From: Candidatus Sulfomarinibacteraceae bacterium | GTDB lineage: Bacteria; Acidobacteriota; Thermoanaerobaculia; Thermoanaerobaculales; Sulfomarinibacteraceae | Assembly (NCBI GenBank): GCA_963796455.1 | Contig: CAWCLO010000010.1 | Span: 384,001 to 448,000, forward strand | Length of the DNA: 64,000 nt | Direction of reading: 5' to 3' | Shown here: positions 1 through 64,000 of the stretch, piece after piece | Position numbering within the stretch: the stretch's first letter is position 1 | How the letters are laid out: each line of letters begins with the position of its first letter | Notes under the pieces: model-generated | What the model was told of the DNA's origin: nothing | Seen by the model: the letters and a program-made list of their open reading frames with translations, nothing else | The model's database searches: none | Program-made: the position numbers and the translations under genes

Positions 1-628
1 CGTCTTCTCGCGAATCGTGGTCTCTACCGACTCACCGGAATACGCCGAGATCGCAGTTCATTACGGTGCTGAGGTTCCGTTTCTCAGATCTGCGGAGATC
101 GCCGGCGACACCTCGCCGGATATCGAATGGGTCCGCGATCTCTTGCAGCACCTGTCAGACGGCGGAGAGGCCTTCGATTGCTTCAGCATTCTCAGGCCGA
201 CAAGCCCGTTTCGCACCGACGACACGATTTCGAGGGCGTGGTCTGAATTCCGCGCCGAAATCGGTATCGACAGCCTTCGCGCCATCGAGAAATGCAGCCA
301 ACACCCTGGCAAGATGTGGGTCGTCCGGAACCGCCGAATGACGCCATTGCTTCCTATGGGACCCGAAGATCAGCCCTGGCACAGCAGCCAGTACCCCACC
401 CTTCCCGAGGTCTGGGTCCAGAATGCAAGCCTCGAGATCGCCTGGACCCGTGTCGTCTTCGACACCGGAACCATCGCAGGTGCGACTTTCCTCCCCTTTG
501 TGACCCGGGACATGGAGGGCTTCGATGTCAACAACGAAGACGACTGGCTGCTGGCCGAGGCGCGGATTCGCCAGGACCAGTCGATCCTCCCAGCGGTCGA
601 CCGACCGCCATTTGAAAGGCAGAGCTGA
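1..628 (+). CDS. Acylneuraminate cytidylyltransferase family protein (NeuA/PseF-like), 5'-truncated by window edge
   Basis: Motifs VSTDS, GAEVPFLR, LRPTSPFR and DVNNEDD typical of CMP-nonulosonate synthetases; the frame is open to the window start. Confidence 0.85.
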   Translation, partial: VFSRIVVSTDSPEYAEIAVHYGAEVPFLRSAEIAGDTSPDIEWVRDLLQHLSDGGEAFDCFSILRPTSPFRTDDTISRAWSEFRAEIGIDSLRAIEKCSQHPGKMWVVRNRRMTPLLPMGPEDQPWHSSQYPTLPEVWVQNASLEIAWTRVVFDTGTIAGATFLPFVTRDMEGFDVNNEDDWLLAEARIRQDQSILPAVDRPPFERQS

Positions 629-636
629 AAACAAAT

Positions 637-2614
637 ATGACACCGCAGATCATTCCACACGACGAGATCGTTCGCGCCCGTGAAGCATCACAGGACCACC
701 CCGCACTGCAACTGGAGATCCTTGCCGACATCTGTCGGGCCAACGCGTTGGCGGCGATCAAAATGGCGGGTTCGGGTCACATGGGCTCCAGCCTGAGTGC
801 GCTCGATATCGTCATCATTCTCCACTACCGGATCATGAACACCATCGCTCTCGGTCACGAGGACCCGGACCGTGACGTGTTCTTTTCCTCCAAGGGACAC
901 GATGTTCCCGGTCTCTATTCGGTTCTCCACTCGGCGGGCGTCATCCCGGACGACCTGTTGTGCAAACTACGCCGACACGGAGGCCTCGACGGCCACCCCG
1001 ACATCAAGACATTCGGCATCGAGGCCAACTCGGGCTCCCTCGGGATGGGCATTTCCAAGGCCAAGGGCATCGCGTGGGCCAAGAGCCATCTGGGCCGGGG
1101 TGGCGAGGTCTTTGTCCTGACCGGCGACGGCGAACTGCAAGAAGGACAGAACTACGAGGCCTTGCAGTCCGCCGCCCATCTCGGCGTCGGCAATCTCAAC
1201 GTGATCGTCGATCACAACAAGGTCCAGTCCGACAAAGCGGTGGACGAAATCATCGATCTCGGACGACTCGAGGAAAAGCTCGAGGCCTTTGGCTGGCGTG
1301 TCGCACGATGCGACGGCCACGATTTCCGGGCTCTGGGCGAGGTGTTCGCGGCGTTTCGCGGCGACACCAAGCGCCCGAAGATACTCATCGCCGACACGAT
1401 TAAGGGCCGCGGCGTGTCCTTTATGGAACACCCTCAAGCACTTCGAGAATCAGGCGGCGTGTATGCATGGCACTCCGGTGCCCCCGACGACTCGGCCTAT
1501 GCGTCAGCCTGGGACGAGGTAATCGAACGCCTCAACCGGCGTCTTGCCGAGGCCGGAACAGACCCGATCTCGCCCACCGGGAACGGCTCGGCATCGTCCG
1601 GAGACGGCCCGGTTGGAACCCAGATCGCGGTCGGTGAACCACCGAGGAGGGGCACTCCAGCCCAAGCCAAGGATCTGCGCCGGGTGAACGGTCGCCGAAG
1701 CATTTGGCGCCGAACTGCGACCATCGCCGCGAGGCGGCCCGATGTGGTGGTCCTCGATGGTGATCTCGCCGCCGACTGTCAGGTGCGCGAGTTCGAACAA
1801 CTTCTGCCCGAGCGGTTTATCGAAAACGGAATCGCCGAACAGGACATGGTTTCCACCGCAGGCGGTCTCGCACGGCACGGATTGCTTCCGGTGGTGAATT
1901 CCTTTGCCAGTTTCCTCGTCTCGCGTGCCAACGAGCAGATCTACAACAACGCGACCGAAGAAGTCGAAGATCATCTATGCCGTCATTTTGCCGGGCTGAC
2001 ACCGGCGGCGCCGGGCAAGTCGCACCAGAGCGTCCGCGACATCTCCCTCCTCGGTGCGATCCCAACCTCGTCGTGGTGCAACCGAGCACACCGGATCAGA
2101 GCCGGGCCCTTCTGAAATATTGCGTCGACGACGCCCAGCAAGCTGCGCCATTCGATTCACATCGGACCTCCGCCGGCCCGATCGAGCACCCCGGCGGCGA
2201 TCAGATCTCTTTCGGTTGCGGCACCCGACTCACTGACGGTTCTGATGCCCTGCTTTTTGCCTACGGACCGACGATGATCTACTCCAGGCGTCTTGCTGCG
2301 GCCGAAATCCTCGCCCATCGGGGCATCGCCCTCGGAGTCATCGACCTCCCATGGCTTAACAGGGTCGATGAGAGGTGGCTTCAAGAGACCGTCGGTCAGA
2401 TACCGCTGGTTTCGGTGGTCGAGGACCATTCGCCAGTCGGCGGTCTCGGAGACCATGTCCTTCGTATACTCGCCTCAACCGAATGGATGCGCATCGGGCG
2501 CTTCGAGGTCTTCGGTGTCGATGACTATCCGGTGTTTGGCACACCGGCCGAAGCCCTCGCCGCGCATCGTCTCGACGCACGCCGCTCTCCGCCCGCATCG
2601 AGAAACGCCTGTGA
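637..2614 (+). pseudogene. Fused transketolase-like TPP enzyme (N- plus C-terminal domains), frameshifted
   Basis: SGHMGSSLS, SKGH, GSLGMG, TPP motif GDGELQEG...N, GIAEQDMV; the C-terminal domain (LFAYGP, VEDHSPVGGLG) continues in another frame; several indels (about 2065 and 2580, probably also a compensating pair near 1670-1720). Confidence 0.8.
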
Positions 2615-4292
2615 TCGGGTCCGCCCTCTTCGAGAGGATCCGCCGGCGCTTTTCCGATCCCCGAGTACCCCCAATGGGGCCCCATCCTCAAACGTGAAAA
2701 CCACCGGTGGCAGACGCGGTCCAAGCGGCCGCCCACGGACCCCGCGTATTGATCGCCACGAGTTTGGCGCGACAACTTCCATGTACCCACCTCGAAACAA
2801 CGTTGGCGGTGGCGTTGACCCTTCGGGGCGCGCGCGTCCACACCCTGCTCTGCGATCGCTTTCTTCCCGCCTGTCAGCAGGCCGAAATCGGCCTCTTCCA
2901 GGATCTTCGCTCCTTCACCGAAGACGGTCCTCAGAAAACCTCTGCGCGAGCGTCGTCACGACCCGTCGGTCGAGGTATTTCGGAGCCTCGGGCTGCCCCT
3001 GCACACCTACAGTGAACTCGTCACCCCCGAAGAATCGGCCCAGGCTCGTCAAATCGCCACCGAGGTGCCCTACGCCGAAATCAGGTCACTGCGTCGCGAC
3101 GGCCTGGCAGTCGGTGAACACGCGCTTGCTGGAGCGTTGCGGTTTTTCGCCCGTGGAGACATCAGCGGCGTGGAGGGCGCTGAAGCGGTGGTCAGACGAT
3201 ACCTCGAGGCTGCACTTCTGACCGTCGACGCCCTTCGCCGCCTGCTGCGCGATCAAAAAATCGAAGCCGCCTGCTTCAACCATGGCATCTATGTGCCGCA
3301 GGGCCTCATCGGCGAGGTGGCACGTTCAGAGGGCGTTCGCGTCATCAACTGGAACCCCGCATATCGCAAGGGGTGTTTCATTTTCAGCCACGGTGACACC
3401 TATCACCACACGTTGCTGGCCGAACCCGTCGAGGCGTGGGAGGACATTCCCTGGACGGATGCGATGGAGCACGAGGCGCTTGAATACCTCGACAGCCGGA
3501 GGACCGGTGACCAGGACTGGATCTGGTTCCACGAGGACCCCGAGGAGCGTCTCGACGCCATCCAGCGGACCCTCGATCTAGATCTCTCACGACGACGATC
3601 GGTCTTCTGACCAACGTCATTTGGGACGCTCAGTTGCACTACCGCGCCAACGCCTTCGAGTCGATGATGGATTGGGTCCTCGAATCGATCCGTTACTTCG
3701 CTCAATGACCGGATCTGCAGTTGGTGATCAGGGTCCATCCGGCCGAAGATTCGAGGAACAGTGCCGTCCCGGCAGCGCGTCGTCGATGAGATCGACCGTC
3801 TCTACGGACCGGTTCCGAAAAACTCACGGTCATCCCACCGGAAAGCAAGGTCAGTACCTATGCCGGTGACGGACCACTGCAGCACGGTCTTGATCTACGG
3901 CACCAAAACCGGTGTCGAGCTCAGCGCCCAGGGAACCCCGGTGATCGTCGGGGGCGAAGCGTGGATCCGCAACAAGGGCTTGACCATGGACGCCTCGAGC
4001 CCCAACGATACCGCACCCTTCTCGATCGACTGCGGCTCCCGGGCGGGCTGACGAGGAAACGACGACACCAGCGCGAAAAAACGCCGTACCACTCTTTCTC
4101 CGACCGATGATCCTGGTCCGGGCCATGCGACCCACCGGCGCGTGGCCGCCCTACCGTCTCGATCTGAGCTCGTTGGCGAGCTTGGCGAAGGATCCGATCA
4201 AGGACTCGACGTCATCTGCGACGGAATCCTCCGGGAATTACCCTTTTTGTACCCAAGCGAAGAAGAGAGGTCCTGAGTTCGGGCCGGTATGA
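2611..4292 (+). pseudogene. Capsule polysaccharide biosynthesis protein (KpsS/LipB-like), multiply frameshifted
   Basis: Fragments in several frames (LLCDRFLPAC, FNHGIYVPQG, NVIWDAQLHY, VIRVHPAE, YGTKTGVEL..G.PVIV.GEAW); in-frame TGA at 3706-3708. Confidence 0.65.
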
Positions 4293-4296
4293 CCAC

Positions 4297-5472
4297 TCAC
4301 CGGGCCTGGAGGCAACTCATCAGGATTTCGACATCCGGTTCCGACAGTTCCGGATAACATCCGCAATAAAAACCGGCCTCGTGAATCATGTCGGTGCCCG
4401 GCAGTTCGAATTTCTCCTCCACATACTTCGGGTAAAAGGGTTGATTCTGGATATTCCCCGCGATCATCGGCCGGATCTCGACCCCGGCACCCGCAAACTG
4501 GGCGAGGTATTTTTCCCGATCTTCGGCCCGCTTGCAAAGGACCGGAAAAGCAAAGGCGGAGATCGTTTCAAGATGGCTGTGCTCGAGGGGCACGAAATCC
4601 GGGTTTTCCAACAAAACGGCCTCGAGGCGGAAAAAAGTCTCCTGTCGCATCCGGATGTTTTCGGGAAGGTATTTGAGCTGTTCGAGACCGATAAAACCAG
4701 TGATCTCGGTCGGTCGGAAGTTGAAACCCAGATCATAAAAGGTGTATTTGGCGTCGAATTCACTCCCGATGCTGTGGTTCTTCCTCCACTTGCGCTGCTC
4801 CGAGGCTCTGAGGTTGCGATCCCACCCGTTCGCTCGAACGATTCTCAGCATCTCGGCGAGTTCGCCATCGTCGGTACAGACCATCCCACCCTCGATGGTC
4901 GACATTTGGTGGGCCACAAAAAACGAAAAGGTCGACGCGATTGAGAAGTTTCCGGCCCGGCCGGTCTTCAATTCGGTCCCCAACGCCTCGCAATTGTCTT
5001 CCAGGACGATGATGTCTTTTTGCCGGCACATTTCCTGGATGACATCCAGATCACCGGTCAAACCCAGTGCATTCGTGATGAAGAGGCACCGCAGATCAGT
5101 CGATGCGATTCGTTCTTCGAGTGTTCCGGAGGTCACATTGAGGTGCGTCGTGCTGCAGTCGACCGGCACCGGGACCATTCCCATTTGAATAATCGGCATC
5201 ACGTTGGTCGACCACGTGAGCGCCGAGAACCCGACCCTGTCGCCATCCTTCAGAATCCCCATGTTCTTGAGCGATTGCAGGAGGGCCAGATTCGCGCTCC
5301 CGCCGCTGTTGAACAACACGGGATATCGCCGCCCCTGGACTTCAGAAAAGGCCCGCTCGAATTCCAGGCATTTGACGTCCATACTCAGCCGTCCTGCCGT
5401 CACGATAAATTCTGCGAGCGCACGTTTTGTCGCGTGCTCGTGAAGGAATGCGCTCTTCATCAAGGGGATCAT
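4297..5472 (-). CDS. DegT/DnrJ-family PLP enzyme, ColD-like GDP-4-keto-6-deoxymannose 3-dehydratase
   Basis: FNSGGSAN, LEDNCEALG, FSFFVAHQMSTIEGG with His at the usual Schiff-base Lys position; directly downstream of an Fcl/ColC-like gene. Confidence 0.8.
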   Translation of the reverse strand: MIPLMKSAFLHEHATKRALAEFIVTAGRLSMDVKCLEFERAFSEVQGRRYPVLFNSGGSANLALLQSLKNMGILKDGDRVGFSALTWSTNVMPIIQMGMVPVPVDCSTTHLNVTSGTLEERIASTDLRCLFITNALGLTGDLDVIQEMCRQKDIIVLEDNCEALGTELKTGRAGNFSIASTFSFFVAHQMSTIEGGMVCTDDGELAEMLRIVRANGWDRNLRASEQRKWRKNHSIGSEFDAKYTFYDLGFNFRPTEITGFIGLEQLKYLPENIRMRQETFFRLEAVLLENPDFVPLEHSHLETISAFAFPVLCKRAEDREKYLAQFAGAGVEIRPMIAGNIQNQPFYPKYVEEKFELPGTDMIHEAGFYCGCYPELSEPDVEILMSCLQAR

Positions 5473-5502
5473 TGTTCTATCTCTTCTGCCACGATTGGGC
5501 GG

Positions 5503-6439
5503 TTAGTCGGCACTTTTTAATGCGCGATAGTCTGCGATCATGTTTTCGATTCCGGTCTCGAGCGGGATCATCGGTTCGAAACCGAGGGCCTCGATGCGGG
5601 AAACATCGAGACACTTTCGCGGCATGCCATCCGGTTTGGACGAGTCCCAGGTGATGTTGCCCGAATGCCCGACTTTGTGTGCGATGAGGGCTGCCAGCTC
5701 CTTGATCGAGATGTCCTTGCCGGCACCGACGTTGAGGATTTCGGGGGAATCCCACACCTCCATCAGAAAAAGAACTGCCCGTGCGAGATCATCGACGTGA
5801 AGGAATTCCCTGCGCGCCGACCCCGTCCCCCACAGTGAAACCTCCCCACCGCCGTCATCAGTTGCATCCACGAATTTCCGAACCAGCGCGCCGAGGACGT
5901 GGGAGTGGAGCGGATCAAAGCTGTCGTTTGGACCATAGAGATTGCACGGCATCGGACAAATGCAGTTCATGCCGTGCTGCTCGTGGTAGTACTGGGCCAT
6001 TCTGAGACCCGCAACCTTGGCCAGCGCATAGGCTTCGTTGGTGGGTTCCAACGGCCCAGTCAGGAGGTACTCCTCCTTCATAGGTTGTGGACAATCGCGC
6101 GGATAGACACAGGAGCTGCCAAGAAAAAGCAGTTTTTCCACGCCGCTCAGATGCGCCTGGTGGATCACGTTGGTCTGAATCATCAGATTGTCATAGATGA
6201 AGTCGGCTGGAAACTGACGATTGGCCTGAATCCCACCCACCTTCGCCGCCGCTAAGAATGACGTGGCTCGGGTGTTCTGCCTCGAAGAAGCGCCGGACCG
6301 CTGCCGGATCTCGAAGATCGGCATCCTCCCTGGTGGCGGTGACAATTCCGTCGAAGGAGTGTTCGCTCAGTGCCCGCGTGATGGCCGAACCAACCATGCC
6401 GGCGTGGCCCGCAACAAAAATTCGATCATCTTTCTTCAA
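5503..6439 (-). pseudogene. fcl: GDP-L-fucose synthase / ColC-like reductase with one frameshift
   Basis: IFVAGHAGMVGSAI N-terminus (TTG 6439); AAAKVGGI, FLGSSCVYP, YALAK, NLYGPND and REFLHVDDLA in a second frame; one extra base near 6253. Confidence 0.85.
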
Positions 6440-6480
6440 TATTCCACCCAGAAATCGGCATCCCCACATTTTACCTTTTT

Positions 6481-8220
6481 CTACTGTGGAGTGCCCAATC
6501 GTCCGTTGCGAACCCGCAAGGAACCTGCGAGCCCGAGGACGACGACGATCACGATTGAAAACACCGTGACCCATCGCGCCCACACCAGAGCGGAAAACGG
6601 ACGCCATTGCCAATGTGCCCGGTGCCTGCCGGCCGGTTGGAAACTGGTCAACAATCCGGTCGTAGGATCGGTCGAGACCGCGACCGGTAGGCCGTCTACC
6701 GTCACAGTCATGCCGGGAAAGGCCACGGCCCGCCACACAAGAGTGCCCCCCGAAGGCGAGTCGATTTCAAGTTCTCGATCGACCTGGCCCCAAGTGAGTA
6801 CGCGAAGCTCTGCGCCCGGATCTTCGCGGACGACCGCCGATCGCTGTCTGATGACGTCGAATTCGGCCGGCTCCGCACCCGAGAGCTCGGCCAAAAGCGA
6901 CGGGCTCTGATCCTTCGGAAGCAACCAGGGTTCGGCAAGCTTTTCGTGCCGCCAGTACCAACCGCCGCTGCCGGCCTGCCACGCCGCAAAAGGGTCGGGA
7001 AAAACTGTTCCCGCCGCAGTTTGCGCCGGACGGGGAGGAATGAAGGCCGATGCCGGAACAGTGCGACCCCAACTCGAAAATGGTGCGGCAACAAGCACCG
7101 TCAAGGCCACCAGCACCCATGCCCGGCGGGCCTCGAGACGAGCCACGAGCACGGCAAGCAACAGCGTGATCACCGCGGAGACGCGCCACGGGAACTGCAG
7201 TTTGGAGAGCACGGGGAGCACATCCCAGATCGGACCCATCGGACTGGAGGTGACAACGACCCCGACCACCGCTCCGAGAGCCGCCAACGAGGCACCTCGA
7301 TCCCGGCGACCGCTCCTCCCCAGGGCGCCGTATGCTACGACCGCGAGCAAACCGGTCAGAACGAGCGCCAGCGAAAACACGGTGTTCAGATTCCACACCC
7401 CGAAGCCACCGGAAAAAAGAGTATTGGCAGATGCCCGGAAGTTGCCGGCCGCAGCGCCGTAGTAGCGGTCGGTATTGAGATAGGTCGAGGAGAGCGCCTG
7501 CGGTAGCAGCGCGAAGGCCGCAACCGCAAAGCCGAGCCCGACGCCCGAGAGAATTGCCGGCCGCCTCCCGACGAGTTTTCTGGAAGAGAGAAACCAGAAA
7601 CCGAGCGCGATGCCAAAAAGCGCCGCCATCGGGATATTGGTCAGCACGAGCGCCGCGACGAGAATCGCGGTCAAGGCTACCTGGAGCTTCCGGTCGAGTC
7701 GGTGCGAAGACGCCACCCACAAAATCAAAGGAGGCCAGACAAAGGCCCAGTGCTCGGACAGAGCCGATCGAAGATAAAGATCGACGAATCGGTAGGGCGC
7801 CACCATATAGACCACGGACGCGGGAAGAGCCGATTTTTCGAACCCGGCGGAACGCAGCCATCCATGCATCGCAACACCCGACAAGAGATGCGCGAACAAG
7901 GCCAACACCCACACACCGATGACGACCGGAACACCGAGGAGAATCGGAACGGCATCGAGATAGCTCGTCAGCGGTGGGTAGAAGATCAGCGCCGGCGAGC
8001 CATATCCGGCGTTGAACCCACCGCCCCAGGCCGGGAAGAACAGGCCTTCCGCGAAGTTTGCCGCGGTCTGCTGGGCGTTGATCAAATAGGTCACAATGTC
8101 CTGACCGGCCAGCACACGACCGCTAAGCAGTGGCAGACCGACCAGCAATGCAGCCAGGACAAGCACCGCAAGTTGCGTTTTGCGCTCCGGCGCCACCGAT
8201 CCCGACTTCATCCACTTCAC
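6481..8220 (-). CDS. Polytopic membrane protein, YfhO / 6-pyruvoyl-tetrahydropterin-synthase-related GT-C-like family
   Basis: P.W...FNAGYGSP..IFYPPL, YMVAPYR and LQFPWR motifs; many hydrophobic helices; C-terminal FPG..VTVDG domain. Confidence 0.65.
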   Translation of the reverse strand: MKWMKSGSVAPERKTQLAVLVLAALLVGLPLLSGRVLAGQDIVTYLINAQQTAANFAEGLFFPAWGGGFNAGYGSPALIFYPPLTSYLDAVPILLGVPVVIGVWVLALFAHLLSGVAMHGWLRSAGFEKSALPASVVYMVAPYRFVDLYLRSALSEHWAFVWPPLILWVASSHRLDRKLQVALTAILVAALVLTNIPMAALFGIALGFWFLSSRKLVGRRPAILSGVGLGFAVAAFALLPQALSSTYLNTDRYYGAAAGNFRASANTLFSGGFGVWNLNTVFSLALVLTGLLAVVAYGALGRSGRRDRGASLAALGAVVGVVVTSSPMGPIWDVLPVLSKLQFPWRVSAVITLLLAVLVARLEARRAWVLVALTVLVAAPFSSWGRTVPASAFIPPRPAQTAAGTVFPDPFAAWQAGSGGWYWRHEKLAEPWLLPKDQSPSLLAELSGAEPAEFDVIRQRSAVVREDPGAELRVLTWGQVDRELEIDSPSGGTLVWRAVAFPGMTVTVDGLPVAVSTDPTTGLLTSFQPAGRHRAHWQWRPFSALVWARWVTVFSIVIVVVLGLAGSLRVRNGRLGTPQ

Positions 8221-10215
8221 TCAGTGCCCCTTCTCAACGGAGACACGAGTTTCCTGCCGCCAACTCAGCGAGATCAACAAAACCAAGCAAACAACCGCAG
8301 CACAACTGATACCGGATGCTGTCGTCATCCCGGGCGGGCGGTAACGCCCCTCGAGACGATGCCGTCCGGCTGGAACCGCGACGAACTGGACGATACCCGG
8401 TCCCTGTTCGAGCACCACCGTGCGACCATCCAGGAACCACTCCCATCCCCTGATCGGAGCCAGCGACACCCACAGCCATCCCTCCTCGACCATCAACACA
8501 TCCGCGTGACATCTGTTGCCCTGCAACATGAGATCGCTGACCGATCCCGCCGCACGAGGTCTTTGGTCGGGGCCCGGTGGTCGAGCGGCTGCAAATACTT
8601 CGGACCGGGCCTCGAGATTTCGCAGCAGCCGCATGCCGCCCTTGCGTTGAATTTCTTCCATCCCCGAGGGGAGGCCGTCACCGGCGGGAAGCACTACCCA
8701 GCGGGCACTCAGCTGATCGAGCCACCACCTGCTCTCAGGCCCTCGATCTGTGATCGCGAGATGGGTTGCGAGACGGTGATGAATGACCGGCGAATCACTT
8801 CGGGTCATCACCAGACCTTGGTCGAGGTTGAGATAACCGACGGGCCACAGGCGCCTCGCTTCGATCCCCGATGCGAGCCACTGCATATCGCTCTCTGAAG
8901 GAGTCGGCGAATAGAGCCGCCCGCCATCCATGGCTTCCGGCCAGACGGGTTCCCGAACGGCGATTTCCGAGGTCGATTGAAAACCCAACAGGGGCCATCC
9001 GGCGACCAGAGTCGCGGCCACCCCGAGAGCCAGGGCAGCCGGACGCAGAAGTTGCCGCGACGGAGCGGCCGCGGAAGCGATCAATACCAGAGCGGGAATG
9101 CCGGCCACCAGCCATCGCCGCGGATCGTCGCCGACACTACATGCACCCAGAGCCAAAAGGCCGAGGGACAGGGCCAGCCCATTGCCTCGACCCCGTAACC
9201 AGTCTTTTCCGCCGATGCCGATCAGCGGCAGCAAGACGACGACGGCGACCAGGGCAAACCGGGAGGGGTACCGAACCAGGCCCTGGGTCAACGCGAGATA
9301 CAGGCTGCCTGCTCCCACTCCAGGCAGGGTCGCGAGAACCGCGAGTATCGCAGAGACAGCCAGAACCCATTTCCTCCGCCACCCCCCGAGGAGGGCGCAA
9401 CAGAGCAGTGGAGCACCGATGAACAGGCTCTCGACATAGACCATCCCTCCGCCGAAGGCCGGCCAACCCGGAGCCAGGAGGCCCAACCAATCCATCGGTG
9501 CGACCGCGCCTCGCAGAGCCAGGTCCGCCACCTCCGGACCACGGTCTCCCTCGATCACCCAGAAAACGAAAGGAATCATCTGCACCGCGACGAGCGCAAC
9601 GCCAAGAGCCAGTCCGAGGAACGCCTTGGTTCTATCGATCGAAAACAAAACGACCAGAACCACCCCGATAGCCCACAGCTGCGGCTCACCCCCGAGCCAG
9701 GCCAGGGCCGTCGCCACGGCAAGCATCGGCGCCGCCAGCCGACTCCGAAGATTGCCGGCCCACAGCATCCACGGGAGCCACGTCAGGGTTTCGAGATTAT
9801 TGAGGACCCCGACCGTCATCAACACCGGACCGATGGACCACGCCGAGACCTCCGCCAGAATCTGTGTCTTCCGATCGCAACCCAACTGACGGGCCACGAG
9901 ACCGACCGCAAGCGAGAAGAAGGCGAGGTGCAATGCAACTTCGAAGGCCAGTCCCCAGGCGGTCGGCAGCAACAGGTGGACCCACGCTGGGGGATACAAG
10001 ACAGCGGTCTCGGGGTTGGCAAACCAGGCCTCGCCGCAACCGTTTGCCAGATTGAGCCACGGTGCCAACCCGGCCCCGAGCACCGCGGCGGTTGCGCCCC
10101 GCATCGGAGCAAAAAAGTCGACCAGATCCCGGTGAGCCGGCACCCACCCCGCCACCGGTGCGAGACCGATGAGCAGAGGAGCCCACCACAGCCCAAAGCG
10201 CTCGAGACTTCTCAA
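8221..10215 (-). CDS. YfhO-family (GT-C-like) membrane protein
   Basis: RDL..FF.P, PWLN....GE.WFANP....LYPP, RYPSRF and C-terminal GW...LDG...VPAGRH..E.RYRP motifs. Confidence 0.7.
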   Translation of the reverse strand: MRSLERFGLWWAPLLIGLAPVAGWVPAHRDLVDFFAPMRGATAAVLGAGLAPWLNLANGCGEAWFANPETAVLYPPAWVHLLLPTAWGLAFEVALHLAFFSLAVGLVARQLGCDRKTQILAEVSAWSIGPVLMTVGVLNNLETLTWLPWMLWAGNLRSRLAAPMLAVATALAWLGGEPQLWAIGVVLVVLFSIDRTKAFLGLALGVALVAVQMIPFVFWVIEGDRGPEVADLALRGAVAPMDWLGLLAPGWPAFGGGMVYVESLFIGAPLLCCALLGGWRRKWVLAVSAILAVLATLPGVGAGSLYLALTQGLVRYPSRFALVAVVVLLPLIGIGGKDWLRGRGNGLALSLGLLALGACSVGDDPRRWLVAGIPALVLIASAAAPSRQLLRPAALALGVAATLVAGWPLLGFQSTSEIAVREPVWPEAMDGGRLYSPTPSESDMQWLASGIEARRLWPVGYLNLDQGLVMTRSDSPVIHHRLATHLAITDRGPESRWWLDQLSARWVVLPAGDGLPSGMEEIQRKGGMRLLRNLEARSEVFAAARPPGPDQRPRAAGSVSDLMLQGNRCHADVLMVEEGWLWVSLAPIRGWEWFLDGRTVVLEQGPGIVQFVAVPAGRHRLEGRYRPPGMTTASGISCAAVVCLVLLISLSWRQETRVSVEKGH

Positions 10216-12017
10216 CGAAGCGCCTCAGCAAGTTCTTGAAACTGCCACGCCGGGGCGCCGACAAGTTCCCGTTCATATCGATTCAGACCCTGGCGGCCAC
10301 TGAGAGCCGAGGATTCATTCGCTCGTTCCAGCGCGCGCCGCGAATTCGTGACATCACCCCGATCGAGTTCGATTCGGGCTAATAGGAGCCACGCCCTGAC
10401 CGTATTGGGCTCTGCTTCGGTGGCCCGGAGGGCAAGGACCAACGCTCGTTCGATCTCGCCCAGACCCCTTTCGAAACGGGCCCATTCCAACCAGTGCCAC
10501 GGTTGGTGTGGTTCGAGTTCTGTGGCTCTCGCGAATGCCGTGCGCGCTCCTTCCACACTGTCGGGCCATGGTCCGAAATCGACCACGATCCTCGAATGAA
10601 CCATGGCCAGGCCACCCCAGGACGAGGCCGATCCCGGCTCCACCGTCACCGAACGTTCAGCGTGAGCAAGCGCTTCCGCGGCCTCGTTCCAGGTCCATTT
10701 TGTCGCGGCCAGAAGCCGGCGCACACGCCATTCCGATGGCGCCGGGAACCAGGGTTCAGCTCGAATCGCCTGCTCGACCCGGGCGGGATCATGCTCGGAG
10801 GTCGCCCATTTCCACCGCGCCCAGGAAGGCTGGACCAGCCCAAAGAGGACGACGAAGGCGGTGACCAGCCCAGCTACCAGATAGGATCGTCGCCCAGGAC
10901 CGGTCTGAACCCTGGTCCCCTCGCCGCCACCTGCAGCCACCTCACACAAGCCAAAAGCGACTGCCCACCACCACAGGACGACACCAACCGTGATCAGATC
11001 ATGAAACGCGAACATCATCCCCGCGGCCGCCAGCAGACCGCGAAGCGGAGCAAACGAGAACAGACCAGATTTCCTCATCCTGCCAAAACACAGAAAAGCC
11101 AGGACCAGGACCAGCAGAAATCCGACAATGCCGGTCTGCACGAGGACCGCGAGCGGCGTCGACTCGGCATAATTGATCAAAAACTGTCGCTGGCCGATGT
11201 GCTCGGGATGCAGGATGCGAACCGGGCCCGCGGCATCCACCAAACCGCCCGCGCCGACCCCGGCGATGGGATGCTGCATCCACAAATCCAGGACCGCCCA
11301 CCAGATTGCCGGTCGAAACCACGCCAGGAGATCCGGTTGACTGAAGAGCCTGATCGCGAGCACCCCAAGTGCGCCCGCCCCACCCACCAGCAAAACTATC
11401 AACCGCTGTCGTCCTCGCGGCCACATGACGGCAAGAGCCGCCAGCACGGCCAGCAGCCCGGCCCGCGACCCGGTGAGCACGACGCCGAGCACCACGAACC
11501 CAGCCACAACCAGTCGTATTTCGCGGCGCGAGATCACTCCCGGAACGAAGACCATCGGCAGGCTCACCACCAGCAGCGACGCGGCCACATTTGGATTCTC
11601 CAGAAAGCCACCGACCCGGAGCTGACCTAAACCATAAGCCTCGGCCACAATTCCAAGGGCCACCACTACCGCACCGGCAACCAGCAGGCCGATCACTATT
11701 CGAAGGAATTCAATATTCGTCCGCCGGGCGCCGAGCCATACGATCCACACGACGACCCATGTCGTCACGACTTCTCGAGCGGCCAGAGGATTGTTGCCGA
11801 TCATCATCGCGGCCACCGCCGCCCAGACCAGAAACGCGAGACCGAAACCTTCTTCAGGGATCAGTCGCCCTTGAAAGGTCGCGGCAATAGCGAAGCCCGC
11901 AACGGCCAAAACGAGGCCTACGATGATCCTCGGACCCGGGTAGAACGCGCCACCGAGAATTGCGGCGGCCACGACCGCAAAGACCGCCGTCAGCACGGCG
12001 GAGTCAGCGATCTTCAT
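10212..12017 (-). CDS. O-antigen ligase (Wzy_C) family protein with C-terminal TPR-like region
   Basis: GGFLENPN, LTGSRAG, R..IW......W..HP..GVG.G and TG..G motifs; TPR-like tail; start set at MKIADS. Confidence 0.75.
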   Translation of the reverse strand: MKIADSAVLTAVFAVVAAAILGGAFYPGPRIIVGLVLAVAGFAIAATFQGRLIPEEGFGLAFLVWAAVAAMMIGNNPLAAREVVTTWVVVWIVWLGARRTNIEFLRIVIGLLVAGAVVVALGIVAEAYGLGQLRVGGFLENPNVAASLLVVSLPMVFVPGVISRREIRLVVAGFVVLGVVLTGSRAGLLAVLAALAVMWPRGRQRLIVLLVGGAGALGVLAIRLFSQPDLLAWFRPAIWWAVLDLWMQHPIAGVGAGGLVDAAGPVRILHPEHIGQRQFLINYAESTPLAVLVQTGIVGFLLVLVLAFLCFGRMRKSGLFSFAPLRGLLAAAGMMFAFHDLITVGVVLWWWAVAFGLCEVAAGGGEGTRVQTGPGRRSYLVAGLVTAFVVLFGLVQPSWARWKWATSEHDPARVEQAIRAEPWFPAPSEWRVRRLLAATKWTWNEAAEALAHAERSVTVEPGSASSWGGLAMVHSRIVVDFGPWPDSVEGARTAFARATELEPHQPWHWLEWARFERGLGEIERALVLALRATEAEPNTVRAWLLLARIELDRGDVTNSRRALERANESSALSGRQGLNRYERELVGAPAWQFQELAEALR

Positions 12018-13671
12018 CGACGCCCCCCCCATCGAGTCGCAGTACGAGATCAACGTAAAAGGCCTGTGCCTCTTCATTCGACGGCCGCGCATGGCGCGAA
12101 ACCCACGCCTCGGAAACCGCGGTCGGCGCCATGCCCGACGCCAGCGCCAATCGCGCCCAGAGCCCGGCAAGCGCAGACGATCGAGGGCGCAGGAAACGCC
12201 CGTTCTCGAGCTCGGATGCCGCAATTCGGAGCACATCAGGATCACCCGATTCGATGGCGCTCCCCGCAATCAAGGCTAGAGGATCGACCCTCCACGGCGC
12301 GAGCCGACGTGCTTCGAGACCGCCCTCGAATCGCTCCAGCGTCGTGTCCGCCACGGCCGCAGATTCTGCCACCTTGATGGAGGTTGCATGGAGCATCGTC
12401 CCGGCAACAGCCAGGGTCGCAGCGACCACCGCCACGATCCGTCCCGGAACCGCCGCGGCAGCGGTGGAGTCGCGGCGCCGGGAGGCCATCGCCCAACCCA
12501 CCAGAATCGCCCAAGGCAAGGCCACTCCGGTCGTATAGAGCGAAAAATCGACCAGATTGTGAATCGGTATCACCATCACCGCAACCGACAGCTCCGGGTG
12601 TTCGCTCCAGAGATCTCGGGCCAACCGAAGGAGAAAAATCAGGACAAATCCTGCCGCCAGCAACCCGAGAGTGCCGAGCTCCGAGAACCACTCGAAAGGC
12701 AGAGAATGGGCGTGTCGCGGCCGATTTCCGACCGAAAACGGAACCGCCTGGGCCGCCTGGGCGAATCCACCGACCCCCACTCCCGCAATCGGTGCCGTCG
12801 ACCACACCCAGGTTGCGGTCCGCCAATTGTCGAGTCTGAGCCGGAAGGGCTCCAACTCCATCACATCACTGCGGCCGACGACGGCGGAGACCAGAAGCAC
12901 AAGCAAGAGCGGGACGGCCCACCACAACTTCCTTCGTCCGCGCGATGCCGCAAGCAAAAGACACGCAGCAAGGGCCAGTGCGATTCCGATTGGCGAGCGA
13001 CTCAATATGAGGCCGACAACACAGAGCAGAGATCCCAGAACCCATGGCCACGACCGGAGCCGGAGATGAATCCGCGCGAGGAGCAGTGGCAGCGCCGTCG
13101 CCAAGAGGACCGCAAGGTGGGAGGGGAGCGTGAGCGATGCAAAGGCCCGCCCACTGGCCAGTCGTTCGGCCGCCGCCGCACGGATATGATCAGGAAGCTG
13201 GGCGAGAATCGCCGCGGCACGCTCCGGTCCGGCGAGAACCTGCTGCAGTCCCCACAGGGCGAGAGCGGAAATTACCAGCGCAAGCACCGCCGGCCAGCAG
13301 TCCGGAGGTCTTCTCCTGGAAGCCAACCATATGAGGGCGAGAACAGCCGCCAGGAGAGCCAGTTCGCCGACGGCCGATGCGGGGTCCCATCCCGAGAACC
13401 CCGAAGCGCAGAGGACCAAAAAGAGAGACCCGAGCGCCAGCCACCTTTCGAGAGGGACTTTCCTCGTGCGCCGCCAGCCCCAGATCGTCAGTGAAAAAAC
13501 GAGGACCGCAACAAGAACGGCGGAGAATGGAAAGGACTCCACCGGCCGCCAGGCAATCCAACCGGCAAGGCCGAGAAGAACGAAGGCGGCTGCTGACGGG
13601 CGGCCCCGAGAGGATTCCGGCCGATCTTCGAGATTGTGAGTCGCGCCGTTTGCGTTCTCCGGCACCATCAT
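12004..13671 (-). CDS. O-antigen ligase (Wzy_C) family protein
   Basis: RAFAS...PSHL, LSRSP.G, RLDNW......W...P..GVG.GGF, HAHS..FEW.SELG and HNLVDF motifs. Confidence 0.8.
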   Translation of the reverse strand: MMVPENANGATHNLEDRPESSRGRPSAAAFVLLGLAGWIAWRPVESFPFSAVLVAVLVFSLTIWGWRRTRKVPLERWLALGSLFLVLCASGFSGWDPASAVGELALLAAVLALIWLASRRRPPDCWPAVLALVISALALWGLQQVLAGPERAAAILAQLPDHIRAAAAERLASGRAFASLTLPSHLAVLLATALPLLLARIHLRLRSWPWVLGSLLCVVGLILSRSPIGIALALAACLLLAASRGRRKLWWAVPLLLVLLVSAVVGRSDVMELEPFRLRLDNWRTATWVWSTAPIAGVGVGGFAQAAQAVPFSVGNRPRHAHSLPFEWFSELGTLGLLAAGFVLIFLLRLARDLWSEHPELSVAVMVIPIHNLVDFSLYTTGVALPWAILVGWAMASRRRDSTAAAAVPGRIVAVVAATLAVAGTMLHATSIKVAESAAVADTTLERFEGGLEARRLAPWRVDPLALIAGSAIESGDPDVLRIAASELENGRFLRPRSSALAGLWARLALASGMAPTAVSEAWVSRHARPSNEEAQAFYVDLVLRLDGGGVDEDR

Positions 13672-13757
13672 CTCATCGGTCCTGCGGGGATTCGAGAGCT
13701 CTTTGTCACCACCTCATCTTACCGTGAGGTTGCAGCCGCCGCGCCGAGCGGGCCCGG

Positions 13758-14184
13758 TTTCCCATGTTTGAAACAAAACCGCTCTTTTCCCGGAGTGAGT
13801 CTCGGAAAACGCACCTGGACAGCGACCGCGGTCGGGGTCAGCGAACAGTAGTCAGCGTCAGGGTTCAGTCATCAGCGGCTGTCTTCAGCGACGGCCTCTC
13901 CAGTACAGATGGCACAAAACGCTCAATTCAGGAAATTGGGTTCAGCAATCGCCAGGTCAATGGCACGGACCTGATCTCTGCCGCTGATTGCTGAATACTG
14001 ATCGCAGTTCCCCGTCCCTGATCCCTGTCGCTGCCGCTGGCGCTGGCGCTGGCGCTGGCGCTGCAATTCGGGCACGGACACGGACGTGGGGCAACCGCGA
14101 ACGGGATATGCCATGAACCAACCCGTTCACTACGTGCTGTCAACCGGGCAACTTGACATGATGATTTGTTTTGGACAAATGTGA
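13758..14184 (-). mobile_element. Copy A of four-helix-bundle-derived TIR-bounded element (most deleted copy)
   Basis: Left end tcacatttgtccaaaaca (14167-14184) matches copy C 15/18; about 110-nt leader shared with copy C; (CGCTGG)4 on + at 14035-14058; frameshifted DQVRA/TWRLLNP remnant at 13928-13976; degraded right end at 13758-13775 aligns to copy B. Confidence 0.65.
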
Positions 14185-14247
14185 AGCACACCGCTGAATA
14201 CAAACCAGCGTCGATCAATCGGCAAACACCTCAAACACCTTTGGGAC

Positions 14248-14276
14248 AAAAAAGAAGGGGGCACCGAAGTGCCCCC
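14248..14276 (-). terminator. Intrinsic terminator of pilin gene
   Basis: Minus strand GGGGGCAC-TTCG-GTGCCCCC followed by TTCTTTTTT, 22 nt after the stop codon. Confidence 0.85.
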
Positions 14277-14298
14277 AACTGAACAGTAGTAGATCCGA

Positions 14299-14766
14299 TC
14301 AGTCGGTTTGGATACCTTCCGGATAGGACACAAAGCTGCCATTCGAGTACACAATGTCGCAATCCATGACGGAGGTGACACGACCGTTGAAGGTCGAGCT
14401 GTCGAGGGCCGCCTCAGTTGCCTTGTCGCGGGTTGCCGACAAGATCGTGTAGAAACGGGATTCGGACTTGGCGTAGAACGTCGTCCGCCAGCCATCCTGC
14501 CTCGGCACTGTCTTCACATAGGTCGGCTCCAGATGCTTCTGGAAGGCCGCACCAATCGCTGCCTCGGTCTGGGTCGGGTAGAAAGCCATATCCACGGCGT
14601 AGGCTTCCACTGAGGTACCAATGGTCCTCATGTCGGCCATCGACCTCTTCTGGCGACCACGGTTAATGGCGTTCAGCAGGTTGGGGATGGCGATTGCGGC
14701 AATAATGCCGATGATCGCCACCACGATCAGCAGCTCGATCAAAGTAAAACCACGATTCTTTCTCAT
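14299..14766 (-). CDS. Type IV pilin / GspG-like prepilin
   Basis: MRKNRG|FTLIELLIVVAIIGIIAAIAIP class III signal with E5; strong AGGAGG RBS; own sigma54 promoter and terminator. Confidence 0.9.
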   Translation of the reverse strand: MRKNRGFTLIELLIVVAIIGIIAAIAIPNLLNAINRGRQKRSMADMRTIGTSVEAYAVDMAFYPTQTEAAIGAAFQKHLEPTYVKTVPRQDGWRTTFYAKSESRFYTILSATRDKATEAALDSSTFNGRVTSVMDCDIVYSNGSFVSYPEGIQTD

Positions 14767-14800
14767 TTCTGTTGCCTCCTTTCACGGCAATCCTCGGTAC

Positions 14801-14816
14801 TGCAAGCGCCATGCCA
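14801..14816 (-). promoter_or_regulatory. Sigma54 (-24/-12) promoter of pilin gene
   Basis: Minus strand TGGCATGGCGCTTGCA fits TGGCAC-N5-TTGCW with GG-N10-GC spacing, 34 nt upstream of ATG. Confidence 0.85.
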
Positions 14817-14941
14817 GGTTTCTGCCGGGCTTCGGAGTACAAAAAGTGACGCTGAACGTCAATCCAAGGATGGGAGGTCGCGCGCGGCGTCACTATTCAC
14901 GGAATTCAATGGTTTTCTGCGGATCTGCCGGCCTCGAACGG

Positions 14942-16174
14942 TCATTCATCCCACTGCGGACCGGATGACTCCCACGACAGGGGCGGTACCCAGACCCCCG
15001 GCCAGTCCTCCGCCGAGGTCACCCGCACCCGCACCGCCTCACACCAGTAGTCGTATGCAAGCCCATCCGCCGCATGAACCGCCACGTCCACCAGATAGTC
15101 TCCCGCTGCCAGCTGCAGCGAATCGTAAACACACGAGACCTCACCGTCTTTGGCCAGGCGTTTCGGCTTCAGGCCACCGAGTTCGGTGTTGTGTCCGCAA
15201 ACAAGGGTCCCATCAGCGCGATGCCACGCAATACCGAAGACAAAATCCTCCACCGGCTGATGCACCTTGTAGCGGATCACCAGGCGGCATCCGCTGCCAC
15301 TCGGTATCAGTCGTTGAGGATTCTCACCGACCACCGCCTCAGCGGCGAGGATCTCGACGTCACCGTTGCCCCATCTGCGCGATTTTGCTTCTCTGGATTC
15401 CGTCGTCTCGGTCGTGGGCTGACTTCCGTCCGGCCCTGCCGCATCGCTGCGGTACCTGGCAACAACGGCGTCACTCGGCCCCTGTGCCGCCACCCGACCG
15501 CGATCCAGATAAAGAGCCCGGTCCGCGAAGCCGGTCACCAGATCGAGATCGTGGGACACCAACACCATCGTCACTTTCTTCTGCCGCATCCGTGCCAGGC
15601 GGTCGAGACACCGGCGGGTAAATGCCTCGTCCCCCACAGCGAGGACCTCGTCGATCAGCAACACATCCGGCTCGGCTGCCACGGCCACCGCAAAACCAAG
15701 CCGAACATACATACCCGAAGAATAGATCTTGACGGGTTGGTCGATAAACGAACCGATATCGGCGAAATCAACGATTTCGTCCATCCGGTCCTCGACCTCG
15801 CGCCGCGAAAGACCGAGCAGCATGCCGTTGATGAGGACATTTTCACGACCGGAGATCTCTGGATGAAACCCGGCCCCGAGTTCGATCAGGGCCGTCACCC
15901 TGCCACCCACCGAGACCGTACCGGAGGTGGGCTTCAAGATCCCACCCGCAAGTTTGAGGAAAGTCGACTTGCCGGACCCGTTCGGTCCGATCAAGGCAAC
16001 CGCTTCACCCGGTGAAACCTCAAGATCGACACCATCGAGAGCCACGTGTTCCTGGTCGCCCCTGGCCTTGAAACTGCGGTGGAAGAGCGCCCCCTTGAGC
16101 GTTTCGTGCCGACCCCTCGGCCCCCGCCACCGGTAGACCTTGCGAACCCCCCGAAAAGAGATCTCGCCCCTCAC
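14942..16174 (-). CDS. wzt: Polysaccharide ABC exporter ATPase with Wzt C-terminal domain
   Basis: GPNGSGKST, LIELGAGFHPE.SGREN, YSSGM.VRLGF, DEVLAVGD and C-terminal RWGNG domain; GTG start overlaps the wzm stop. Confidence 0.9.
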   Translation of the reverse strand: MRGEISFRGVRKVYRWRGPRGRHETLKGALFHRSFKARGDQEHVALDGVDLEVSPGEAVALIGPNGSGKSTFLKLAGGILKPTSGTVSVGGRVTALIELGAGFHPEISGRENVLINGMLLGLSRREVEDRMDEIVDFADIGSFIDQPVKIYSSGMYVRLGFAVAVAAEPDVLLIDEVLAVGDEAFTRRCLDRLARMRQKKVTMVLVSHDLDLVTGFADRALYLDRGRVAAQGPSDAVVARYRSDAAGPDGSQPTTETTESREAKSRRWGNGDVEILAAEAVVGENPQRLIPSGSGCRLVIRYKVHQPVEDFVFGIAWHRADGTLVCGHNTELGGLKPKRLAKDGEVSCVYDSLQLAAGDYLVDVAVHAADGLAYDYWCEAVRVRVTSAEDWPGVWVPPLSWESSGPQWDE

Positions 16175-16971
16175 ACCGCCTCCACCAGGGTTTCCCGATA
16201 TCGACCGAAGATCAGAGTGCCCAACCACCACGAAACGAGACCGACGACATAGGCCGTCAACCACACCCTCGGCGGCGACACGACACCGCTGAATACCGTG
16301 TCCCGGTAAATGGTGACCAGACTCGCCAGCGGGTTCAGCAAAAGTATGCGATGCAGCAGGGCCGGCACCTGCAAGCCTTCGAGGCTGTAGATGATCGGCG
16401 ACGAAAAGAACAAGAGATTGAGAAGATGGCTCAGAAGATCGCGCAGATCCCGATAGTGCACCGAGAGCACGGAGATCGCCATCACCGCGCCACCGGTCGT
16501 GAGAACCCAGGGCAGCAAGGCCAGCGGCAGCGCGCCAAAGGTCCATGGAAACGGGTGCAGCCCGAAAGCGGCACTGACCACCATTGCCAACAAAAGGACC
16601 GGGAGAGCCAGCAGGTGGTGCACCAGGTGCGACACGATCGTCACCGCCGGGAAAATCTCTGGGGGACACATGACCTTTGCCATGAGCGGTCCGTTGTCGA
16701 CCAACGTGATCGAGCCATCGAGGACGGCGCCGGAGAAAAACAGCCACGGCAACAGGCCACTGAAAAGGAAAAGGGGGTATGGATCCGCCCCCGGAAAACG
16801 GGGGCTGAAAATGTATGTGAAGACCACGGCATACACCGCTAACAGCAACAGGGGGTTCAGCAGCGACCAGAAAAAACCGAGGGCCGAGGCACGATATCGG
16901 GCGTCGAGATCACGCCGTACGAGAATCGCCACCAATGAACGGTGCCGCCACAACAATCGAAGCGTTGTCAC
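16171..16971 (-). CDS. wzm: Polysaccharide ABC exporter permease
   Basis: RD..ARYR.S.LG.FWSLLNPL, RDL, F.SPIIY and LNPL motifs. Confidence 0.9.
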   Translation of the reverse strand: MTTLRLLWRHRSLVAILVRRDLDARYRASALGFFWSLLNPLLLLAVYAVVFTYIFSPRFPGADPYPLFLFSGLLPWLFFSGAVLDGSITLVDNGPLMAKVMCPPEIFPAVTIVSHLVHHLLALPVLLLAMVVSAAFGLHPFPWTFGALPLALLPWVLTTGGAVMAISVLSVHYRDLRDLLSHLLNLLFFSSPIIYSLEGLQVPALLHRILLLNPLASLVTIYRDTVFSGVVSPPRVWLTAYVVGLVSWWLGTLIFGRYRETLVEAV

Positions 16972-18149
16972 TACTCTCCGGACTTCATCAGTTCCTGGAC
17001 CTGATTGATAATCCGGCGCCGCTCGGTGTCGAGATAGCGCTGATAGCTCAGGACCTGACCATCATTGACAATGAACATCTTCGGATAGTGCTTGACGTCG
17101 CCATGGTCGTCGAAGAGGATCGGACCGGTCACACCCATCTGTTCGGTCACACCGAAGTTGAGGGCCTTGAGAATCTCGGTCGTCGCCGGCGGTTGGGCGA
17201 TGGTCATCACCTGAATGGCGATTCGCATCGCATCGTAACCGTGCGCGGCAAAAACATCGGGGGCACGCTGATAGGTGTCCATGTACCGGTTGACAAAACT
17301 GACAACCGGCTCCTTGTCCGTCGTGCGATCAAAGGGCGGCAAGGGAAAGAGCAGACCCTCGGCAGCAGCTCCCGCATCTCGGATTACCTGGCCGCTGTAA
17401 ACCGCGGAGGTTGTGATGATCCTGCCGGGAAAACCGGATTCGCTCAGAAACTGCAAAACCTCGAGGATCTCGCCTGCATATCCGACGACGTAGGCCGCCT
17501 CAACGCCGTTGCCGTCGAGATATCCATCGGCTGTGGACCGCCAACCATCCTTTGTGACATCGACTTCCGCTGCGACCTGACCGCCCAGAGACTCCTCGTA
17601 CTGTTTGAGGAACTCCGGCAGGATGCCCCGCGTGTATTCGGTGTCGCCCGTAAAGAGAAGCACCCGATCCTGGCCGAGCTTGGCGTTGATGAAATTGGCC
17701 GCGGTGTGACCCTCGAGTTCGTCGGACGGGTAGATCCTGAAGAACATGCGGGACATTTGCGCCAACCCCGGCGCCGACGCCGAGGGGGAGAGGGTCACGA
17801 CATCGAGATCGTCGAGCAGTGGAATGATGGCCATGGCCTCGGCACTGGTGGCCCCACCGATGATCATCCTCGCCCCGTTTTCCTCGACCATTCGGCGCAG
17901 CACCAAGGCCGCTTTCGCCGGGTCACTCTCCGTGTCCCCCCAGACGACTTCGAAACCGGTCGGGAGCTCCGCGTGATCTCGGGCATCGGCCAGGGCGAGT
18001 CGAATTCCGCTCTCGATCGATTCACCATAGGAGGAGGCGGCCCCGGTCGATGGCAGCATCACCCCAACGATGGGCTTCCCGCTGCAACCACTCAAAAACC
18101 CGGCCACGAGCAACACTACAGAAGCAACCACGCCCTTGTGCCGTAACAT
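16971..18149 (-). CDS. Lipoprotein with LivJ-type periplasmic-binding fold (LppC/LpoA-C-like)
   Basis: Lipobox LSG|C; IVGVMLPSTG, DTESDP, IIGGATS, AAHGYDA and GVTG.I.FD..GD motifs. Confidence 0.7.
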   Translation of the reverse strand: MLRHKGVVASVVLLVAGFLSGCSGKPIVGVMLPSTGAASSYGESIESGIRLALADARDHAELPTGFEVVWGDTESDPAKAALVLRRMVEENGARMIIGGATSAEAMAIIPLLDDLDVVTLSPSASAPGLAQMSRMFFRIYPSDELEGHTAANFINAKLGQDRVLLFTGDTEYTRGILPEFLKQYEESLGGQVAAEVDVTKDGWRSTADGYLDGNGVEAAYVVGYAGEILEVLQFLSESGFPGRIITTSAVYSGQVIRDAGAAAEGLLFPLPPFDRTTDKEPVVSFVNRYMDTYQRAPDVFAAHGYDAMRIAIQVMTIAQPPATTEILKALNFGVTEQMGVTGPILFDDHGDVKHYPKMFIVNDGQVLSYQRYLDTERRRIINQVQELMKSGE

Positions 18150-18263
18150 GCATCCACCTCCAGGATTGCGGTCAGGTTAGCACAGCGAATGGTCTTCCGA
18201 TCGGACTCCGGAGGTCGCCACACGCCCCTTTCGAGACCACTTCTCAGCTTGCTTGGTGACGGC

Positions 18264-19121
18264 TCAGCGGCCGCTCAACAAATCGAAGATCTGGCGCTTT
18301 TTCAGACCGAGAATCTGGGCGGCCCGTCGCATCGCATCCGGTCGGGTCAGGCCGTCGGAGATGGCCCGATCATATTCAGCCTGTGCGACCTCAGGGCTGA
18401 CAATCACCTGCTCGACCTCGATTTTGCTCGGTCCCACCACGATGACGTATTCGCCCCGCGGGTTGGAAACCTCGTCGCTTTCGGAGATCTCGGCCAGAGA
18501 GCCCAACAGCGAACGCTCGTGTCGTTTGCTGATTTCGGCGAGCAATGTGGCCTCCCGATCAGGCCCGAGGATCTCGGCCATATCGGCCAATTCGCGCTTG
18601 ATGCGGTGAGGCGACAGCAATACCACCAGCGTCCACCGGACCTCGGCGAGCTCGGTGATGCGGCGGCGGCGCGGACCCGCACGCGGCGGTAGGAATCCGC
18701 ACAGGGTCGATGGCAGGGGCGGCTGACCCGAGGCGGCCAGGGCAGCCGTAAACGACGAGGGGCCGGGAACGCTGCACAACGGAAGACCGGCTTGGCGGAC
18801 CGCCCGAACCAGGGCAAATCCCGGGTCGGACAAAACCGGCGTGCCGGCATCGCTGGTCAAGGCCACCGAGTTGCCGGCCATCAGCATCTCGACCAGTTTC
18901 GCCACCTGTTGGTCCTCGTTGTGCTCGTGAAGACTCTTCAGCCGACCGCGGGTCGGGAGACCATGATGGCTGAGAAGGGTCCGTGCGCGCCGCGTGTCCT
19001 CCGCGAGAACCAGGTCGACCCGTCCCAGAATCTCCTGCGCCCGTTCCGAGAGATCGGCAAGAGTTCCGATCGGTGTCGCGACGATCCACAGTGTTCCGGG
19101 GCCAGTTTGGGGTGCAGACAC
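18264..19121 (-). CDS. rsmI: 16S rRNA (cytidine1402-2'-O)-methyltransferase
   Basis: IVATPIG.L.D.S.RA, AEDTR, SDAGTP..SDPG, EISK.HE and PRGEYV motifs. Confidence 0.92.
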   Translation of the reverse strand: MSAPQTGPGTLWIVATPIGTLADLSERAQEILGRVDLVLAEDTRRARTLLSHHGLPTRGRLKSLHEHNEDQQVAKLVEMLMAGNSVALTSDAGTPVLSDPGFALVRAVRQAGLPLCSVPGPSSFTAALAASGQPPLPSTLCGFLPPRAGPRRRRITELAEVRWTLVVLLSPHRIKRELADMAEILGPDREATLLAEISKRHERSLLGSLAEISESDEVSNPRGEYVIVVGPSKIEVEQVIVSPEVAQAEYDRAISDGLTRPDAMRRAAQILGLKKRQIFDLLSGR

Positions 19122-19138
19122 GCTGCTATGATATCAGG
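19122..19138. promoter_or_regulatory. Bidirectional extended -10 promoter between two divergent GTG starts
   Basis: + strand TGcTATGAT then 6 nt then GTG(19139); - strand TGaTATCAT then 6 nt then GTG(19121); starts 18 bp apart. Confidence 0.6.
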
Positions 19139-19786
19139 GTGAAACGGGTCCTCTTCATGCTCATCCTCCTGGCTTTCAGTCATTTCGCCGGCGCTATCGA
19201 GGACGAGTGGCAGACCGTGGAAGAGGTGCTCGGGGTCGTCGGCAATACGCCGGTTCTTTATAGCGATATCGAATTGGCGAGAATCCTGCGGTTGATTGAT
19301 CGTGGCGACGAAGAAACCGAACAGGATTTCAGATCGCGGCTTCTCGATGCCAGGATTCAGCTCGAAATCGAGTTTCGGGAACTCGAGGACAGCGGCATCC
19401 TCTATCGCCTGGAGCTCGAATCCGACCAGGTTCGCAGCAATCTGATCGCTCGCGCCGGTGGCGAAGAAACCCTGGGCGTCGCCCTTCACGAAGCCGGTCT
19501 CGTGTGGCCGGATGTCGATGAGTTGGTGCTGCGGCTTGCGGTGGTCGATGCCTTTGTCGAACAGCGGCTGCGACCGCGGGTCACCGTGACAATCGAGGAG
19601 ATCGAGGCGGAATACCAGGAACTGCTGGTCAATCAGATCGCGGCCTCGGACGAATCGGTTCCCCCTCTGGCGACGGTTCGAGAACACCTCCACCAGATCC
19701 TTGTCGGGCGAAAACTCAACGAGGAGATCGCGTTGTGGCTCGAACGCGCAACGGCTCGGCAGGAGGTTCTTCGCTTCGGATATTGA
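19139..19786 (+). CDS. Secreted SurA N-terminal-domain-like chaperone
   Basis: Signal peptide VKRVLFMLILLAFSHFAGA; VEEVLGVVGNTPVLYSDI, VTVT.EEI..EY and W...A...Q pattern. Confidence 0.6.
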   Translation: MKRVLFMLILLAFSHFAGAIEDEWQTVEEVLGVVGNTPVLYSDIELARILRLIDRGDEETEQDFRSRLLDARIQLEIEFRELEDSGILYRLELESDQVRSNLIARAGGEETLGVALHEAGLVWPDVDELVLRLAVVDAFVEQRLRPRVTVTIEEIEAEYQELLVNQIAASDESVPPLATVREHLHQILVGRKLNEEIALWLERATARQEVLRFGY

Positions 19787-21959
19787 TCTTCGCGGCCTTC
19801 TTCGCTTCAGGAACACTGTAGAGGTCCGCATAGCGCGAGGACGCGCTCAATACCTGGGCGGTGTAGACACGGGTCACTCCAAAGGAAATGTTGAAGAGAT
19901 ACAACGCGTCGCTACACCCTGCACCACATTGTTCGAGCCAGAGCCTGGCCTGTGTTTCGCCGGCGTTATAAGCCGCGATCGCAGGTGCGCGACGGCCACC
20001 GAAGACCTCGATCAATCGCGCCAATTCGGATGCCCCGAGGGTCAAGTTGATGGGCGCCTCGAAAAGGTCTTCCGCGGTCGGTTCCGGTTCCCCGATCCTC
20101 CTGGCGACCGCAACGGCGGTCGCCGGCATGAGCTGCACCAGCCCGCGGGCACCGACCGCCGAGACCGCTCGTGCGTCCCATCGCGATTCTTCCCGCGCGA
20201 CAGCGGCCAGGAGAGGCCAGTCGACGCCTCCCTTCGAAGCAGCCAGACGAACCTGGTCAGGATTCGGAAGGGGATAGAGCGTTTTTTGAAAAGCAGTCGG
20301 GAGCGCGCTGTCCGGAACCTCGGATCCGGCCTGACGCCACGCTCCATCGGCGACCCGCGTGGATCGACCGGGATAGCCGAAATCAAAGAACTTCGAGGCG
20401 CTCCAGGCCGACTCCCGAGCATCGGCTCTCGGAAAACCCGAAGGATCCCAACGTGCGGCCTCCCGGTCCAGACCGAGTCGCCACAGATCGGCCGCCAGAC
20501 CCGGAGGAAACCGAGGATGCTGTGCTTCTTCCTCTTTGACGAATTCGTCTTCGATTCGACGCCGCAGACTTTCTCGCACCAGAGGGTCGGGCTCGAGCGC
20601 CGCCCACCTTCCGAGAGCGAGCCACAGGGAGCGGCCCGTAGCTTCCGCCACATCCTTCGTGCGGAGTCCACGCCATTGGGCAACAGCTTCGTCCGGCAGC
20701 TGGCCCATGACCTGTCGCGCCTGATCCTCCCAATAGCCCTCCATCGACCGAACGGCCCGGTCCAGCAATTGCAGCGCGACATCGACCTCACCGTCACCCG
20801 AGGCCAGACTTGCGGCAACGACCGATGCGGGCCCGGTCCAGGGTCTTCCCCGTACTTTGAGCAAGCGGCTCTGAGCGGCCGATCCGTCACCCCGCCGCAA
20901 CTCGTCGATTGCGAGCATGACCTGTCCGCGAGATTTCTTCGTTCGGGACCGCAGGCGGTTGATGCCCTGTTCAGCCAGATCCGGTTCCCCGCGCCGCAAC
21001 CGGAGGCGAGCAAGAAAGAGCCGGCGGTCATCATTGGTCTTCAACCTGAGGGCTCGGATCGCCGCTTCGACTGCGGCATCGAGATCGCCGTCAAGTTCAA
21101 ATGAACGGCCGAGGTGAACCTCAAAATCGGCTCGCCGATCAACTTGCCGAGCAAGACCGATCGCCCGTTGATACCAGGAGATGGCCTCCGCCCAGCGATC
21201 GTGCCGAAAGGCGCATCGGCCTCGAAGAAAGGCCACCTCATCTCGTGGGATCGAGCTGTGGCCCACTTCGGCAAGGCCCTCGAGGAGAGGGGCAGCACGA
21301 TCGTACATGGCGTGGCGATACCAGGTCGAAGCAATCCGCCACTCCTCGACGGCCGTCAATGGAGAAAACTCAGCCAGCCTCTCGGCCGCACGCAACGCCG
21401 TCAGATCCCTGGTCGAGGAGGCCAACAGACGTTCGAGACCGGAACGCTCGCTCTCTTGATCAGAGAGTGCCAGGGCAAGCTCGAGTCGCCGGCGAAGGCT
21501 CTTTGACAATTTCCGCGCAACGGTTTCGAGCGAAGCTCGCCCGTCTGATTGAACGCCACTTGCCAGCGCAGCAACCGCGACGTCCGTCGCCGCCTCTCGG
21601 ATCGGCCACGGCATGCCGCGTGCCATACCGGGCAGCGCCAGCGCCACCGCCCTGTCGGCTTCGTCCCCGCCCAACAACAGCGCCAGCTGGATTTCGGCCA
21701 GGATTCCAAGGTCGGTCCCGGGTTTGATGGAGTTCGTCAAAAAGAGCTTCTCCGCCTCGGAGTCCCTGAGTTCGCGGGCAGCGTGGGCCGCGATCATCGC
21801 CTCTTCGGGCGACAGCGGCAACTGGTCGCCGCGTCGGGCCGCGATCTCGAGAACCCGCTGCCAATCCCCTTCTCGAGCAAGCTCTTCGAGACCGGCCCAC
21901 GCAGGAACGACGAGGAACCCGAGCGCAACAAATGCGGAAAACCGAAGCGTTTTGAACAT
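19716..21959 (-). CDS. Soluble lytic transglycosylase (Slt-like) with TPR repeats
   Basis: Signal peptide; TPR region; AVAREES.WD.RAVS.VGARGLVQLMPATA and AAYNAG catalytic motifs. Confidence 0.85.
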   Translation of the reverse strand: MFKTLRFSAFVALGFLVVPAWAGLEELAREGDWQRVLEIAARRGDQLPLSPEEAMIAAHAARELRDSEAEKLFLTNSIKPGTDLGILAEIQLALLLGGDEADRAVALALPGMARGMPWPIREAATDVAVAALASGVQSDGRASLETVARKLSKSLRRRLELALALSDQESERSGLERLLASSTRDLTALRAAERLAEFSPLTAVEEWRIASTWYRHAMYDRAAPLLEGLAEVGHSSIPRDEVAFLRGRCAFRHDRWAEAISWYQRAIGLARQVDRRADFEVHLGRSFELDGDLDAAVEAAIRALRLKTNDDRRLFLARLRLRRGEPDLAEQGINRLRSRTKKSRGQVMLAIDELRRGDGSAAQSRLLKVRGRPWTGPASVVAASLASGDGEVDVALQLLDRAVRSMEGYWEDQARQVMGQLPDEAVAQWRGLRTKDVAEATGRSLWLALGRWAALEPDPLVRESLRRRIEDEFVKEEEAQHPRFPPGLAADLWRLGLDREAARWDPSGFPRADARESAWSASKFFDFGYPGRSTRVADGAWRQAGSEVPDSALPTAFQKTLYPLPNPDQVRLAASKGGVDWPLLAAVAREESRWDARAVSAVGARGLVQLMPATAVAVARRIGEPEPTAEDLFEAPINLTLGASELARLIEVFGGRRAPAIAAYNAGETQARLWLEQCGAGCSDALYLFNISFGVTRVYTAQVLSASSRYADLYSVPEAKKAAKINIRSEEPPAEPLRVRATTRSPR

Positions 21960-22084
21960 CTTCTCTTGCAACACCAAACTGTCCGAATGTCATCCAATGA
22001 AACCGCTAAGAGGAAACGAAGCATCGGCGTTCCCTCCGGGTACTCTCTCTATTGATAGTAGTATTCTCCACGGAGGCTTGCTTC

Positions 22085-23275
22085 ATGACAGGGACGATCG
22101 ACCCGGCCGCCGACACCAGGAACACGCGTCTGTGGCGGCGCAGTCGCCTCTTCGGTCTCGCGGCCGTGGCCGTGCCGGCCTTGGTTTTCATCATCGTCAT
22201 CACGGAAGGCTACGACGGCCGTCCGTACCTGCGCGGGGATTCCCAGTACTACTACTACGCGGCGCTCTCGCTCTCGCAAGACCTCGATCTCGATCTTTCG
22301 AACCAACTCCCTCTGCCGCTGGAACGCCACAATCTGGATGTCTCTCTCGACCAAGGGGGCCGCCTGGTCCCCAAACACCCGATCTGGATGGCCGTCGCGG
22401 CCCTGCCCCTGATTCTCCTGATGGGAGCACCCGGTGCCTTGCTGTTCAATCTGATACAGCTCCTGCTGTTGCTCCTTCTCAGCTATATATTTGTCCACCG
22501 ATACGCCTCCGCCGAGGCCTCGTCCCTGGCCGTCGCGCTCACCGGCACGGCGTCGTTTTTGCCCCATTACGTCTGGGGTTTTTCGGCGGATGTCTTTGTG
22601 ACGACGTGTCTCATGGCGGGGCTCGTGGCCTTACCCTCGGGAAGGTCTGAAAAACTCGGGCGTCATTTCGCGGCCGGGCTCTTTTTGGGTCTGGCTGTGA
22701 TCTCGAAGTACTCCTTCATTCTCGCCGTTCCCGGCATCATCCTTTTGTGCGGTCGACCGGTTCGCAAGACCGTTCCCGTCTTTGCATCCGGCTTCGCCGT
22801 CCCGGTTCTGATGTGGGCGCTATTGAACGCCCACCTCTTCGGGTCGCCGCTGGTGACACCATATGACCGCATGACAACCATCGACCACGAGCGCCGGGAG
22901 ATTCAGACCCAACGATCGGATTTCGACTTTCCGCTCGTCAAAGGGATGAGCAAACAGCTGACCGATGGCAAACGCGGACTGATACCCACGACACCGATCA
23001 CGATTTTTTCTCTCTTCGGTCTCTATGCACTCGCCCGCCGTGATCGTTTGACCGCCCTCTACATCGGTTCCACATCGATCGCATTCTTCCTCTTTTTCTC
23101 CAAATACAAATGGTGGAGCGCCTCACACCATGGCAACCGCTTTCTGATCCCTGTCGTGATTCTCAGCGCGGTTCCGCTGGCGGCGCTGATGGATCAGATC
23201 GCCATCTGGTTCAGAAAACGACGAGACCGCGCTCGAAAAGCAGCCTCAGCCGACCCACCACCAATTGGCGAATAA
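22085..23275 (+). CDS. GT-C fold glycosyltransferase-like membrane protein (GT39/PMT-like)
   Basis: GDSQYYY...SL.QD.DLD, KHPI, G..LGLA...KY, N..LFGSPL and G.RFL.P motifs; multiple TM helices. Confidence 0.6.
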   Translation: MTGTIDPAADTRNTRLWRRSRLFGLAAVAVPALVFIIVITEGYDGRPYLRGDSQYYYYAALSLSQDLDLDLSNQLPLPLERHNLDVSLDQGGRLVPKHPIWMAVAALPLILLMGAPGALLFNLIQLLLLLLLSYIFVHRYASAEASSLAVALTGTASFLPHYVWGFSADVFVTTCLMAGLVALPSGRSEKLGRHFAAGLFLGLAVISKYSFILAVPGIILLCGRPVRKTVPVFASGFAVPVLMWALLNAHLFGSPLVTPYDRMTTIDHERREIQTQRSDFDFPLVKGMSKQLTDGKRGLIPTTPITIFSLFGLYALARRDRLTALYIGSTSIAFFLFFSKYKWWSASHHGNRFLIPVVILSAVPLAALMDQIAIWFRKRRDRARKAASADPPPIGE

Positions 23276-24436
23276 GGCCATGAAGAAACCGGCGGCTGTC
23301 GCACCGACAAGACCGTAGACGGTGGGCAAACACCGCCGCCCTTCAGCCCAGGCCATGCCGATCAACATGAAAAACGGAAAGAGTGTCAACGCGAGACGCG
23401 AGAAGGACCACAGTGACGATCCCAAAGCCAGGGTCATGCCGGCAGCCGTGTAGAGGGTGTAAGAAGGTCGGAGTCTTCGGGCCATGAAAAAGAGCATGAC
23501 CAGACACATCACGGCAACAATCAACTCGACGGTGGATCCATGCGCTCCGTGCGCAGTTGGGCCCGTTTCCCACCATCTGACAAAAGCCCGCCAAGGACCG
23601 GAGAGCCCACCCCGCCAACGCTCCTGACGTCGGAATATCGCCAACGGATCGCCGAAAACACGACCGCAGTACAACAGATAGGCACCGAGTGCAGCCGGAA
23701 TCAGCCCCACCGGGGCGATATCCCAGATGGAGGGACGCCTGCTGCCGACCGCCGCAGGCCCCTGTCGCCAGCGGCTCCACCACTCCCACACAAAGGGAAT
23801 CACCAGGAGTATCCCAAAGGGGCGGGTCAGGGCGGCGAGTCCGCCAATAACTCCCGCCGCTGCAAACCGACCATCTCGAAGAGCCGAGAAAACGGCGAGT
23901 GACAGGAGCAGAAAGAGCGACTCCGAGTACACGGCCGAGAGAAAAAGACTGGTGGGAAAGACCAACAGGGCCGCGCACGCAGCGGTGCCCGCAGATTCTC
24001 CTCGCTCACCGCCCACTTCGAGGCGGACCAACCGCTCGAGCAACAACAAACTGAGCAATAGGCAGACATTCGAGATCAATACCCCGGCGGCCACCGGACC
24101 GACGACAGCTCCGATGGCGCGAATCAGCATCGGATAGAGGGGAAGAAACCCGGCAGCCGCGCTCGGCTCGTAGGCCACCCCGAGCCCGGTGATCCGATCG
24201 GCGACGTCGTAACCCTCCGCGGCAATCAGCAAAAACCACTCGGAGTCCCACCGCGCCCACATCTCGAGCGCGCGCGGAGCCGGTTGGTGGGCAACAAGGT
24301 TTCCACCCTGATATGCGAGCCCCGATGGCAGGAGAAAGGTCGACAGAAAACCAACGCAAAATAGTGCAAGTCGGCTCGCGAGGAACAGGCAGGCGACCCG
24401 CGCCCACGGCGAACGGAAAGAAGAAGAGAGATCCAC
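23246..24436 (-). CDS. Mannosyltransferase-family (PIG-V/GT76-like) membrane protein
   Basis: WARWDSEWF..IA..GY, FLPLYP, FP.S.FLSAVYSESLF, LTRP.G and GDPL motifs. Confidence 0.8.
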   Translation of the reverse strand: MDLSSSFRSPWARVACLFLASRLALFCVGFLSTFLLPSGLAYQGGNLVAHQPAPRALEMWARWDSEWFLLIAAEGYDVADRITGLGVAYEPSAAAGFLPLYPMLIRAIGAVVGPVAAGVLISNVCLLLSLLLLERLVRLEVGGERGESAGTAACAALLVFPTSLFLSAVYSESLFLLLSLAVFSALRDGRFAAAGVIGGLAALTRPFGILLVIPFVWEWWSRWRQGPAAVGSRRPSIWDIAPVGLIPAALGAYLLYCGRVFGDPLAIFRRQERWRGGLSGPWRAFVRWWETGPTAHGAHGSTVELIVAVMCLVMLFFMARRLRPSYTLYTAAGMTLALGSSLWSFSRLALTLFPFFMLIGMAWAEGRRCLPTVYGLVGATAAGFFMALFANWWWVG

Positions 24437-24581
24437 GACAGAACCAGTATAATGACCGACCGCGCCAATGCCTGCATGGGCGGCGGATCACGACTGTTTT
24501 GCCGGATCGACCAGGCCCGCCACGAAAAACATGCGGCCGATCGATCGGCTTGAAACGAAGACGCGTTGACAGGAGACATTC

Positions 24582-25526
24582 ATGAGCGAAGAACACACAC
24601 CCATCCTCATCATCGGTTCCGGTCCCGCGGGCTTGACCGCAGCGATCTATGCCGCCCGTGCCGAGCTCAAACCATTGGTCATCGAAGGGATGCAGCCGGG
24701 CGGTCAGCTCACCATCACCACCGAGGTCGAGAACTATCCGGGATTTCCCGACGGAATCATGGGGCCGGATCTCATGCAGGTCACAAAGGCGCAGGCGGAA
24801 CGATTCGGAACCCGCTTTATTTTCGATCAGGTCAACAAGGTCGAACTCGACGCGAAACCCATCAGGGCTCACACCGACAGCCACGGCACAATTACCTGCG
24901 ATGCTCTGGTGATTGCCAGCGGAGCCTCGGCGAAGCTGCTCGGCATCCCCTCGGAAACAGAGCTCATGGGTCACGGGGTCTCGGCCTGCGCCACCTGTGA
25001 CGGCTTTTTCTTCCGTGACAAGGAATTGGTCATTGTCGGGGGCGGTGACACCGCCATGGAAGAGGCCATCTTTTTGACCAAATTCGCGACCAAGGTCACC
25101 GTGGCACATCGCCGCGACGAACTTCGAGCCTCCAAGATCATGCAGCAACGAGCCTTCGACAACCCGAAAATCCACTTTGCGTGGAACTCGGTGGTCACCG
25201 AGGTTCTGGGTTCCGTCGATGGCGGTGTGACAGGCGTTCTCCTCGAAGACACCCAGACCGGCGAAGTCAAAGAGTTTGCGACCGACGGAGTGTTCATCGC
25301 CATCGGTCATCAACCGAACACGGCCATTTTCACGGGTCAACTCGACATGGACGATGTCGGCTACATCCAAACGGTGCCCGGCACGACCCGGACATCGGTT
25401 GCAGGCGTGTGGGCCTGTGGTGACGCCCAGGATTCGGTCTATCGCCAGGCGGTCACCGCTGCTGGAACCGGGTGCATGGCGGCGATCGAGGCCGAGCGCT
25501 GGCTCGCCGAACAAGAAATTGACTGA
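24582..25526 (+). CDS. trxB: Thioredoxin-disulfide reductase
   Basis: GSGPAG, VENYPGF, CATC active site, GGGD.A.EEA and YRQAVTAAG motifs. Confidence 0.96.
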
Positions 25527-25601
25527 TTTCGGAATCGAAAAACACCCAGTAGAGGTTATGATGCTTGGCCGCGGTACGACCGCGGAAAACAGGGAGGCAC
25601 A

Positions 25602-25937
25602 ATGATCTCATTTTCAGAACGAGCCGTGGCAAAAGTCAGCGAGTTTGCAGCCCAGATGCCGGAGGCCGAGGGCAAGGAACTGCGCATCTTCATCCAGGGT
25701 GTCGGCTGTTCCGGTTTTTCTTATGGCTTCACATTTGATGAAAAGCGGGACGGGGACACTGTGGTCGAGGATGGCGACCTGAAGGTGCTCGTCGATCCCA
25801 ATTCGGCACCGCACCTCACGGGTTCGACGGTTGATTTTGTCGACGACGCCCGCGGATCCGGATTTACAGTCGAGAATCCCAACTCGCCCGAGCCCTCAAG
25901 CGACTGTTCGAGCGGTGGTTGCTCCGGTTGTGGCTGA
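25602..25937 (+). CDS. HesB/IscA/ErpA Fe-S cluster assembly protein
   Basis: LRIFIQGVGCSGFSYG, G.TVDF, GF..ENPN and a Cys-rich tail. Confidence 0.88.
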   Translation: MISFSERAVAKVSEFAAQMPEAEGKELRIFIQGVGCSGFSYGFTFDEKRDGDTVVEDGDLKVLVDPNSAPHLTGSTVDFVDDARGSGFTVENPNSPEPSSDCSSGGCSGCG

Positions 25938-25941
25938 GGCG

Positions 25942-26493
25942 ATGACCGAAGAGGCGCAACTTCTCGAGGTGGTTCGCCTCGGACACCCCGTTCTGCGCCA
26001 GATTGCGGAACCGGTGCCCGAGGAGTGGTTCTCCAGCGGACGGCTGGTGGATTTCGGACGAGACCTCGTGCGCACGATGATCGAGGAGCACGGGGTGGGC
26101 CTTGCCGCACCCCAGGTCGCAGAGGGGCTGCGTCTTTTCTCCTATTGGGTGCCCGCCACCGATGAGGAAGAAGAGATTTCGCCAACGATCATCGCAAACC
26201 CCGAGATCCGGCCGGTGGGTGAAGACCTTGAAGAAGGATGGGAAGGCTGCCTCTCGATCCCCGAGCTCCGGGGCCTCGTGCCACGTTTTCGCCGCATCAA
26301 GCTCAAAGGCCGTGCGCTCGACGGCGAGTGGGTTTCGCTCACCGCTGATGGTTTTCATGCCCGGGTCATCCAGCACGAGTACGACCATCTCGACGGCGTC
26401 GTCTTTCTTGACCGGATGACCGATACCCGGTCCCTGGCCTATGAATCCGAGTGGGAGCGCTTCACCCTCGACGATCCGCCCGAAGACGACTGA
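25942..26493 (+). CDS. def: Peptide deformylase
   Basis: GVGLAAPQV, EGCLS and HEYDH motifs. Confidence 0.96.
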   Translation: MTEEAQLLEVVRLGHPVLRQIAEPVPEEWFSSGRLVDFGRDLVRTMIEEHGVGLAAPQVAEGLRLFSYWVPATDEEEEISPTIIANPEIRPVGEDLEEGWEGCLSIPELRGLVPRFRRIKLKGRALDGEWVSLTADGFHARVIQHEYDHLDGVVFLDRMTDTRSLAYESEWERFTLDDPPEDD

Positions 26494-26540
26494 CCCGGTT
26501 CGAGATACAAACTCAAGCACTTCGAACACCAGGTCCGACT

Positions 26541-28262
26541 ATGATCCTAAGGAGGAGGCGGGCCACCTTGACGATCACGAAGGACAAAAGGTCTCGAATT
26601 CCCTGGTCGATGGTATTGATCGCCATCGTCGCCGGCGCGCTCATCGGGACTTTCCAGATCGCCAACACATCGGTCGGCTGGCACCAGGCAAGTGGCCGCT
26701 GGGTGATAACAAACGGCACGGTCCCACGACACGACCCCTTCTCCTTCACATCCAACGACGCGGAGTGGGTAGACCACGAATGGCTCTTCCAGACCGGCGT
26801 GGCCGTCATCGCCGACCTCGGCGGCGCCAGGGCCCTCAGCCTCGCGCGGTCTCTCGCCGTCGCAGCACTTACCGTCCTCCTTCTCGTTTTCGGAATTCGT
26901 AGCGGGCTGTCGCCACCGATGGCACTTCTGCTTGCGGTGGCCTGCGTCGCGGGCTCCAGACCGCGCTTTTTTCTCAGACCGGAACTGGTGACCCTGCTGG
27001 TGGTTCCTTTGGCGGTCTGGATCTTTCAACACCGAGACAACTACATTTCGAAACTGTGGCTGGGCCTCCTGGCTGGCCTCATGGTTCTCGGCGCGAACGC
27101 CCATGGAGGGGCCCTGGTCGTGCCAATCCTCCTGACCGGAATCCTGGTCGCCGAGATGGGTGAAATGACGATCCTGGGTCATTTCAGCCCGCAAGCGGTG
27201 AAGAGTGGAATTCTCGGCATCGTGACGGCAACCGGCGCACTTCTGGTCAACCCCTATGGGTGGCGGCTCTTTGTCGTGCCCTTTCGGTTGACCGAACTGG
27301 TTGATCAACCACATATTCCAAACCCGGAGTGGATCCCCCCGACCGTTCAGAGTACCCCGGCGCTCTTTGTCGTCATCGTCGCCGCCACGCTGATTCTCGG
27401 GTTTCATGAACGACGTGCCTGCCGCTGGAGTCTGTTCATCATGGCGGTCGGGTTGGCCATGCGCCACATAAGGAACATGGGCCTTTTTTATGTGCTGCTC
27501 CCACTGGCGGTCGCACCCTCGCTGGCGAGATGGCGATTTTTTGCCGTCGAATCCGAGGCCTCGACCTTCAGGCGCGGGGGCCGCGCCCTCGCAGCACTGG
27601 CGGCCCTGGTCCTGGCGGCGTCAGTCGCGGCCTCTTCGTGGCCCGTATTCGGCCTGGGTTATGCCGCCGGCTACTATCCTTCGAAGGCCTGTGATTTCCT
27701 GGATGCGGAGAATCTGCCACACGACCAGCTCTACAACGACGTCCGTTTCGGTGGATATCTGATCAACCGCTACGGCCCCGACCGGGGCGTCTTTCAAGAC
27801 GACCGGAACGAGATCCACGATGCTCTGTTGCGTGATATCTGGGAGATTTTTGGCCGGTCGGATGTCGCCTCCTGGTCGGCCCTCCTCGAGCACCACGGAG
27901 CGGATACGGCCCTGGTCAAATACCACCCCGCGATCATGGTCACCACACCCGATGGCAAAGCTCTCGGAGAACGCGGATTTTCGGCACTTTGGTTTCCCTC
28001 GACCGAGTGGGCCCTGGTTTATTGGGACGACATCGCCATGGTTTTTGTACGACGGGCGACCGCCAGTAAAGATCTTCTTGCGGCCCACGAATACCCGGTC
28101 ATCCGTCCCGATGATCTGGAATACCTGCTCCAGCGGATCGGACCGGATCCCGAATTGAAGGCGCGGGTTGCGCTCGAGGTCGAACGAGCTTTGAATGAGA
28201 ACCCGGGCAACGGTCTCGCTCGCAGGCTCGCGCGGAGCATCTCTCGGATTACTGATCCCTGA
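26541..28262 (+). CDS. Polytopic membrane protein, GT-C-like (unassigned family)
   Basis: WH...GRW.......P..DPFSFT....W.DHEWL, RPE, NAHG, NPYG and GGYLI...VF.D.R motifs. Confidence 0.6.
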   Translation: MILRRRRATLTITKDKRSRIPWSMVLIAIVAGALIGTFQIANTSVGWHQASGRWVITNGTVPRHDPFSFTSNDAEWVDHEWLFQTGVAVIADLGGARALSLARSLAVAALTVLLLVFGIRSGLSPPMALLLAVACVAGSRPRFFLRPELVTLLVVPLAVWIFQHRDNYISKLWLGLLAGLMVLGANAHGGALVVPILLTGILVAEMGEMTILGHFSPQAVKSGILGIVTATGALLVNPYGWRLFVVPFRLTELVDQPHIPNPEWIPPTVQSTPALFVVIVAATLILGFHERRACRWSLFIMAVGLAMRHIRNMGLFYVLLPLAVAPSLARWRFFAVESEASTFRRGGRALAALAALVLAASVAASSWPVFGLGYAAGYYPSKACDFLDAENLPHDQLYNDVRFGGYLINRYGPDRGVFQDDRNEIHDALLRDIWEIFGRSDVASWSALLEHHGADTALVKYHPAIMVTTPDGKALGERGFSALWFPSTEWALVYWDDIAMVFVRRATASKDLLAAHEYPVIRPDDLEYLLQRIGPDPELKARVALEVERALNENPGNGLARRLARSISRITDP

Positions 28263-29109
28263 TGACTTTGTATGAGACCAATTGGCAGCTTTCCGGATCG
28301 ATGCCATAGGCATTCTGCGAAAAATCGAGCGGAACCTGCTGGATCAATCCGGCTCGGATGAGACCTCCCCAGCCATCGCTGCAGGAACCGTTGCGCGAGA
28401 CCAAGGTGTCGATCAAGGGCTGAATCTGCTGTCGGTCCCGGGTGAGGACCGCATCATAGAGCTTGCTCAGACACATCCTGCGATCATAGTCGTCCTCCGC
28501 CTCCACGGCGGCGGCGCGCCAATATTCGATCGAATCCTCGACCGACCACTTTCTTTCCTTATCGCGCCAGACACCGACCATTCTCTTGATCCGCCCGGGG
28601 GCGTCCGCGATCCGGGCGGCCATCTCGGCATATTCCAGGGCCGCCTCTCGATCGCGATAGCGCATGTACATGTCCCACGCGGCGAACTCGGCAAGCTCCC
28701 AGCTCTCTGGAATATTCGTAAGGCCCTTGTCAAGGAGGTTCTGGGCCGTCCGTTGGAGTCGGCCTTGATCACCGCCGGTCTGCATGCCCATGATCAGTGC
28801 ACCGATCCGATAGGCGTCGAAATATTTGGGGTCGAGGTCCGTGATGAGGTTGAAGATGGTCTCCAAATGCAGGAATCTCTCGTGCGGCTGGAAGTACGAG
28901 TAGTACTGGATCGACCAGAGATAGAGAAGATCGGCCGCAAGTCCGGGATTCCCGAGACTCATGATCTTCAGTGCTTCATGTGACGGAAGATAGAGCAGTT
29001 CGCGGCCGAGGGGATCTGTTCGTTCGATTGCACCCAGACGCAGTTCAGCCACGACGGCAATGCTGAGCAAAACGGCGACGACTGCGAGGCTCGCGATTGT
29101 CTTTTTCAC
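28249..29109 (-). CDS. Membrane-anchored TPR-like protein (PilG/XapA-like)
   Basis: N-terminal TM helix; ADLLYL.SIQYY and ITDLDP.Y.DAY motifs; translationally coupled to the ABC permease. Confidence 0.55.
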   Translation of the reverse strand: MKKTIASLAVVAVLLSIAVVAELRLGAIERTDPLGRELLYLPSHEALKIMSLGNPGLAADLLYLWSIQYYSYFQPHERFLHLETIFNLITDLDPKYFDAYRIGALIMGMQTGGDQGRLQRTAQNLLDKGLTNIPESWELAEFAAWDMYMRYRDREAALEYAEMAARIADAPGRIKRMVGVWRDKERKWSVEDSIEYWRAAAVEAEDDYDRRMCLSKLYDAVLTRDRQQIQPLIDTLVSRNGSCSDGWGGLIRAGLIQQVPLDFSQNAYGIDPESCQLVSYKVIRDQ

Positions 29110-29873
29110 TTCAGGTCCTTGGAGCTGAAACGAAGATTTGCAAGAAAGAGAACCACGGCCACGAATGCGAAGGCATAGATGAAGGCCCAGCCCACCGCGA
29201 CATTGGAGATCGGCAACCCGTGCACCACCTCGGTCCTGAAATTGAAGCGCTCGAGATTGGGGACCAGATAATAAACGATGGCAATCAGTGCCTGGGCCAT
29301 TTTACCCGGCAGCTGCCGGGTGAGCATCCACAGATCCGCGGACATATGACCGACCACAAAAACGCCGAGGGTCATCAGTGAACCGAGGATCGGCCGTGTC
29401 AGAACAGCAAAGAAGGTGGCAAAGGCTGCGAGCACCAACATCTCGAGCATGGTCATACAGGCTGCGAAAACCAGCATCAGATCAAACTCTTTGGTGTAGA
29501 TCAACACCGTGGTCAGCAGCACGGTTGTAAGGAACAGGAGATTCGCACAAACGATGGCCACCAGACCGAAGTACTTACCAAGGACGAACTGCCACCTCGA
29601 AACGGGCTTGGAGAGAATGTTGAACACAGTGCGGCTGTCGACCTCGCGGCTGATCAACAACATACTCATCATCACGGCGATCAACATCGAGAAAAACTGC
29701 ATGGCCGCGAGTCCGATGTCCTTGACGATCTTCGCTTCGTCGCCAACCGTCAGCATTCCGAAAATTTTGGTGCTGACCATCATCACTACAGCAAAACCGA
29801 CAAAGAGATAAAGAATGCGATCACGGATCGCTTCACGGAAGGTATTGATTGCGATGGCACGGATCGCTCTCAT
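29106..29873 (-). CDS. ABC-2 type permease (PilI-like)
   Basis: AIAINTFREAIRDRILY and RE...RTV..ILSKPVSR..F.LGKY motifs. Confidence 0.85.
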   Translation of the reverse strand: MRAIRAIAINTFREAIRDRILYLFVGFAVVMMVSTKIFGMLTVGDEAKIVKDIGLAAMQFFSMLIAVMMSMLLISREVDSRTVFNILSKPVSRWQFVLGKYFGLVAIVCANLLFLTTVLLTTVLIYTKEFDLMLVFAACMTMLEMLVLAAFATFFAVLTRPILGSLMTLGVFVVGHMSADLWMLTRQLPGKMAQALIAIVYYLVPNLERFNFRTEVVHGLPISNVAVGWAFIYAFAFVAVVLFLANLRFSSKDLK

Positions 29874-30793
29874 GAGCCTGCTCCTTCGTAGAGACTCATC
29901 AGGATGTCCTCGAGGGTCGCACCCACCGGATTGAGACTGACGATCCGTCCACCCCGATCAGCAAGCTCTCCGATCAAACGATCACGGTTGTCGGAACTCA
30001 CCCGAACCCAGGCCTCGCCGCTGCCCTGGTGATGCCCGAGCAGAGGCGTTGTCAATTCCTCGGGGCTGGCACCGGTAAATGTCGCTTCGTATCGTTCCGC
30101 CTCCCGCGCCACCAATTCTCTCACCGGCCCGACCCTGGCAACCTGTCCGTCCACCACGATAGCCACCCGGTCGCACAAGGCTTCCACATCCGGGATGATG
30201 TGGGAGGAGAAGAACACGGTGACCCCGGCGGAGGCCTGCGCGAGGATGATGTCGCGGACATCACGCCGACCGACCGGATCGAGGCCGCTCATCGGCTCAT
30301 CGAGGATCAACAACTCCGGTTCGCCGAGCAGGGCCTGTGCGAGATTGATCCGCTGCAACATCCCTTTGGAATAACCACCCATCGTTCGATCGCCCCGGCT
30401 CTCCATTCCCACCTCTTTGAGAACCCGGGTTATCCGTTGTTCCGTAACCTTCCGGTCGAGCCCGATCAATTCGCCGCAGAATCTGAGGAACTCGCGCCCG
30501 GACAGGTGGCGGTAGACATAGGGGCTTTCGGTCATGAAACCGAGCCTCTGTTTTGCTTCAAATGAGGTATGAGGGAGGCCGCAGACCGTAATGCTTCCGG
30601 AATCGAGATAAATCAGATCGGTTATTGCCTTGATCGTGGTCGTCTTTCCTGCACCGTTTGGACCCAGGAACCCAAAGATCTCGCCCCGTTCGACCGTCAG
30701 GCTGAGACCCTTCAGAACCTCCACATCGGCCTCGAACAGACCTGGATGGAACGTCTTTCGCAGATCCTCGACGATTAATTGTGTGTCACCCAT
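29870..30793 (-). CDS. ABC transporter ATPase (PilH-like)
   Basis: GFLGPNGAGKTT, YSKGMLQR, LDEPMSGLDP.GR and FSSH motifs. Confidence 0.9.
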   Translation of the reverse strand: MGDTQLIVEDLRKTFHPGLFEADVEVLKGLSLTVERGEIFGFLGPNGAGKTTTIKAITDLIYLDSGSITVCGLPHTSFEAKQRLGFMTESPYVYRHLSGREFLRFCGELIGLDRKVTEQRITRVLKEVGMESRGDRTMGGYSKGMLQRINLAQALLGEPELLILDEPMSGLDPVGRRDVRDIILAQASAGVTVFFSSHIIPDVEALCDRVAIVVDGQVARVGPVRELVAREAERYEATFTGASPEELTTPLLGHHQGSGEAWVRVSSDNRDRLIGELADRGGRIVSLNPVGATLEDILMSLYEGAGS

Positions 30794-30936
30794 CAAGATT
30801 CCCCCTGCGATCAGCACTGACAATTATAGCGAGAGTTTGGAGCGTGCGAAAAAAGCTGGCTCGACTCCCGACAGGCCAAATCAATTCGGAAATTCGGCCA
30901 GCATGCGATAATGGTTGATTGGAAGGGAGAAGAGCC

Positions 30937-31464
30937 ATGTCCGACTTCACTCCGATGGACATTCTCGGAAAGAAGTTTTCCAAGAAACTCCACGGCTATG
31001 CCGAGATGGAAGTTCACGAATACCTCACGGATCTCGCGCGTGCCATGGAGACCTTGATTCGTGAACGAGGCGAGCTCAAACAAACAACCCACCACCTGGA
31101 GCAGGAGTTGAGCGCTTTTCGCGAGCGCGAAACCGCACTCAAAGAGGCGCTCGTGGCCGCGCAGCGTTCGGCGGAGACCACGATCGAGGTGGCCCGGGTC
31201 GAAGGTCAACGCATCGTCAACGATGGACACGGTCTGGCCGAGAGGCTCGTTACGGAAGCAAACGAACGCGCTCAGAACATCGAGCGCGTCATGTCGGACA
31301 TGCGCAACAGACGGCGGGAAATCCGCTCCGAGCTCATGCGGATGGTCGAGTTGCTTCAGGGTCTGGTCGACGATGATCAGCGTCGCGAGCGCGAAGAACG
31401 CTCCGTTCCGCAACTGGCGACCTTCTCTCGGCGAGGAACGGACTCTCAAGAGAACCAGGGATGA
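30937..31464 (+). CDS. DivIVA domain protein
   Basis: TPMDI..K.F.K.L.GY...EV..YL followed by a coiled coil. Confidence 0.88.
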   Translation: MSDFTPMDILGKKFSKKLHGYAEMEVHEYLTDLARAMETLIRERGELKQTTHHLEQELSAFRERETALKEALVAAQRSAETTIEVARVEGQRIVNDGHGLAERLVTEANERAQNIERVMSDMRNRRREIRSELMRMVELLQGLVDDDQRREREERSVPQLATFSRRGTDSQENQG

Positions 31465-32735
31465 GCCTACTCGTCCGGGGAGCCCACCAAATCGTCTCAC
31501 CCTCCGGATGCGCTGCGCGCCGCCGGGGCGAGTTCGCGGCTCTCCATATCATCCCGAACGCAGTCGTGCGTTGCGAATCGGGGCGCATCGTCTTCGTCGG
31601 AGATGAGGCCGAACACCGGCAGCGCTTCAGCCCGAGCGACCAGGAGCTGGACGTCGAAGGGGGCTGCATCCTCCCGGGCTTTGTCGACCCCCACACCCAC
31701 CCGGTCTGGGCCGGTTCCAGGGAAGATGAATTCGACCGACGCCTGCGCGGCGAGAGCTATATGGACATCGCCCGTTCGGGCGGCGGCATCAATTCGACGG
31801 TGAAGGCCACTCGAGCGGCTTCATCCGACGAACTGCTGGGCTCTACCCTCCATCGTCTCGACAATTTTTTGAGTCACGGCACCACCACCATCGAAGCCAA
31901 GTCCGGATATGGTCTCGATCTTCCGACCGAGATTCGCATGCTCGAGGTCATCCGCCAGGCCGACTCCCGCCACCCTGTCGACCTCCACCCCACCTGTCTC
32001 GCGGCCCACGAAATTCCACCCGAACACCGAAATGATCCCGAACAATGGGTCACCGAACTCAGCACCGAAATTCACCCTGAGATCGCCCGCCGCGGTCTCG
32101 CCGAAGCGGTCGATGTTTTTTGCGAGGAAGGGGTCTTCGATCTCGACCAGACCCGTCGATTGCTATCCGATGCGGCTGATCTGGGTTGGCGGATTCACCT
32201 CCATGCCGATGAGCTCACCCCACTCGGCGGAGCCGAGTTGGCGGTCGAGATGAACGCCCTTTCCGCGGATCACCTGATGTGCGTGACTCCCGGTGGAATC
32301 GATGCGCTGGCATCATCTGAAACCATTGCCGTTCTGCTGCCCGGCACATCCTTCTTTCTACGCTCGGACTATGCACCGGCGCGACAACTGATCGACGCCG
32401 GCTGCGCGGTGGCCCTGGCAACGGACTGCAACCCCGGCTCCTCGCCCACCGAGTCGATGCCGGCGATCCTTGCTCTCGCCTGTCTCGGTATGGGGATGGG
32501 GCTCGCCGAGGCGATTACCGCAGTGACCCTGAATGCCGCTGCAGCCATCGACCGTGCCGACGAACTGGGGTCCATCGAAATCGGCAAGCAGGCCGACCTC
32601 GTTGTCCTCCATGCGCCCACCTATCACCACCTCGTCTATCACTATGGGATCAACCCCATCCGGCACGTGATCAAGAACGGCGAGGTGGTCATCCGCGACG
32701 GCGTGCGGGTTCCGGCCGAGACAATGGATCGCTGA
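31461..32735 (+). CDS. hutI: Imidazolonepropionase
   Basis: PGFVDPHTH, GGGI.STV, EAKSGYGL, DVFCE, HADEL, SADHL and ATDCNPG motifs. Confidence 0.94.
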   Translation: MSLLVRGAHQIVSPSGCAARRRGEFAALHIIPNAVVRCESGRIVFVGDEAEHRQRFSPSDQELDVEGGCILPGFVDPHTHPVWAGSREDEFDRRLRGESYMDIARSGGGINSTVKATRAASSDELLGSTLHRLDNFLSHGTTTIEAKSGYGLDLPTEIRMLEVIRQADSRHPVDLHPTCLAAHEIPPEHRNDPEQWVTELSTEIHPEIARRGLAEAVDVFCEEGVFDLDQTRRLLSDAADLGWRIHLHADELTPLGGAELAVEMNALSADHLMCVTPGGIDALASSETIAVLLPGTSFFLRSDYAPARQLIDAGCAVALATDCNPGSSPTESMPAILALACLGMGMGLAEAITAVTLNAAAAIDRADELGSIEIGKQADLVVLHAPTYHHLVYHYGINPIRHVIKNGEVVIRDGVRVPAETMDR

Positions 32736-32807
32736 TGACCCGGCCGGCTCACACAGGTTGCACTCAAATCAAGCAGCCATCGTTTCGGTGTCTGTGGTGA
32801 AGCTTTC

Positions 32808-34262
32808 ATGCTGAAACGACGCTTTGTCCGCGTCTGGATATTCTGGGCGGTGGTCTATTCGGTCCTGGCGGCCGTCGGACCGAACGGTCTCGTGCCGAAC
32901 CCGGTCTGGCCGGTCATTTCTCAACACATCATGCAGGCCCGCGCATGGCTTGGCGACGACATCGAGATCCTGGACGATGAGGGCTTCTTCGATCGGGAAC
33001 TCGAGATCAACCCGAGGCTCGATGTGACCCCCTACTACCAATACCGGGTCATCAACGATCCCCGCGAATCCATCCTGATCGCCAACCTGGCGGTGGCGAT
33101 CGGTGGTCCATCGGGCAACCTGGTCCCGATTCAGCAGGCCTGGACCGGATCCTCAGACCTCCTCTTCAATGAGGGCATGGTCTGCCATGTCGGATTTCCA
33201 CCAGGCCCTTCATTTTTTCTCTACCCGTTGCTGTTCCTGCTCGGGGGAGCGCTCGCCACCCAATGGGTGAGCGCCTTTCTCGGAGGTCTCGCCGTCGCCG
33301 CCATGGAGAGCCTGCTGGCGGCCTGGCTGTTGTTGATGCGGGGCCGCGAGGCTCCGATGCTCCCGGCCAACTTGATCACAGCCTTGGTTGGAGCCGGCAC
33401 ATTGTGGCTGTGGGTCGTCCCCGACGGAGGGACGTTTTTGTTCGCCCAGGTGGTTGGTACGACCGCGTTGACCCTGGCTCTCTTTGCGGCCTGGAAAAAA
33501 CACCCATGGCTCGCGGGTCTCGCCTACGGTTTTGCGATCAGCAGCCGGCCGGCCATGCTCTTTGCCTTTCCGCTCGTGATCGCTTGTGCGGTCATCAACC
33601 ACGAGGACCGCGATCCGTCCGAGACTGAGACCTCGGCAAAATGGCCCGGCGCCGGTCGTTGGATCCGCAATGCTCCGCTGCTTGTGGGCCCCCTGATTTT
33701 CGGCACATTGACCCTGGGCCTCAATCTTCTTCGCTTCGGTGCGTTGGGTGATTTCGGATATCGATTCATGATCGTGCCGCCCTTTCTTCGAGAACGCCTG
33801 CTCGAGAACGGTCAACTCTCGCTTGCCCACCTCGGCCGCAATCTCGCCGCGGTCTTTTTGCAGCCACCGATGATGATTCGCGACGAGATCGGGAGTTTCG
33901 TGTTTCCGTTTTTTGCCAGTGATCCGAAGGGCATGGCCCTCCTGTTCGTGACGCCGGCCTTTGTGGCCGTTCTACTGGCGGTCACGATTTCGGGGCGGGA
34001 ACGCAAGCTGCTGCTGGCCATCACCTGGGCCACCCTCATTTTGACCTGCCTTCCCGGGTTGCTCTACTACAACACCGGATGGGTCCAATGGGGCGGTCGG
34101 TTTCTCGTCGACGCCTGGCCGATGTGGCTTCTTCTCGCGGTCATCGGTCTCCACCGGATGCCAAAAAGGCTGGCGTGGGCGCTGATCACGCTTTCGATCA
34201 TTTCAAACGGATGGGGCGCCCTCCTGGTGGCGATCCGGTCTTGGCCGGGCTGCTGCTTTTAG
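32808..34262 (+). CDS. Polytopic membrane protein, GT-C-like
   Basis: QA.AWL.G, FPP.PS, SRP, N..RFG...DFGY and YYN.GW.QWG.RF..D motifs; multiple TM helices. Confidence 0.55.
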   Translation: MLKRRFVRVWIFWAVVYSVLAAVGPNGLVPNPVWPVISQHIMQARAWLGDDIEILDDEGFFDRELEINPRLDVTPYYQYRVINDPRESILIANLAVAIGGPSGNLVPIQQAWTGSSDLLFNEGMVCHVGFPPGPSFFLYPLLFLLGGALATQWVSAFLGGLAVAAMESLLAAWLLLMRGREAPMLPANLITALVGAGTLWLWVVPDGGTFLFAQVVGTTALTLALFAAWKKHPWLAGLAYGFAISSRPAMLFAFPLVIACAVINHEDRDPSETETSAKWPGAGRWIRNAPLLVGPLIFGTLTLGLNLLRFGALGDFGYRFMIVPPFLRERLLENGQLSLAHLGRNLAAVFLQPPMMIRDEIGSFVFPFFASDPKGMALLFVTPAFVAVLLAVTISGRERKLLLAITWATLILTCLPGLLYYNTGWVQWGGRFLVDAWPMWLLLAVIGLHRMPKRLAWALITLSIISNGWGALLVAIRSWPGCCF

Positions 34263-34302
34263 CCTGCTCCGGCTGGTGGCGAAGGTCACTCCAGGGAAAC
34301 GA

Positions 34303-35097
34303 TCAGGGGACGTCGACCCGCAGCCGTTTGATGGCGAGGGCTTTGCCTGTTTCTTCGTCGGCATCGACCAACGCACCCCGGAGCTGGACCCCGCGCTTTG
34401 CCGGTTCGAACGGACGCGGCGTGTTGTAGAGAAACCTCTGCAACACCTTCTCCGGTTTCATGCCGATGATCGACTCGTAGGGGCCGGTCATCCCGACATC
34501 GGTCTGGAGCGCGGTGCCCTGGGGGAGAATGCGCTCATCGGCTGTCGGAACGTGGGTGTGCGTTCCCAGGACGGCCGTTACCCGGCCGTCGAGGTACCAA
34601 CCGATGGCCTGTTTCTCTGATGTGGCCTCGGCGTGCATATCCACCAGGATCACCCGCAGCTCCGGGTGTTCGGCATGGATCTCGTCGAGCACTTCGTCCG
34701 CCCGTCGAAAGGGATTGTCGATCGGCGGCATCATGGCCTGTCCCTGGAGATTGATCACCGCCACCGGAACGCCCGTGGCCGTTTCTTCAACGCACCAACC
34801 ACGCCCCGGATTTCCATCCGGGTAGTTGGCGGGGCGGAGCAGGGTCGGGTGGGCGTCGAGGAGGGGCACACCCTCCTTTTTGTCCCACACGTGGTTGCCG
34901 GTGGTCCACACTTGAACCGGGAGCTGATCGAGCTCTTCGAGCACCTTGGCGGTGATTCCAAAGCCGCCCGCGACGTTTTCCACATTGACGACGACAAAGT
35001 CGACCTTTTCACGATCGACGATGCCATCGAGATGGTTGAGCACCGCGCGCCGCCCGGGCGAACCCATGACGTCACCGACAAAGAGAAGTCGGATCAA
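34303..35097 (-). CDS. ymdB: YmdB-family metallophosphoesterase (TIGR00282)
   Basis: GDVMG.PGR, N.EN, GNH.WD, DMHAEATSEK, GTHTHV and D.GMTG motifs. Confidence 0.92.
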   Translation of the reverse strand: MIRLLFVGDVMGSPGRRAVLNHLDGIVDREKVDFVVVNVENVAGGFGITAKVLEELDQLPVQVWTTGNHVWDKKEGVPLLDAHPTLLRPANYPDGNPGRGWCVEETATGVPVAVINLQGQAMMPPIDNPFRRADEVLDEIHAEHPELRVILVDMHAEATSEKQAIGWYLDGRVTAVLGTHTHVPTADERILPQGTALQTDVGMTGPYESIIGMKPEKVLQRFLYNTPRPFEPAKRGVQLRGALVDADEETGKALAIKRLRVDVP

Positions 35098-36665
35098 CGC
35101 GCGTACTCCACCGCCCGTGTCTCGCGAATCACGGTCACCTTGATCTGGCCGGGATAGGTCAGCTCGGCCTCGACCTTCTTGGCGAGATCCCGGGCCAGCC
35201 AGATCGCATCTTCATCGGACAAACGGCCCGATTCGACCACGATCCGCAACTCGCGTCCGGCCTGGATCGCAAAGGCTTTTTCGACTCCCTTGAAGTCGGT
35301 GGCCATGCTCTCCAGTTTTTCGAGCCGTTTGATGTAGTTCTCGAGAATCTCGCGCCGTGCCCCGGGGCGGGCCGCCGACAGGGCATCGGCCGCCGTCACC
35401 AGCACTGCCTCCACCGAGTGCGGATCATAGTCGCCGTGGTGACACTCCATGGCGTGGATCACCTCGTCGGTCTCGCCGTGTTTGCGAAGCATTTCACGAC
35501 CGAGCTCGAGGTGGGTTCCATCCATTTCGCGGTCCACGGCTTTGCCGATGTCGTGCACCAGCCCGGCCCGTTTTGCGACCTGCGCATTCGCACCCAACTC
35601 GGCGGCCATGTGGTTGCTGAGCCATGCCACTTCCATCGAGTGTTTGAGCGCATTCTGGCCATAGGACGAACGGAATTGCAGACGTCCCACGAGCTTGAGG
35701 AGTTCGGGATGGAGATCGGGTATCCCGACCTCGAGCGCCGCCGCCTCACCGTCGGCGAGAAGCTTTTCTTCCATCTCGCCCTTGACCTTGGCGACCAGCT
35801 CTTCGATGCGCCCCGGATGAATCCGGCCATCCTGGATGAGGCTCGAGAGGGCCAAGCGGGCGATCTCTCGTCGAACCGGTTCGAAACAGGACAGGATCAC
35901 CGCCTCCGGTGTGTCGTCGACAATCAGGTCAACCCCGGTGGCCTGCTCGAAGGCACGGATGTTGCGGCCTTCACGACCGATGATCCGGCCCTTCATTTCG
36001 TCTGATGGCAGGTCCACAACCGAAACCGTGCTCTCGACGACATGCTCCGAGGCGATCCGTTGAATCGCCATCGAGATCACCCGGCGGGCTTTTTCTTTGG
36101 CCTTCTCGGAGGTTTCCTCCTCGATGCGCTTGAGGGTATTGGCGGCTTCCATCCGAGCCTCGTTCTCCATCGAGTGCAGGAGCTCCGCCTTTGCCTGGTC
36201 GACCGTCAGACCCGCAATCTGTTCGAGCCGCGCCCTTTGTTCAGATATCGCCGACTCGAGCTCTTCCTCGCGATCGACGAGTTTTTCCTGCCGACCCCGA
36301 ACATCTGCTTCCACGCCCTCGATCGCTTGCTCCCGCCCCTGCAGGTCGGCCATGCGTTCATCGATCTCGTGACGCAGTCCCTCGATTTCTCTTCCGGCGG
36401 CCGTCAGTTCCATTCGGAGGTCGCGGGTCTCGCGTTCAAACTCGGTCCGGGCAGCCAGCAGGCGTTCCCGGGCGATGATTTCGACGTCCTTCTGTATCCG
36501 TTGGCCTTCGATTTCGCCTCGCGCCACAATCTTTCGGACCTCTTCTTCGGCGTTTGTTATCATCCGCGCGGCAGCACCGCGCGAGCGGCGCCAGAGGCCC
36601 CATACGACAATCATGGTGGCGAGGGCGAGCAGCAGTAAGACTGCAGCTGCTACAACTAGTTCCAC
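35094..36665 (-). CDS. rny: Ribonuclease Y
   Basis: N-terminal TM helix, coiled coil, KH domain (MKGRIIGREGRNIR) and HD domain (HDIGK, ADALSAARPGAR); start uncertain. Confidence 0.96.
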   Translation of the reverse strand: MELVVAAAVLLLLALATMIVVWGLWRRSRGAAARMITNAEEEVRKIVARGEIEGQRIQKDVEIIARERLLAARTEFERETRDLRMELTAAGREIEGLRHEIDERMADLQGREQAIEGVEADVRGRQEKLVDREEELESAISEQRARLEQIAGLTVDQAKAELLHSMENEARMEAANTLKRIEEETSEKAKEKARRVISMAIQRIASEHVVESTVSVVDLPSDEMKGRIIGREGRNIRAFEQATGVDLIVDDTPEAVILSCFEPVRREIARLALSSLIQDGRIHPGRIEELVAKVKGEMEEKLLADGEAAALEVGIPDLHPELLKLVGRLQFRSSYGQNALKHSMEVAWLSNHMAAELGANAQVAKRAGLVHDIGKAVDREMDGTHLELGREMLRKHGETDEVIHAMECHHGDYDPHSVEAVLVTAADALSAARPGARREILENYIKRLEKLESMATDFKGVEKAFAIQAGRELRIVVESGRLSDEDAIWLARDLAKKVEAELTYPGQIKVTVIRETRAVEYAR

Positions 36666-36743
36666 GATGCACCCCCATGTCAAGGAGCGATCAGTGCAAC
36701 CGGCGTCAGGTTGGATTCGACCTGTGTCTCAAGAGGAATAAGT

Positions 36744-36924
36744 GGAGGTCCCCGCTGTGGCCGTGTGAGCGAGCCTATTTGAACCTGCGTTACCACAGGT
36801 GGGTGCCTGTCCCCCGCCCATCTCCCGCCTCGCGGCAGGCATCAGAGCGAAAAAACCCGGCAACCCTTCAAATAGGTGTTGGTTCAACGATAGTTCACTC
36901 ATCACCAACCGAGTAGGGACCTCC
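36744..36924 (-). ncRNA. ssrS: 6S RNA
   Basis: About 180-nt rod closed by GGAGGTCCC/GGGACCTCC, with internal complementary CCTATTTGAA/TTCAAATAGG; lies in the typical position between zapA and rny. Confidence 0.8.
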
Positions 36925-36937
36925 GATTTCTCTGGTT

Positions 36938-37240
36938 TTACCCGGATGCGCCGGGCTCTATGGCCTCTTCAATCTTTGTTACGAGACGTTTGGCCTGATT
37001 CTCCAATCTCTTGTTCCGGGTGTCCTGATCTGTTTCACGTTCCTGAAAAAGTTCGTCGGCTATGTTCAAGGCGGTCAAGACCGCAATCTTCACCGTGTCT
37101 ACACTCGAGCTTCGGTCAGCTACTTCTCGCATCCGGAAGTCGACAAAACGGGCGATTTCCTGGATCCGCGCTTCGTCACCATCCGCACGCAAACCGAGCC
37201 GCTGGCCGAATACTTCGACTGTGGCCCGGACTGTAGCCAT
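36938..37240 (-). CDS. zapA: Cell division protein ZapA
   Basis: VEVFG, A.FVD.RM and AVL.ALNIADE motifs. Confidence 0.9.
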   Translation of the reverse strand: MATVRATVEVFGQRLGLRADGDEARIQEIARFVDFRMREVADRSSSVDTVKIAVLTALNIADELFQERETDQDTRNKRLENQAKRLVTKIEEAIEPGASG

Positions 37241-37431
37241 TGGAAAGTTCCTCCCACCAAGAGTATACAGCATCGCAAAATGAAATCTTTTCCATTTTGA
37301 GAGGTGTTAAAAGCGCCCTTCTCGGAAGCCCTGCGGCCATGAAGCGCGGCCGCCTGATGGGGCTACCCCTGGCCCCGGCCGCTGTCTTTTCCAACGAGAG
37401 GACCGATCATCCAGCGGGAGGGGCGAAATTC

Positions 37432-37683
37432 TTACTGATCGGAGACTTTCGCGAGGGTTCCGTCGACCATGGCGAGGACTTTTTCCAGACGCGTGGTCAA
37501 TTCTTCCCGTTGTTTTTCGAGCCCGGCCACTTTTTCGCCGAGATCGGTCCCCGACGCAACCTGGCCCTCGAGTTCTTCGACCCTTGCCGCAAGGTCATTT
37601 GCGCGTTTTTTATTTTCGCCATAGGCTTCGATCAATTCTTCGATTCTCGATTCGAGCTGTTTGAGCACTGAATCCATTGCCAT
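37432..37683 (-). CDS. ZapB-like coiled-coil protein
   Basis: Short pure coiled coil (LKQLESRIEELI...) upstream of zapA. Confidence 0.65.
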   Translation of the reverse strand: MAMDSVLKQLESRIEELIEAYGENKKRANDLAARVEELEGQVASGTDLGEKVAGLEKQREELTTRLEKVLAMVDGTLAKVSDQ

Positions 37684-37721
37684 TCTTCCTCCTCTTGATG
37701 TCACTGCCCGGGAGCTCGGCC

Positions 37722-39746
37722 TCAGGCGAATGTGACTCCCAGTTTCTCGCCGAGATGTCGGCGAAGCGTTTCCTGCTCGGTATTGACCTCGTCCTGGGTC
37801 AATGATCGTTCGTCGTGACGGTAGACCAGCCGCAGAGTGGTCCGCACAATCGACGGATTCTTCGGTGGGAAGAACCTGGCCACGCTGCGCAGATCTTCAA
37901 CCCAATCCGAGGCGAGACCGAGGGTCGACTCCTCGAGGTCGGCGTAGGCCAGATCCCGTGCGTGCTCGACCGTCATATCCACAACCACCGCCGGATGCCG
38001 GGCCAGTTGCCGAAATTGGGGCAATGGCGGCTCGGCAGAATCATCGAGATCGAGCTCGGCGATCATCGGGGTCGCGCGAAGGTCCCAGCGTCGCCGGTAT
38101 TCGTCGGACAAAAGTCCGGCCAGACCGATCACCCGGTCTTCGTCAGTGACCAACTCGGCACCGGCTGCGGCATGCAACCACGGGGCACCACCGGGTCTCC
38201 AGCTCACCGCAGGCAGACCGACCCGCTTCATGATGTCGTTGACAATTCCCTTGAGCCGAACAAAGGACTCCTCACGGTCATCCGACGGCATCGAGAGCAC
38301 GATGCCCAATCGCTCATGCTCGCGCGGCTCATCATCCGACAGATTGAAGACCCGGCCCTGTTCGAAGATCGACAACGCCATCTCGCCCTGGTTGAAATTC
38401 GTCGCGGCGGCCGCCAGCAATCCGGGCAGGAGCGAGCGCCGCATCACTGCCTGGGTCTGGGCAAGCGGATTGTCGAGTTCCAGCGACTGACCCGGACAGA
38501 GATTCTGAGTCGCCACCAACTCATCGTCTCCGGGGTCGACAAAGCTCCATGTCATGACCTCGGCGAGCCCTGCCCCGATGGCCGCGTTCCGCGCCCGGTC
38601 CACCAAGACCCAGTTCGGATGGCGACGACCCGGGGTTGCCGGAAGAATCGGCAAGGCCGAAGGAATGGCCGAATAGCCCACGTGCCGGATGACTTCTTCA
38701 TAAAGATCGGGCACCCGTTCGATGTCGATCCTGAACGAGGGCACCGTCACCGTGACCGTATCGCCGTCCAAGCGCGGATCAAATTCCAGACCAGCAAAGA
38801 TCTCGACCACCCGCGCCGGCGTGATGGTGAGCCCGGCAAAGGCGGACAGGGCCTCGATTGACAGACTCATCTGCCGTTCGGCCGTTGCTTCGGGATGGAC
38901 GTCAATCCGTCCACGACACACCTTGCCGCCGGCGAGCTCGGCCATCATGGCCGCCGCGAGATCCACCGCCACGGGGGGCAACTCAGGGTCGGCACCGCGC
39001 TCGAATCGGTGCGACGCCTCAGTGTGCATCCCGAGTCTCCGGGCCGCGCGCCTGATCGTCAGCGCGTCGAAATGAGCGGCTTCCAAGAGCACGTCGACGG
39101 TTTCGTCGGAAATCTCCGAGTTGGCGCCACCCATGATGCCCGCGAGACCCACCACTCCATCGCGATCAGCAATCACCGCCATCGATTGATCGAGCTTGCG
39201 GTCTTCCCCATCGAGAGTCGTCAAGAGCTCGCCATCTTCTGCACGCCGCGCGACCAATCTGTTGCCGCGCACTTTTGCGAGATCATAGGCGTGCAGCGGT
39301 TGACCGAGTTCGAGGAGCACATAATTCGTGACATCCACCACCGCGTTGATCGGACGCACCCCGCAATTCGACAAACGGCGCTGCAACCAATCCGGCGACG
39401 GTACCTGCTTGACGCCGCGCACGATACGGGCCGCAAAACGCGTGCACACAACCGGGTCGTCGATCTCGATCGTTGCTTGGTCCGCAGTCGACTCGTCGAT
39501 CTCGTGCAGTTCAGATTGCAGGGAACGAAGGGACGTCCCGGTGGCCACCGCCGCTTCCCGCGCGAGCCCGCGGTGATTCATGGCATCCGGCCGGTTCGTC
39601 GTCACCTCAACATCCCAGATTTCCGCTCCATCTCCGGGTTCGCGAAGCTCCACAAGACAGCCGCAATTCGTCAACGCGTCGGCCACGATGTCCTGCTTCG
39701 GAGGCTCTTCGAGGAGCGACAACAGCCATTCGGAATCAAAGTTCAT
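37722..39746 (-). CDS. pheT: Phenylalanine-tRNA ligase beta subunit (short form lacking B2 OB domain)
   Basis: SEWL, TTNRPD...RGLARE, VD.TNYV.LE.GQP.HAYD, ASHRFERG, VPSFR.D and FE.GRVF motifs; about 674 aa. Confidence 0.93.
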   Translation of the reverse strand: MNFDSEWLLSLLEEPPKQDIVADALTNCGCLVELREPGDGAEIWDVEVTTNRPDAMNHRGLAREAAVATGTSLRSLQSELHEIDESTADQATIEIDDPVVCTRFAARIVRGVKQVPSPDWLQRRLSNCGVRPINAVVDVTNYVLLELGQPLHAYDLAKVRGNRLVARRAEDGELLTTLDGEDRKLDQSMAVIADRDGVVGLAGIMGGANSEISDETVDVLLEAAHFDALTIRRAARRLGMHTEASHRFERGADPELPPVAVDLAAAMMAELAGGKVCRGRIDVHPEATAERQMSLSIEALSAFAGLTITPARVVEIFAGLEFDPRLDGDTVTVTVPSFRIDIERVPDLYEEVIRHVGYSAIPSALPILPATPGRRHPNWVLVDRARNAAIGAGLAEVMTWSFVDPGDDELVATQNLCPGQSLELDNPLAQTQAVMRRSLLPGLLAAAATNFNQGEMALSIFEQGRVFNLSDDEPREHERLGIVLSMPSDDREESFVRLKGIVNDIMKRVGLPAVSWRPGGAPWLHAAAGAELVTDEDRVIGLAGLLSDEYRRRWDLRATPMIAELDLDDSAEPPLPQFRQLARHPAVVVDMTVEHARDLAYADLEESTLGLASDWVEDLRSVARFFPPKNPSIVRTTLRLVYRHDERSLTQDEVNTEQETLRRHLGEKLGVTFA

Positions 39747-40807
39747 GCGAACTGCCTCGTGAGTCGTTGATCTCCAGCAAAGAGCTGGCGCAGATCGGGG
39801 ATCCCGTAGACCAGCATGGCGATCCGGTCGAGCCCGAGACCAAAGGCAAAGCCGGTATAACGATCGGAGTCCACACCCACCGCTTCGAAGACCCGCGGGT
39901 CCACCATGCCCGAACCGAGGATCTCGATCCAACCCGAACCCGAACACACCCCGCAGCCCTTCTGGGCGCAGAAGATGCACGAGATGTCGACCTCCGCCGA
40001 TGGCTCGGTGAAGGGAAAGTACCCGGGACGCAGGCGAACCTCGACGTTGTCGGAGAAGAGCTCGTGGAGGAAGGTCTCCAAGGTGCCCTTCAGATGACCG
40101 ACCGTGATGCCCTCATCGACCACCAGTCCTTCGATCTGGTGGAACATGGGCGAGTGGCGAAGATCGGAGTCACGCCGGTAGACCCTTCCCGGGACCACGA
40201 TCCGGATCGGTGGTTTGCGTTGCTCCATCACCCGAGCCTGAACCGGCGAGGTATGGGTCCGCAACAGATAGCCCCGGGGGAGGTAGAAAGTGTCCTGATC
40301 GTCACGTGCCGGATGATCGGGCGGGATGTTGAGGGCTTCGAAGTTGTGCCAATCATCTTCGACTTCGGGGCCCGCCTCCACGTCATAGCCCATCCGCAGA
40401 AAAATCTCTTCGATCCGGTGACGAACGATGTGGACCGGGTGCTGGGCGCCGCGGACTACTGGCGAGCCGGGAAGGGTCACGTCAATCGGTCCGTCGACCG
40501 TCAGGGAAGCGCTCTTCGTCCGAGTCTTCGCCTTGATTTTGGTCGAAAGGGGTTCGGCTTTGGCCGCCTGCTTGGCCGCTGCGAGCTTGGACTCGATCTC
40601 CTTCTTGAGCGCGTTGAGAGCCTGCCCATAGTCCCGCTTCTCGTCGTTCGGGAGCTCACGGAGGATTGCTGTCAGTTCATTCAGCAGCCCTGACTTCTTT
40701 CCCGCGTAGCTGATCCGGACCTCTTCAACCAGAGCGGCATCACCGCCGGCATGATCGAGGTCGGTAAGAAACGCCGCACGAACTTCTTCAAGCCGAGCGC
40801 TGCTCAC
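39743..40807 (-). CDS. pheS: Phenylalanine-tRNA ligase alpha subunit
   Basis: NFEALNIP..HPARD.QDTFY, LRTHTSPVQ, FHQ.EG, FPFTEPS and GFAFG.G.DR motifs. Confidence 0.96.
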   Translation of the reverse strand: MSSARLEEVRAAFLTDLDHAGGDAALVEEVRISYAGKKSGLLNELTAILRELPNDEKRDYGQALNALKKEIESKLAAAKQAAKAEPLSTKIKAKTRTKSASLTVDGPIDVTLPGSPVVRGAQHPVHIVRHRIEEIFLRMGYDVEAGPEVEDDWHNFEALNIPPDHPARDDQDTFYLPRGYLLRTHTSPVQARVMEQRKPPIRIVVPGRVYRRDSDLRHSPMFHQIEGLVVDEGITVGHLKGTLETFLHELFSDNVEVRLRPGYFPFTEPSAEVDISCIFCAQKGCGVCSGSGWIEILGSGMVDPRVFEAVGVDSDRYTGFAFGLGLDRIAMLVYGIPDLRQLFAGDQRLTRQFA

Positions 40808-40814
40808 GCCGGCC

Positions 40815-41165
40815 TCAGCTCTCGACCTTTGCAAGTTCGACGAGCTGAGTAAAAGTCTGCGGATCACGCACCGCGAGATCGGCCAGAACCTTACGATCAA
40901 GGTCGCAACCGACGTTTTTCAACCCGGCGATCAGGGCCGAGTAGGTGGTGCCGTTCTGCCTGGCCGCCGCGTTGATGCGAGCGATCCACAACGAACGGAA
41001 CTGCCGTTTGCGCTGCTTGCGATCACGATAAGCGTATTGCAGGGACTTCTCGACCTGGATCTTGGCCGTGCGGTGCAACCGCGACTTGGCTCCCCAATAG
41101 CCCTCGGCGAGTTTGAGAATCTTTTTCCGGCGATCTTTGCGATTGGTCGATCTTTTGACGCGCAT
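40815..41165 (-). CDS. rplT: 50S ribosomal protein L20
   Basis: RVKR, GYWG, YAYRDRK.RKR.FR.LWI.RINAA and DRKVLADLA motifs. Confidence 0.97.
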
Positions 41166-41174
41166 ACTGCCTCC

Positions 41175-41375
41175 CTACTTCTGTGCCGCGAGCATCTTCG
41201 TGAGAACCTTGGCATCACCCGGTTTCACGATGGCCGACGAACGCAGCTTGCGCTTCCGCTTGGTCGACTTCTTCGTCAAGATATGTGAGTGGTAGGCGTG
41301 GTGGCGTTTGAACTTACCGCTGCCGGTTCGTTTGATTCGCTTGGCCGCGCCGCGATGGGTCTTCAACTTCGGCAT
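41175..41375 (-). CDS. rpmI: 50S ribosomal protein L35
   Basis: [13 protein letters not shown]...TGSGK and [14 protein letters not shown]. Confidence 0.97.
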
Positions 41376-41391
41376 AACAAGCTCCTTTTTT

Positions 41392-43335
41392 CTACAGTTC
41401 CAAAGAACGGGTATTCACAGCATTGAAAATTCGTTCCATAACGTCGGCCGTCGCCTTGACGCCCTCGTCACGGCGGTGCCGCAGGCGCAGGGAGACCGTC
41501 CCGTCATCGGCCTCTCGCTGCCCCACCACCAGCAGGTAGGGCACCTTCATTTTTTCTCCGTCGCGGATCTTGTATCCGAGCTTCTCCGACCGCCGATCGA
41601 CATCGGCCCTCAGACCGCGGGCGCACAGGGCCGCTGCGACCTCCTCGGCGTAGTCGTTCTGGGAATCGGTGATCGGCAGGACCCGCGCCTGCTCCGGAGC
41701 CAGCCAAGGTGGAAGATCACCCCCGAAATGCTCGAGCATGACACCGTAAAAACGCTCCAGCGATCCAAAGATTGCACGGTGGATCATCACCGGTCGCTTG
41801 TCGGAACCATCGGAGTCGACATAGCTCAGGTCGAATCGTTCGGGCATCTGGAAGTCGAGCTGGATGGTGGCCAGCTGCCACGATCGGCCGAGCGCATCCT
41901 GGACATCGAAATCGATTTTGGGGCCATAGAACGCGCCGTCGCCTTCCTTCACGGTGTGCTCGACATCGTCGCGGTTTTCGAGACACTCCGTCAGCACCGC
42001 TTCCGCATGCTCCCAGACCTTTGGGTCACCCATCGCCTTTTCGGGTTTAGTCGACAGGAAGACCTTGACGTCTGAAAATCCGAAGAGGTCGTAGATCTCG
42101 AAGATGAAATCGAAAAGATCGGTGATCTCCTTGGAGATCTGTTCCGGCGTGCAAAAGATGTGGGCATCGTCCTGGCTGAAGGTACGAACTCTGGTCAGCC
42201 CCGTCACGACCCCCGATCGCTCGTATCGGTGGAGTCGCCCGAAATCGGCGATCCGTCGCGGCAGATCGCGGTAGGAGTGGCTCGAGCCACCATAGAGCAG
42301 GCAGTGCGAGGGACAGTTCATCGGTTTGACGCTCGAGGTCCGCTCTTCGACCTCTTCAAAAGCATCGGCAAAGAACATATCGTCGCGATAGTTGTCGTAG
42401 TGGCCGGACTGTTTCCACAACGAGACATCGAAGATCTGCGGAGTGATGACCTCGTCATACCCGTACTCGCGGTATTTCGCCCGCATGAGATCGATCAACC
42501 CGTTGTAGACGATCGCACCGCGGGGGTGGAAAAAGGGGCTTGCCGGCGCTTCGGCGTGAAACGAAAAGAGATCGAGCTCCCGTCCGAGCCGGCGATGGTC
42601 GCGGCGCTTGAGTTCCTCGAGACGCTCGAAATATTTGTTGAGTTCCTTTTTGGTGGCGAAAGCCGTTCCGTAGATCCGTTGCAGCATCTCGTTGCGCTCG
42701 TCGCCCTTGAAGTAGGCGCCGGAGGCTTCGAGCAATCGAACCGCACCGATCTGCGAGGTCCGCTGGACATGAGGGCCGCGGCAAAGATCGAGAAACGGAC
42801 CGTGCGAATAGAGAGTGATGGTCTCGCCCTCGGGAATGTCCTCGAGGCGGATGATCTTGATGTCCTCGCCACGCTCGGTCATCACCCGAGCCACCTCTTC
42901 GCGATCGACTTCGTTGCGTTCGAACTCGAGGTCCTCGGCGAGAATGCGCGCCATTTCTTCTTCGATCTTTTCGAAGTCCTCGGGTTTGAAGGCTCGCGGG
43001 AAGCGGAAGTCGTACTGATATTTCTCGGAGTGGTCCTGGCGACCGGCATCGATCGGGGTGCCCGGCCACAGCCTCTTCACCGCATCAGCGAGCACATGCT
43101 CGGCCGAGTGGCGGATCACATCTCCCGCGGCCGGGTCCTTGGTGGTCACGATCTTCAGATCGACATCGTTCATGAGCGCAGTTCGCAGGTCCACCAACTC
43201 GCCGTCGACAAAACCGGCGACGGTGTCGCGGGCCAACCTCGGACCGATGGCCTCGGCTACCTGGAGGACGGTGGTGCCCGCGGCAAATTCCCGCGCGCTT
43301 CCGTCCGGCAAGCTCACCTGAACTGTTTGACTCAT
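41392..43335 (-). CDS. thrS: Threonine-tRNA ligase
   Basis: TGS domain, RHS.EH, DLCRGPH, RDHR.LG, KPMNCP.H, GLTRVR.F.QDDAH, YGPKID and HRA..GS.ERF motifs. Confidence 0.97.
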
Positions 43336-43367
43336 GTCGCACTCCCGTGGAGCCGGTTCCGGGCCCC

Positions 43368-43398
43368 AAAAAACAAAAATCCCGACCACAGGGTCGGG
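43368..43398 (-). terminator. Terminator-like hairpin between tRNA-Val pair and thrS
   Basis: Minus strand CCCGACC-CTGT-GGTCGGG followed by ATTTTTGTTTTTT. Confidence 0.65.
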
Positions 43399-43412
43399 CG
43401 TCGGATCGGCAT

Positions 43413-43489
43413 TGGTAGGCGCGCGCGGACTCGAACCGCGGACTTCATCCGTGTGAGGGATGCGCTCTAACCAACTGAGCTACGCGCCT
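43413..43489 (-). tRNA. tRNA-Val(CAC)
   Basis: 77-nt cloverleaf AGGCGCG...CGCGCCTACCA; anticodon arm CATCC-CTCACAC-GGATG; GGTTCGAGTCC T-arm; encoded CCA. Confidence 0.96.
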
Positions 43490-43506
43490 CTGCTGATCCG
43501 AATAAA

Positions 43507-43583
<77 letters not shown>

Positions 43584-43776
43584 ATGTAACTGAAATGGCC
43601 TCCAGCGGCACGCGGCCGATGGGGCTTCTCTCAGTGACTGATGACGGGTGGTCCCGTGGACGCTTCCGACCCGCCTTCGTCTCTTAACACATCAAAGAAC
43701 GACCCTTAAAACAAGGGGCTGGGATCATAACAACGGGTATCGAGACTGTCAATACAACCGTATACTTACAAGCACC

Positions 43777-44031
43777 ATGAACGACGAACTGGTCGTAGTT
43801 TTCACCGCTCAAGGCGAGGTCGAGGAAACCCAGGTGCGGTCTTTCCTCGCCGCACACGGGATTCCATCCATGACCCATGGCGAAGCGCTCCGCAAGACCC
43901 ACGCCTTCACCCTCGATGGGCTTGGGGCCGCCCAGATCATGGTGGCCAAAGAAAACGAGGCGGAAGCCCTGCGTCTGCTTCATGATGCCGAGCAGGGAGC
44001 CTTCAACCTCGAGGATCTGTCCGAGATCTGA
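43777..44031 (+). CDS. DUF2007-like small putative signal-transducing protein
   Basis: LVVVFT.QGE.E...V.SFL.AHGIP.....E...G...I.V......EA..LL pattern. Confidence 0.7.
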   Translation: MNDELVVVFTAQGEVEETQVRSFLAAHGIPSMTHGEALRKTHAFTLDGLGAAQIMVAKENEAEALRLLHDAEQGAFNLEDLSEI

Positions 44032-46414
44032 CGAATCTTCCGCCAAACCGTGATCCCAACACCGCGGTCACCACGAGCGAGAGCAACACCAGGACCGACA
44101 ACAAGCCGCCCCACATCACCGAGCGTGGCGCAAAGAGCACCCGCAACACATGACGTCCTGGCGAAATCGGGGCCCCGACAAAGGCATAGTTCACCTGCTC
44201 GGCGGGAACCAACCGGCCGTCGATCTCGACCACGATGTCGGGGTGCCACGGGATGGCTGTGACCACGAAGCCGAGCGCAGGAGCATCAACCGTTCCCTGC
44301 CACAACTCGGTCCTCGGTCGCAGGGGCCCCAGGGTCCCGCCGGCGATTTCCGAGAGCGGGGCGTCCATCTCGCGCAAGACCTCCACCGAAGGGTCGAAGG
44401 ATTGCGAAACCAGGCCCCGCAGAGCCTCGGATTCAGATGACACCATCCGTTGCGACGCCAGCCATCGCACCATAGCCGGGCCGTCAACCGAATAAAATCT
44501 GTAGACGACACCGTCGGCAAGCTCGTCAGCAGCAACCTCGGTCAGTCCCTCGATCTCCGGGCGATCCGGTGTCATCACCAAACTCGCTCCGGCGATTCGG
44601 AGGAGCGCCACCCGATCGTTCCACGGGGCCGCCATGGCCGTCCGAGCGAGCGCGGCCATTCGGCGTCCGGCGATCACCTCGGCATCGGAGTGAAAGACCA
44701 TCGGCACACCCCAGTTGGCCGCCAACGAACCATCGAGAACCAGTTGCCACCAATCGGCAGCCGCCCAAGCCCGATCTGCCGCCAGGGGCACCACAAAAGA
44801 TTCCGGATCGCGGTCGCGAAAAAACCTGCCGTGACCGATCTCTCGATTGATCGTCTGCAGGATCGGGGGCGGATTCGAAACCGTCTCCCGGGGCGCAAGA
44901 GGGAGCGCCGCCGCACCGGCGCCAACGAGATCGACGGCCACAAGCAGCACCAGAACGGCCGACCGGGTGGCCATCCTGAGACGGGAACCGGCCAGCAGGA
45001 CCAGCAGCACCCCCGCGACGACGATGGCCGATCGGGCACAGGGCAGAATAAGACCCCGCTCAGCGAGTCGGGCATGATCGGTAAACAAAAGGTCGAGAAC
45101 CGGACGGGCGAGGCCTGACGCAATGGCGATCACGCCGGTGACGAACAAACAGACCGACCCGCCGGCCACCACGACCAGTCGGCGCTGCATGGACCCCTTG
45201 GCATTGATGGTGACATCGACTCCCCGTCCCGCCAGCAGGGCCACCGGCAGACCCGTCAACAGCAGGGCCTTGACCGGAAAACGGAGGAGGTCGAGCCCCG
45301 GAATCGACGGCAGGAACTCCCCAACCAGCGGAAGATAACGCCCAAAAGCAACCGCACCGAGAGCCGCGAGCCCCAAAAGACTCCACCGCCAACGGCGCCA
45401 CTGGGGATGGTGGGCGGATCCGGCGAATCCAAAGAGCGCCAGGAGCAGGGTGGCCGCCCCGAAGTAGAGGCTCAGAAGGTAGGGAAAACCGAAGTCAACG
45501 AGTCTGGCACCCCAGTACTGCGAGCTCGGATCGGCCACGTCCACCGGACCGAGGAAACCCGGAACCACGAACTCGAAGACCCTCAATGGATGCATCGACC
45601 ACGTGAGCGACATTTCGGCCGGCGTCCCGAGGCCCCGCTCCGATCGAAATACCATTTCGGCCGACGGGAGGACCTGAATCGCCGCCAGGGCGACCCCGGC
45701 AATGACGGCGATGAGTGCCAGTGTGATGATCGATCCACGGCCGCGGCGCCCGTCACCCGAAGCCAGGGACCACACGAGGACCAGGGCCCCGCCCATCGCG
45801 GCCAACTCCGCGGCACCGGTCAACCATTGCAGCGCCAGACACACCGGCAGCATGAGACCGAGACGGTGCGGCCCGGGCTTGCCGCGATGGAAGGCGAGGT
45901 GGGTGGCGAGCACGATCCACGGCAGCCAGTGATAGGCCAGCAAGCGACCAAGGTGGTTCGTCAACGAGATCGACAGACCGCCAAGGGCGTAGGAGACGCC
46001 CGCCACCCCGGTCGCCGCCCCGCTGAGGCCGAGACGCCGGGCCAGGACGATGGTGCCGCTTCCACCCAGTACGAGGTGCAGCGTGATCTCCCAATTGAGC
46101 GCTGTCGCCGGGGACAGGATCAGATACAGGAGGCGGGAGGGATAGAGCAGAAAACGATTCGGATTGGCAAGCAACGGTTGACTGCCGTTGAGCAGGGGGT
46201 CCCACAACAGACCGAAGGGAAAATTTCCCGAGGCGAGAAGGCGCGCTGTGCCGAAGTGCTGACGATAGAGATCACGATAAAAAAGGTTTTGATCGCCTAC
46301 GAGGACCTGCCAGAGCAGGAGAAACACGGCCCCCAACAAAGCCGCCAGAGGAAGCACCCACCACCGATTCCCGGTGAGATCGAGCGCCGGTTTTTCAGAA
46401 TCGAGATCCGCCAT
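44003..46414 (-). CDS. YfhO-family (GT-C-like) membrane protein
   Basis: FYRDL, LWDP....QPLLANP....LYP, QVLP..E....S.R, SLYFG, RFPVK and C-terminal VNYAF.G....PG.H motifs. Confidence 0.75.
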   Translation of the reverse strand: MADLDSEKPALDLTGNRWWVLPLAALLGAVFLLLWQVLVGDQNLFYRDLYRQHFGTARLLASGNFPFGLLWDPLLNGSQPLLANPNRFLLYPSRLLYLILSPATALNWEITLHLVLGGSGTIVLARRLGLSGAATGVAGVSYALGGLSISLTNHLGRLLAYHWLPWIVLATHLAFHRGKPGPHRLGLMLPVCLALQWLTGAAELAAMGGALVLVWSLASGDGRRGRGSIITLALIAVIAGVALAAIQVLPSAEMVFRSERGLGTPAEMSLTWSMHPLRVFEFVVPGFLGPVDVADPSSQYWGARLVDFGFPYLLSLYFGAATLLLALFGFAGSAHHPQWRRWRWSLLGLAALGAVAFGRYLPLVGEFLPSIPGLDLLRFPVKALLLTGLPVALLAGRGVDVTINAKGSMQRRLVVVAGGSVCLFVTGVIAIASGLARPVLDLLFTDHARLAERGLILPCARSAIVVAGVLLVLLAGSRLRMATRSAVLVLLVAVDLVGAGAAALPLAPRETVSNPPPILQTINREIGHGRFFRDRDPESFVVPLAADRAWAAADWWQLVLDGSLAANWGVPMVFHSDAEVIAGRRMAALARTAMAAPWNDRVALLRIAGASLVMTPDRPEIEGLTEVAADELADGVVYRFYSVDGPAMVRWLASQRMVSSESEALRGLVSQSFDPSVEVLREMDAPLSEIAGGTLGPLRPRTELWQGTVDAPALGFVVTAIPWHPDIVVEIDGRLVPAEQVNYAFVGAPISPGRHVLRVLFAPRSVMWGGLLSVLVLLSLVVTAVLGSRFGGRFVRSRTDPRG

Positions 46415-46494
46415 AAGAATCAAGTCTACTCAAGTGCTCTTGCAGCACAACGCTCGATTATATTTTTTCCGCGACCAGCGCTCCCGGCAGACGA

Positions 46495-48252
46495 TTACTC
46501 GGATCCTTCGGTCTTCAATCCGAGATCGGCCAGTTGTTTGTCATCGACCGCCGATGGCGCCTTGGTCATGAGGCAGGACATCGAGGTCGTTTTGGGGAAA
46601 GCAATGACGTCGCGGATGGACTCGCACCCTGCCATCAACATCACCAACCGATCGAGCCCGAGCGCGAGGCCGCCGTGCGGCGGGACACCGTATCTGAAGG
46701 CCTCGAGCAAAAACCCGAAGCGGGCCGTCGCCTCGTCCTCGTCGATCCCGAGAGCGGCCAGCATCTGCCGCTGGACCCCCGGATCGTGGATCCGGATCGA
46801 CCCACCTCCGAGCTCCACCCCATCCATGACGACATCGTAGGCGCGGGCCCGGACCTTGGCGGGGTCTGACTCCATGAGTTCGAAATCATCCTCCCGCGGC
46901 GAAGTGAAGGGGTGGTGCATGGCAAAAAACCGTTGCTCGTCGACATCCCACTCGAGCAATGGGAAGTCCGTCACCCAGAGAAAGTCGTGTCGTCCTTCAG
47001 GTACCAGCGCATGCTCCCGGGCGAGATACAACCTGAGCGCGCCGAGGGCGGCAAATACAATCTTCTGCTCGCCCCCAACCGCCAGCAGGAGATCCTCCGG
47101 TCCGGCGCCGGCGTGTTCCAGAAAACGCAGCACGCCATCCTCACCGAGCGCCTTCTTGGCCGGCGAGGCAACGCCTTCGGCGGTCTTTTTGAACCACAGA
47201 ACTCCAGCCGCTCCGTGGGGCTTGACGATTTCCGACAAAGCATCGAGCTGTTTGCGGGACAGACTCGCCCCTCCGGGCAGCACCAGGGCCTTGACCCTTC
47301 CGGTGGCGGCCGCATTCTCGAGGATCTGGAAGCCGCAGCCCTCGCAGACTTCGGCGAGCTCGATGAGCTCGAGGCCAAAACGTGTGTCCGGCCGATCCGA
47401 GCCGAATCGCTCCATCGCATCTGAATAGCTGAGGCGCACAAAGGGCGTCGGCGCCTCGATACCGACGATCGGAAAGATGCGCTCGAAGAGGCCTTCGATC
47501 AAAGAGTAGATGTCTTCTTCGTTGATAAACGAGGCCTCGACATCGATCTGCGTGAATTCGGGCTGGCGGTCGGCGCGGAGATCCTCGTCACGAAAACAGC
47601 GGCTCACCTGCATGTATCGACCGAGACCGGCAACCTGCAAAAGCTGTTTGAAGAGCTGCGGCGACTGCGGCAGGGCATAGAAGGAACGTTTGTGAATCCG
47701 CGAAGGCACGAGAAAGTCGCGGGCCCCCTCCGGAGTCGATCGCGTGAGAATCGGTGTTTCGACCTCGAGGAAATCCCGCTCATCGAAATAGCGCCGGATT
47801 TCCGCCACAACCCGATGACGGAGCACCAGATTCGCGGTCATCTCGGGTCGCCGCAAATCCAGATAACGATGGGTGAGGCGCAACTCCTCTGATGCGTTGG
47901 CACGGTCCTCGACCACAAAGGGCGGCGTCTCGGCGTGATTCAATACCTCGAGTTCTTCCACCAGTACCTCGATCGCGCCGCTTGAAAGATCGGGGTTGGC
48001 CTGTCCTTCGGCACGCTCACGCACCACCCCTGCGACCCGGATCACATCCTCCGAAGAGAGCTTTTCACCGTCTTCGACCATCGACTCCTCGAAGACCAGC
48101 TGCAGCAGGCCGCTGCGATCCCGGAGATCGACAAAGACCAGTCCACCGAGGTCGCGCCTCCTCCTGACCCAGCCCACAACCTCGACGCGATCGCCGACCC
48201 TCTCGAGGTCGATTGAAGCGCACCACGGTCTTTCCCACGCACTTTGTGACAT
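46495..48252 (-). CDS. aspS: Aspartate-tRNA ligase
   Basis: [43 protein letters not shown] and G.PPHGG.A.GLDR motifs. Confidence 0.97.
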
Positions 48253-48295
48253 GTTTTTCTCCGAAGGGGCCCTCGAATCAGCCCCTCAACCGATC

Positions 48296-49558
48296 TCATT
48301 TACTGGCAAGGATACTCGCGACGTGCTCGGGCACGGTTCCCAGTTCGACCGTCTCCTGGGTGCTCGCTGCGAGATCGCGTACCACCGCCGAATTTACCGC
48401 CAGTTCACTCTCCCCAAGAATCACCACGACTCGCGCGCCGATCTTGCCGGCCCACTTGAGGCCCGCTTTCAGAGATCGACCGTTGACCTCGGTCGGTGCG
48501 GCGATGCCCATGTTCGCCAACGCCCGGGTCAGCTCCAGGCCGCGGGCCGCGGTCGGATCACCGATCGGCAGCACGGCAACCACCGGTCTTTCGAGGACCC
48601 GCCGGCGAAAAGACTCGGGCAGAACCTCGATCAATCGGTCTTCGCCGATCGCAAATCCGGTGCCGGCAACCGCGGCGCCGCCGAGATCGGAAATCAGGCG
48701 ATCGTAACGGCCGCCACCACAGATCACCGTGTCTTTGCCGAGATCGGGCGAGACGACTTCAAAGACGGTCCGCAGATAATAATCGAGCCCGCGAACCAGA
48801 CGTGGCGCCCTTTCGACGGGAATCCCGATGGCGGAGAGACCGGCTTCGACCTTTTCCACGTGGACCCGAGCATCATCGGACACCGTCTCCGCGATGGGAG
48901 TAGTGGCCGCAACCAGTTCGCGGCACCGCGGCACCTTGCAGTCGAGGATCCGGAGGGGGTTGGTATCCCAACGACGTTGACAATCGCCGCACAACTCCTC
49001 ACGATCCGGTGTCAACTCAGCCTTCAACCCGTCGATAAACCGGGCCCGGTCCTCGGGGTCGCCCAGGTTGTTCAGCATGATGACGAGGTCGTCAAAACCG
49101 AGTTCGGTGAGGAATGTGTGGAGTGCCACCAGGATCTCGATATCGGCCTGCGGCGTCGCGGTTCCGAGCAACTCGATTCCGATCTGGGCAAACTGGCGAT
49201 AGCGGCCGCGCTGCATTTTTTCGTAGCGGAACATCGGCCCCAGGTAGCTCAAGCGAAGCGGCTGGGGGAGTTGACCGAGACCGTTTTCGATAAAGGCCCT
49301 GGCGACGCTGGCGGTGCCCTCGGGACGAAGGGTCAGGGAGCGACCCTTTCGGTCAGCGAAGGTATACATCTCCTTGGAGACGATATCGCTGTCCTCACCA
49401 ACCGATCGCACGAAAAGCTCGGTGGGTTCCATGATGGGCAGTCGAATCTCGTCATACCCGAAGCCGCCGAACACACGGTGTGCAATCGCCTCGACCTCGG
49501 TCCATAGACGCGAATCCGGTGGCAGAATGTCCCGGGTTCCCTTGACCTTTCGAATCAT
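48296..49558 (-). CDS. hisS: Histidine-tRNA ligase
   Basis: KGTRD, KEMYTF.D, LRPEGTA, FRYE..QRGRYRQF.Q, LVRGLDYY and GGGRYD motifs. Confidence 0.97.
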   Translation of the reverse strand: MIRKVKGTRDILPPDSRLWTEVEAIAHRVFGGFGYDEIRLPIMEPTELFVRSVGEDSDIVSKEMYTFADRKGRSLTLRPEGTASVARAFIENGLGQLPQPLRLSYLGPMFRYEKMQRGRYRQFAQIGIELLGTATPQADIEILVALHTFLTELGFDDLVIMLNNLGDPEDRARFIDGLKAELTPDREELCGDCQRRWDTNPLRILDCKVPRCRELVAATTPIAETVSDDARVHVEKVEAGLSAIGIPVERAPRLVRGLDYYLRTVFEVVSPDLGKDTVICGGGRYDRLISDLGGAAVAGTGFAIGEDRLIEVLPESFRRRVLERPVVAVLPIGDPTAARGLELTRALANMGIAAPTEVNGRSLKAGLKWAGKIGARVVVILGESELAVNSAVVRDLAASTQETVELGTVPEHVASILASK

Positions 49559-49679
49559 CGACCTTGACTCCTCAGCGCTCTGAAATTGCATGACTCGGAG
49601 AAATTCTGGCGCTGCCCGCAAAGGCGCCTGACCGCGCTCGCCGAAACGTTCTCGATTCTACCCCTCAGACCTGAGATCT

Positions 49680-49950
49680 GTGCTGAAAAACCGGGAAAAT
49701 GAACGCTACCACACGCCCTCTTGGGCAGCAACAAATTTCGCCGACCCTGAAGCCACAAGCGATTGAAAAACAGTGGGTTGTGGACCGACGCCAAAAAGAC
49801 GCTTTCGGCAACGACCTCAAAATGAACGACATCCAAGGAAGTGACTGAATAATAACAACTTAGGGAACAAGCTCCTCAACAGGGGGAGAGAAGCGAAGTG
49901 TTTGGTTTTACATTGCGTTAACGAGATTTCCACAGGCTTTTCCACAGACT
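49680..49950. other. Candidate replication origin / DnaA-box region
   Basis: Gene-free, lower-GC stretch; tandem DnaA-like boxes ATTTCCACA (49926-49934) and TTTTCCACA (49938-49946); three related AAG..TG..TT IHF-like motifs. Confidence 0.4.
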
Positions 49951-49996
49951 CCGGCGGCCTGAGCGTCCAAACGCGGCGAATCGATGCACGAGACCC

Positions 49997-50608
49997 CTAA
50001 AACTGAGGAAAAGGAACTTCCCACTGCAGCGCCCCGGGTCGGAGAATTCGCGCTTCGTCACCGCTCAGATCGACCAGGGTGCTCGCCGTGCCACCCGCGG
50101 TTTGACCGGCGTCGAGCACCAGGTCCGGAGCCCCTGCCAACGACCGCAAAGCCTCATCGACCGTCGTGCACCCCTTCGAGCCGTGAAGATTGGCAGATGT
50201 GCCGGTGATCGGTCCGATTCGATAGAGCAGCGCACGCAGTGCGGGATGATCAGGGATCCGCACCGCCAGGGTCTCTGATCGCGAAGCGGGAAACTCTTCT
50301 TTCGCGCGAAGAACAACCGTCAACGCCGTCGGCCACGTCTGCGACAAACTGGCCCGGAACCGATCGGGGACCTCTACCAGGCCTTCAAGTTGCTGCCAAT
50401 CCGCGCACAAGACCGGCATGCCGAGCGCCGCTGGTCGCTCCTTGATGGCGCAGATCTTCGTGATGCCGTCCTGACTCGAAGGATCGGCCCCGAGTCCATA
50501 AAAGCTTTCGCTCGGAACCATCAGGACGCCGCCTGAAGACACCACATCCATCGCCGCCGGAATCGCGGCGATCACCTCATGGTCTTCGCAAAAAGCCAAT
50601 CGTTTCAA
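49997..50608 (-). CDS. tsaC: L-threonylcarbamoyladenylate synthase (Sua5/YrdC)
   Basis: PSESFYGL.AD, IK.RP, WP..LT, AVRIP.H, TGTSAN.HG and STLVD motifs. Confidence 0.88.
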   Translation of the reverse strand: MKRLAFCEDHEVIAAIPAAMDVVSSGGVLMVPSESFYGLGADPSSQDGITKICAIKERPAALGMPVLCADWQQLEGLVEVPDRFRASLSQTWPTALTVVLRAKEEFPASRSETLAVRIPDHPALRALLYRIGPITGTSANLHGSKGCTTVDEALRSLAGAPDLVLDAGQTAGGTASTLVDLSGDEARILRPGALQWEVPFPQF

Positions 50609-52308
50609 GTCGTCTCCAGGAGCACCCGTGCGTGGGTGCGTGCCGACTCGGTGAGCTCGTCCCCAGCCAGCATTCGGGCGATCTCAGTTTCTCGTTCATC
50701 GGTGCCGAGCACCTGAACCCGCGTCACGGCACGGCCGTCGGAGACCTTTTTTTCGATTCGGAAATGGCCACCGGCTCGGGCAGCGACCTGCGGCAAATGC
50801 GTCACCACCAAAACCTGGTCGACGGTGGCAAGATCGGCCAGGAGTTCGGCCAGGGCGGCGGCAGTGGATCCCCCGAGACCGGAATCGACTTCGTCAAAGA
50901 GGAGCGTCAGCTGGCCTTCAGGCCGTGCACTGCGGAGAACCGTCCGCAGTGCCAGGTGGATGCGCGACAGTTCACCGCCGGAGGCAATCCTCGCCATCGG
51001 TCGCAACTCCTCACCGGGATTTGCGGCGATGACCAGTACACACTCCTCGACTCCATGTTCGTCAAAGGCCACCGCTGTTCCATCCCGTTGCAGCGGGCTC
51101 TGTTGGTCGGGGCGTGGCTGCCATCTGAATTCGAGCCGGGTCCCGCCCATGGCTAGGCGATTCAGAACTTCAGCCACCGAAGCCGCGAGACGGTCACCCG
51201 CCTTGCGTCTGGCACCATCGAGCTTCCTGGCGTTGCGGTCATAGACCGCCAGCGCTTTCTCGGCGCCTTGTTCAGCTTCAGCGAGGCGATCTTCCACCGA
51301 CTCAAGTTCACGGCGCTCCGTCTCGAGACGATCACGGTGTTCGAGGACCTGTTCCAGTGTTGATCCATACTTGAGCATCAGCTGCTCGAGCGCATGGAGC
51401 CTGGATTCGACCTCGTCGAGGTCACCGGGATCAGCCGTCGACTGATCCACCAGACCCTGTACTTCGCGCACCACCTCTTCGACGAACAAACGCGCCTCTC
51501 CCAGACGGTCGACTCCGCCGGCCAGAGGGAGCCCGCACTCTCCGATTTCTGCGATCTCTCGCTCGGCCTTCGCAAGGTTGTCCACCACGGCCTGTTCGCC
51601 GTCACTGAGGCGTTCGATCAGCGAAGCCGAGAGTTCGGCGAGACGAGCCGAGTGACGGAGGACGAGGCGCCGATTGCGGAGCTCGTCGTCCTCCCTCGCG
51701 CGTGGACCGAGGCCGTCGATCTCAGCCACCTGAAAGGTGATGGTATCCATTCGATCCCGGCGCGACCGTTGCGCAGACCGGAGCCGCTCCACCTCGATCG
51801 CAGCATCACTCCAGTCCCCATAGGCGGCAGTCGTGCGCTGCAACAAACTGGCATGGTTTCCATAATCATCCACCAGTTGGCGCTGAACCGCAGCATCCGC
51901 GAGGCCATATTGTTCGTGCTGTCCGTGGATCGCGAGCAGGTGGGGCGCGACCCGCTGCAGGGCGCCGGCGGTCGAGATCGTGTCATTGATCCAGCACCGA
52001 CTCCTGCCGTTCTGGCTGACCTCACGACGCAGCACCAGTTCGTCCGCCGCATCAATCCCCATTTCGTCCAGAAGATCTTTGATCAAAGAGCCTTCGGGCG
52101 GGCTGAAGACTCCCTCGCAAAGGAGGCGGGTCTCCCCGGTTCGCACCAGATCGGACTGTGCGCGTTGCCCCGCGAGAAGTTTGAGGCTTTCCACGAGCAG
52201 CGACTTTCCGGCGCCGGTCTCCCCGGTCAGCGCGGCAAAGCCCTCCCCGAACTCGAGCTCCACTGCGTCGATGATGGCCAGGCCGCGGACCGAAAGGCGT
52301 TCGAGCAT
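50605..52308 (-). CDS. recN: DNA repair protein RecN
   Basis: TGETGAGKS, IHGQHE, ASGGELSR, FDEVDSG, VTHLPQVAA and E.ARMLAG motifs. Confidence 0.96.
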   Translation of the reverse strand: MLERLSVRGLAIIDAVELEFGEGFAALTGETGAGKSLLVESLKLLAGQRAQSDLVRTGETRLLCEGVFSPPEGSLIKDLLDEMGIDAADELVLRREVSQNGRSRCWINDTISTAGALQRVAPHLLAIHGQHEQYGLADAAVQRQLVDDYGNHASLLQRTTAAYGDWSDAAIEVERLRSAQRSRRDRMDTITFQVAEIDGLGPRAREDDELRNRRLVLRHSARLAELSASLIERLSDGEQAVVDNLAKAEREIAEIGECGLPLAGGVDRLGEARLFVEEVVREVQGLVDQSTADPGDLDEVESRLHALEQLMLKYGSTLEQVLEHRDRLETERRELESVEDRLAEAEQGAEKALAVYDRNARKLDGARRKAGDRLAASVAEVLNRLAMGGTRLEFRWQPRPDQQSPLQRDGTAVAFDEHGVEECVLVIAANPGEELRPMARIASGGELSRIHLALRTVLRSARPEGQLTLLFDEVDSGLGGSTAAALAELLADLATVDQVLVVTHLPQVAARAGGHFRIEKKVSDGRAVTRVQVLGTDERETEIARMLAGDELTESARTHARVLLETT

Positions 52309-52441
52309 TGCGGATCATCCTAGTGCACCGCGCCCGAAATACCTACACCTCCTGAGGCCTCCCGTCAGTGTTGACGCTGCCTCACTCCTGTCCAAGACAA
52401 AACCTCGGAAAGCGAACAAGGGCAGCGACAGCAGACTACGC

Positions 52442-52567
52442 TCACACCTTCGGGTTCAACAGTCGCCAGGTGATGGCACGGACCTGATCGAGCTCGAGCG
52501 CGATTCCTGCTGCTTCGAGGACCTTCGAATAGGCAACGAGGAGGGTGTTCGCGGCGGCGTTGGACAT
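52442..52567 (-). pseudogene. In-frame internally deleted four-helix-bundle gene (41-aa mini-ORF)
   Basis: GGAGG-5nt-ATG; MSNAAANTLLVAYSKVLEAAGIALEL fused to DQVRAITWRLLNPKV, the same C-terminus as copy C. Confidence 0.65.
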
Positions 52568-52571
52568 GGTT

Positions 52572-52633
52572 ACCTCCGGGTCGTTCATGTCCTGACCCAC
52601 CGGCTGCCCCTTCCTGTTGAACGACCCGGAGGT
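52572..52633 (-). promoter_or_regulatory. 16-bp perfect hairpin sequestering the mini-ORF Shine-Dalgarno
   Basis: ACCTCCGGGTCGTTCA-30 nt-TGAACGACCCGGAGGT; the 3' arm contains GGAGG immediately before the ATG. Confidence 0.75.
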
Positions 52634-52879
52634 GGCTATTTCGCCGCATGCACTCCAGACTGCTGCAGCTGCTCTCCGTCGCTGAACACGGACCGCTGTC
52701 CCTGTTCGCTGTTGCCTGTCCCTGACGCTGTACCCTGTCGCTGCCCCGCTAACTGTTGCTGACGATGCCTGAAAAAAGGACCATCCGACTTTGGACTGCT
52801 GACGTTCTTCCCTGTTTTTGCGCCCGGAGGCGCCCGCTGCCCGGGGTACAATCGCGCTGAACCAATCTCGGAGGCAGTC

Positions 52880-53272
52880 ATGAGCCATGCACCGGTCGCC
52901 GTCGTCCGCGGTCAGAACACTATCGAGGCCATCAAGGTACCGCGTTGTCGAGGCGCATCGATGCAGGTCCTGTTGGGCGAAGAAAGCGGCGTGCCGAACT
53001 TCATCACGAGGCTTTTCACTCTCGAGGCGGGGGGGCGAATTCCCTGCCATCGCCACGACAGCATCGAACATGAGCAACTGGTCATTGCGGGCACCATGAT
53101 CATTGGTCTCGGCGGCAAGGAGACGGAGGTCACTGTCGGAGACAGCGTCTTCATCCCGGCCGGTGTCGAACACTGGTACGAGAATCGATCCACCGATGCC
53201 GTCCAGTTCGTCTGTGTCGTCCCCCGCACCGAGGATTACCAGACCGAATGGCTCGAAGGAAAGGCCGGATGA
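52880..53272 (+). CDS. Cupin domain protein
   Basis: P.H.H...HE....G and GD.VFIPAG..HWY.N cupin motifs. Confidence 0.88.
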   Translation: MSHAPVAVVRGQNTIEAIKVPRCRGASMQVLLGEESGVPNFITRLFTLEAGGRIPCHRHDSIEHEQLVIAGTMIIGLGGKETEVTVGDSVFIPAGVEHWYENRSTDAVQFVCVVPRTEDYQTEWLEGKAG

Positions 53273-54012
53273 GCACTGGTTCATCAGGCACGGCTGAAAC
53301 GCCGGGATCATCCAAGGAAACCGTGACCCTCGGCCCCTGTGTCGTCGGCCTGACCGGCGGTCTGGCTTCCGGAAAATCGACGGTTGCAGCGATCCTCGGC
53401 GACCGGGATGTGCCGATTTTCGATGCCGATCGAGCGGTCCACCATCTGTACCGACCCCAGGGCGCGGGATCGGCCGCCGTGGCGGAGCTCTTCGGCTCCC
53501 ATGTCCTGACCAAAGAGGGGGGCGTCGACCGCGATGCCCTGGCCGCCCTCGCCCTCGGTGGGGCTTCCGAACGCCGTCGACTCGAGGAGGCGATTCACCC
53601 CCTCGTCCGCAAGGCGGTGGCAGACTGGATTACCGCCCTGGATCCGCAACCGGTGGCCGTGGTGGAGGCGGCCTTGCTGATCGAGACCGGTTCCTATCGG
53701 GAATATGACGTGCTGCTCGTGGTCTGGTGCCATCTCCACCAACAGTTGCAGCGCGCCATCGCCCGCGGCGTACCGGCCGAACGTGCGCGCAAGCTGATTC
53801 ACGCCCAGATGCCCCTCGACGACAAACGGGACCTGGCCGACGTGGTCATCGACAACAGCGGGGACGAGGCGCGCCTGGAGATCGAAGTCAAGCGGGCATG
53901 GTCGGAGATTCGCACCAAATGCGGCCGCAACCCGAAGGCGAATGAGTCCAAGGGCGAATCCAGGGAACCAGATTCCCGCACCACGAGGCACGAGCGCCGC
54001 CGTTCACGTTGA
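53269..54012 (+). CDS. coaE: Dephospho-CoA kinase
   Basis: VGLTGGLASGKSTV, DAD, DR..L, LE..IHP.V, EAALL.E and D.VIDN.G motifs. Confidence 0.93.
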   Translation: MSTGSSGTAETPGSSKETVTLGPCVVGLTGGLASGKSTVAAILGDRDVPIFDADRAVHHLYRPQGAGSAAVAELFGSHVLTKEGGVDRDALAALALGGASERRRLEEAIHPLVRKAVADWITALDPQPVAVVEAALLIETGSYREYDVLLVVWCHLHQQLQRAIARGVPAERARKLIHAQMPLDDKRDLADVVIDNSGDEARLEIEVKRAWSEIRTKCGRNPKANESKGESREPDSRTTRHERRRSR

Positions 54013-54032
54013 GGGGCATCCGGTACCCCGCC

Positions 54033-54612
54033 TCACTGCTGTCCAAAACAAATCGTCATGTGGGTTTGCCCGCCTGACAACACGTGGTTTGCGGATCGGT
54101 GTTTGGCATATCCGGTTCGCGGTTGCCCGCGTCCGCGTCCGAATTACAGCGGCAGCGACAGTGTCCAGCGTCAGGGACAGGCAACAGCGAACAGGGACAG
54201 CGGTCCGTGTTCAGCGACAGGGAACAGCGATCAGGAGTCCAGGCGACGACATGGCCACCTCCGGGTCGTTCAACAAAAGGGGTAGCCGGTGGGCGGCCGA
54301 GTCGGTAGCGACCGGTCGAACCACTGGAGAATCGCCTACGCCTCGGCCAAAGAGGTCGACAGCCACTTGGAGCTCCTCGCCCACACGGGGGCGATCAGCC
54401 GGAATGGAGCCAGTGAAGCGATGATGGCCGTCGATCAGGTTCGTGCCATGACATGGCGGCTTCTGAACCCTAAAATGTGAGCGCTGTTTGCTGTCGCTGA
54501 TCGCTGTTCCTGATGACTGAACGCTGCCGCTGACTCCTGCTCGCTGTCGCTGTCCGCCGTGCCCGTCGCTGTCCCTGACAGCTGTCAGAGACCCTGTCGT
54601 GGACATGAGTGA
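54033..54612 (+). mobile_element. Copy C (most complete) of four-helix-bundle-derived TIR-bounded element
   Basis: Left TIR 54033-54050 and right TIR 54595-54612 match 14/18; flanking CCCGCC direct repeat (54027-54032, 54614-54619); CAG-rich 5' arm and CTG-rich 3' arm. Confidence 0.7.
54295..54480 (+). pseudogene. C-terminal half of four-helix-bundle (23S rRNA IVP / TIGR02436-like) protein
   Basis: GRVGSDRSNHWRIAYASAKEVDSHL...DQVRAMTWRLLNPKM resembles the family R.A.GS..E helix; RBS, ATG and N-terminal half are deleted. Confidence 0.65.
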
Positions 54613-54697
54613 TCCCGCCTCATGGGCGTTACGACCGGCAACCCCCCGCAAATCCCGTTCTTGCAGGAGGCGAGGTAGAAAGCGACAGCTGTTTTCT

Positions 54698-54772
54698 ATC
54701 TGCGCTCATCTGCGTGATCTGCGGTTTGTGATGACTTCGAGTGCGATGCAATTCCTAAATCCTCATTCCTAA
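54698..54772. repeat. Short tandem repeats ATCTGCG x3 and A(T/A)TCCT(A/C) x3
   Basis: ATCTGCG at 54698, 54708 and 54717; ATTCCTA-AATCCTC-ATTCCTA at 54751-54771. Confidence 0.6.
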
Positions 54773-54778
54773 CGAGCC

Positions 54779-55699
54779 CTACAAGCCCCGCCGCAACCTC
54801 GCCGCCTTGACCGTGTTGGCCATCAACATGGCGATGGTCAGCGGACCGACCCCACCAGGGACCGGGGTGATCCGACCCGCTTTCGGCGCCACCTGCGTGA
54901 AGTCCACATCACCGGCAAGCACCGCGCCACGACGCTCGAAGGCCGCGAGTTTTTTCTCGTTGCCCGGCCAGAGCTCCTCGACGGTTTCGAGATCCGTGAC
55001 CCGGTGCATCCCCACATCAACCACCACCGCTCCCTCGGCCACGTGCTCGGGACCGATCAGAGATCGCACCCCGACCGCCGCGATCAGAATCTCCGCCTGG
55101 CGGGTGACTGCGGGAAGATCATGGGTCCGGGAGTGACAGAGGGTCACTGTCGCATGCGAGTGCAAAAGCAACAACGCCATCGGTTTTCCTACGATATCGG
55201 AGCGGCCGACAACAACCGCCCGCCGGCCTTTGACGGGGATACTTTCCCTGTTGAACATCTCCATGATGCCGGCTGGAGTACACGGCGCGAATCTCGGGCG
55301 TCCCTGTTGCAGGAGACCGACATTCTCCGGGTGAAAACCGTCAACATCTTTTGCCGGATCGATACGATCGAGGATGGCCGCGGTGCTGATGCCCGAGGGC
55401 AGGGGCAGCTGGATCAGAATTCCGTCCACCTCGGGGTCCCGGTTGAGACGGTCGACCAGATTTTCGAGTTCATTCTGGTCGGTTTCGTCCGGCAACATGT
55501 GGGTCTCGGATTTCATACCAAGCTTGGCAAGGGTCTTCGCCTTGGATCCCACATAGACCCTGGACGCCGGGTCGTCCCCCACGAGCACCGCATCGAGTCG
55601 GGGAACAACACCCCGTCGCGAAAGCCCCGTGACCTCAGATGCGACCTCTTCACGGATCTCCGAGGCGATGCGCGAGCCGTCGAGCAGTTTATCTCGCAT
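54779..55699 (-). CDS. folD: Bifunctional methylene-THF dehydrogenase/cyclohydrolase
   Basis: VGDDPAS..Y..SK, GILIQLPLP, KDVDGFHP, PCTP.G, GRSDIVGKP and TPVPGGVGP.T motifs. Confidence 0.97.
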   Translation of the reverse strand: MRDKLLDGSRIASEIREEVASEVTGLSRRGVVPRLDAVLVGDDPASRVYVGSKAKTLAKLGMKSETHMLPDETDQNELENLVDRLNRDPEVDGILIQLPLPSGISTAAILDRIDPAKDVDGFHPENVGLLQQGRPRFAPCTPAGIMEMFNRESIPVKGRRAVVVGRSDIVGKPMALLLLHSHATVTLCHSRTHDLPAVTRQAEILIAAVGVRSLIGPEHVAEGAVVVDVGMHRVTDLETVEELWPGNEKKLAAFERRGAVLAGDVDFTQVAPKAGRITPVPGGVGPLTIAMLMANTVKAARLRRGL

Positions 55700-56426
55700 C
55701 GACCTCGCCCCCTTTTGTCATTTTGCCATCATTCATACGGACACCCTCGTATAAGGACGCTACACCCCCGGTCAACGGCCGGACACAGACCTGACCGAGA
55801 CCCGCAGCCTCGAGTTTACGGCACATCACGACACCATCCGGAAAGGTGCTGACCGACGCCGGCAGATAGGAGTAGGCCTCGGCGTCGCCGGACAAGAGAC
55901 GTCCGACCCGAGGCGGTACGTTTCGCACCCACCATCCGAGAAGCGGCGCCAGTTTTCCGCGGGGTTGAGAGAATTCGAGAACAAGGAGCAAACCACCGGG
56001 GCGCAGGACCCGCACCAGTTCAGACAGCCCCGCCGGCAAATCGGCAAAATTACGAACACCAAATGCAACCGTGACCACATCAACAGACTGCGATGCGATG
56101 GGCAGCGCGAGGGCATCGGCATTGATCAGCGGGAGAACGCGCCGATCGGCTGCGGCCTTGGCTCGCGCCAACTCGAGCATCGGCAGACAAAAGTCGGCAC
56201 CGATGACGCGACCACTCGTGATCGCGAGGGCGACATCGCCGGTGCCGGTACAGAGATCGAGCACCAGAGAGGGTCGGGCGGCCGCGACCCGTTTCGAGAT
56301 GATGCGCCGCCACCTGATGTCGTTGCCAAGAGAAAGGACACGATTGAGCAGATCGTAGCGATGGGCGATGCGGGCAAACATCCCCTGGATCTCGCCGGTC
56401 TCTTTGCTGAGTAGCTCCTGCCGCAT
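55689..56426 (-). CDS. ubiE: Ubiquinone/menaquinone C-methyltransferase
   Basis: MF.RIA.RYD.LN.VLS.G.D..WR, LDLCTGTGD, FGVRN, RVL.PGG.L..LEFS and AY.YLP.S motifs. Confidence 0.92.
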   Translation of the reverse strand: MRQELLSKETGEIQGMFARIAHRYDLLNRVLSLGNDIRWRRIISKRVAAARPSLVLDLCTGTGDVALAITSGRVIGADFCLPMLELARAKAAADRRVLPLINADALALPIASQSVDVVTVAFGVRNFADLPAGLSELVRVLRPGGLLLVLEFSQPRGKLAPLLGWWVRNVPPRVGRLLSGDAEAYSYLPASVSTFPDGVVMCRKLEAAGLGQVCVRPLTGGVASLYEGVRMNDGKMTKGGEVDAR

Positions 56427-56513
56427 GGCGCGCAGGGTAACACGGGGTTGAAGGACCGGCGACGGAAACTACTGACAGGCGTTCCCATCCTTCGCCCAAT
56501 AATTCGATAGGCA

Positions 56514-56612
56514 GTTTTGAGTTATGAGTTTTGAGTTTTGAGGTCGGAACTGCGACACCATATATCAAGACGAAGGAGGTCAACTCAACTCTCAAACCTC
56601 AAAACTCAAACC
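56514..56612. repeat. Inverted heptamer tandem arrays (GTTTTGA)4 ... (TCAAAAC-like)4 around a 43-nt core
   Basis: 56514-56541 GTTTTGA/GTTATGA x4; 56585-56612 TCAACTC-TCAAACC-TCAAAAC-TCAAACC. Confidence 0.8.
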
Positions 56613-56641
56613 TGAACCGGATAGTCCGCCGCTCCAAGAGA

Positions 56642-57196
56642 TCAGCCGCCGGTAAGGGCTTTTCGGAGCGCGGTGAAGGCCCGGTGGCGATGGGAAATCC
56701 GATTCTTTTCATCCTCATCCATCTCACCATAGGTGAGCCCGCCATGACCCGAAGGGGCGAAGGTGCTGTCCCAGCCGAAACCTCCATCACCGCGCGGCCG
56801 GCCGACGATCTCTCCCTCGACGACCCCTTCACCGAACACCTTGGATTCACCATCGCTCGCGCAAACCAGACAACGTGCAGTGGCTCGCGGATCGCCGAAA
56901 GCGTGGACGATTCTACACAGACCCTCCGCGCCCACACTGATCAGGAGCCAACGGACGAGCGGGCCCGGAAAACCACCCAGCGCGGCAAACTCCAGCGCAG
57001 TGTCTTCAACGATGACCGGCCGCCCCAACACCGCCCTTGCCGCCTCCACCTTGGAGAGAACCACCTCGCTCAGATCGAGTGATTGAATTTCGGGAAGATC
57101 GAGGCCGTGATGATCCAGGGAACGACCGAGAACTGCTTCCGCCTCGCGCAGCTTGCCCTGATTCGAGGTGACGAAAACCAGGTCGTCAAAATCCAT
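56642..57196 (-). CDS. rdgB: Non-canonical purine NTP pyrophosphatase (RdgB/HAM1)
   Basis: VTSN.GK..E, LPEIQ, VEDT.L...ALGG.PGP, GFGWD..F and EKN.ISHR motifs. Confidence 0.9.
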   Translation of the reverse strand: MDFDDLVFVTSNQGKLREAEAVLGRSLDHHGLDLPEIQSLDLSEVVLSKVEAARAVLGRPVIVEDTALEFAALGGFPGPLVRWLLISVGAEGLCRIVHAFGDPRATARCLVCASDGESKVFGEGVVEGEIVGRPRGDGGFGWDSTFAPSGHGGLTYGEMDEDEKNRISHRHRAFTALRKALTGG

Positions 57197-58773
57197 CAGG
57201 CCTTTGCCTCGGGATCTCCGACCGCTCCGGAAACCACCCGGTGAATACTGATCTTGCGGCTCAGACCCTTGAGCTGGACCGATCCCAGTGGTTCCGTCGC
57301 AATCGAATCACCAACCTGCTCCTTGGTGGTTTCGCCAAGGACGATGGTGCCCGGTTTGGCGACGTGCTCTTCGAGCCGTGCGGTCACGTTAACGGTGTTG
57401 CCGAGAACGGTGTAGTCAACCCTTGTGGCCGATCCGATGTCGCCCACAACAACCGGCCCGGAGTTGACTGCAATGCGGACCTCGATCCGGTCAAGCCCTT
57501 CCGATTCTCGTTTGGTGTTCCACTCGTCGAGAGCCGCTACCAACTCCACCGCTGACCGAACGGCGCGGAGGGCATGGTCCTCTTGCGGCAGCGGAGCTCC
57601 AAAGAAGGCCATGACCGCATCACCGATGAATTTATCGAGAGTTCCACCGTGTTTGAAAATGATATCGGCTGCGAGCGAGAAGAACTGGTTGAGAAACGCG
57701 GCCACCTCCTCCGGGGGAAGGACCTCGCACCGGGCGGTAAAACCGACGATGTCGGCGAATAGAATCGATGTCTCGCGCACCGTCACCGAAGCCTGATCTT
57801 CGCCGGATTCCGACAGGACGGCCTCGATCACCGCTGGAGAGTGATAGCGTTCGAGGCGGTCGCGAGCCTGTCGTTCGCGACGAATCCTCTCGTTCAGCCG
57901 AGCCCGTTCGATGGCCACCGCCGCATAATTCGACAGCGCCGTCAGGAGATCGAGATCGGAAGCAGAAAACGAACCCACATGGAGCGGTGAATCGACGTAG
58001 ATGACACCGATGACCCGTTCACGGTGCCACAAAGGAGCGCACATGGCCGAGCGGATCTGATGGATTCGCACCGAGCGGCCGGCCTCGAAGCGCTGATCTG
58101 CCTGCGCATCATGGGTCAGGATCGCCACCTGTTGTTGCGTGACCATATCGAGGATCGTGCGTGAAATCGGGACCTCGTCGTCGCCAGTCCCGCCCGATTC
58201 GCGGAAGCGCTTCAACTCCAATTGTGGCTCACCATCGTCATCAAAGAGCACGATAAAGCCGCGATCCACCATGAGTTGGTCGAAAACCAGATCCATCACC
58301 TTCTCGAGCACCGGTTGGAGGTCCTCGACCTGAATCAGGACCTTGGCCACCTGGGCGAGGATCTCGAAAACCCGCTCGCGGGCCCCGACTTCTTTGGAGA
58401 TCTCCTGCGGCCTGCCTTCGAGACCGTAGTCCTGATTGAACTCCGACAAAGGCCTCATGTAGGTCGCAGAGGTCAGCCCGGAGGCCTCCGTGTCCGCGCC
58501 TTCGACCAACAACTCGAAACTGCCAACCCCAAGCTGGTCGCCGGCGCCAAAACCGCCCGAGGGTACGAAGTCTTCGTTAATCCGAACCCCGTTGGTGGAA
58601 TCGAGATCCACCACCCGGAAGCCGCCATCGGATTCCTCGACCCGTGCATGATGGCGCGAAACCGAAAAATCACGCAGCACGACATCGTTGTCTGAGGAGC
58701 GACCGATGGTCAGACCATCCCGAACCGGAATCCGGTGGGTCACGCCGCCTTCTTCGAATAGAAGCTCCAACAT
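57196..58773 (-). CDS. FHA-GAF-class III adenylate/guanylate cyclase
   Basis: FHA (IGR...ND......SVSRHHA, DL.STNG), GAF (IRSAMCAPL, GVIYVD) and cyclase (FADIVGFT, DKFIGDAVMAFFGAP, DYTVLG.TVN..ARL) motifs. Confidence 0.92.
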   Translation of the reverse strand: MLELLFEEGGVTHRIPVRDGLTIGRSSDNDVVLRDFSVSRHHARVEESDGGFRVVDLDSTNGVRINEDFVPSGGFGAGDQLGVGSFELLVEGADTEASGLTSATYMRPLSEFNQDYGLEGRPQEISKEVGARERVFEILAQVAKVLIQVEDLQPVLEKVMDLVFDQLMVDRGFIVLFDDDGEPQLELKRFRESGGTGDDEVPISRTILDMVTQQQVAILTHDAQADQRFEAGRSVRIHQIRSAMCAPLWHRERVIGVIYVDSPLHVGSFSASDLDLLTALSNYAAVAIERARLNERIRRERQARDRLERYHSPAVIEAVLSESGEDQASVTVRETSILFADIVGFTARCEVLPPEEVAAFLNQFFSLAADIIFKHGGTLDKFIGDAVMAFFGAPLPQEDHALRAVRSAVELVAALDEWNTKRESEGLDRIEVRIAVNSGPVVVGDIGSATRVDYTVLGNTVNVTARLEEHVAKPGTIVLGETTKEQVGDSIATEPLGSVQLKGLSRKISIHRVVSGAVGDPEAKA

Positions 58774-58839
58774 TTGCGTTCATTGTACCGCTGTTGCCGC
58801 CCGCCGCAGCGAATACCGACCGAGGATTTCCTGATGTGG

Positions 58840-59871
58840 TTATTCGGAATTCGGTTGCGGCGCGGGGCCGAACCACGCCAGGAGTCGTGACCGCTGGTCC
58901 TTTGATTCTTTGTCTTCATCTTTCAAAGACGAGAACTCGACCCATGGGCCACCACACGAATACAACTGGCGAGAGGCCAGCATCACCCACCTTGCAGTCC
59001 CGCCTCGAAGCACCTTGAGCCAGATTTCGCACCCCTCCGGCGCCAAAGGATCGACGCCGGTCAATCCCATCATGGTGATGTTTCTTCGCAGGACCGCCTC
59101 ACCCTCTACCGCACAACCTTCACCCCGCCAGGATTGAAGAGAATGTTCGAATGAAGCCTGCGCGTCCTCGAAGACGTGCGGCCCCCAGGCTTTCCGAATG
59201 CCGCTCAGTTGGACAATGAAGCGACTCAAAGACAGGCCCTCGATCAATCGCAACAAGCTGATTCGGGTGTGCGTGTCGGCCGACAGCTCATAGGCCTCCA
59301 CCAACAAACCGAGATCACGGACATCGGCCGCCTGCTCCACAGCCCGCAGACACATCGCCTTTGAACGATTGAACTTCACCTGCCCCCAACCAGGCATTTC
59401 CAGACCCTCGTGGGCCAGGATCGACTGCAGCCAGACTTCGATCAGGGGACGCCGGCGGAGAACCTCGGCAAGGAAATCCATCTCTTCGGCAAGGGCGCGC
59501 GCTGCGGTCAAATCGACTCCACCGGAAATATTCGGCCGACCATCAAAAAGAAGCCTGCGATAACCGTAGACTGCCGCCTGGCGAAGACGGGGCGCCTCCG
59601 ACTCCACCGCCTCACGGTAGGCCGGTAGGAGCAGTGGATCGTGGAACGCGGCACCACCGACAAGCAGCGCCACCCTTTGCTCTTCGGAGAGTTCGGCCGT
59701 ATTCCAGATTTCGAGTAGGCGCGTCGGACCGGGCCAACTCGCCATGACCCGACTCTCGAGGCGATCTCGCACAACGCTCTCGTAGTAGTCCCCTGGAAAA
59801 TACTTCATCGTATCGATCGACAACATCGAGGTCGTCATCCCACAAACCAGGAGCAGCGCGGTGATCGGCAT
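58840..59871 (-). CDS. Hypothetical secreted alpha-helical protein
   Basis: 343-aa ORF with N-terminal hydrophobic segment and RBS; possible HEAT-like segment (LRQAAVYG). Confidence 0.55.
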   Translation of the reverse strand: MPITALLLVCGMTTSMLSIDTMKYFPGDYYESVVRDRLESRVMASWPGPTRLLEIWNTAELSEEQRVALLVGGAAFHDPLLLPAYREAVESEAPRLRQAAVYGYRRLLFDGRPNISGGVDLTAARALAEEMDFLAEVLRRRPLIEVWLQSILAHEGLEMPGWGQVKFNRSKAMCLRAVEQAADVRDLGLLVEAYELSADTHTRISLLRLIEGLSLSRFIVQLSGIRKAWGPHVFEDAQASFEHSLQSWRGEGCAVEGEAVLRRNITMMGLTGVDPLAPEGCEIWLKVLRGGTARWVMLASRQLYSCGGPWVEFSSLKDEDKESKDQRSRLLAWFGPAPQPNSE

Positions 59872-59904
59872 GAATCCTCACCTTTCCATGCGAGGATAAA
59901 CGGG

Positions 59905-60690
59905 ATGAGCCAGCGATTAAAGCTCGTTATCGCCTACTTCGGCCGCGGTTTCCACGGTTGGCAACGACAACCCAAGCAACGCACGGTGCAGGGCGAACTG
60001 GAACGCGCCCTGCGGAAATTCTCCGGTGAGTGCACCCCTGTGGTTGCCGGAGCGGGCCGCACGGACACGGGGGTTCACGCCGCCGGCCAGGTTGCGCATG
60101 TTGATCTCATATCACCCATCCCGGCCGATGCCATCACGCGAGGACTCAATGCAAGGCTGCCCCCGGAAATCCGCGTTCGATCCGCTGTCGCGGTCGGGCC
60201 GACATTCGACGCCCGAAAAAGCGCCCTCGGCAAACTCTATGTCTATCGCGCTCGTTGGCGGCCAACTGAGCTGCCCTGGCACGACCTCCGCGCCGCCTCA
60301 ATCCACGAGATCAAAGATCCCGACGCCCTTCTTGCCGCCGCGCGCCTCTATGTCGGTCGCCACGACTGGGCATCGTTCACCGTGCCAAATCCGGAACGGG
60401 TGCAGACCCAACGAAAGATATATCGGGTCGACCTTCGGTGGGGACGGAGAGGAATCGACGTTTATTGTGTCGGCGAAGGCTTTCTCAGATACCAGGTCCG
60501 GCGAATGGTTGGATTGCTCCTCGAAATCGGCAGTGGCAGGCGGGATCCGGACGAGGTGTCCGCCCTCCTCGATGACCCCCACCCCGGGGCGCCAATCAAA
60601 ACCGCTCCAGCAGCCGGCCTGTGTCTCGAGCGCGTCTATTATCGCCGGGCCCCGGCCCTCACACCAAGCATGGAGGAGGGCCCGAAATGA
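59905..60690 (+). CDS. truA: tRNA pseudouridine(38-40) synthase
   Basis: AY.G..FHGWQ.Q, AGRTD.GVHA.GQ, G.HD..SF, GFL..QVR.MVG and AP..GL.L motifs. Confidence 0.95.
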   Translation: MSQRLKLVIAYFGRGFHGWQRQPKQRTVQGELERALRKFSGECTPVVAGAGRTDTGVHAAGQVAHVDLISPIPADAITRGLNARLPPEIRVRSAVAVGPTFDARKSALGKLYVYRARWRPTELPWHDLRAASIHEIKDPDALLAAARLYVGRHDWASFTVPNPERVQTQRKIYRVDLRWGRRGIDVYCVGEGFLRYQVRRMVGLLLEIGSGRRDPDEVSALLDDPHPGAPIKTAPAAGLCLERVYYRRAPALTPSMEEGPK

Positions 60691-60724
60691 CCGGCTGTGG
60701 TAGACTTCCTGGCCCTGGTAGATA

Positions 60725-61531
60725 GTGATGCAATCGCTTGATGAGATCGCCCAACCCGGCACCCGAGAACGCGAGATTTTGGAGCGCATCGACCCAGAAA
60801 AGCTCCCCCGTCACGTCGCCATCATCATGGACGGCAACGGTCGCTGGGCCATGGCGCGCAAGAAGCCTCGCGTCGAAGGGCATCGCGCGGGTATTCGTTC
60901 GGTCCGCGAGACCGTCGAGGCCTCCGCTCGACTCGGTCTCGAGGTGATCACTCTCTACGCTTTTTCCACCGAAAACTGGAAACGGCCGCGCCACGAAGTG
61001 CTCACCTTGATGGGTCTGCTCAAGGAGTACATCAACCGCGAGTTGGAAAACCTCCGCAACAACAACATCCGATTTCGTCCCATCGGGAGAATCGATCTGC
61101 TTGACCCGTCGGTTCAGAAGGCGCTGCGACGCGCCATCGATGGAACCAGTCAATGCGATGGCACCCTGCTCCAGATCGCCTTGAACTACTCCGGCCGCCA
61201 GGAGTTGACCGATGTGGTTCGTACGGCGGTTTCCCAATCAAGAGCAGACGGTCTCGAAATCGAGACCATCAACGAAGCCTGGGTCGCCGACCATCTCACA
61301 ACGGCTGGAAATCCCGATCCCGATCTCCTGATCCGGACATCGGGTGAACAGCGTATTTCAAACTTTCTCCTGTGGCAGGCGGCTTATGCCGAAATCTACT
61401 TCTGTCCGGTTCTGTGGCCGGATTTTTCGACCGCTGACCTGCTCTCGGCAATTCTGGCTTTTCAGCAGCGCGACCGACGTTTTGGCGGCCTGCCTCCGGA
61501 CGACGGTGTGTTCAATCCGCCGGGCTCCTGA
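60725..61531 (+). CDS. uppS: Undecaprenyl diphosphate synthase
   Basis: HVAIIMDGNGRWA, YAFSTENWKRP..EV and PDLLIRTSGE.RISNFLLWQ motifs. Confidence 0.97.
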   Translation: MMQSLDEIAQPGTREREILERIDPEKLPRHVAIIMDGNGRWAMARKKPRVEGHRAGIRSVRETVEASARLGLEVITLYAFSTENWKRPRHEVLTLMGLLKEYINRELENLRNNNIRFRPIGRIDLLDPSVQKALRRAIDGTSQCDGTLLQIALNYSGRQELTDVVRTAVSQSRADGLEIETINEAWVADHLTTAGNPDPDLLIRTSGEQRISNFLLWQAAYAEIYFCPVLWPDFSTADLLSAILAFQQRDRRFGGLPPDDGVFNPPGS

Positions 61532-61542
61532 GGCGGCGGACG

Positions 61543-62358
61543 ATGCATTCTCAACGCATTGCGGTCGCAATCGTCGCGATCCCTCTTCTCGCCGCGACGA
61601 TTGTCTGGCTCCCCGTATGGGCGTTTCTGATCGTTTTGGGCGCCGCAACGATCCTCGCCTGTGACGAATTCCTCGGTATGGCCAGGGAGGCGGGTATCGA
61701 CAACGGTCGGTGGCTTCCGTTGTTGCTCACGGCCGCGCTGTTGGCAGCCTCGTGGTCACATGGAGCCGCAGGACTCGCCACAGCGACCATCTCGACCCTG
61801 CTGATCCTCTCAGGGGCCCGGCTGAGCCACCAACGAGCGCCTCAAGGTGCCTTGGCGGCTATTGCTGCCGAGTCCTTTGCCGTACTCTTTGTCGGATCAA
61901 CCGCCGCCTGTCTGGGTTGGCTTCGACTCTTGCCGGCAGATGGTGACGGGATCCGTCTGATCATCCTTTTTCTGGTCAGCATCTGGGTCGGCGACTCCGG
62001 CGCCTACTACGTCGGCCGCCAGTTCGGTCGCCACAAGATGTCGCCTCGAATCAGCCCCAACAAGACCATCGAGGGGCTGTTGGGTGGAATCGCCGCCACA
62101 ATTGCGGTGGTGTTTATTGGAGTCCACCTGCTGGAGCTCCCTTTCAGCCCCATTCATACCGCAGCGATCGCGACCATTCTTGCCATCGCGGCACCATTGG
62201 GTGACCTTGTGGAGTCTCAATTCAAACGGGACAGCGGTGTCAAAGACTCTTCGACCCTGCTTCCGGGGCATGGCGGTTTCCTCGATAGAACCGACAGTCT
62301 CTTCTACGCGGCGCCTCCGGTGCTCGGTTATCTTCTTCTGGCCGGCCTCATCGGATGA
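61543..62358 (+). CDS. cdsA: Phosphatidate cytidylyltransferase
   Basis: DSGAYY.G, SPNKT.EG and GDL.ES..KR..GVKDS..LLPGHGG.LDR.DS motifs. Confidence 0.96.
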   Translation: MHSQRIAVAIVAIPLLAATIVWLPVWAFLIVLGAATILACDEFLGMAREAGIDNGRWLPLLLTAALLAASWSHGAAGLATATISTLLILSGARLSHQRAPQGALAAIAAESFAVLFVGSTAACLGWLRLLPADGDGIRLIILFLVSIWVGDSGAYYVGRQFGRHKMSPRISPNKTIEGLLGGIAATIAVVFIGVHLLELPFSPIHTAAIATILAIAAPLGDLVESQFKRDSGVKDSSTLLPGHGGFLDRTDSLFYAAPPVLGYLLLAGLIG

Positions 62359-63539
62359 AAAAACTGGCCGTGCTCGGATCCACGGGCTCCGTGGGATCGT
62401 CAACTCTGGATATCGTCGAGTCCTTTCCAGACCGATTCGAGATCGTCGCACTGGCTGCCGGTCATCGTCTGGATGTCCTTCGACCTCAGATCGAAGCCCA
62501 TCGTCCGGCCCTCGTTGCAGTGGCCGAAATCGATGATGCCAAAAGCCTTGCGGCGGAGTATTCCGGCATCCGATTCGTCGCCGGCATGGAGGGCTTGATC
62601 GAAGTGGCCTGCCATCCGGAGTCCGCTCTCGTCGTATCCGCCCTGGTCGGCTCGATCGGGCTCGAACCGACGGTGATGGCGATTCGCGCCGGCAAGGACA
62701 TCGCCCTCGCGAACAAAGAAACCCTGGTCGTGGCGGGCGAACTGGTCATGGATGAGATCCGTCGGACCGGTGTCGAACTGCTGCCGATCGACAGCGAACA
62801 CAACGCAATCCATCAGGCACTGCAGGTCGGACCGGATGATTCGGTCAAGAGGCTCATTCTCACCGCCTCGGGAGGCCCCTTCCGCACCTGGACCGCTGAG
62901 GAAATGGCCTGTGCCACCGTCAGCGAGACCCTCCATCACCCCACCTGGCAGATGGGCCCGAAGATCTCCGTCGACTCGGCAACGATGATGAACAAGGGCC
63001 TGGAGATCATCGAAGCCCATCACCTCTTCGGTCTCTCCGAAGATCGTATCGGAGTCGTCATTCATCCCCAGAGTCTGATCCACTCCTTTGTCGAATACGT
63101 CGACGGGTCCATCATCGCCCAGATGTCGGTCAACGATATGCGTTTGCCGATTCTCTATGCCCTTTCGTGGCCGGAACGTCTTCCCAATAAAGTCCCTGCC
63201 CTCGACCTGGTCTCGGCCTCTCCCCTGACCTTTGAGCAACCCGATTCCGACCGTTTTCCAGCGCTCGGATTAGCTCGTCAAGCCGCACAGAGCGGTGGCG
63301 AGATGCCGGCGGTCCTCAACGCAGCCAACGAGATGGCGGTCGAGGCATTTCTCGAGGGCCGGTGTCCGCTGACCGCGATCTCGGCTACCGTTGAGGAGGC
63401 GCTCAGTCACTGGGCAGGTCGTAATCGACCGCTGACCAGCATCGAACAGGCGATCACCATTGACGCCGAGATTCGCGAGATTGTCGGCACAACATGGAAA
63501 TATGCGGTGGCCCTCGCGGGTTCGGAGAATCGATGTTGA
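62355..63539 (+). CDS. dxr: 1-deoxy-D-xylulose-5-phosphate reductoisomerase
   Basis: LGSTGSVG, LANKE.LV.AG, PIDSEH.A, LTASGGPF, HP.W.MG.KI.VDSATMMNKGLE and NAANE motifs. Confidence 0.97.
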   Translation: MKKLAVLGSTGSVGSSTLDIVESFPDRFEIVALAAGHRLDVLRPQIEAHRPALVAVAEIDDAKSLAAEYSGIRFVAGMEGLIEVACHPESALVVSALVGSIGLEPTVMAIRAGKDIALANKETLVVAGELVMDEIRRTGVELLPIDSEHNAIHQALQVGPDDSVKRLILTASGGPFRTWTAEEMACATVSETLHHPTWQMGPKISVDSATMMNKGLEIIEAHHLFGLSEDRIGVVIHPQSLIHSFVEYVDGSIIAQMSVNDMRLPILYALSWPERLPNKVPALDLVSASPLTFEQPDSDRFPALGLARQAAQSGGEMPAVLNAANEMAVEAFLEGRCPLTAISATVEEALSHWAGRNRPLTSIEQAITIDAEIREIVGTTWKYAVALAGSENRC

Positions 63540-64000
63540 CGCTTGCTGCTTTCATTTTCGTTATCGGGGTCTTGATCACTATCCACGAGGCCGGGCACTT
63601 CGCGGTCGCGCGATTGCTCGGAGCCCCAGTTGAAGTCTTTTCGATCGGATTCGGCAAACGGCTGTGGGGCTTTGAACGGGGCGGCACGGACTATCGGATT
63701 TCGCTCATTCCTCTCGGCGGCTATGTCCGGATCATCGGCCTCGGTCCGGATGAGTCGGATGTGATCGGCGAAAGCGAGGCGGAGCCAGAACTGCTGAGCC
63801 GCTGGAAACGCGCCCTGATCCTGCTCGCGGGTCCGGTGACAAATATCCTCGCTGCGGTCGTGTTTGTTGCCCTCGCTTTTGCCATCGGTGTCGAAGTCCC
63901 GGCCTATCGTGAAGAGGCCCCGGTGATCGGTTGGATCGCCCCAGGGTCACCCGCCGAGGATGCCGGTGTTCGAGAGGGCGATGTGGTTCGAGCGGTCGAT
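63533..64000 (+). CDS. rseP: RIP metalloprotease RseP, truncated by window end
   Basis: Own translation MLTLAAFIFVIGVLITIHEAGHF...FSIGFG...IPLGGYV...LAGPVTN then the start of a PDZ domain; not in the ORF track because it has no stop in the window. Confidence 0.92.
   Translation, partial: MLTLAAFIFVIGVLITIHEAGHFAVARLLGAPVEVFSIGFGKRLWGFERGGTDYRISLIPLGGYVRIIGLGPDESDVIGESEAEPELLSRWKRALILLAGPVTNILAAVVFVALAFAIGVEVPAYREEAPVIGWIAPGSPAEDAGVREGDVVRAVD

Follow-up and report, generated by a model that had tools for sequence, protein, structure and literature searches.

The window, a 64,000-nucleotide stretch of the genome of a Candidatus Sulfomarinibacteraceae bacterium, an acidobacterium of soil or sediment (G000; 5.02 Mb, 90.5% complete), contains three intergenic segments, A, B and C, which a sequence-only reading had assigned to one architecture. 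All three map to a single ~853-bp reference copy in the same genome (C7:173913-174765), and their alignment (three sequences, 657 columns) has a mean column identity of 63%, which bears out the relationship. The segments are deletion derivatives or decayed copies of this ~853-bp element. None of the three encodes the whole protein, and A, B and C are all dead. Their features are as follows.

Copy C
54033-54612, plus strand: whole copy; both terminal inverted repeats survive, as do leader, left arm and the hairpin's 5' half
54026..54032, no strand: left target duplication CCCCGCC, 6 of 7 positions matching 54613-54619
54033..54050, plus strand: left terminal inverted repeat TCACTGCTGTCCAAAACA, an IS4-type end (sequence read)
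54051..54146, plus strand: leader, conserved among copies in alignments
54147..54249 (boundaries approximate), plus strand: left arm, a degenerate array of CAGCGA/CAGGGA units with a 6-7-nt period
54250..54300, plus strand: 5' strand of the RBS-covering hairpin (CATGGCCACCTCCGGGTCGTTCA...), shortened by deletion
54294..54300, plus strand: internal-deletion junction with CGGCCGA microhomology, ~256 bp lost (reference 312 to 568)
54301..54480, plus strand: 3' remnant of the four-helix-bundle gene, ~60 codons (...WRIAYASAKEVDSHLELL...DQVRAMTWRLLNPKM), stop at 54478-54480, within the ORF 54289..54480
54481..54594 (boundaries approximate), plus strand: right arm, a TCGCTG-rich array that complements the left one
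54595..54612, plus strand: right terminal inverted repeat TGTCGTGGACATGAGTGA
54613..54619, no strand: right target duplication TCCCGCC

Copy B
52382..52802, minus strand: whole copy, matching reference 157-305, 375-479 and 705-773
52382-52399, minus strand: right repeat, well preserved
52442-52567, minus strand: fused ORF remnant of 41 codons, with a short right arm beside it
~52568-52636, minus strand: outer hairpin with both strands kept and the inner hairpin deleted
~52786-52802, minus strand: left repeat, degenerate; the left arm is present and most of the leader is gone

Copy A
13779..14184, minus strand: whole copy, with leader, left arm and right arm; reference 40-221 matched
~13937-13975, minus strand: 3' end of the ORF, ~40 nt
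14167-14184, minus strand: left repeat TCACATTTGTCCAAAACA
ending at 13779, minus strand: right repeat, degenerate (11 of 18 consensus positions by eye)

Positions 33-312 of the reference correspond to 54033-54300 of copy C, whose hairpin is represented by its 5' strand, as had been proposed. The hairpin of copy B, described earlier as complete, keeps both strands of the outer stem and has lost the inner hairpin. The end of copy A is placed at 13779 rather than at 13758. The direct repeat that flanks copy C is a true target duplication, 7 bp long with 6 of 7 positions matching, in agreement with the 7-bp duplication found throughout the family; no duplication is recognisable at copy A, nor at copy B, where 3 of 7 positions agree.

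The full-length element is bounded by 18-bp inverted repeats and flanked by a duplication of 7 bp. Its cargo comprises a hairpin and a 117-codon gene, flanked by two arms that are complementary to each other and consist of repeats with a period of 6-7 nt. The hairpin is two-tiered and ~150 nt long; both the Shine-Dalgarno sequence and the start codon are paired in its outer stem, and the inner hairpin contains a conserved GATGTCAAGGG/CCCTTGACATC box. Compensatory changes are observed in 16 of the 45 pairs among 53 sequences. The minimum-energy fold of the reference copy is a rod of -402 kcal/mol in which repeats, arms and hairpin are all paired. Fold and HMM together reveal a long inverted-repeat stem around a PF05635 ORF, with arms that lack copy-specific covariation: arms of the same copy pair at -116.3 kcal/mol and arms of different copies at -116.4 kcal/mol (25 of 30 copies used, the other five lacking anchors, and some right arms cut too long). 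A promoter scan of the reference copy found no sigma-70-type promoter on the strand of the gene, and an Rfam scan returned sub-threshold microRNA-like hairpin matches only. One metatranscriptome contig spans 54294-54433 with 14 differences and therefore stems from another copy or a relative.

That the element is built around a four-helix-bundle gene is confirmed by a full-length copy, which scores 57.3 bits against PF05635 (cut-off 33.8) and 60 bits against TIGR02436 (cut-off 24). The 63-aa remnant of copy C falls below the cut-off for PF05635 (23.3 bits against 33.8) and just above that for TIGR02436 (24.5 against 24), and the remnant of copy B matches neither model. The sole match in the comparison with solved structures is the pentameric XCC0516 (PDB 2gsc, E 0.0014). 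Four divergent PF05635 genes that lie outside cassettes outscore the cassette copies against the family model. Comparison of the cassette ORFs over 1711 pairs gives a mean dN of 0.056 and a mean dS of 0.360, a ratio of 0.156. The private variants of 58 ORFs number 107 (40 synonymous, 67 nonsynonymous) and give a pN/pS of 0.54; these variants are only mildly constrained, so that the youth of the copies or gene conversion, instead of selection at each locus, may account for much of the ORF intactness. As a proof of per-locus selection, intactness is weakened by this ratio and by the small number of private variants.

The earlier count of three copies in 40 kb understates the family. BLASTN (E<=1e-6) identifies 223 element clusters in G000, which together occupy 104,878 bp or 2.1% of the genome. 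Recurrence on this scale far exceeds chance. The full ORF is present in 65 of them and absent from the other 158, which are truncated or ORF-less; the 117-codon frame is intact in 58 of the 65. A search of G000 with nhmmer yields 107 left ends and 167 right ends. The spacing between a left end and the right end closest to it falls largely into three ranges, with 38 cases at 301-550 bp, 9 at 551-800 bp and 30 at 801-950 bp, so that 77 of the 81 distances within 10 kb are at most 950 bp; of the four between 951 and 10,000 bp, two (~2 kb) span separate neighbouring copies and the other two are ~8 kb. An ORF-less subfamily of 392-496 bp, in which the central hairpin has been replaced by a different, shared one, occupies at least 14 different loci, and near-identical copies are found in unrelated flanks, with identities of 98.5% across 864 nt and 99.5% across 392 nt.

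The CGGCCGA deletion junction of copy C is common to 6 of 50 paired copies. Under a tree model that recombination among copies would violate, the six carriers form no single clade (six changes needed; grouping rejected, AU p 0.00015), so the shared deletion does not serve as proof that dead copies jump. The junction reflects either recurrence at the microhomology or spread by gene conversion.

Inspection of the flanks establishes the length of the target duplication. At length 7, the flanks of 77 pairs are identical at 0.766 of positions versus 0.458 when shuffled (sd 0.019), and those of the 26 sites outside arrays at 0.698 versus 0.301 (sd 0.037); in a scan of lengths from 2 to 12, the only peak is at 7. 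Twenty additional complete copies in other public genomes have a mean duplication identity of 0.85. Insertion prefers T[CG]C[AT]G[CG]A heptamers, usually within their tandem arrays, as is seen directly: the heptamer fits 38 of 107 left flanks and 59 of 167 right flanks, its genome-wide density is 0.74 sites per kb, and 51 of the 77 complete copies lie within tandem heptamer arrays. The interval that holds copy C measures 922 bp in G000, compared with no more than 181 bp in 16 genomes of the same genus. A precise empty site was sought; the intergenic junction is unalignable in 11 relatives, and it is the interval lengths alone that are informative. Among the low-depth contigs from public reads, one DNA contig crosses the left junction of copy C with no difference, and none joins across the element.

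Among the ORFs in the interior of the cassette, the PF05635 gene alone matches a family; there is no transposase. The sequence-only reading had proposed movement in trans by an unknown factor, and a search for an enzyme that shares the terminal inverted repeats led to an IS4-family transposase in the same-genus genome G017 and to none in G000. The G017 element (L137 1015-2427; 1413 bp) has the ends ACAGTCTTGTCCAAAAC and GTTTTGGACAGCAGTGT. Its 425-aa ORF matches NF033592, 'IS4 family transposase', at 251.2 bits (cut-off 115), PF01609 at 90.6 and PF14294 at 85.3, and this ORF, which belongs to the G017 element and not to the window, contains the Y-2-R-3-E-6-K motif of DDE transposases in the string YKDRWQIELFFKALK. 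Positions 2-19 of the left end of the reference copy (C7:173913) equal the right end of the G017 element at 18 of 18 positions. In all, ten IS4-family loci match the left tip of the cassette, at it or adjoining it, over 14-19 nt, nine of them exactly; one of the matching elements is that of G017, and others are in other phyla. Perfect 7-bp duplications surround five of the ten autonomous IS relatives for which both flanks are available, and Table 1 of PMC2266710 gives target duplications of 7 to 13 bp, depending on the IS4 subgroup. The mobiliser need no longer be called unknown as to its group, since both ends and duplication length match this IS4-family transposase group; movement in trans stands as the best reading.

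G000 itself has no homologue of the G017-type transposase (tblastn best E 5). The G017 copy of the IS lies on a 2,977-bp contig and lacks a matching duplication. The IS4 end motif occurs 39 times in G006, 18 times in G008 and once in G017, at the IS itself, and is absent from G014 and G004. Cassette and cognate transposase occur together in no sampled genome, which counts against mobilisation in trans.

Other mobilisers were considered and rejected. The ends of the cassette presumably resemble that of Tc1. An IS630/Tc1-mariner origin is contradicted by the lack of any PF13358 (DDE_3) match in G000 and by a duplication of 7 bp rather than TA. G000 has two DDE-type transposases. One belongs to a PF01609 element at C7:291107, which ends in 30-nt inverted repeats of its own that are unrelated to those of the cassette; the other, the rve element (382-aa ORF), is an unrelated IS nested in a cassette at C3:12441-14172. 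Y1_Tnp enzymes (HUH, of the REPIN/RAYT or IS200-IS605 type) have six matches in G000, of which all four inspected lack cassette ends, and the cassette, unlike elements of that type, makes 7-bp duplications. We also note that the 498-aa DDE ORFs of G004 and G006 contain a weak end-like motif.

The segments in the window are very probably degraded remnants of a mobile insertion cassette, non-autonomous and of IS4 origin, and it is likely that an IS4-family transposase acting in trans moved this cassette as DNA. The cassette is assigned to this class because it shares the IS4 ends and the 7-bp duplication and lacks a transposase; a fixed 7-bp duplication together with inverted repeats speaks for DNA transposition. 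Movement in trans is the best reading because the ORF-less form occurs at at least 14 loci and near-identical copies sit in unrelated flanks. The process would be cut-and-paste DDE transposition. The hairpin would block translation of the gene until processing or melting of the RNA, a step for which RNase III is a candidate by analogy with rRNA intervening sequences, and the four-helix protein would act in trans on the nucleic acid of the element. The family in G000 now appears stranded without its transposase.

The distribution in the genus bears on what the unit of spread is. The core (reference 231-714) is present in 20 of 24 same-genus genomes at ~75% DNA identity, and eight other same-genus species have cassettes, one locus each, in which arm, hairpin and gene are kept. 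IS4 ends, searched at up to 4 mismatches, are absent from these eight loci, so the cargo spreads or persists without them; the module of G014, which together with G004 also lacks the end motif, lies between other inverted heptamer arrays. These observations speak for an explanation in which the hairpin-plus-gene module is the primary selfish unit, with its own means of spread via heptamer arrays or inverted arms, and the IS4 ends are a late addition in G000, G006, G008 and close relatives. We regard this as possible, though doubtful, because no mechanism or enzyme for such spread is seen and the G000 insertions with readable flanks have IS4-type ends and 7-bp duplications; it is compatible with the IS4-derived cassette and does not exclude it. 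A bolder version, which we put forward tentatively and rate somewhat lower, holds that the gene-in-hairpin module rides free on any transposon at hand, here IS4, whose ends it captures time and again, and that it becomes a 23S 'intervening sequence' where it lands in rDNA. Its carrier makes a duplication of exactly 7 bp at a heptamer that it prefers, and cycles of insertion and loss would thereby build the heptamer arrays that lie between genes in bacteria.

The genes could instead form a host family kept for use by the cell, for example as nucleic-acid-binding regulators, with the transposon ends as incidental relics of amplification. The pairwise dN/dS of 0.156, the 58 intact ORFs among 65, the conserved and covarying RBS hairpin and the ~75% DNA identity of the core across the genus all speak for it. 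We consider it unlikely, given that 158 of the 223 clusters are without a full ORF, that the window copies are all dead, that ORF-less forms spread too, that the private-variant pN/pS is 0.54, and that the four divergent PF05635 genes outside cassettes score higher on the family model. The sequence-only reading had suggested a MITE-like or RNA-mediated cassette. The discrete, transposase-free, inverted-repeat-bounded unit stands, and the RNA route does not fit. That route would take a structured transcript through reverse transcription and back into the genome, the Avd-like protein serving as a cofactor in the manner of diversity-generating retroelements, and it could draw on the relationship of PF05635 proteins to Avd stated in PMC10053308 and on the rod-like fold of the whole element. 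It is most improbable in view of the absence of any RVT_1 match in the 90.5%-complete G000 assembly, the defined inverted repeats and fixed 7-bp duplication, ends identical to those of a DDE transposon, and the copying of both ends and of a leader that does not look transcribed.

The IS4-derived cassette has a precedent. The earlier remark that no formal description of such an element was known does not hold, as mobile insertion cassettes are already described as a class (MIC231, PMC2266710), and it is for a PF05635-type cargo on such a cassette that our literature search found no published description. MIC231, cited in PMC2266710, is a mobile insertion cassette with IS231 ends from the Bacillus cereus group. 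As presented in that source, it shares with the G000 cassette the IS4-family ends around a passenger gene, the lack of an internal transposase, a target duplication of the length of the parent and movement presumed in trans. The G000 cassette differs in its IS4 subgroup (NCACTGCTGTCC..., 7-bp duplication, DUF4372 transposase), in its far higher copy number (223 clusters), in its passenger, a PF05635 gene in a long hairpin, and in that its cognate transposase is not in the same genome.

A second likeness is to the ORF-bearing 23S intervening sequences of Coxiella burnetii, Leptospira, Brucella and Xanthomonas. According to PMC4990558, these contain a PF05635 / S23p gene within a long inverted-repeat stem, short heptamers in tandem adjoin the gene (GACAGAT in Coxiella, CAGCGA-type arms in the cassette) and the translation signals are poorly accessible, as in the cassette; the same source credits the proposal that they are mobile to Ralph & McClelland 1993. 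This is in contrast to the cassette in that the latter is intergenic, not in rRNA, and has IS4-type ends and 7-bp duplications. No BLAST match to the element is found in the single 23S gene of G000 (C10:140644-143654; 3011 nt versus a 2925-position model). Abundant 7-nt tandem arrays between genes, as seen in G000, are described for Xanthomonas and Nostoc (PMC4692102) and for Beggiatoaceae (TAACTGA, PMC4679880). Transposon excision scars are raised in passing as their origin in PMC4679880, and the account in PMC4692102 gives no general association of heptameric repeats with mobile elements. Unlike the repeats of those accounts, the arrays of G000 have as their unit the preferred 7-bp target and duplication of a transposon. 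Avd of diversity-generating retroelements has a related four-helix-bundle fold and family, as summarized in PMC10053308; the cassette departs from such retroelements in that G000 has no reverse transcriptase (RVT_1, 90.5% complete). Known non-autonomous elements resemble the cassette in their inverted repeats, target duplication and high copy number, and the ORF-less subfamily of 392-496 bp fits among them, in contrast to the full-length cassette, which is 850 bp long and encodes a conserved protein.

The PF05635 family is widespread, and why one of its genes should lie within rRNA intervening sequences has, to our knowledge, lacked an explanation since the early 1990s. G000 provides a free-standing, high-copy population of this gene-in-stem arrangement, with readable ends, a defined duplication and an identifiable transposase family, and the old proposal that intervening sequences are mobile becomes testable through such cassettes. 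About 2% of the G000 genome consists of cassettes, and gene callers will enter each of the many copies as a 'four helix bundle protein' gene of its own. The cassettes also tie a transposon that duplicates 7 bp to heptamer arrays of its preferred target, a link relevant to how bacterial heptamer repeats arise.

Segments A, B and C are mutually related, as their alignment confirms, and are the only clusters of the family in the window. The count of three copies in 40 kb made in the sequence-only reading holds there, but the genome (5,024,069 bp in 10 contigs, 90.5% complete) contains 223 clusters at E ≤ 1e-6, which occupy 104,878 bp or 2.09% of it. Copy C as query returned 135 matches in this genome, and a 920-nt query containing a full copy gave 316 HSPs (E ≤ 1e-10). 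Of the clusters, 65 cover the ORF to more than 90%, 26 possess both ends but not the ORF, and the remainder are partial. The three window copies are deletion derivatives of a ~853-bp unit, for which the copy at C7:173913-174765 (C denotes contigs of this genome) serves as reference.

Copy A, 13779-14184, minus strand: ~40 nt of the ORF remain; the right end is degenerate and was moved from 13758 to 13779
Copy B, 52382-52802, minus strand: the leader is mostly missing; the inner hairpin and the central part of the ORF are gone
Copy C, 54033-54612, plus strand: both ends are kept; through a ~256-bp internal deletion it has lost the inner hairpin, the translation start (ribosome-binding site and start codon) and ~57 codons at the 5' end of the ORF

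From left to right, the full unit is made up of these parts.

1. Left inverted repeat, TCACTGCTGTCCAAAACA, at the 5' end
2. Conserved leader of ~100 nt, after the left inverted repeat
3. Left arm of degenerate 6-7-nt units (CAGCGA, CAGGGA, CAGTGTT)
4. Two-tier hairpin of ~150 nt, with an outer stem of CACCTCCGGGTCGTTCA paired with TGAACGACCCGGAGGTG
5. ORF of 117 codons
6. Right arm, TCGCTG-rich and complementary to the left arm
7. Right inverted repeat, TGTCTTGGACAAGAGTGA, at the 3' end

The outer stem of the hairpin covers the Shine-Dalgarno sequence and an additional stem pairs the ATG. The predicted fold of the entire unit is a rod (-402 kcal/mol). Just upstream of the left end of copy A, and just after a pilin-like gene (14299-14766, minus strand), a GC-rich hairpin with a T run (gggggcacttcggtgccccc ttctttttt; 14230-14290, minus strand) looks like the intrinsic terminator of that gene.

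The placement of the cassette gene in the four-helix-bundle families is upheld by scores of 57.3 bits with PF05635 (cut-off 33.8) and 60 bits with TIGR02436 (cut-off 24), and the sole match of the protein among solved structures is XCC0516 (PDB 2gsc, E 0.0014). PF05635 has 70 matches in the genome, four of which are divergent genes outside cassettes (C4:1278094-1278408, C1:983149-983445, C9:2726-3031 and C10:733004-733315) that score 75-110 bits against the family model, compared with ~55 bits for cassette genes. Exactly 117 codons are found in 58 of the 65 ORF-bearing copies. Across 59 cassette ORFs (1711 pairs), dN averages 0.056 and dS 0.360 (ratio 0.156); the four-helix protein clearly mattered during diversification of the family. 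Private variants confined to single copies are few (107 over 58 ORFs; 40 synonymous, 67 nonsynonymous) and under weaker constraint (pN/pS 0.54) than the pairwise dN/dS, and selection at every locus is therefore not claimed. The intactness of single copies may come largely from youth or gene conversion.

The deletion junction of copy C lies at a CGGCCGA direct repeat and is present in 6 of 50 copies. Since these six carriers need six changes on the tree and their grouping is rejected (AU p 0.00015), the common deletion was set aside as proof that the deleted form jumped; it either recurs or spreads by conversion. The case for selection on each copy, like that for transposition of the deleted form, is thus weakened.

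The cassette very probably moves as DNA. Profile search located 107 left and 167 right ends in the genome, and the 7-nt flanks of the 77 complete copies show a left-right identity of 0.766 versus 0.458 when partners are shuffled; for the 26 sites that lie outside tandem arrays, the values are 0.698 and 0.301 (sd 0.037). Among lengths of 2 to 12, none but 7 stands out. The direct repeat beside copy C, suspected to be a target duplication, proved to be one instance (CCCCGCC / TCCCGCC) of this family-wide 7-bp duplication. Unrelated flanks surround near-identical copies (98.5% over 864 nt; 99.5% over 392 nt), and the interval between coaE and folD, in which copy C lies, measures 922 bp here but does not exceed 181 bp in any of the 16 genomes of the genus with both flanks on one contig; the junction sequence in these relatives is too divergent to align. 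An ORF-less subfamily of 392-496 bp, present at at least 14 loci (for example C7:103304-103760 and C1:92867-93304), has a distinct, well-conserved hairpin of ~95 nt (…GTTGTGGTGTAGGCGTCTCGCC…GGCCGAGACGGCCGCACCACAA…) in place of the usual hairpin and gene, which indicates that the gene is dispensable in cis. RNA-mediated spread, which had been offered as an option, is disfavoured by the fixed 7-bp duplication and by the lack of a reverse transcriptase match in the 90.5%-complete genome.

Compensatory double changes occur in 16 of 45 hairpin pairs among 53 hairpins from several genomes, all but three of them where the inner stem is variable, and there is hardly any variation in the stem covering the ribosome-binding site or in the GATGTCAAGGG/CCCTTGACATC box. 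Both G-U pairs and A-C mismatches are scarce, so this covariation shows neither which strand nor which nucleic acid, RNA or DNA, is under selection. The arms of a copy pair no better with each other than with arms of different copies, so arm pairing is a family property only. No Rfam family reached threshold for the cassette, and a scan of the gene's strand found no sigma-70-type promoter.

A symmetric consensus, T[CG]C[AT]G[CG]A, describes the duplicated heptamer; 38 of the 107 left flanks and 59 of the 167 right flanks conform to it, compared with 0.74 such sites per kb genome-wide. Tandem heptamer arrays of either orientation enclose 51 of the 77 complete copies, and tandem cassettes are spaced by exactly two heptamer units. 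In total, 234 arrays with at least three units are present in the genome, 99 of which adjoin a cassette end. The other 135 have no contact with a cassette end (for example C1:33289-33337, C1:268004-268024 and C1:390779-390813), and many of them adjoin other repeat families with recurring edges ('tcccgagcccgttgccgtta', 'gggagaaagggaga', 'cgtttcggagaaaccgcagatc'). The arrays may be common landing pads for several elements.

Mobilisation in trans had been ascribed to an unknown factor. This stands in so far as no matching transposase is found in the genome, but an IS4-family element with the same ends is present in G017, a genome of the same genus. The transposase inventory of the window's genome comprises one PF01609, one rve and six Y1 matches, with no DDE_3 and no reverse transcriptase (at 90.5% completeness), and none of those inspected carries cassette ends. 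The rve element, an unrelated insertion sequence that has itself inserted into a cassette, was rejected as the mover. It lies at C3:12441-14172 (~940-2830 of the extracted locus L134), within the left arm of a copy that also has the 256-bp deletion, and encodes a 382-aa HTH+rve transposase between its own inverted repeats, IS481-like by appearance. Three ~340-aa ORFs have an N-terminal Y1 (HUH) transposase domain (C4:1143410-1144448, C4:1146387-1147413 and C8:150795-151803); two of them are 3 kb apart and near-identical at the start, and cassette ends are near none.

A search for PF01609 across the genus returned 24 loci, which were scanned with the cassette end profiles. Only one has cassette-type ends (E 0.0008), a 1413-bp insertion sequence in G017 bounded by ACAGTCTTGTCCAAAAC and GTTTTGGACAGCAGTGT, whose 425-aa ORF reaches 251.2 bits with NF033592 (cut-off 115; 'IS4 family transposase') and also matches PF01609 and DUF4372. 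This element (locus L137, G017:C434) sits between (AACTCAA)n on the left (1000-1014) and (TCTTAAT)n on the right (2428-2450), without a matching 7-bp duplication. Relatives of its transposase in other phyla have the ends NCACTGCTGTCC, and a perfect 7-bp duplication is seen in 5 of 10 with both flanks; target duplications of IS4 subgroups are given as 7 to 13 bp in Table 1 of PMC2266710. Ten loci match the cassette over 14-19 nt at its left tip or next to it (exactly in nine), with no match to the cassette further inside. By tblastn, the window's genome has no homologue of the G017 transposase. End motifs number 39 in G006, 18 in G008 and none in G014 or G004, all of the same genus, and in G017 occur only at the insertion sequence itself; cassette and transposase are therefore together in no sampled genome.

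The proposal of a discrete, inverted-repeat-bounded, transposase-free family around a four-helix gene is borne out by the ends, the 7-bp duplication and the HMM scores. The family belongs to the class of mobile insertion cassettes, and its cargo has the same architecture as ORF-bearing 23S rRNA intervening sequences. In the Coxiella element described in PMC4990558, inverted repeats form a stem around an S23p ORF, tandem heptamers lie upstream of the ORF, and the element is excised by RNase III; the paper also traces to Ralph & McClelland 1993 the idea that a mobile element is involved, with an ORF that helps it to move. The 23S gene of the window's genome has no insert of this kind. In the literature searched, no account of an IS-ended cassette with a PF05635 gene was found. 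In G014, another species, the same arm-hairpin-gene module without IS4 ends (locus L034, G014:C8, 1330-2330) lies between inverted arrays of another heptamer (AACGTTA-type), and an (AAATCCG)n array adjoins it. In sum, the family is real and large, a non-autonomous cassette derived from IS4 with a cargo of the intervening-sequence type. Cassettes with arm, hairpin and gene and without IS4 ends occur in eight other species of the genus; the cargo predates its present IS4 carrier and has a wider distribution.
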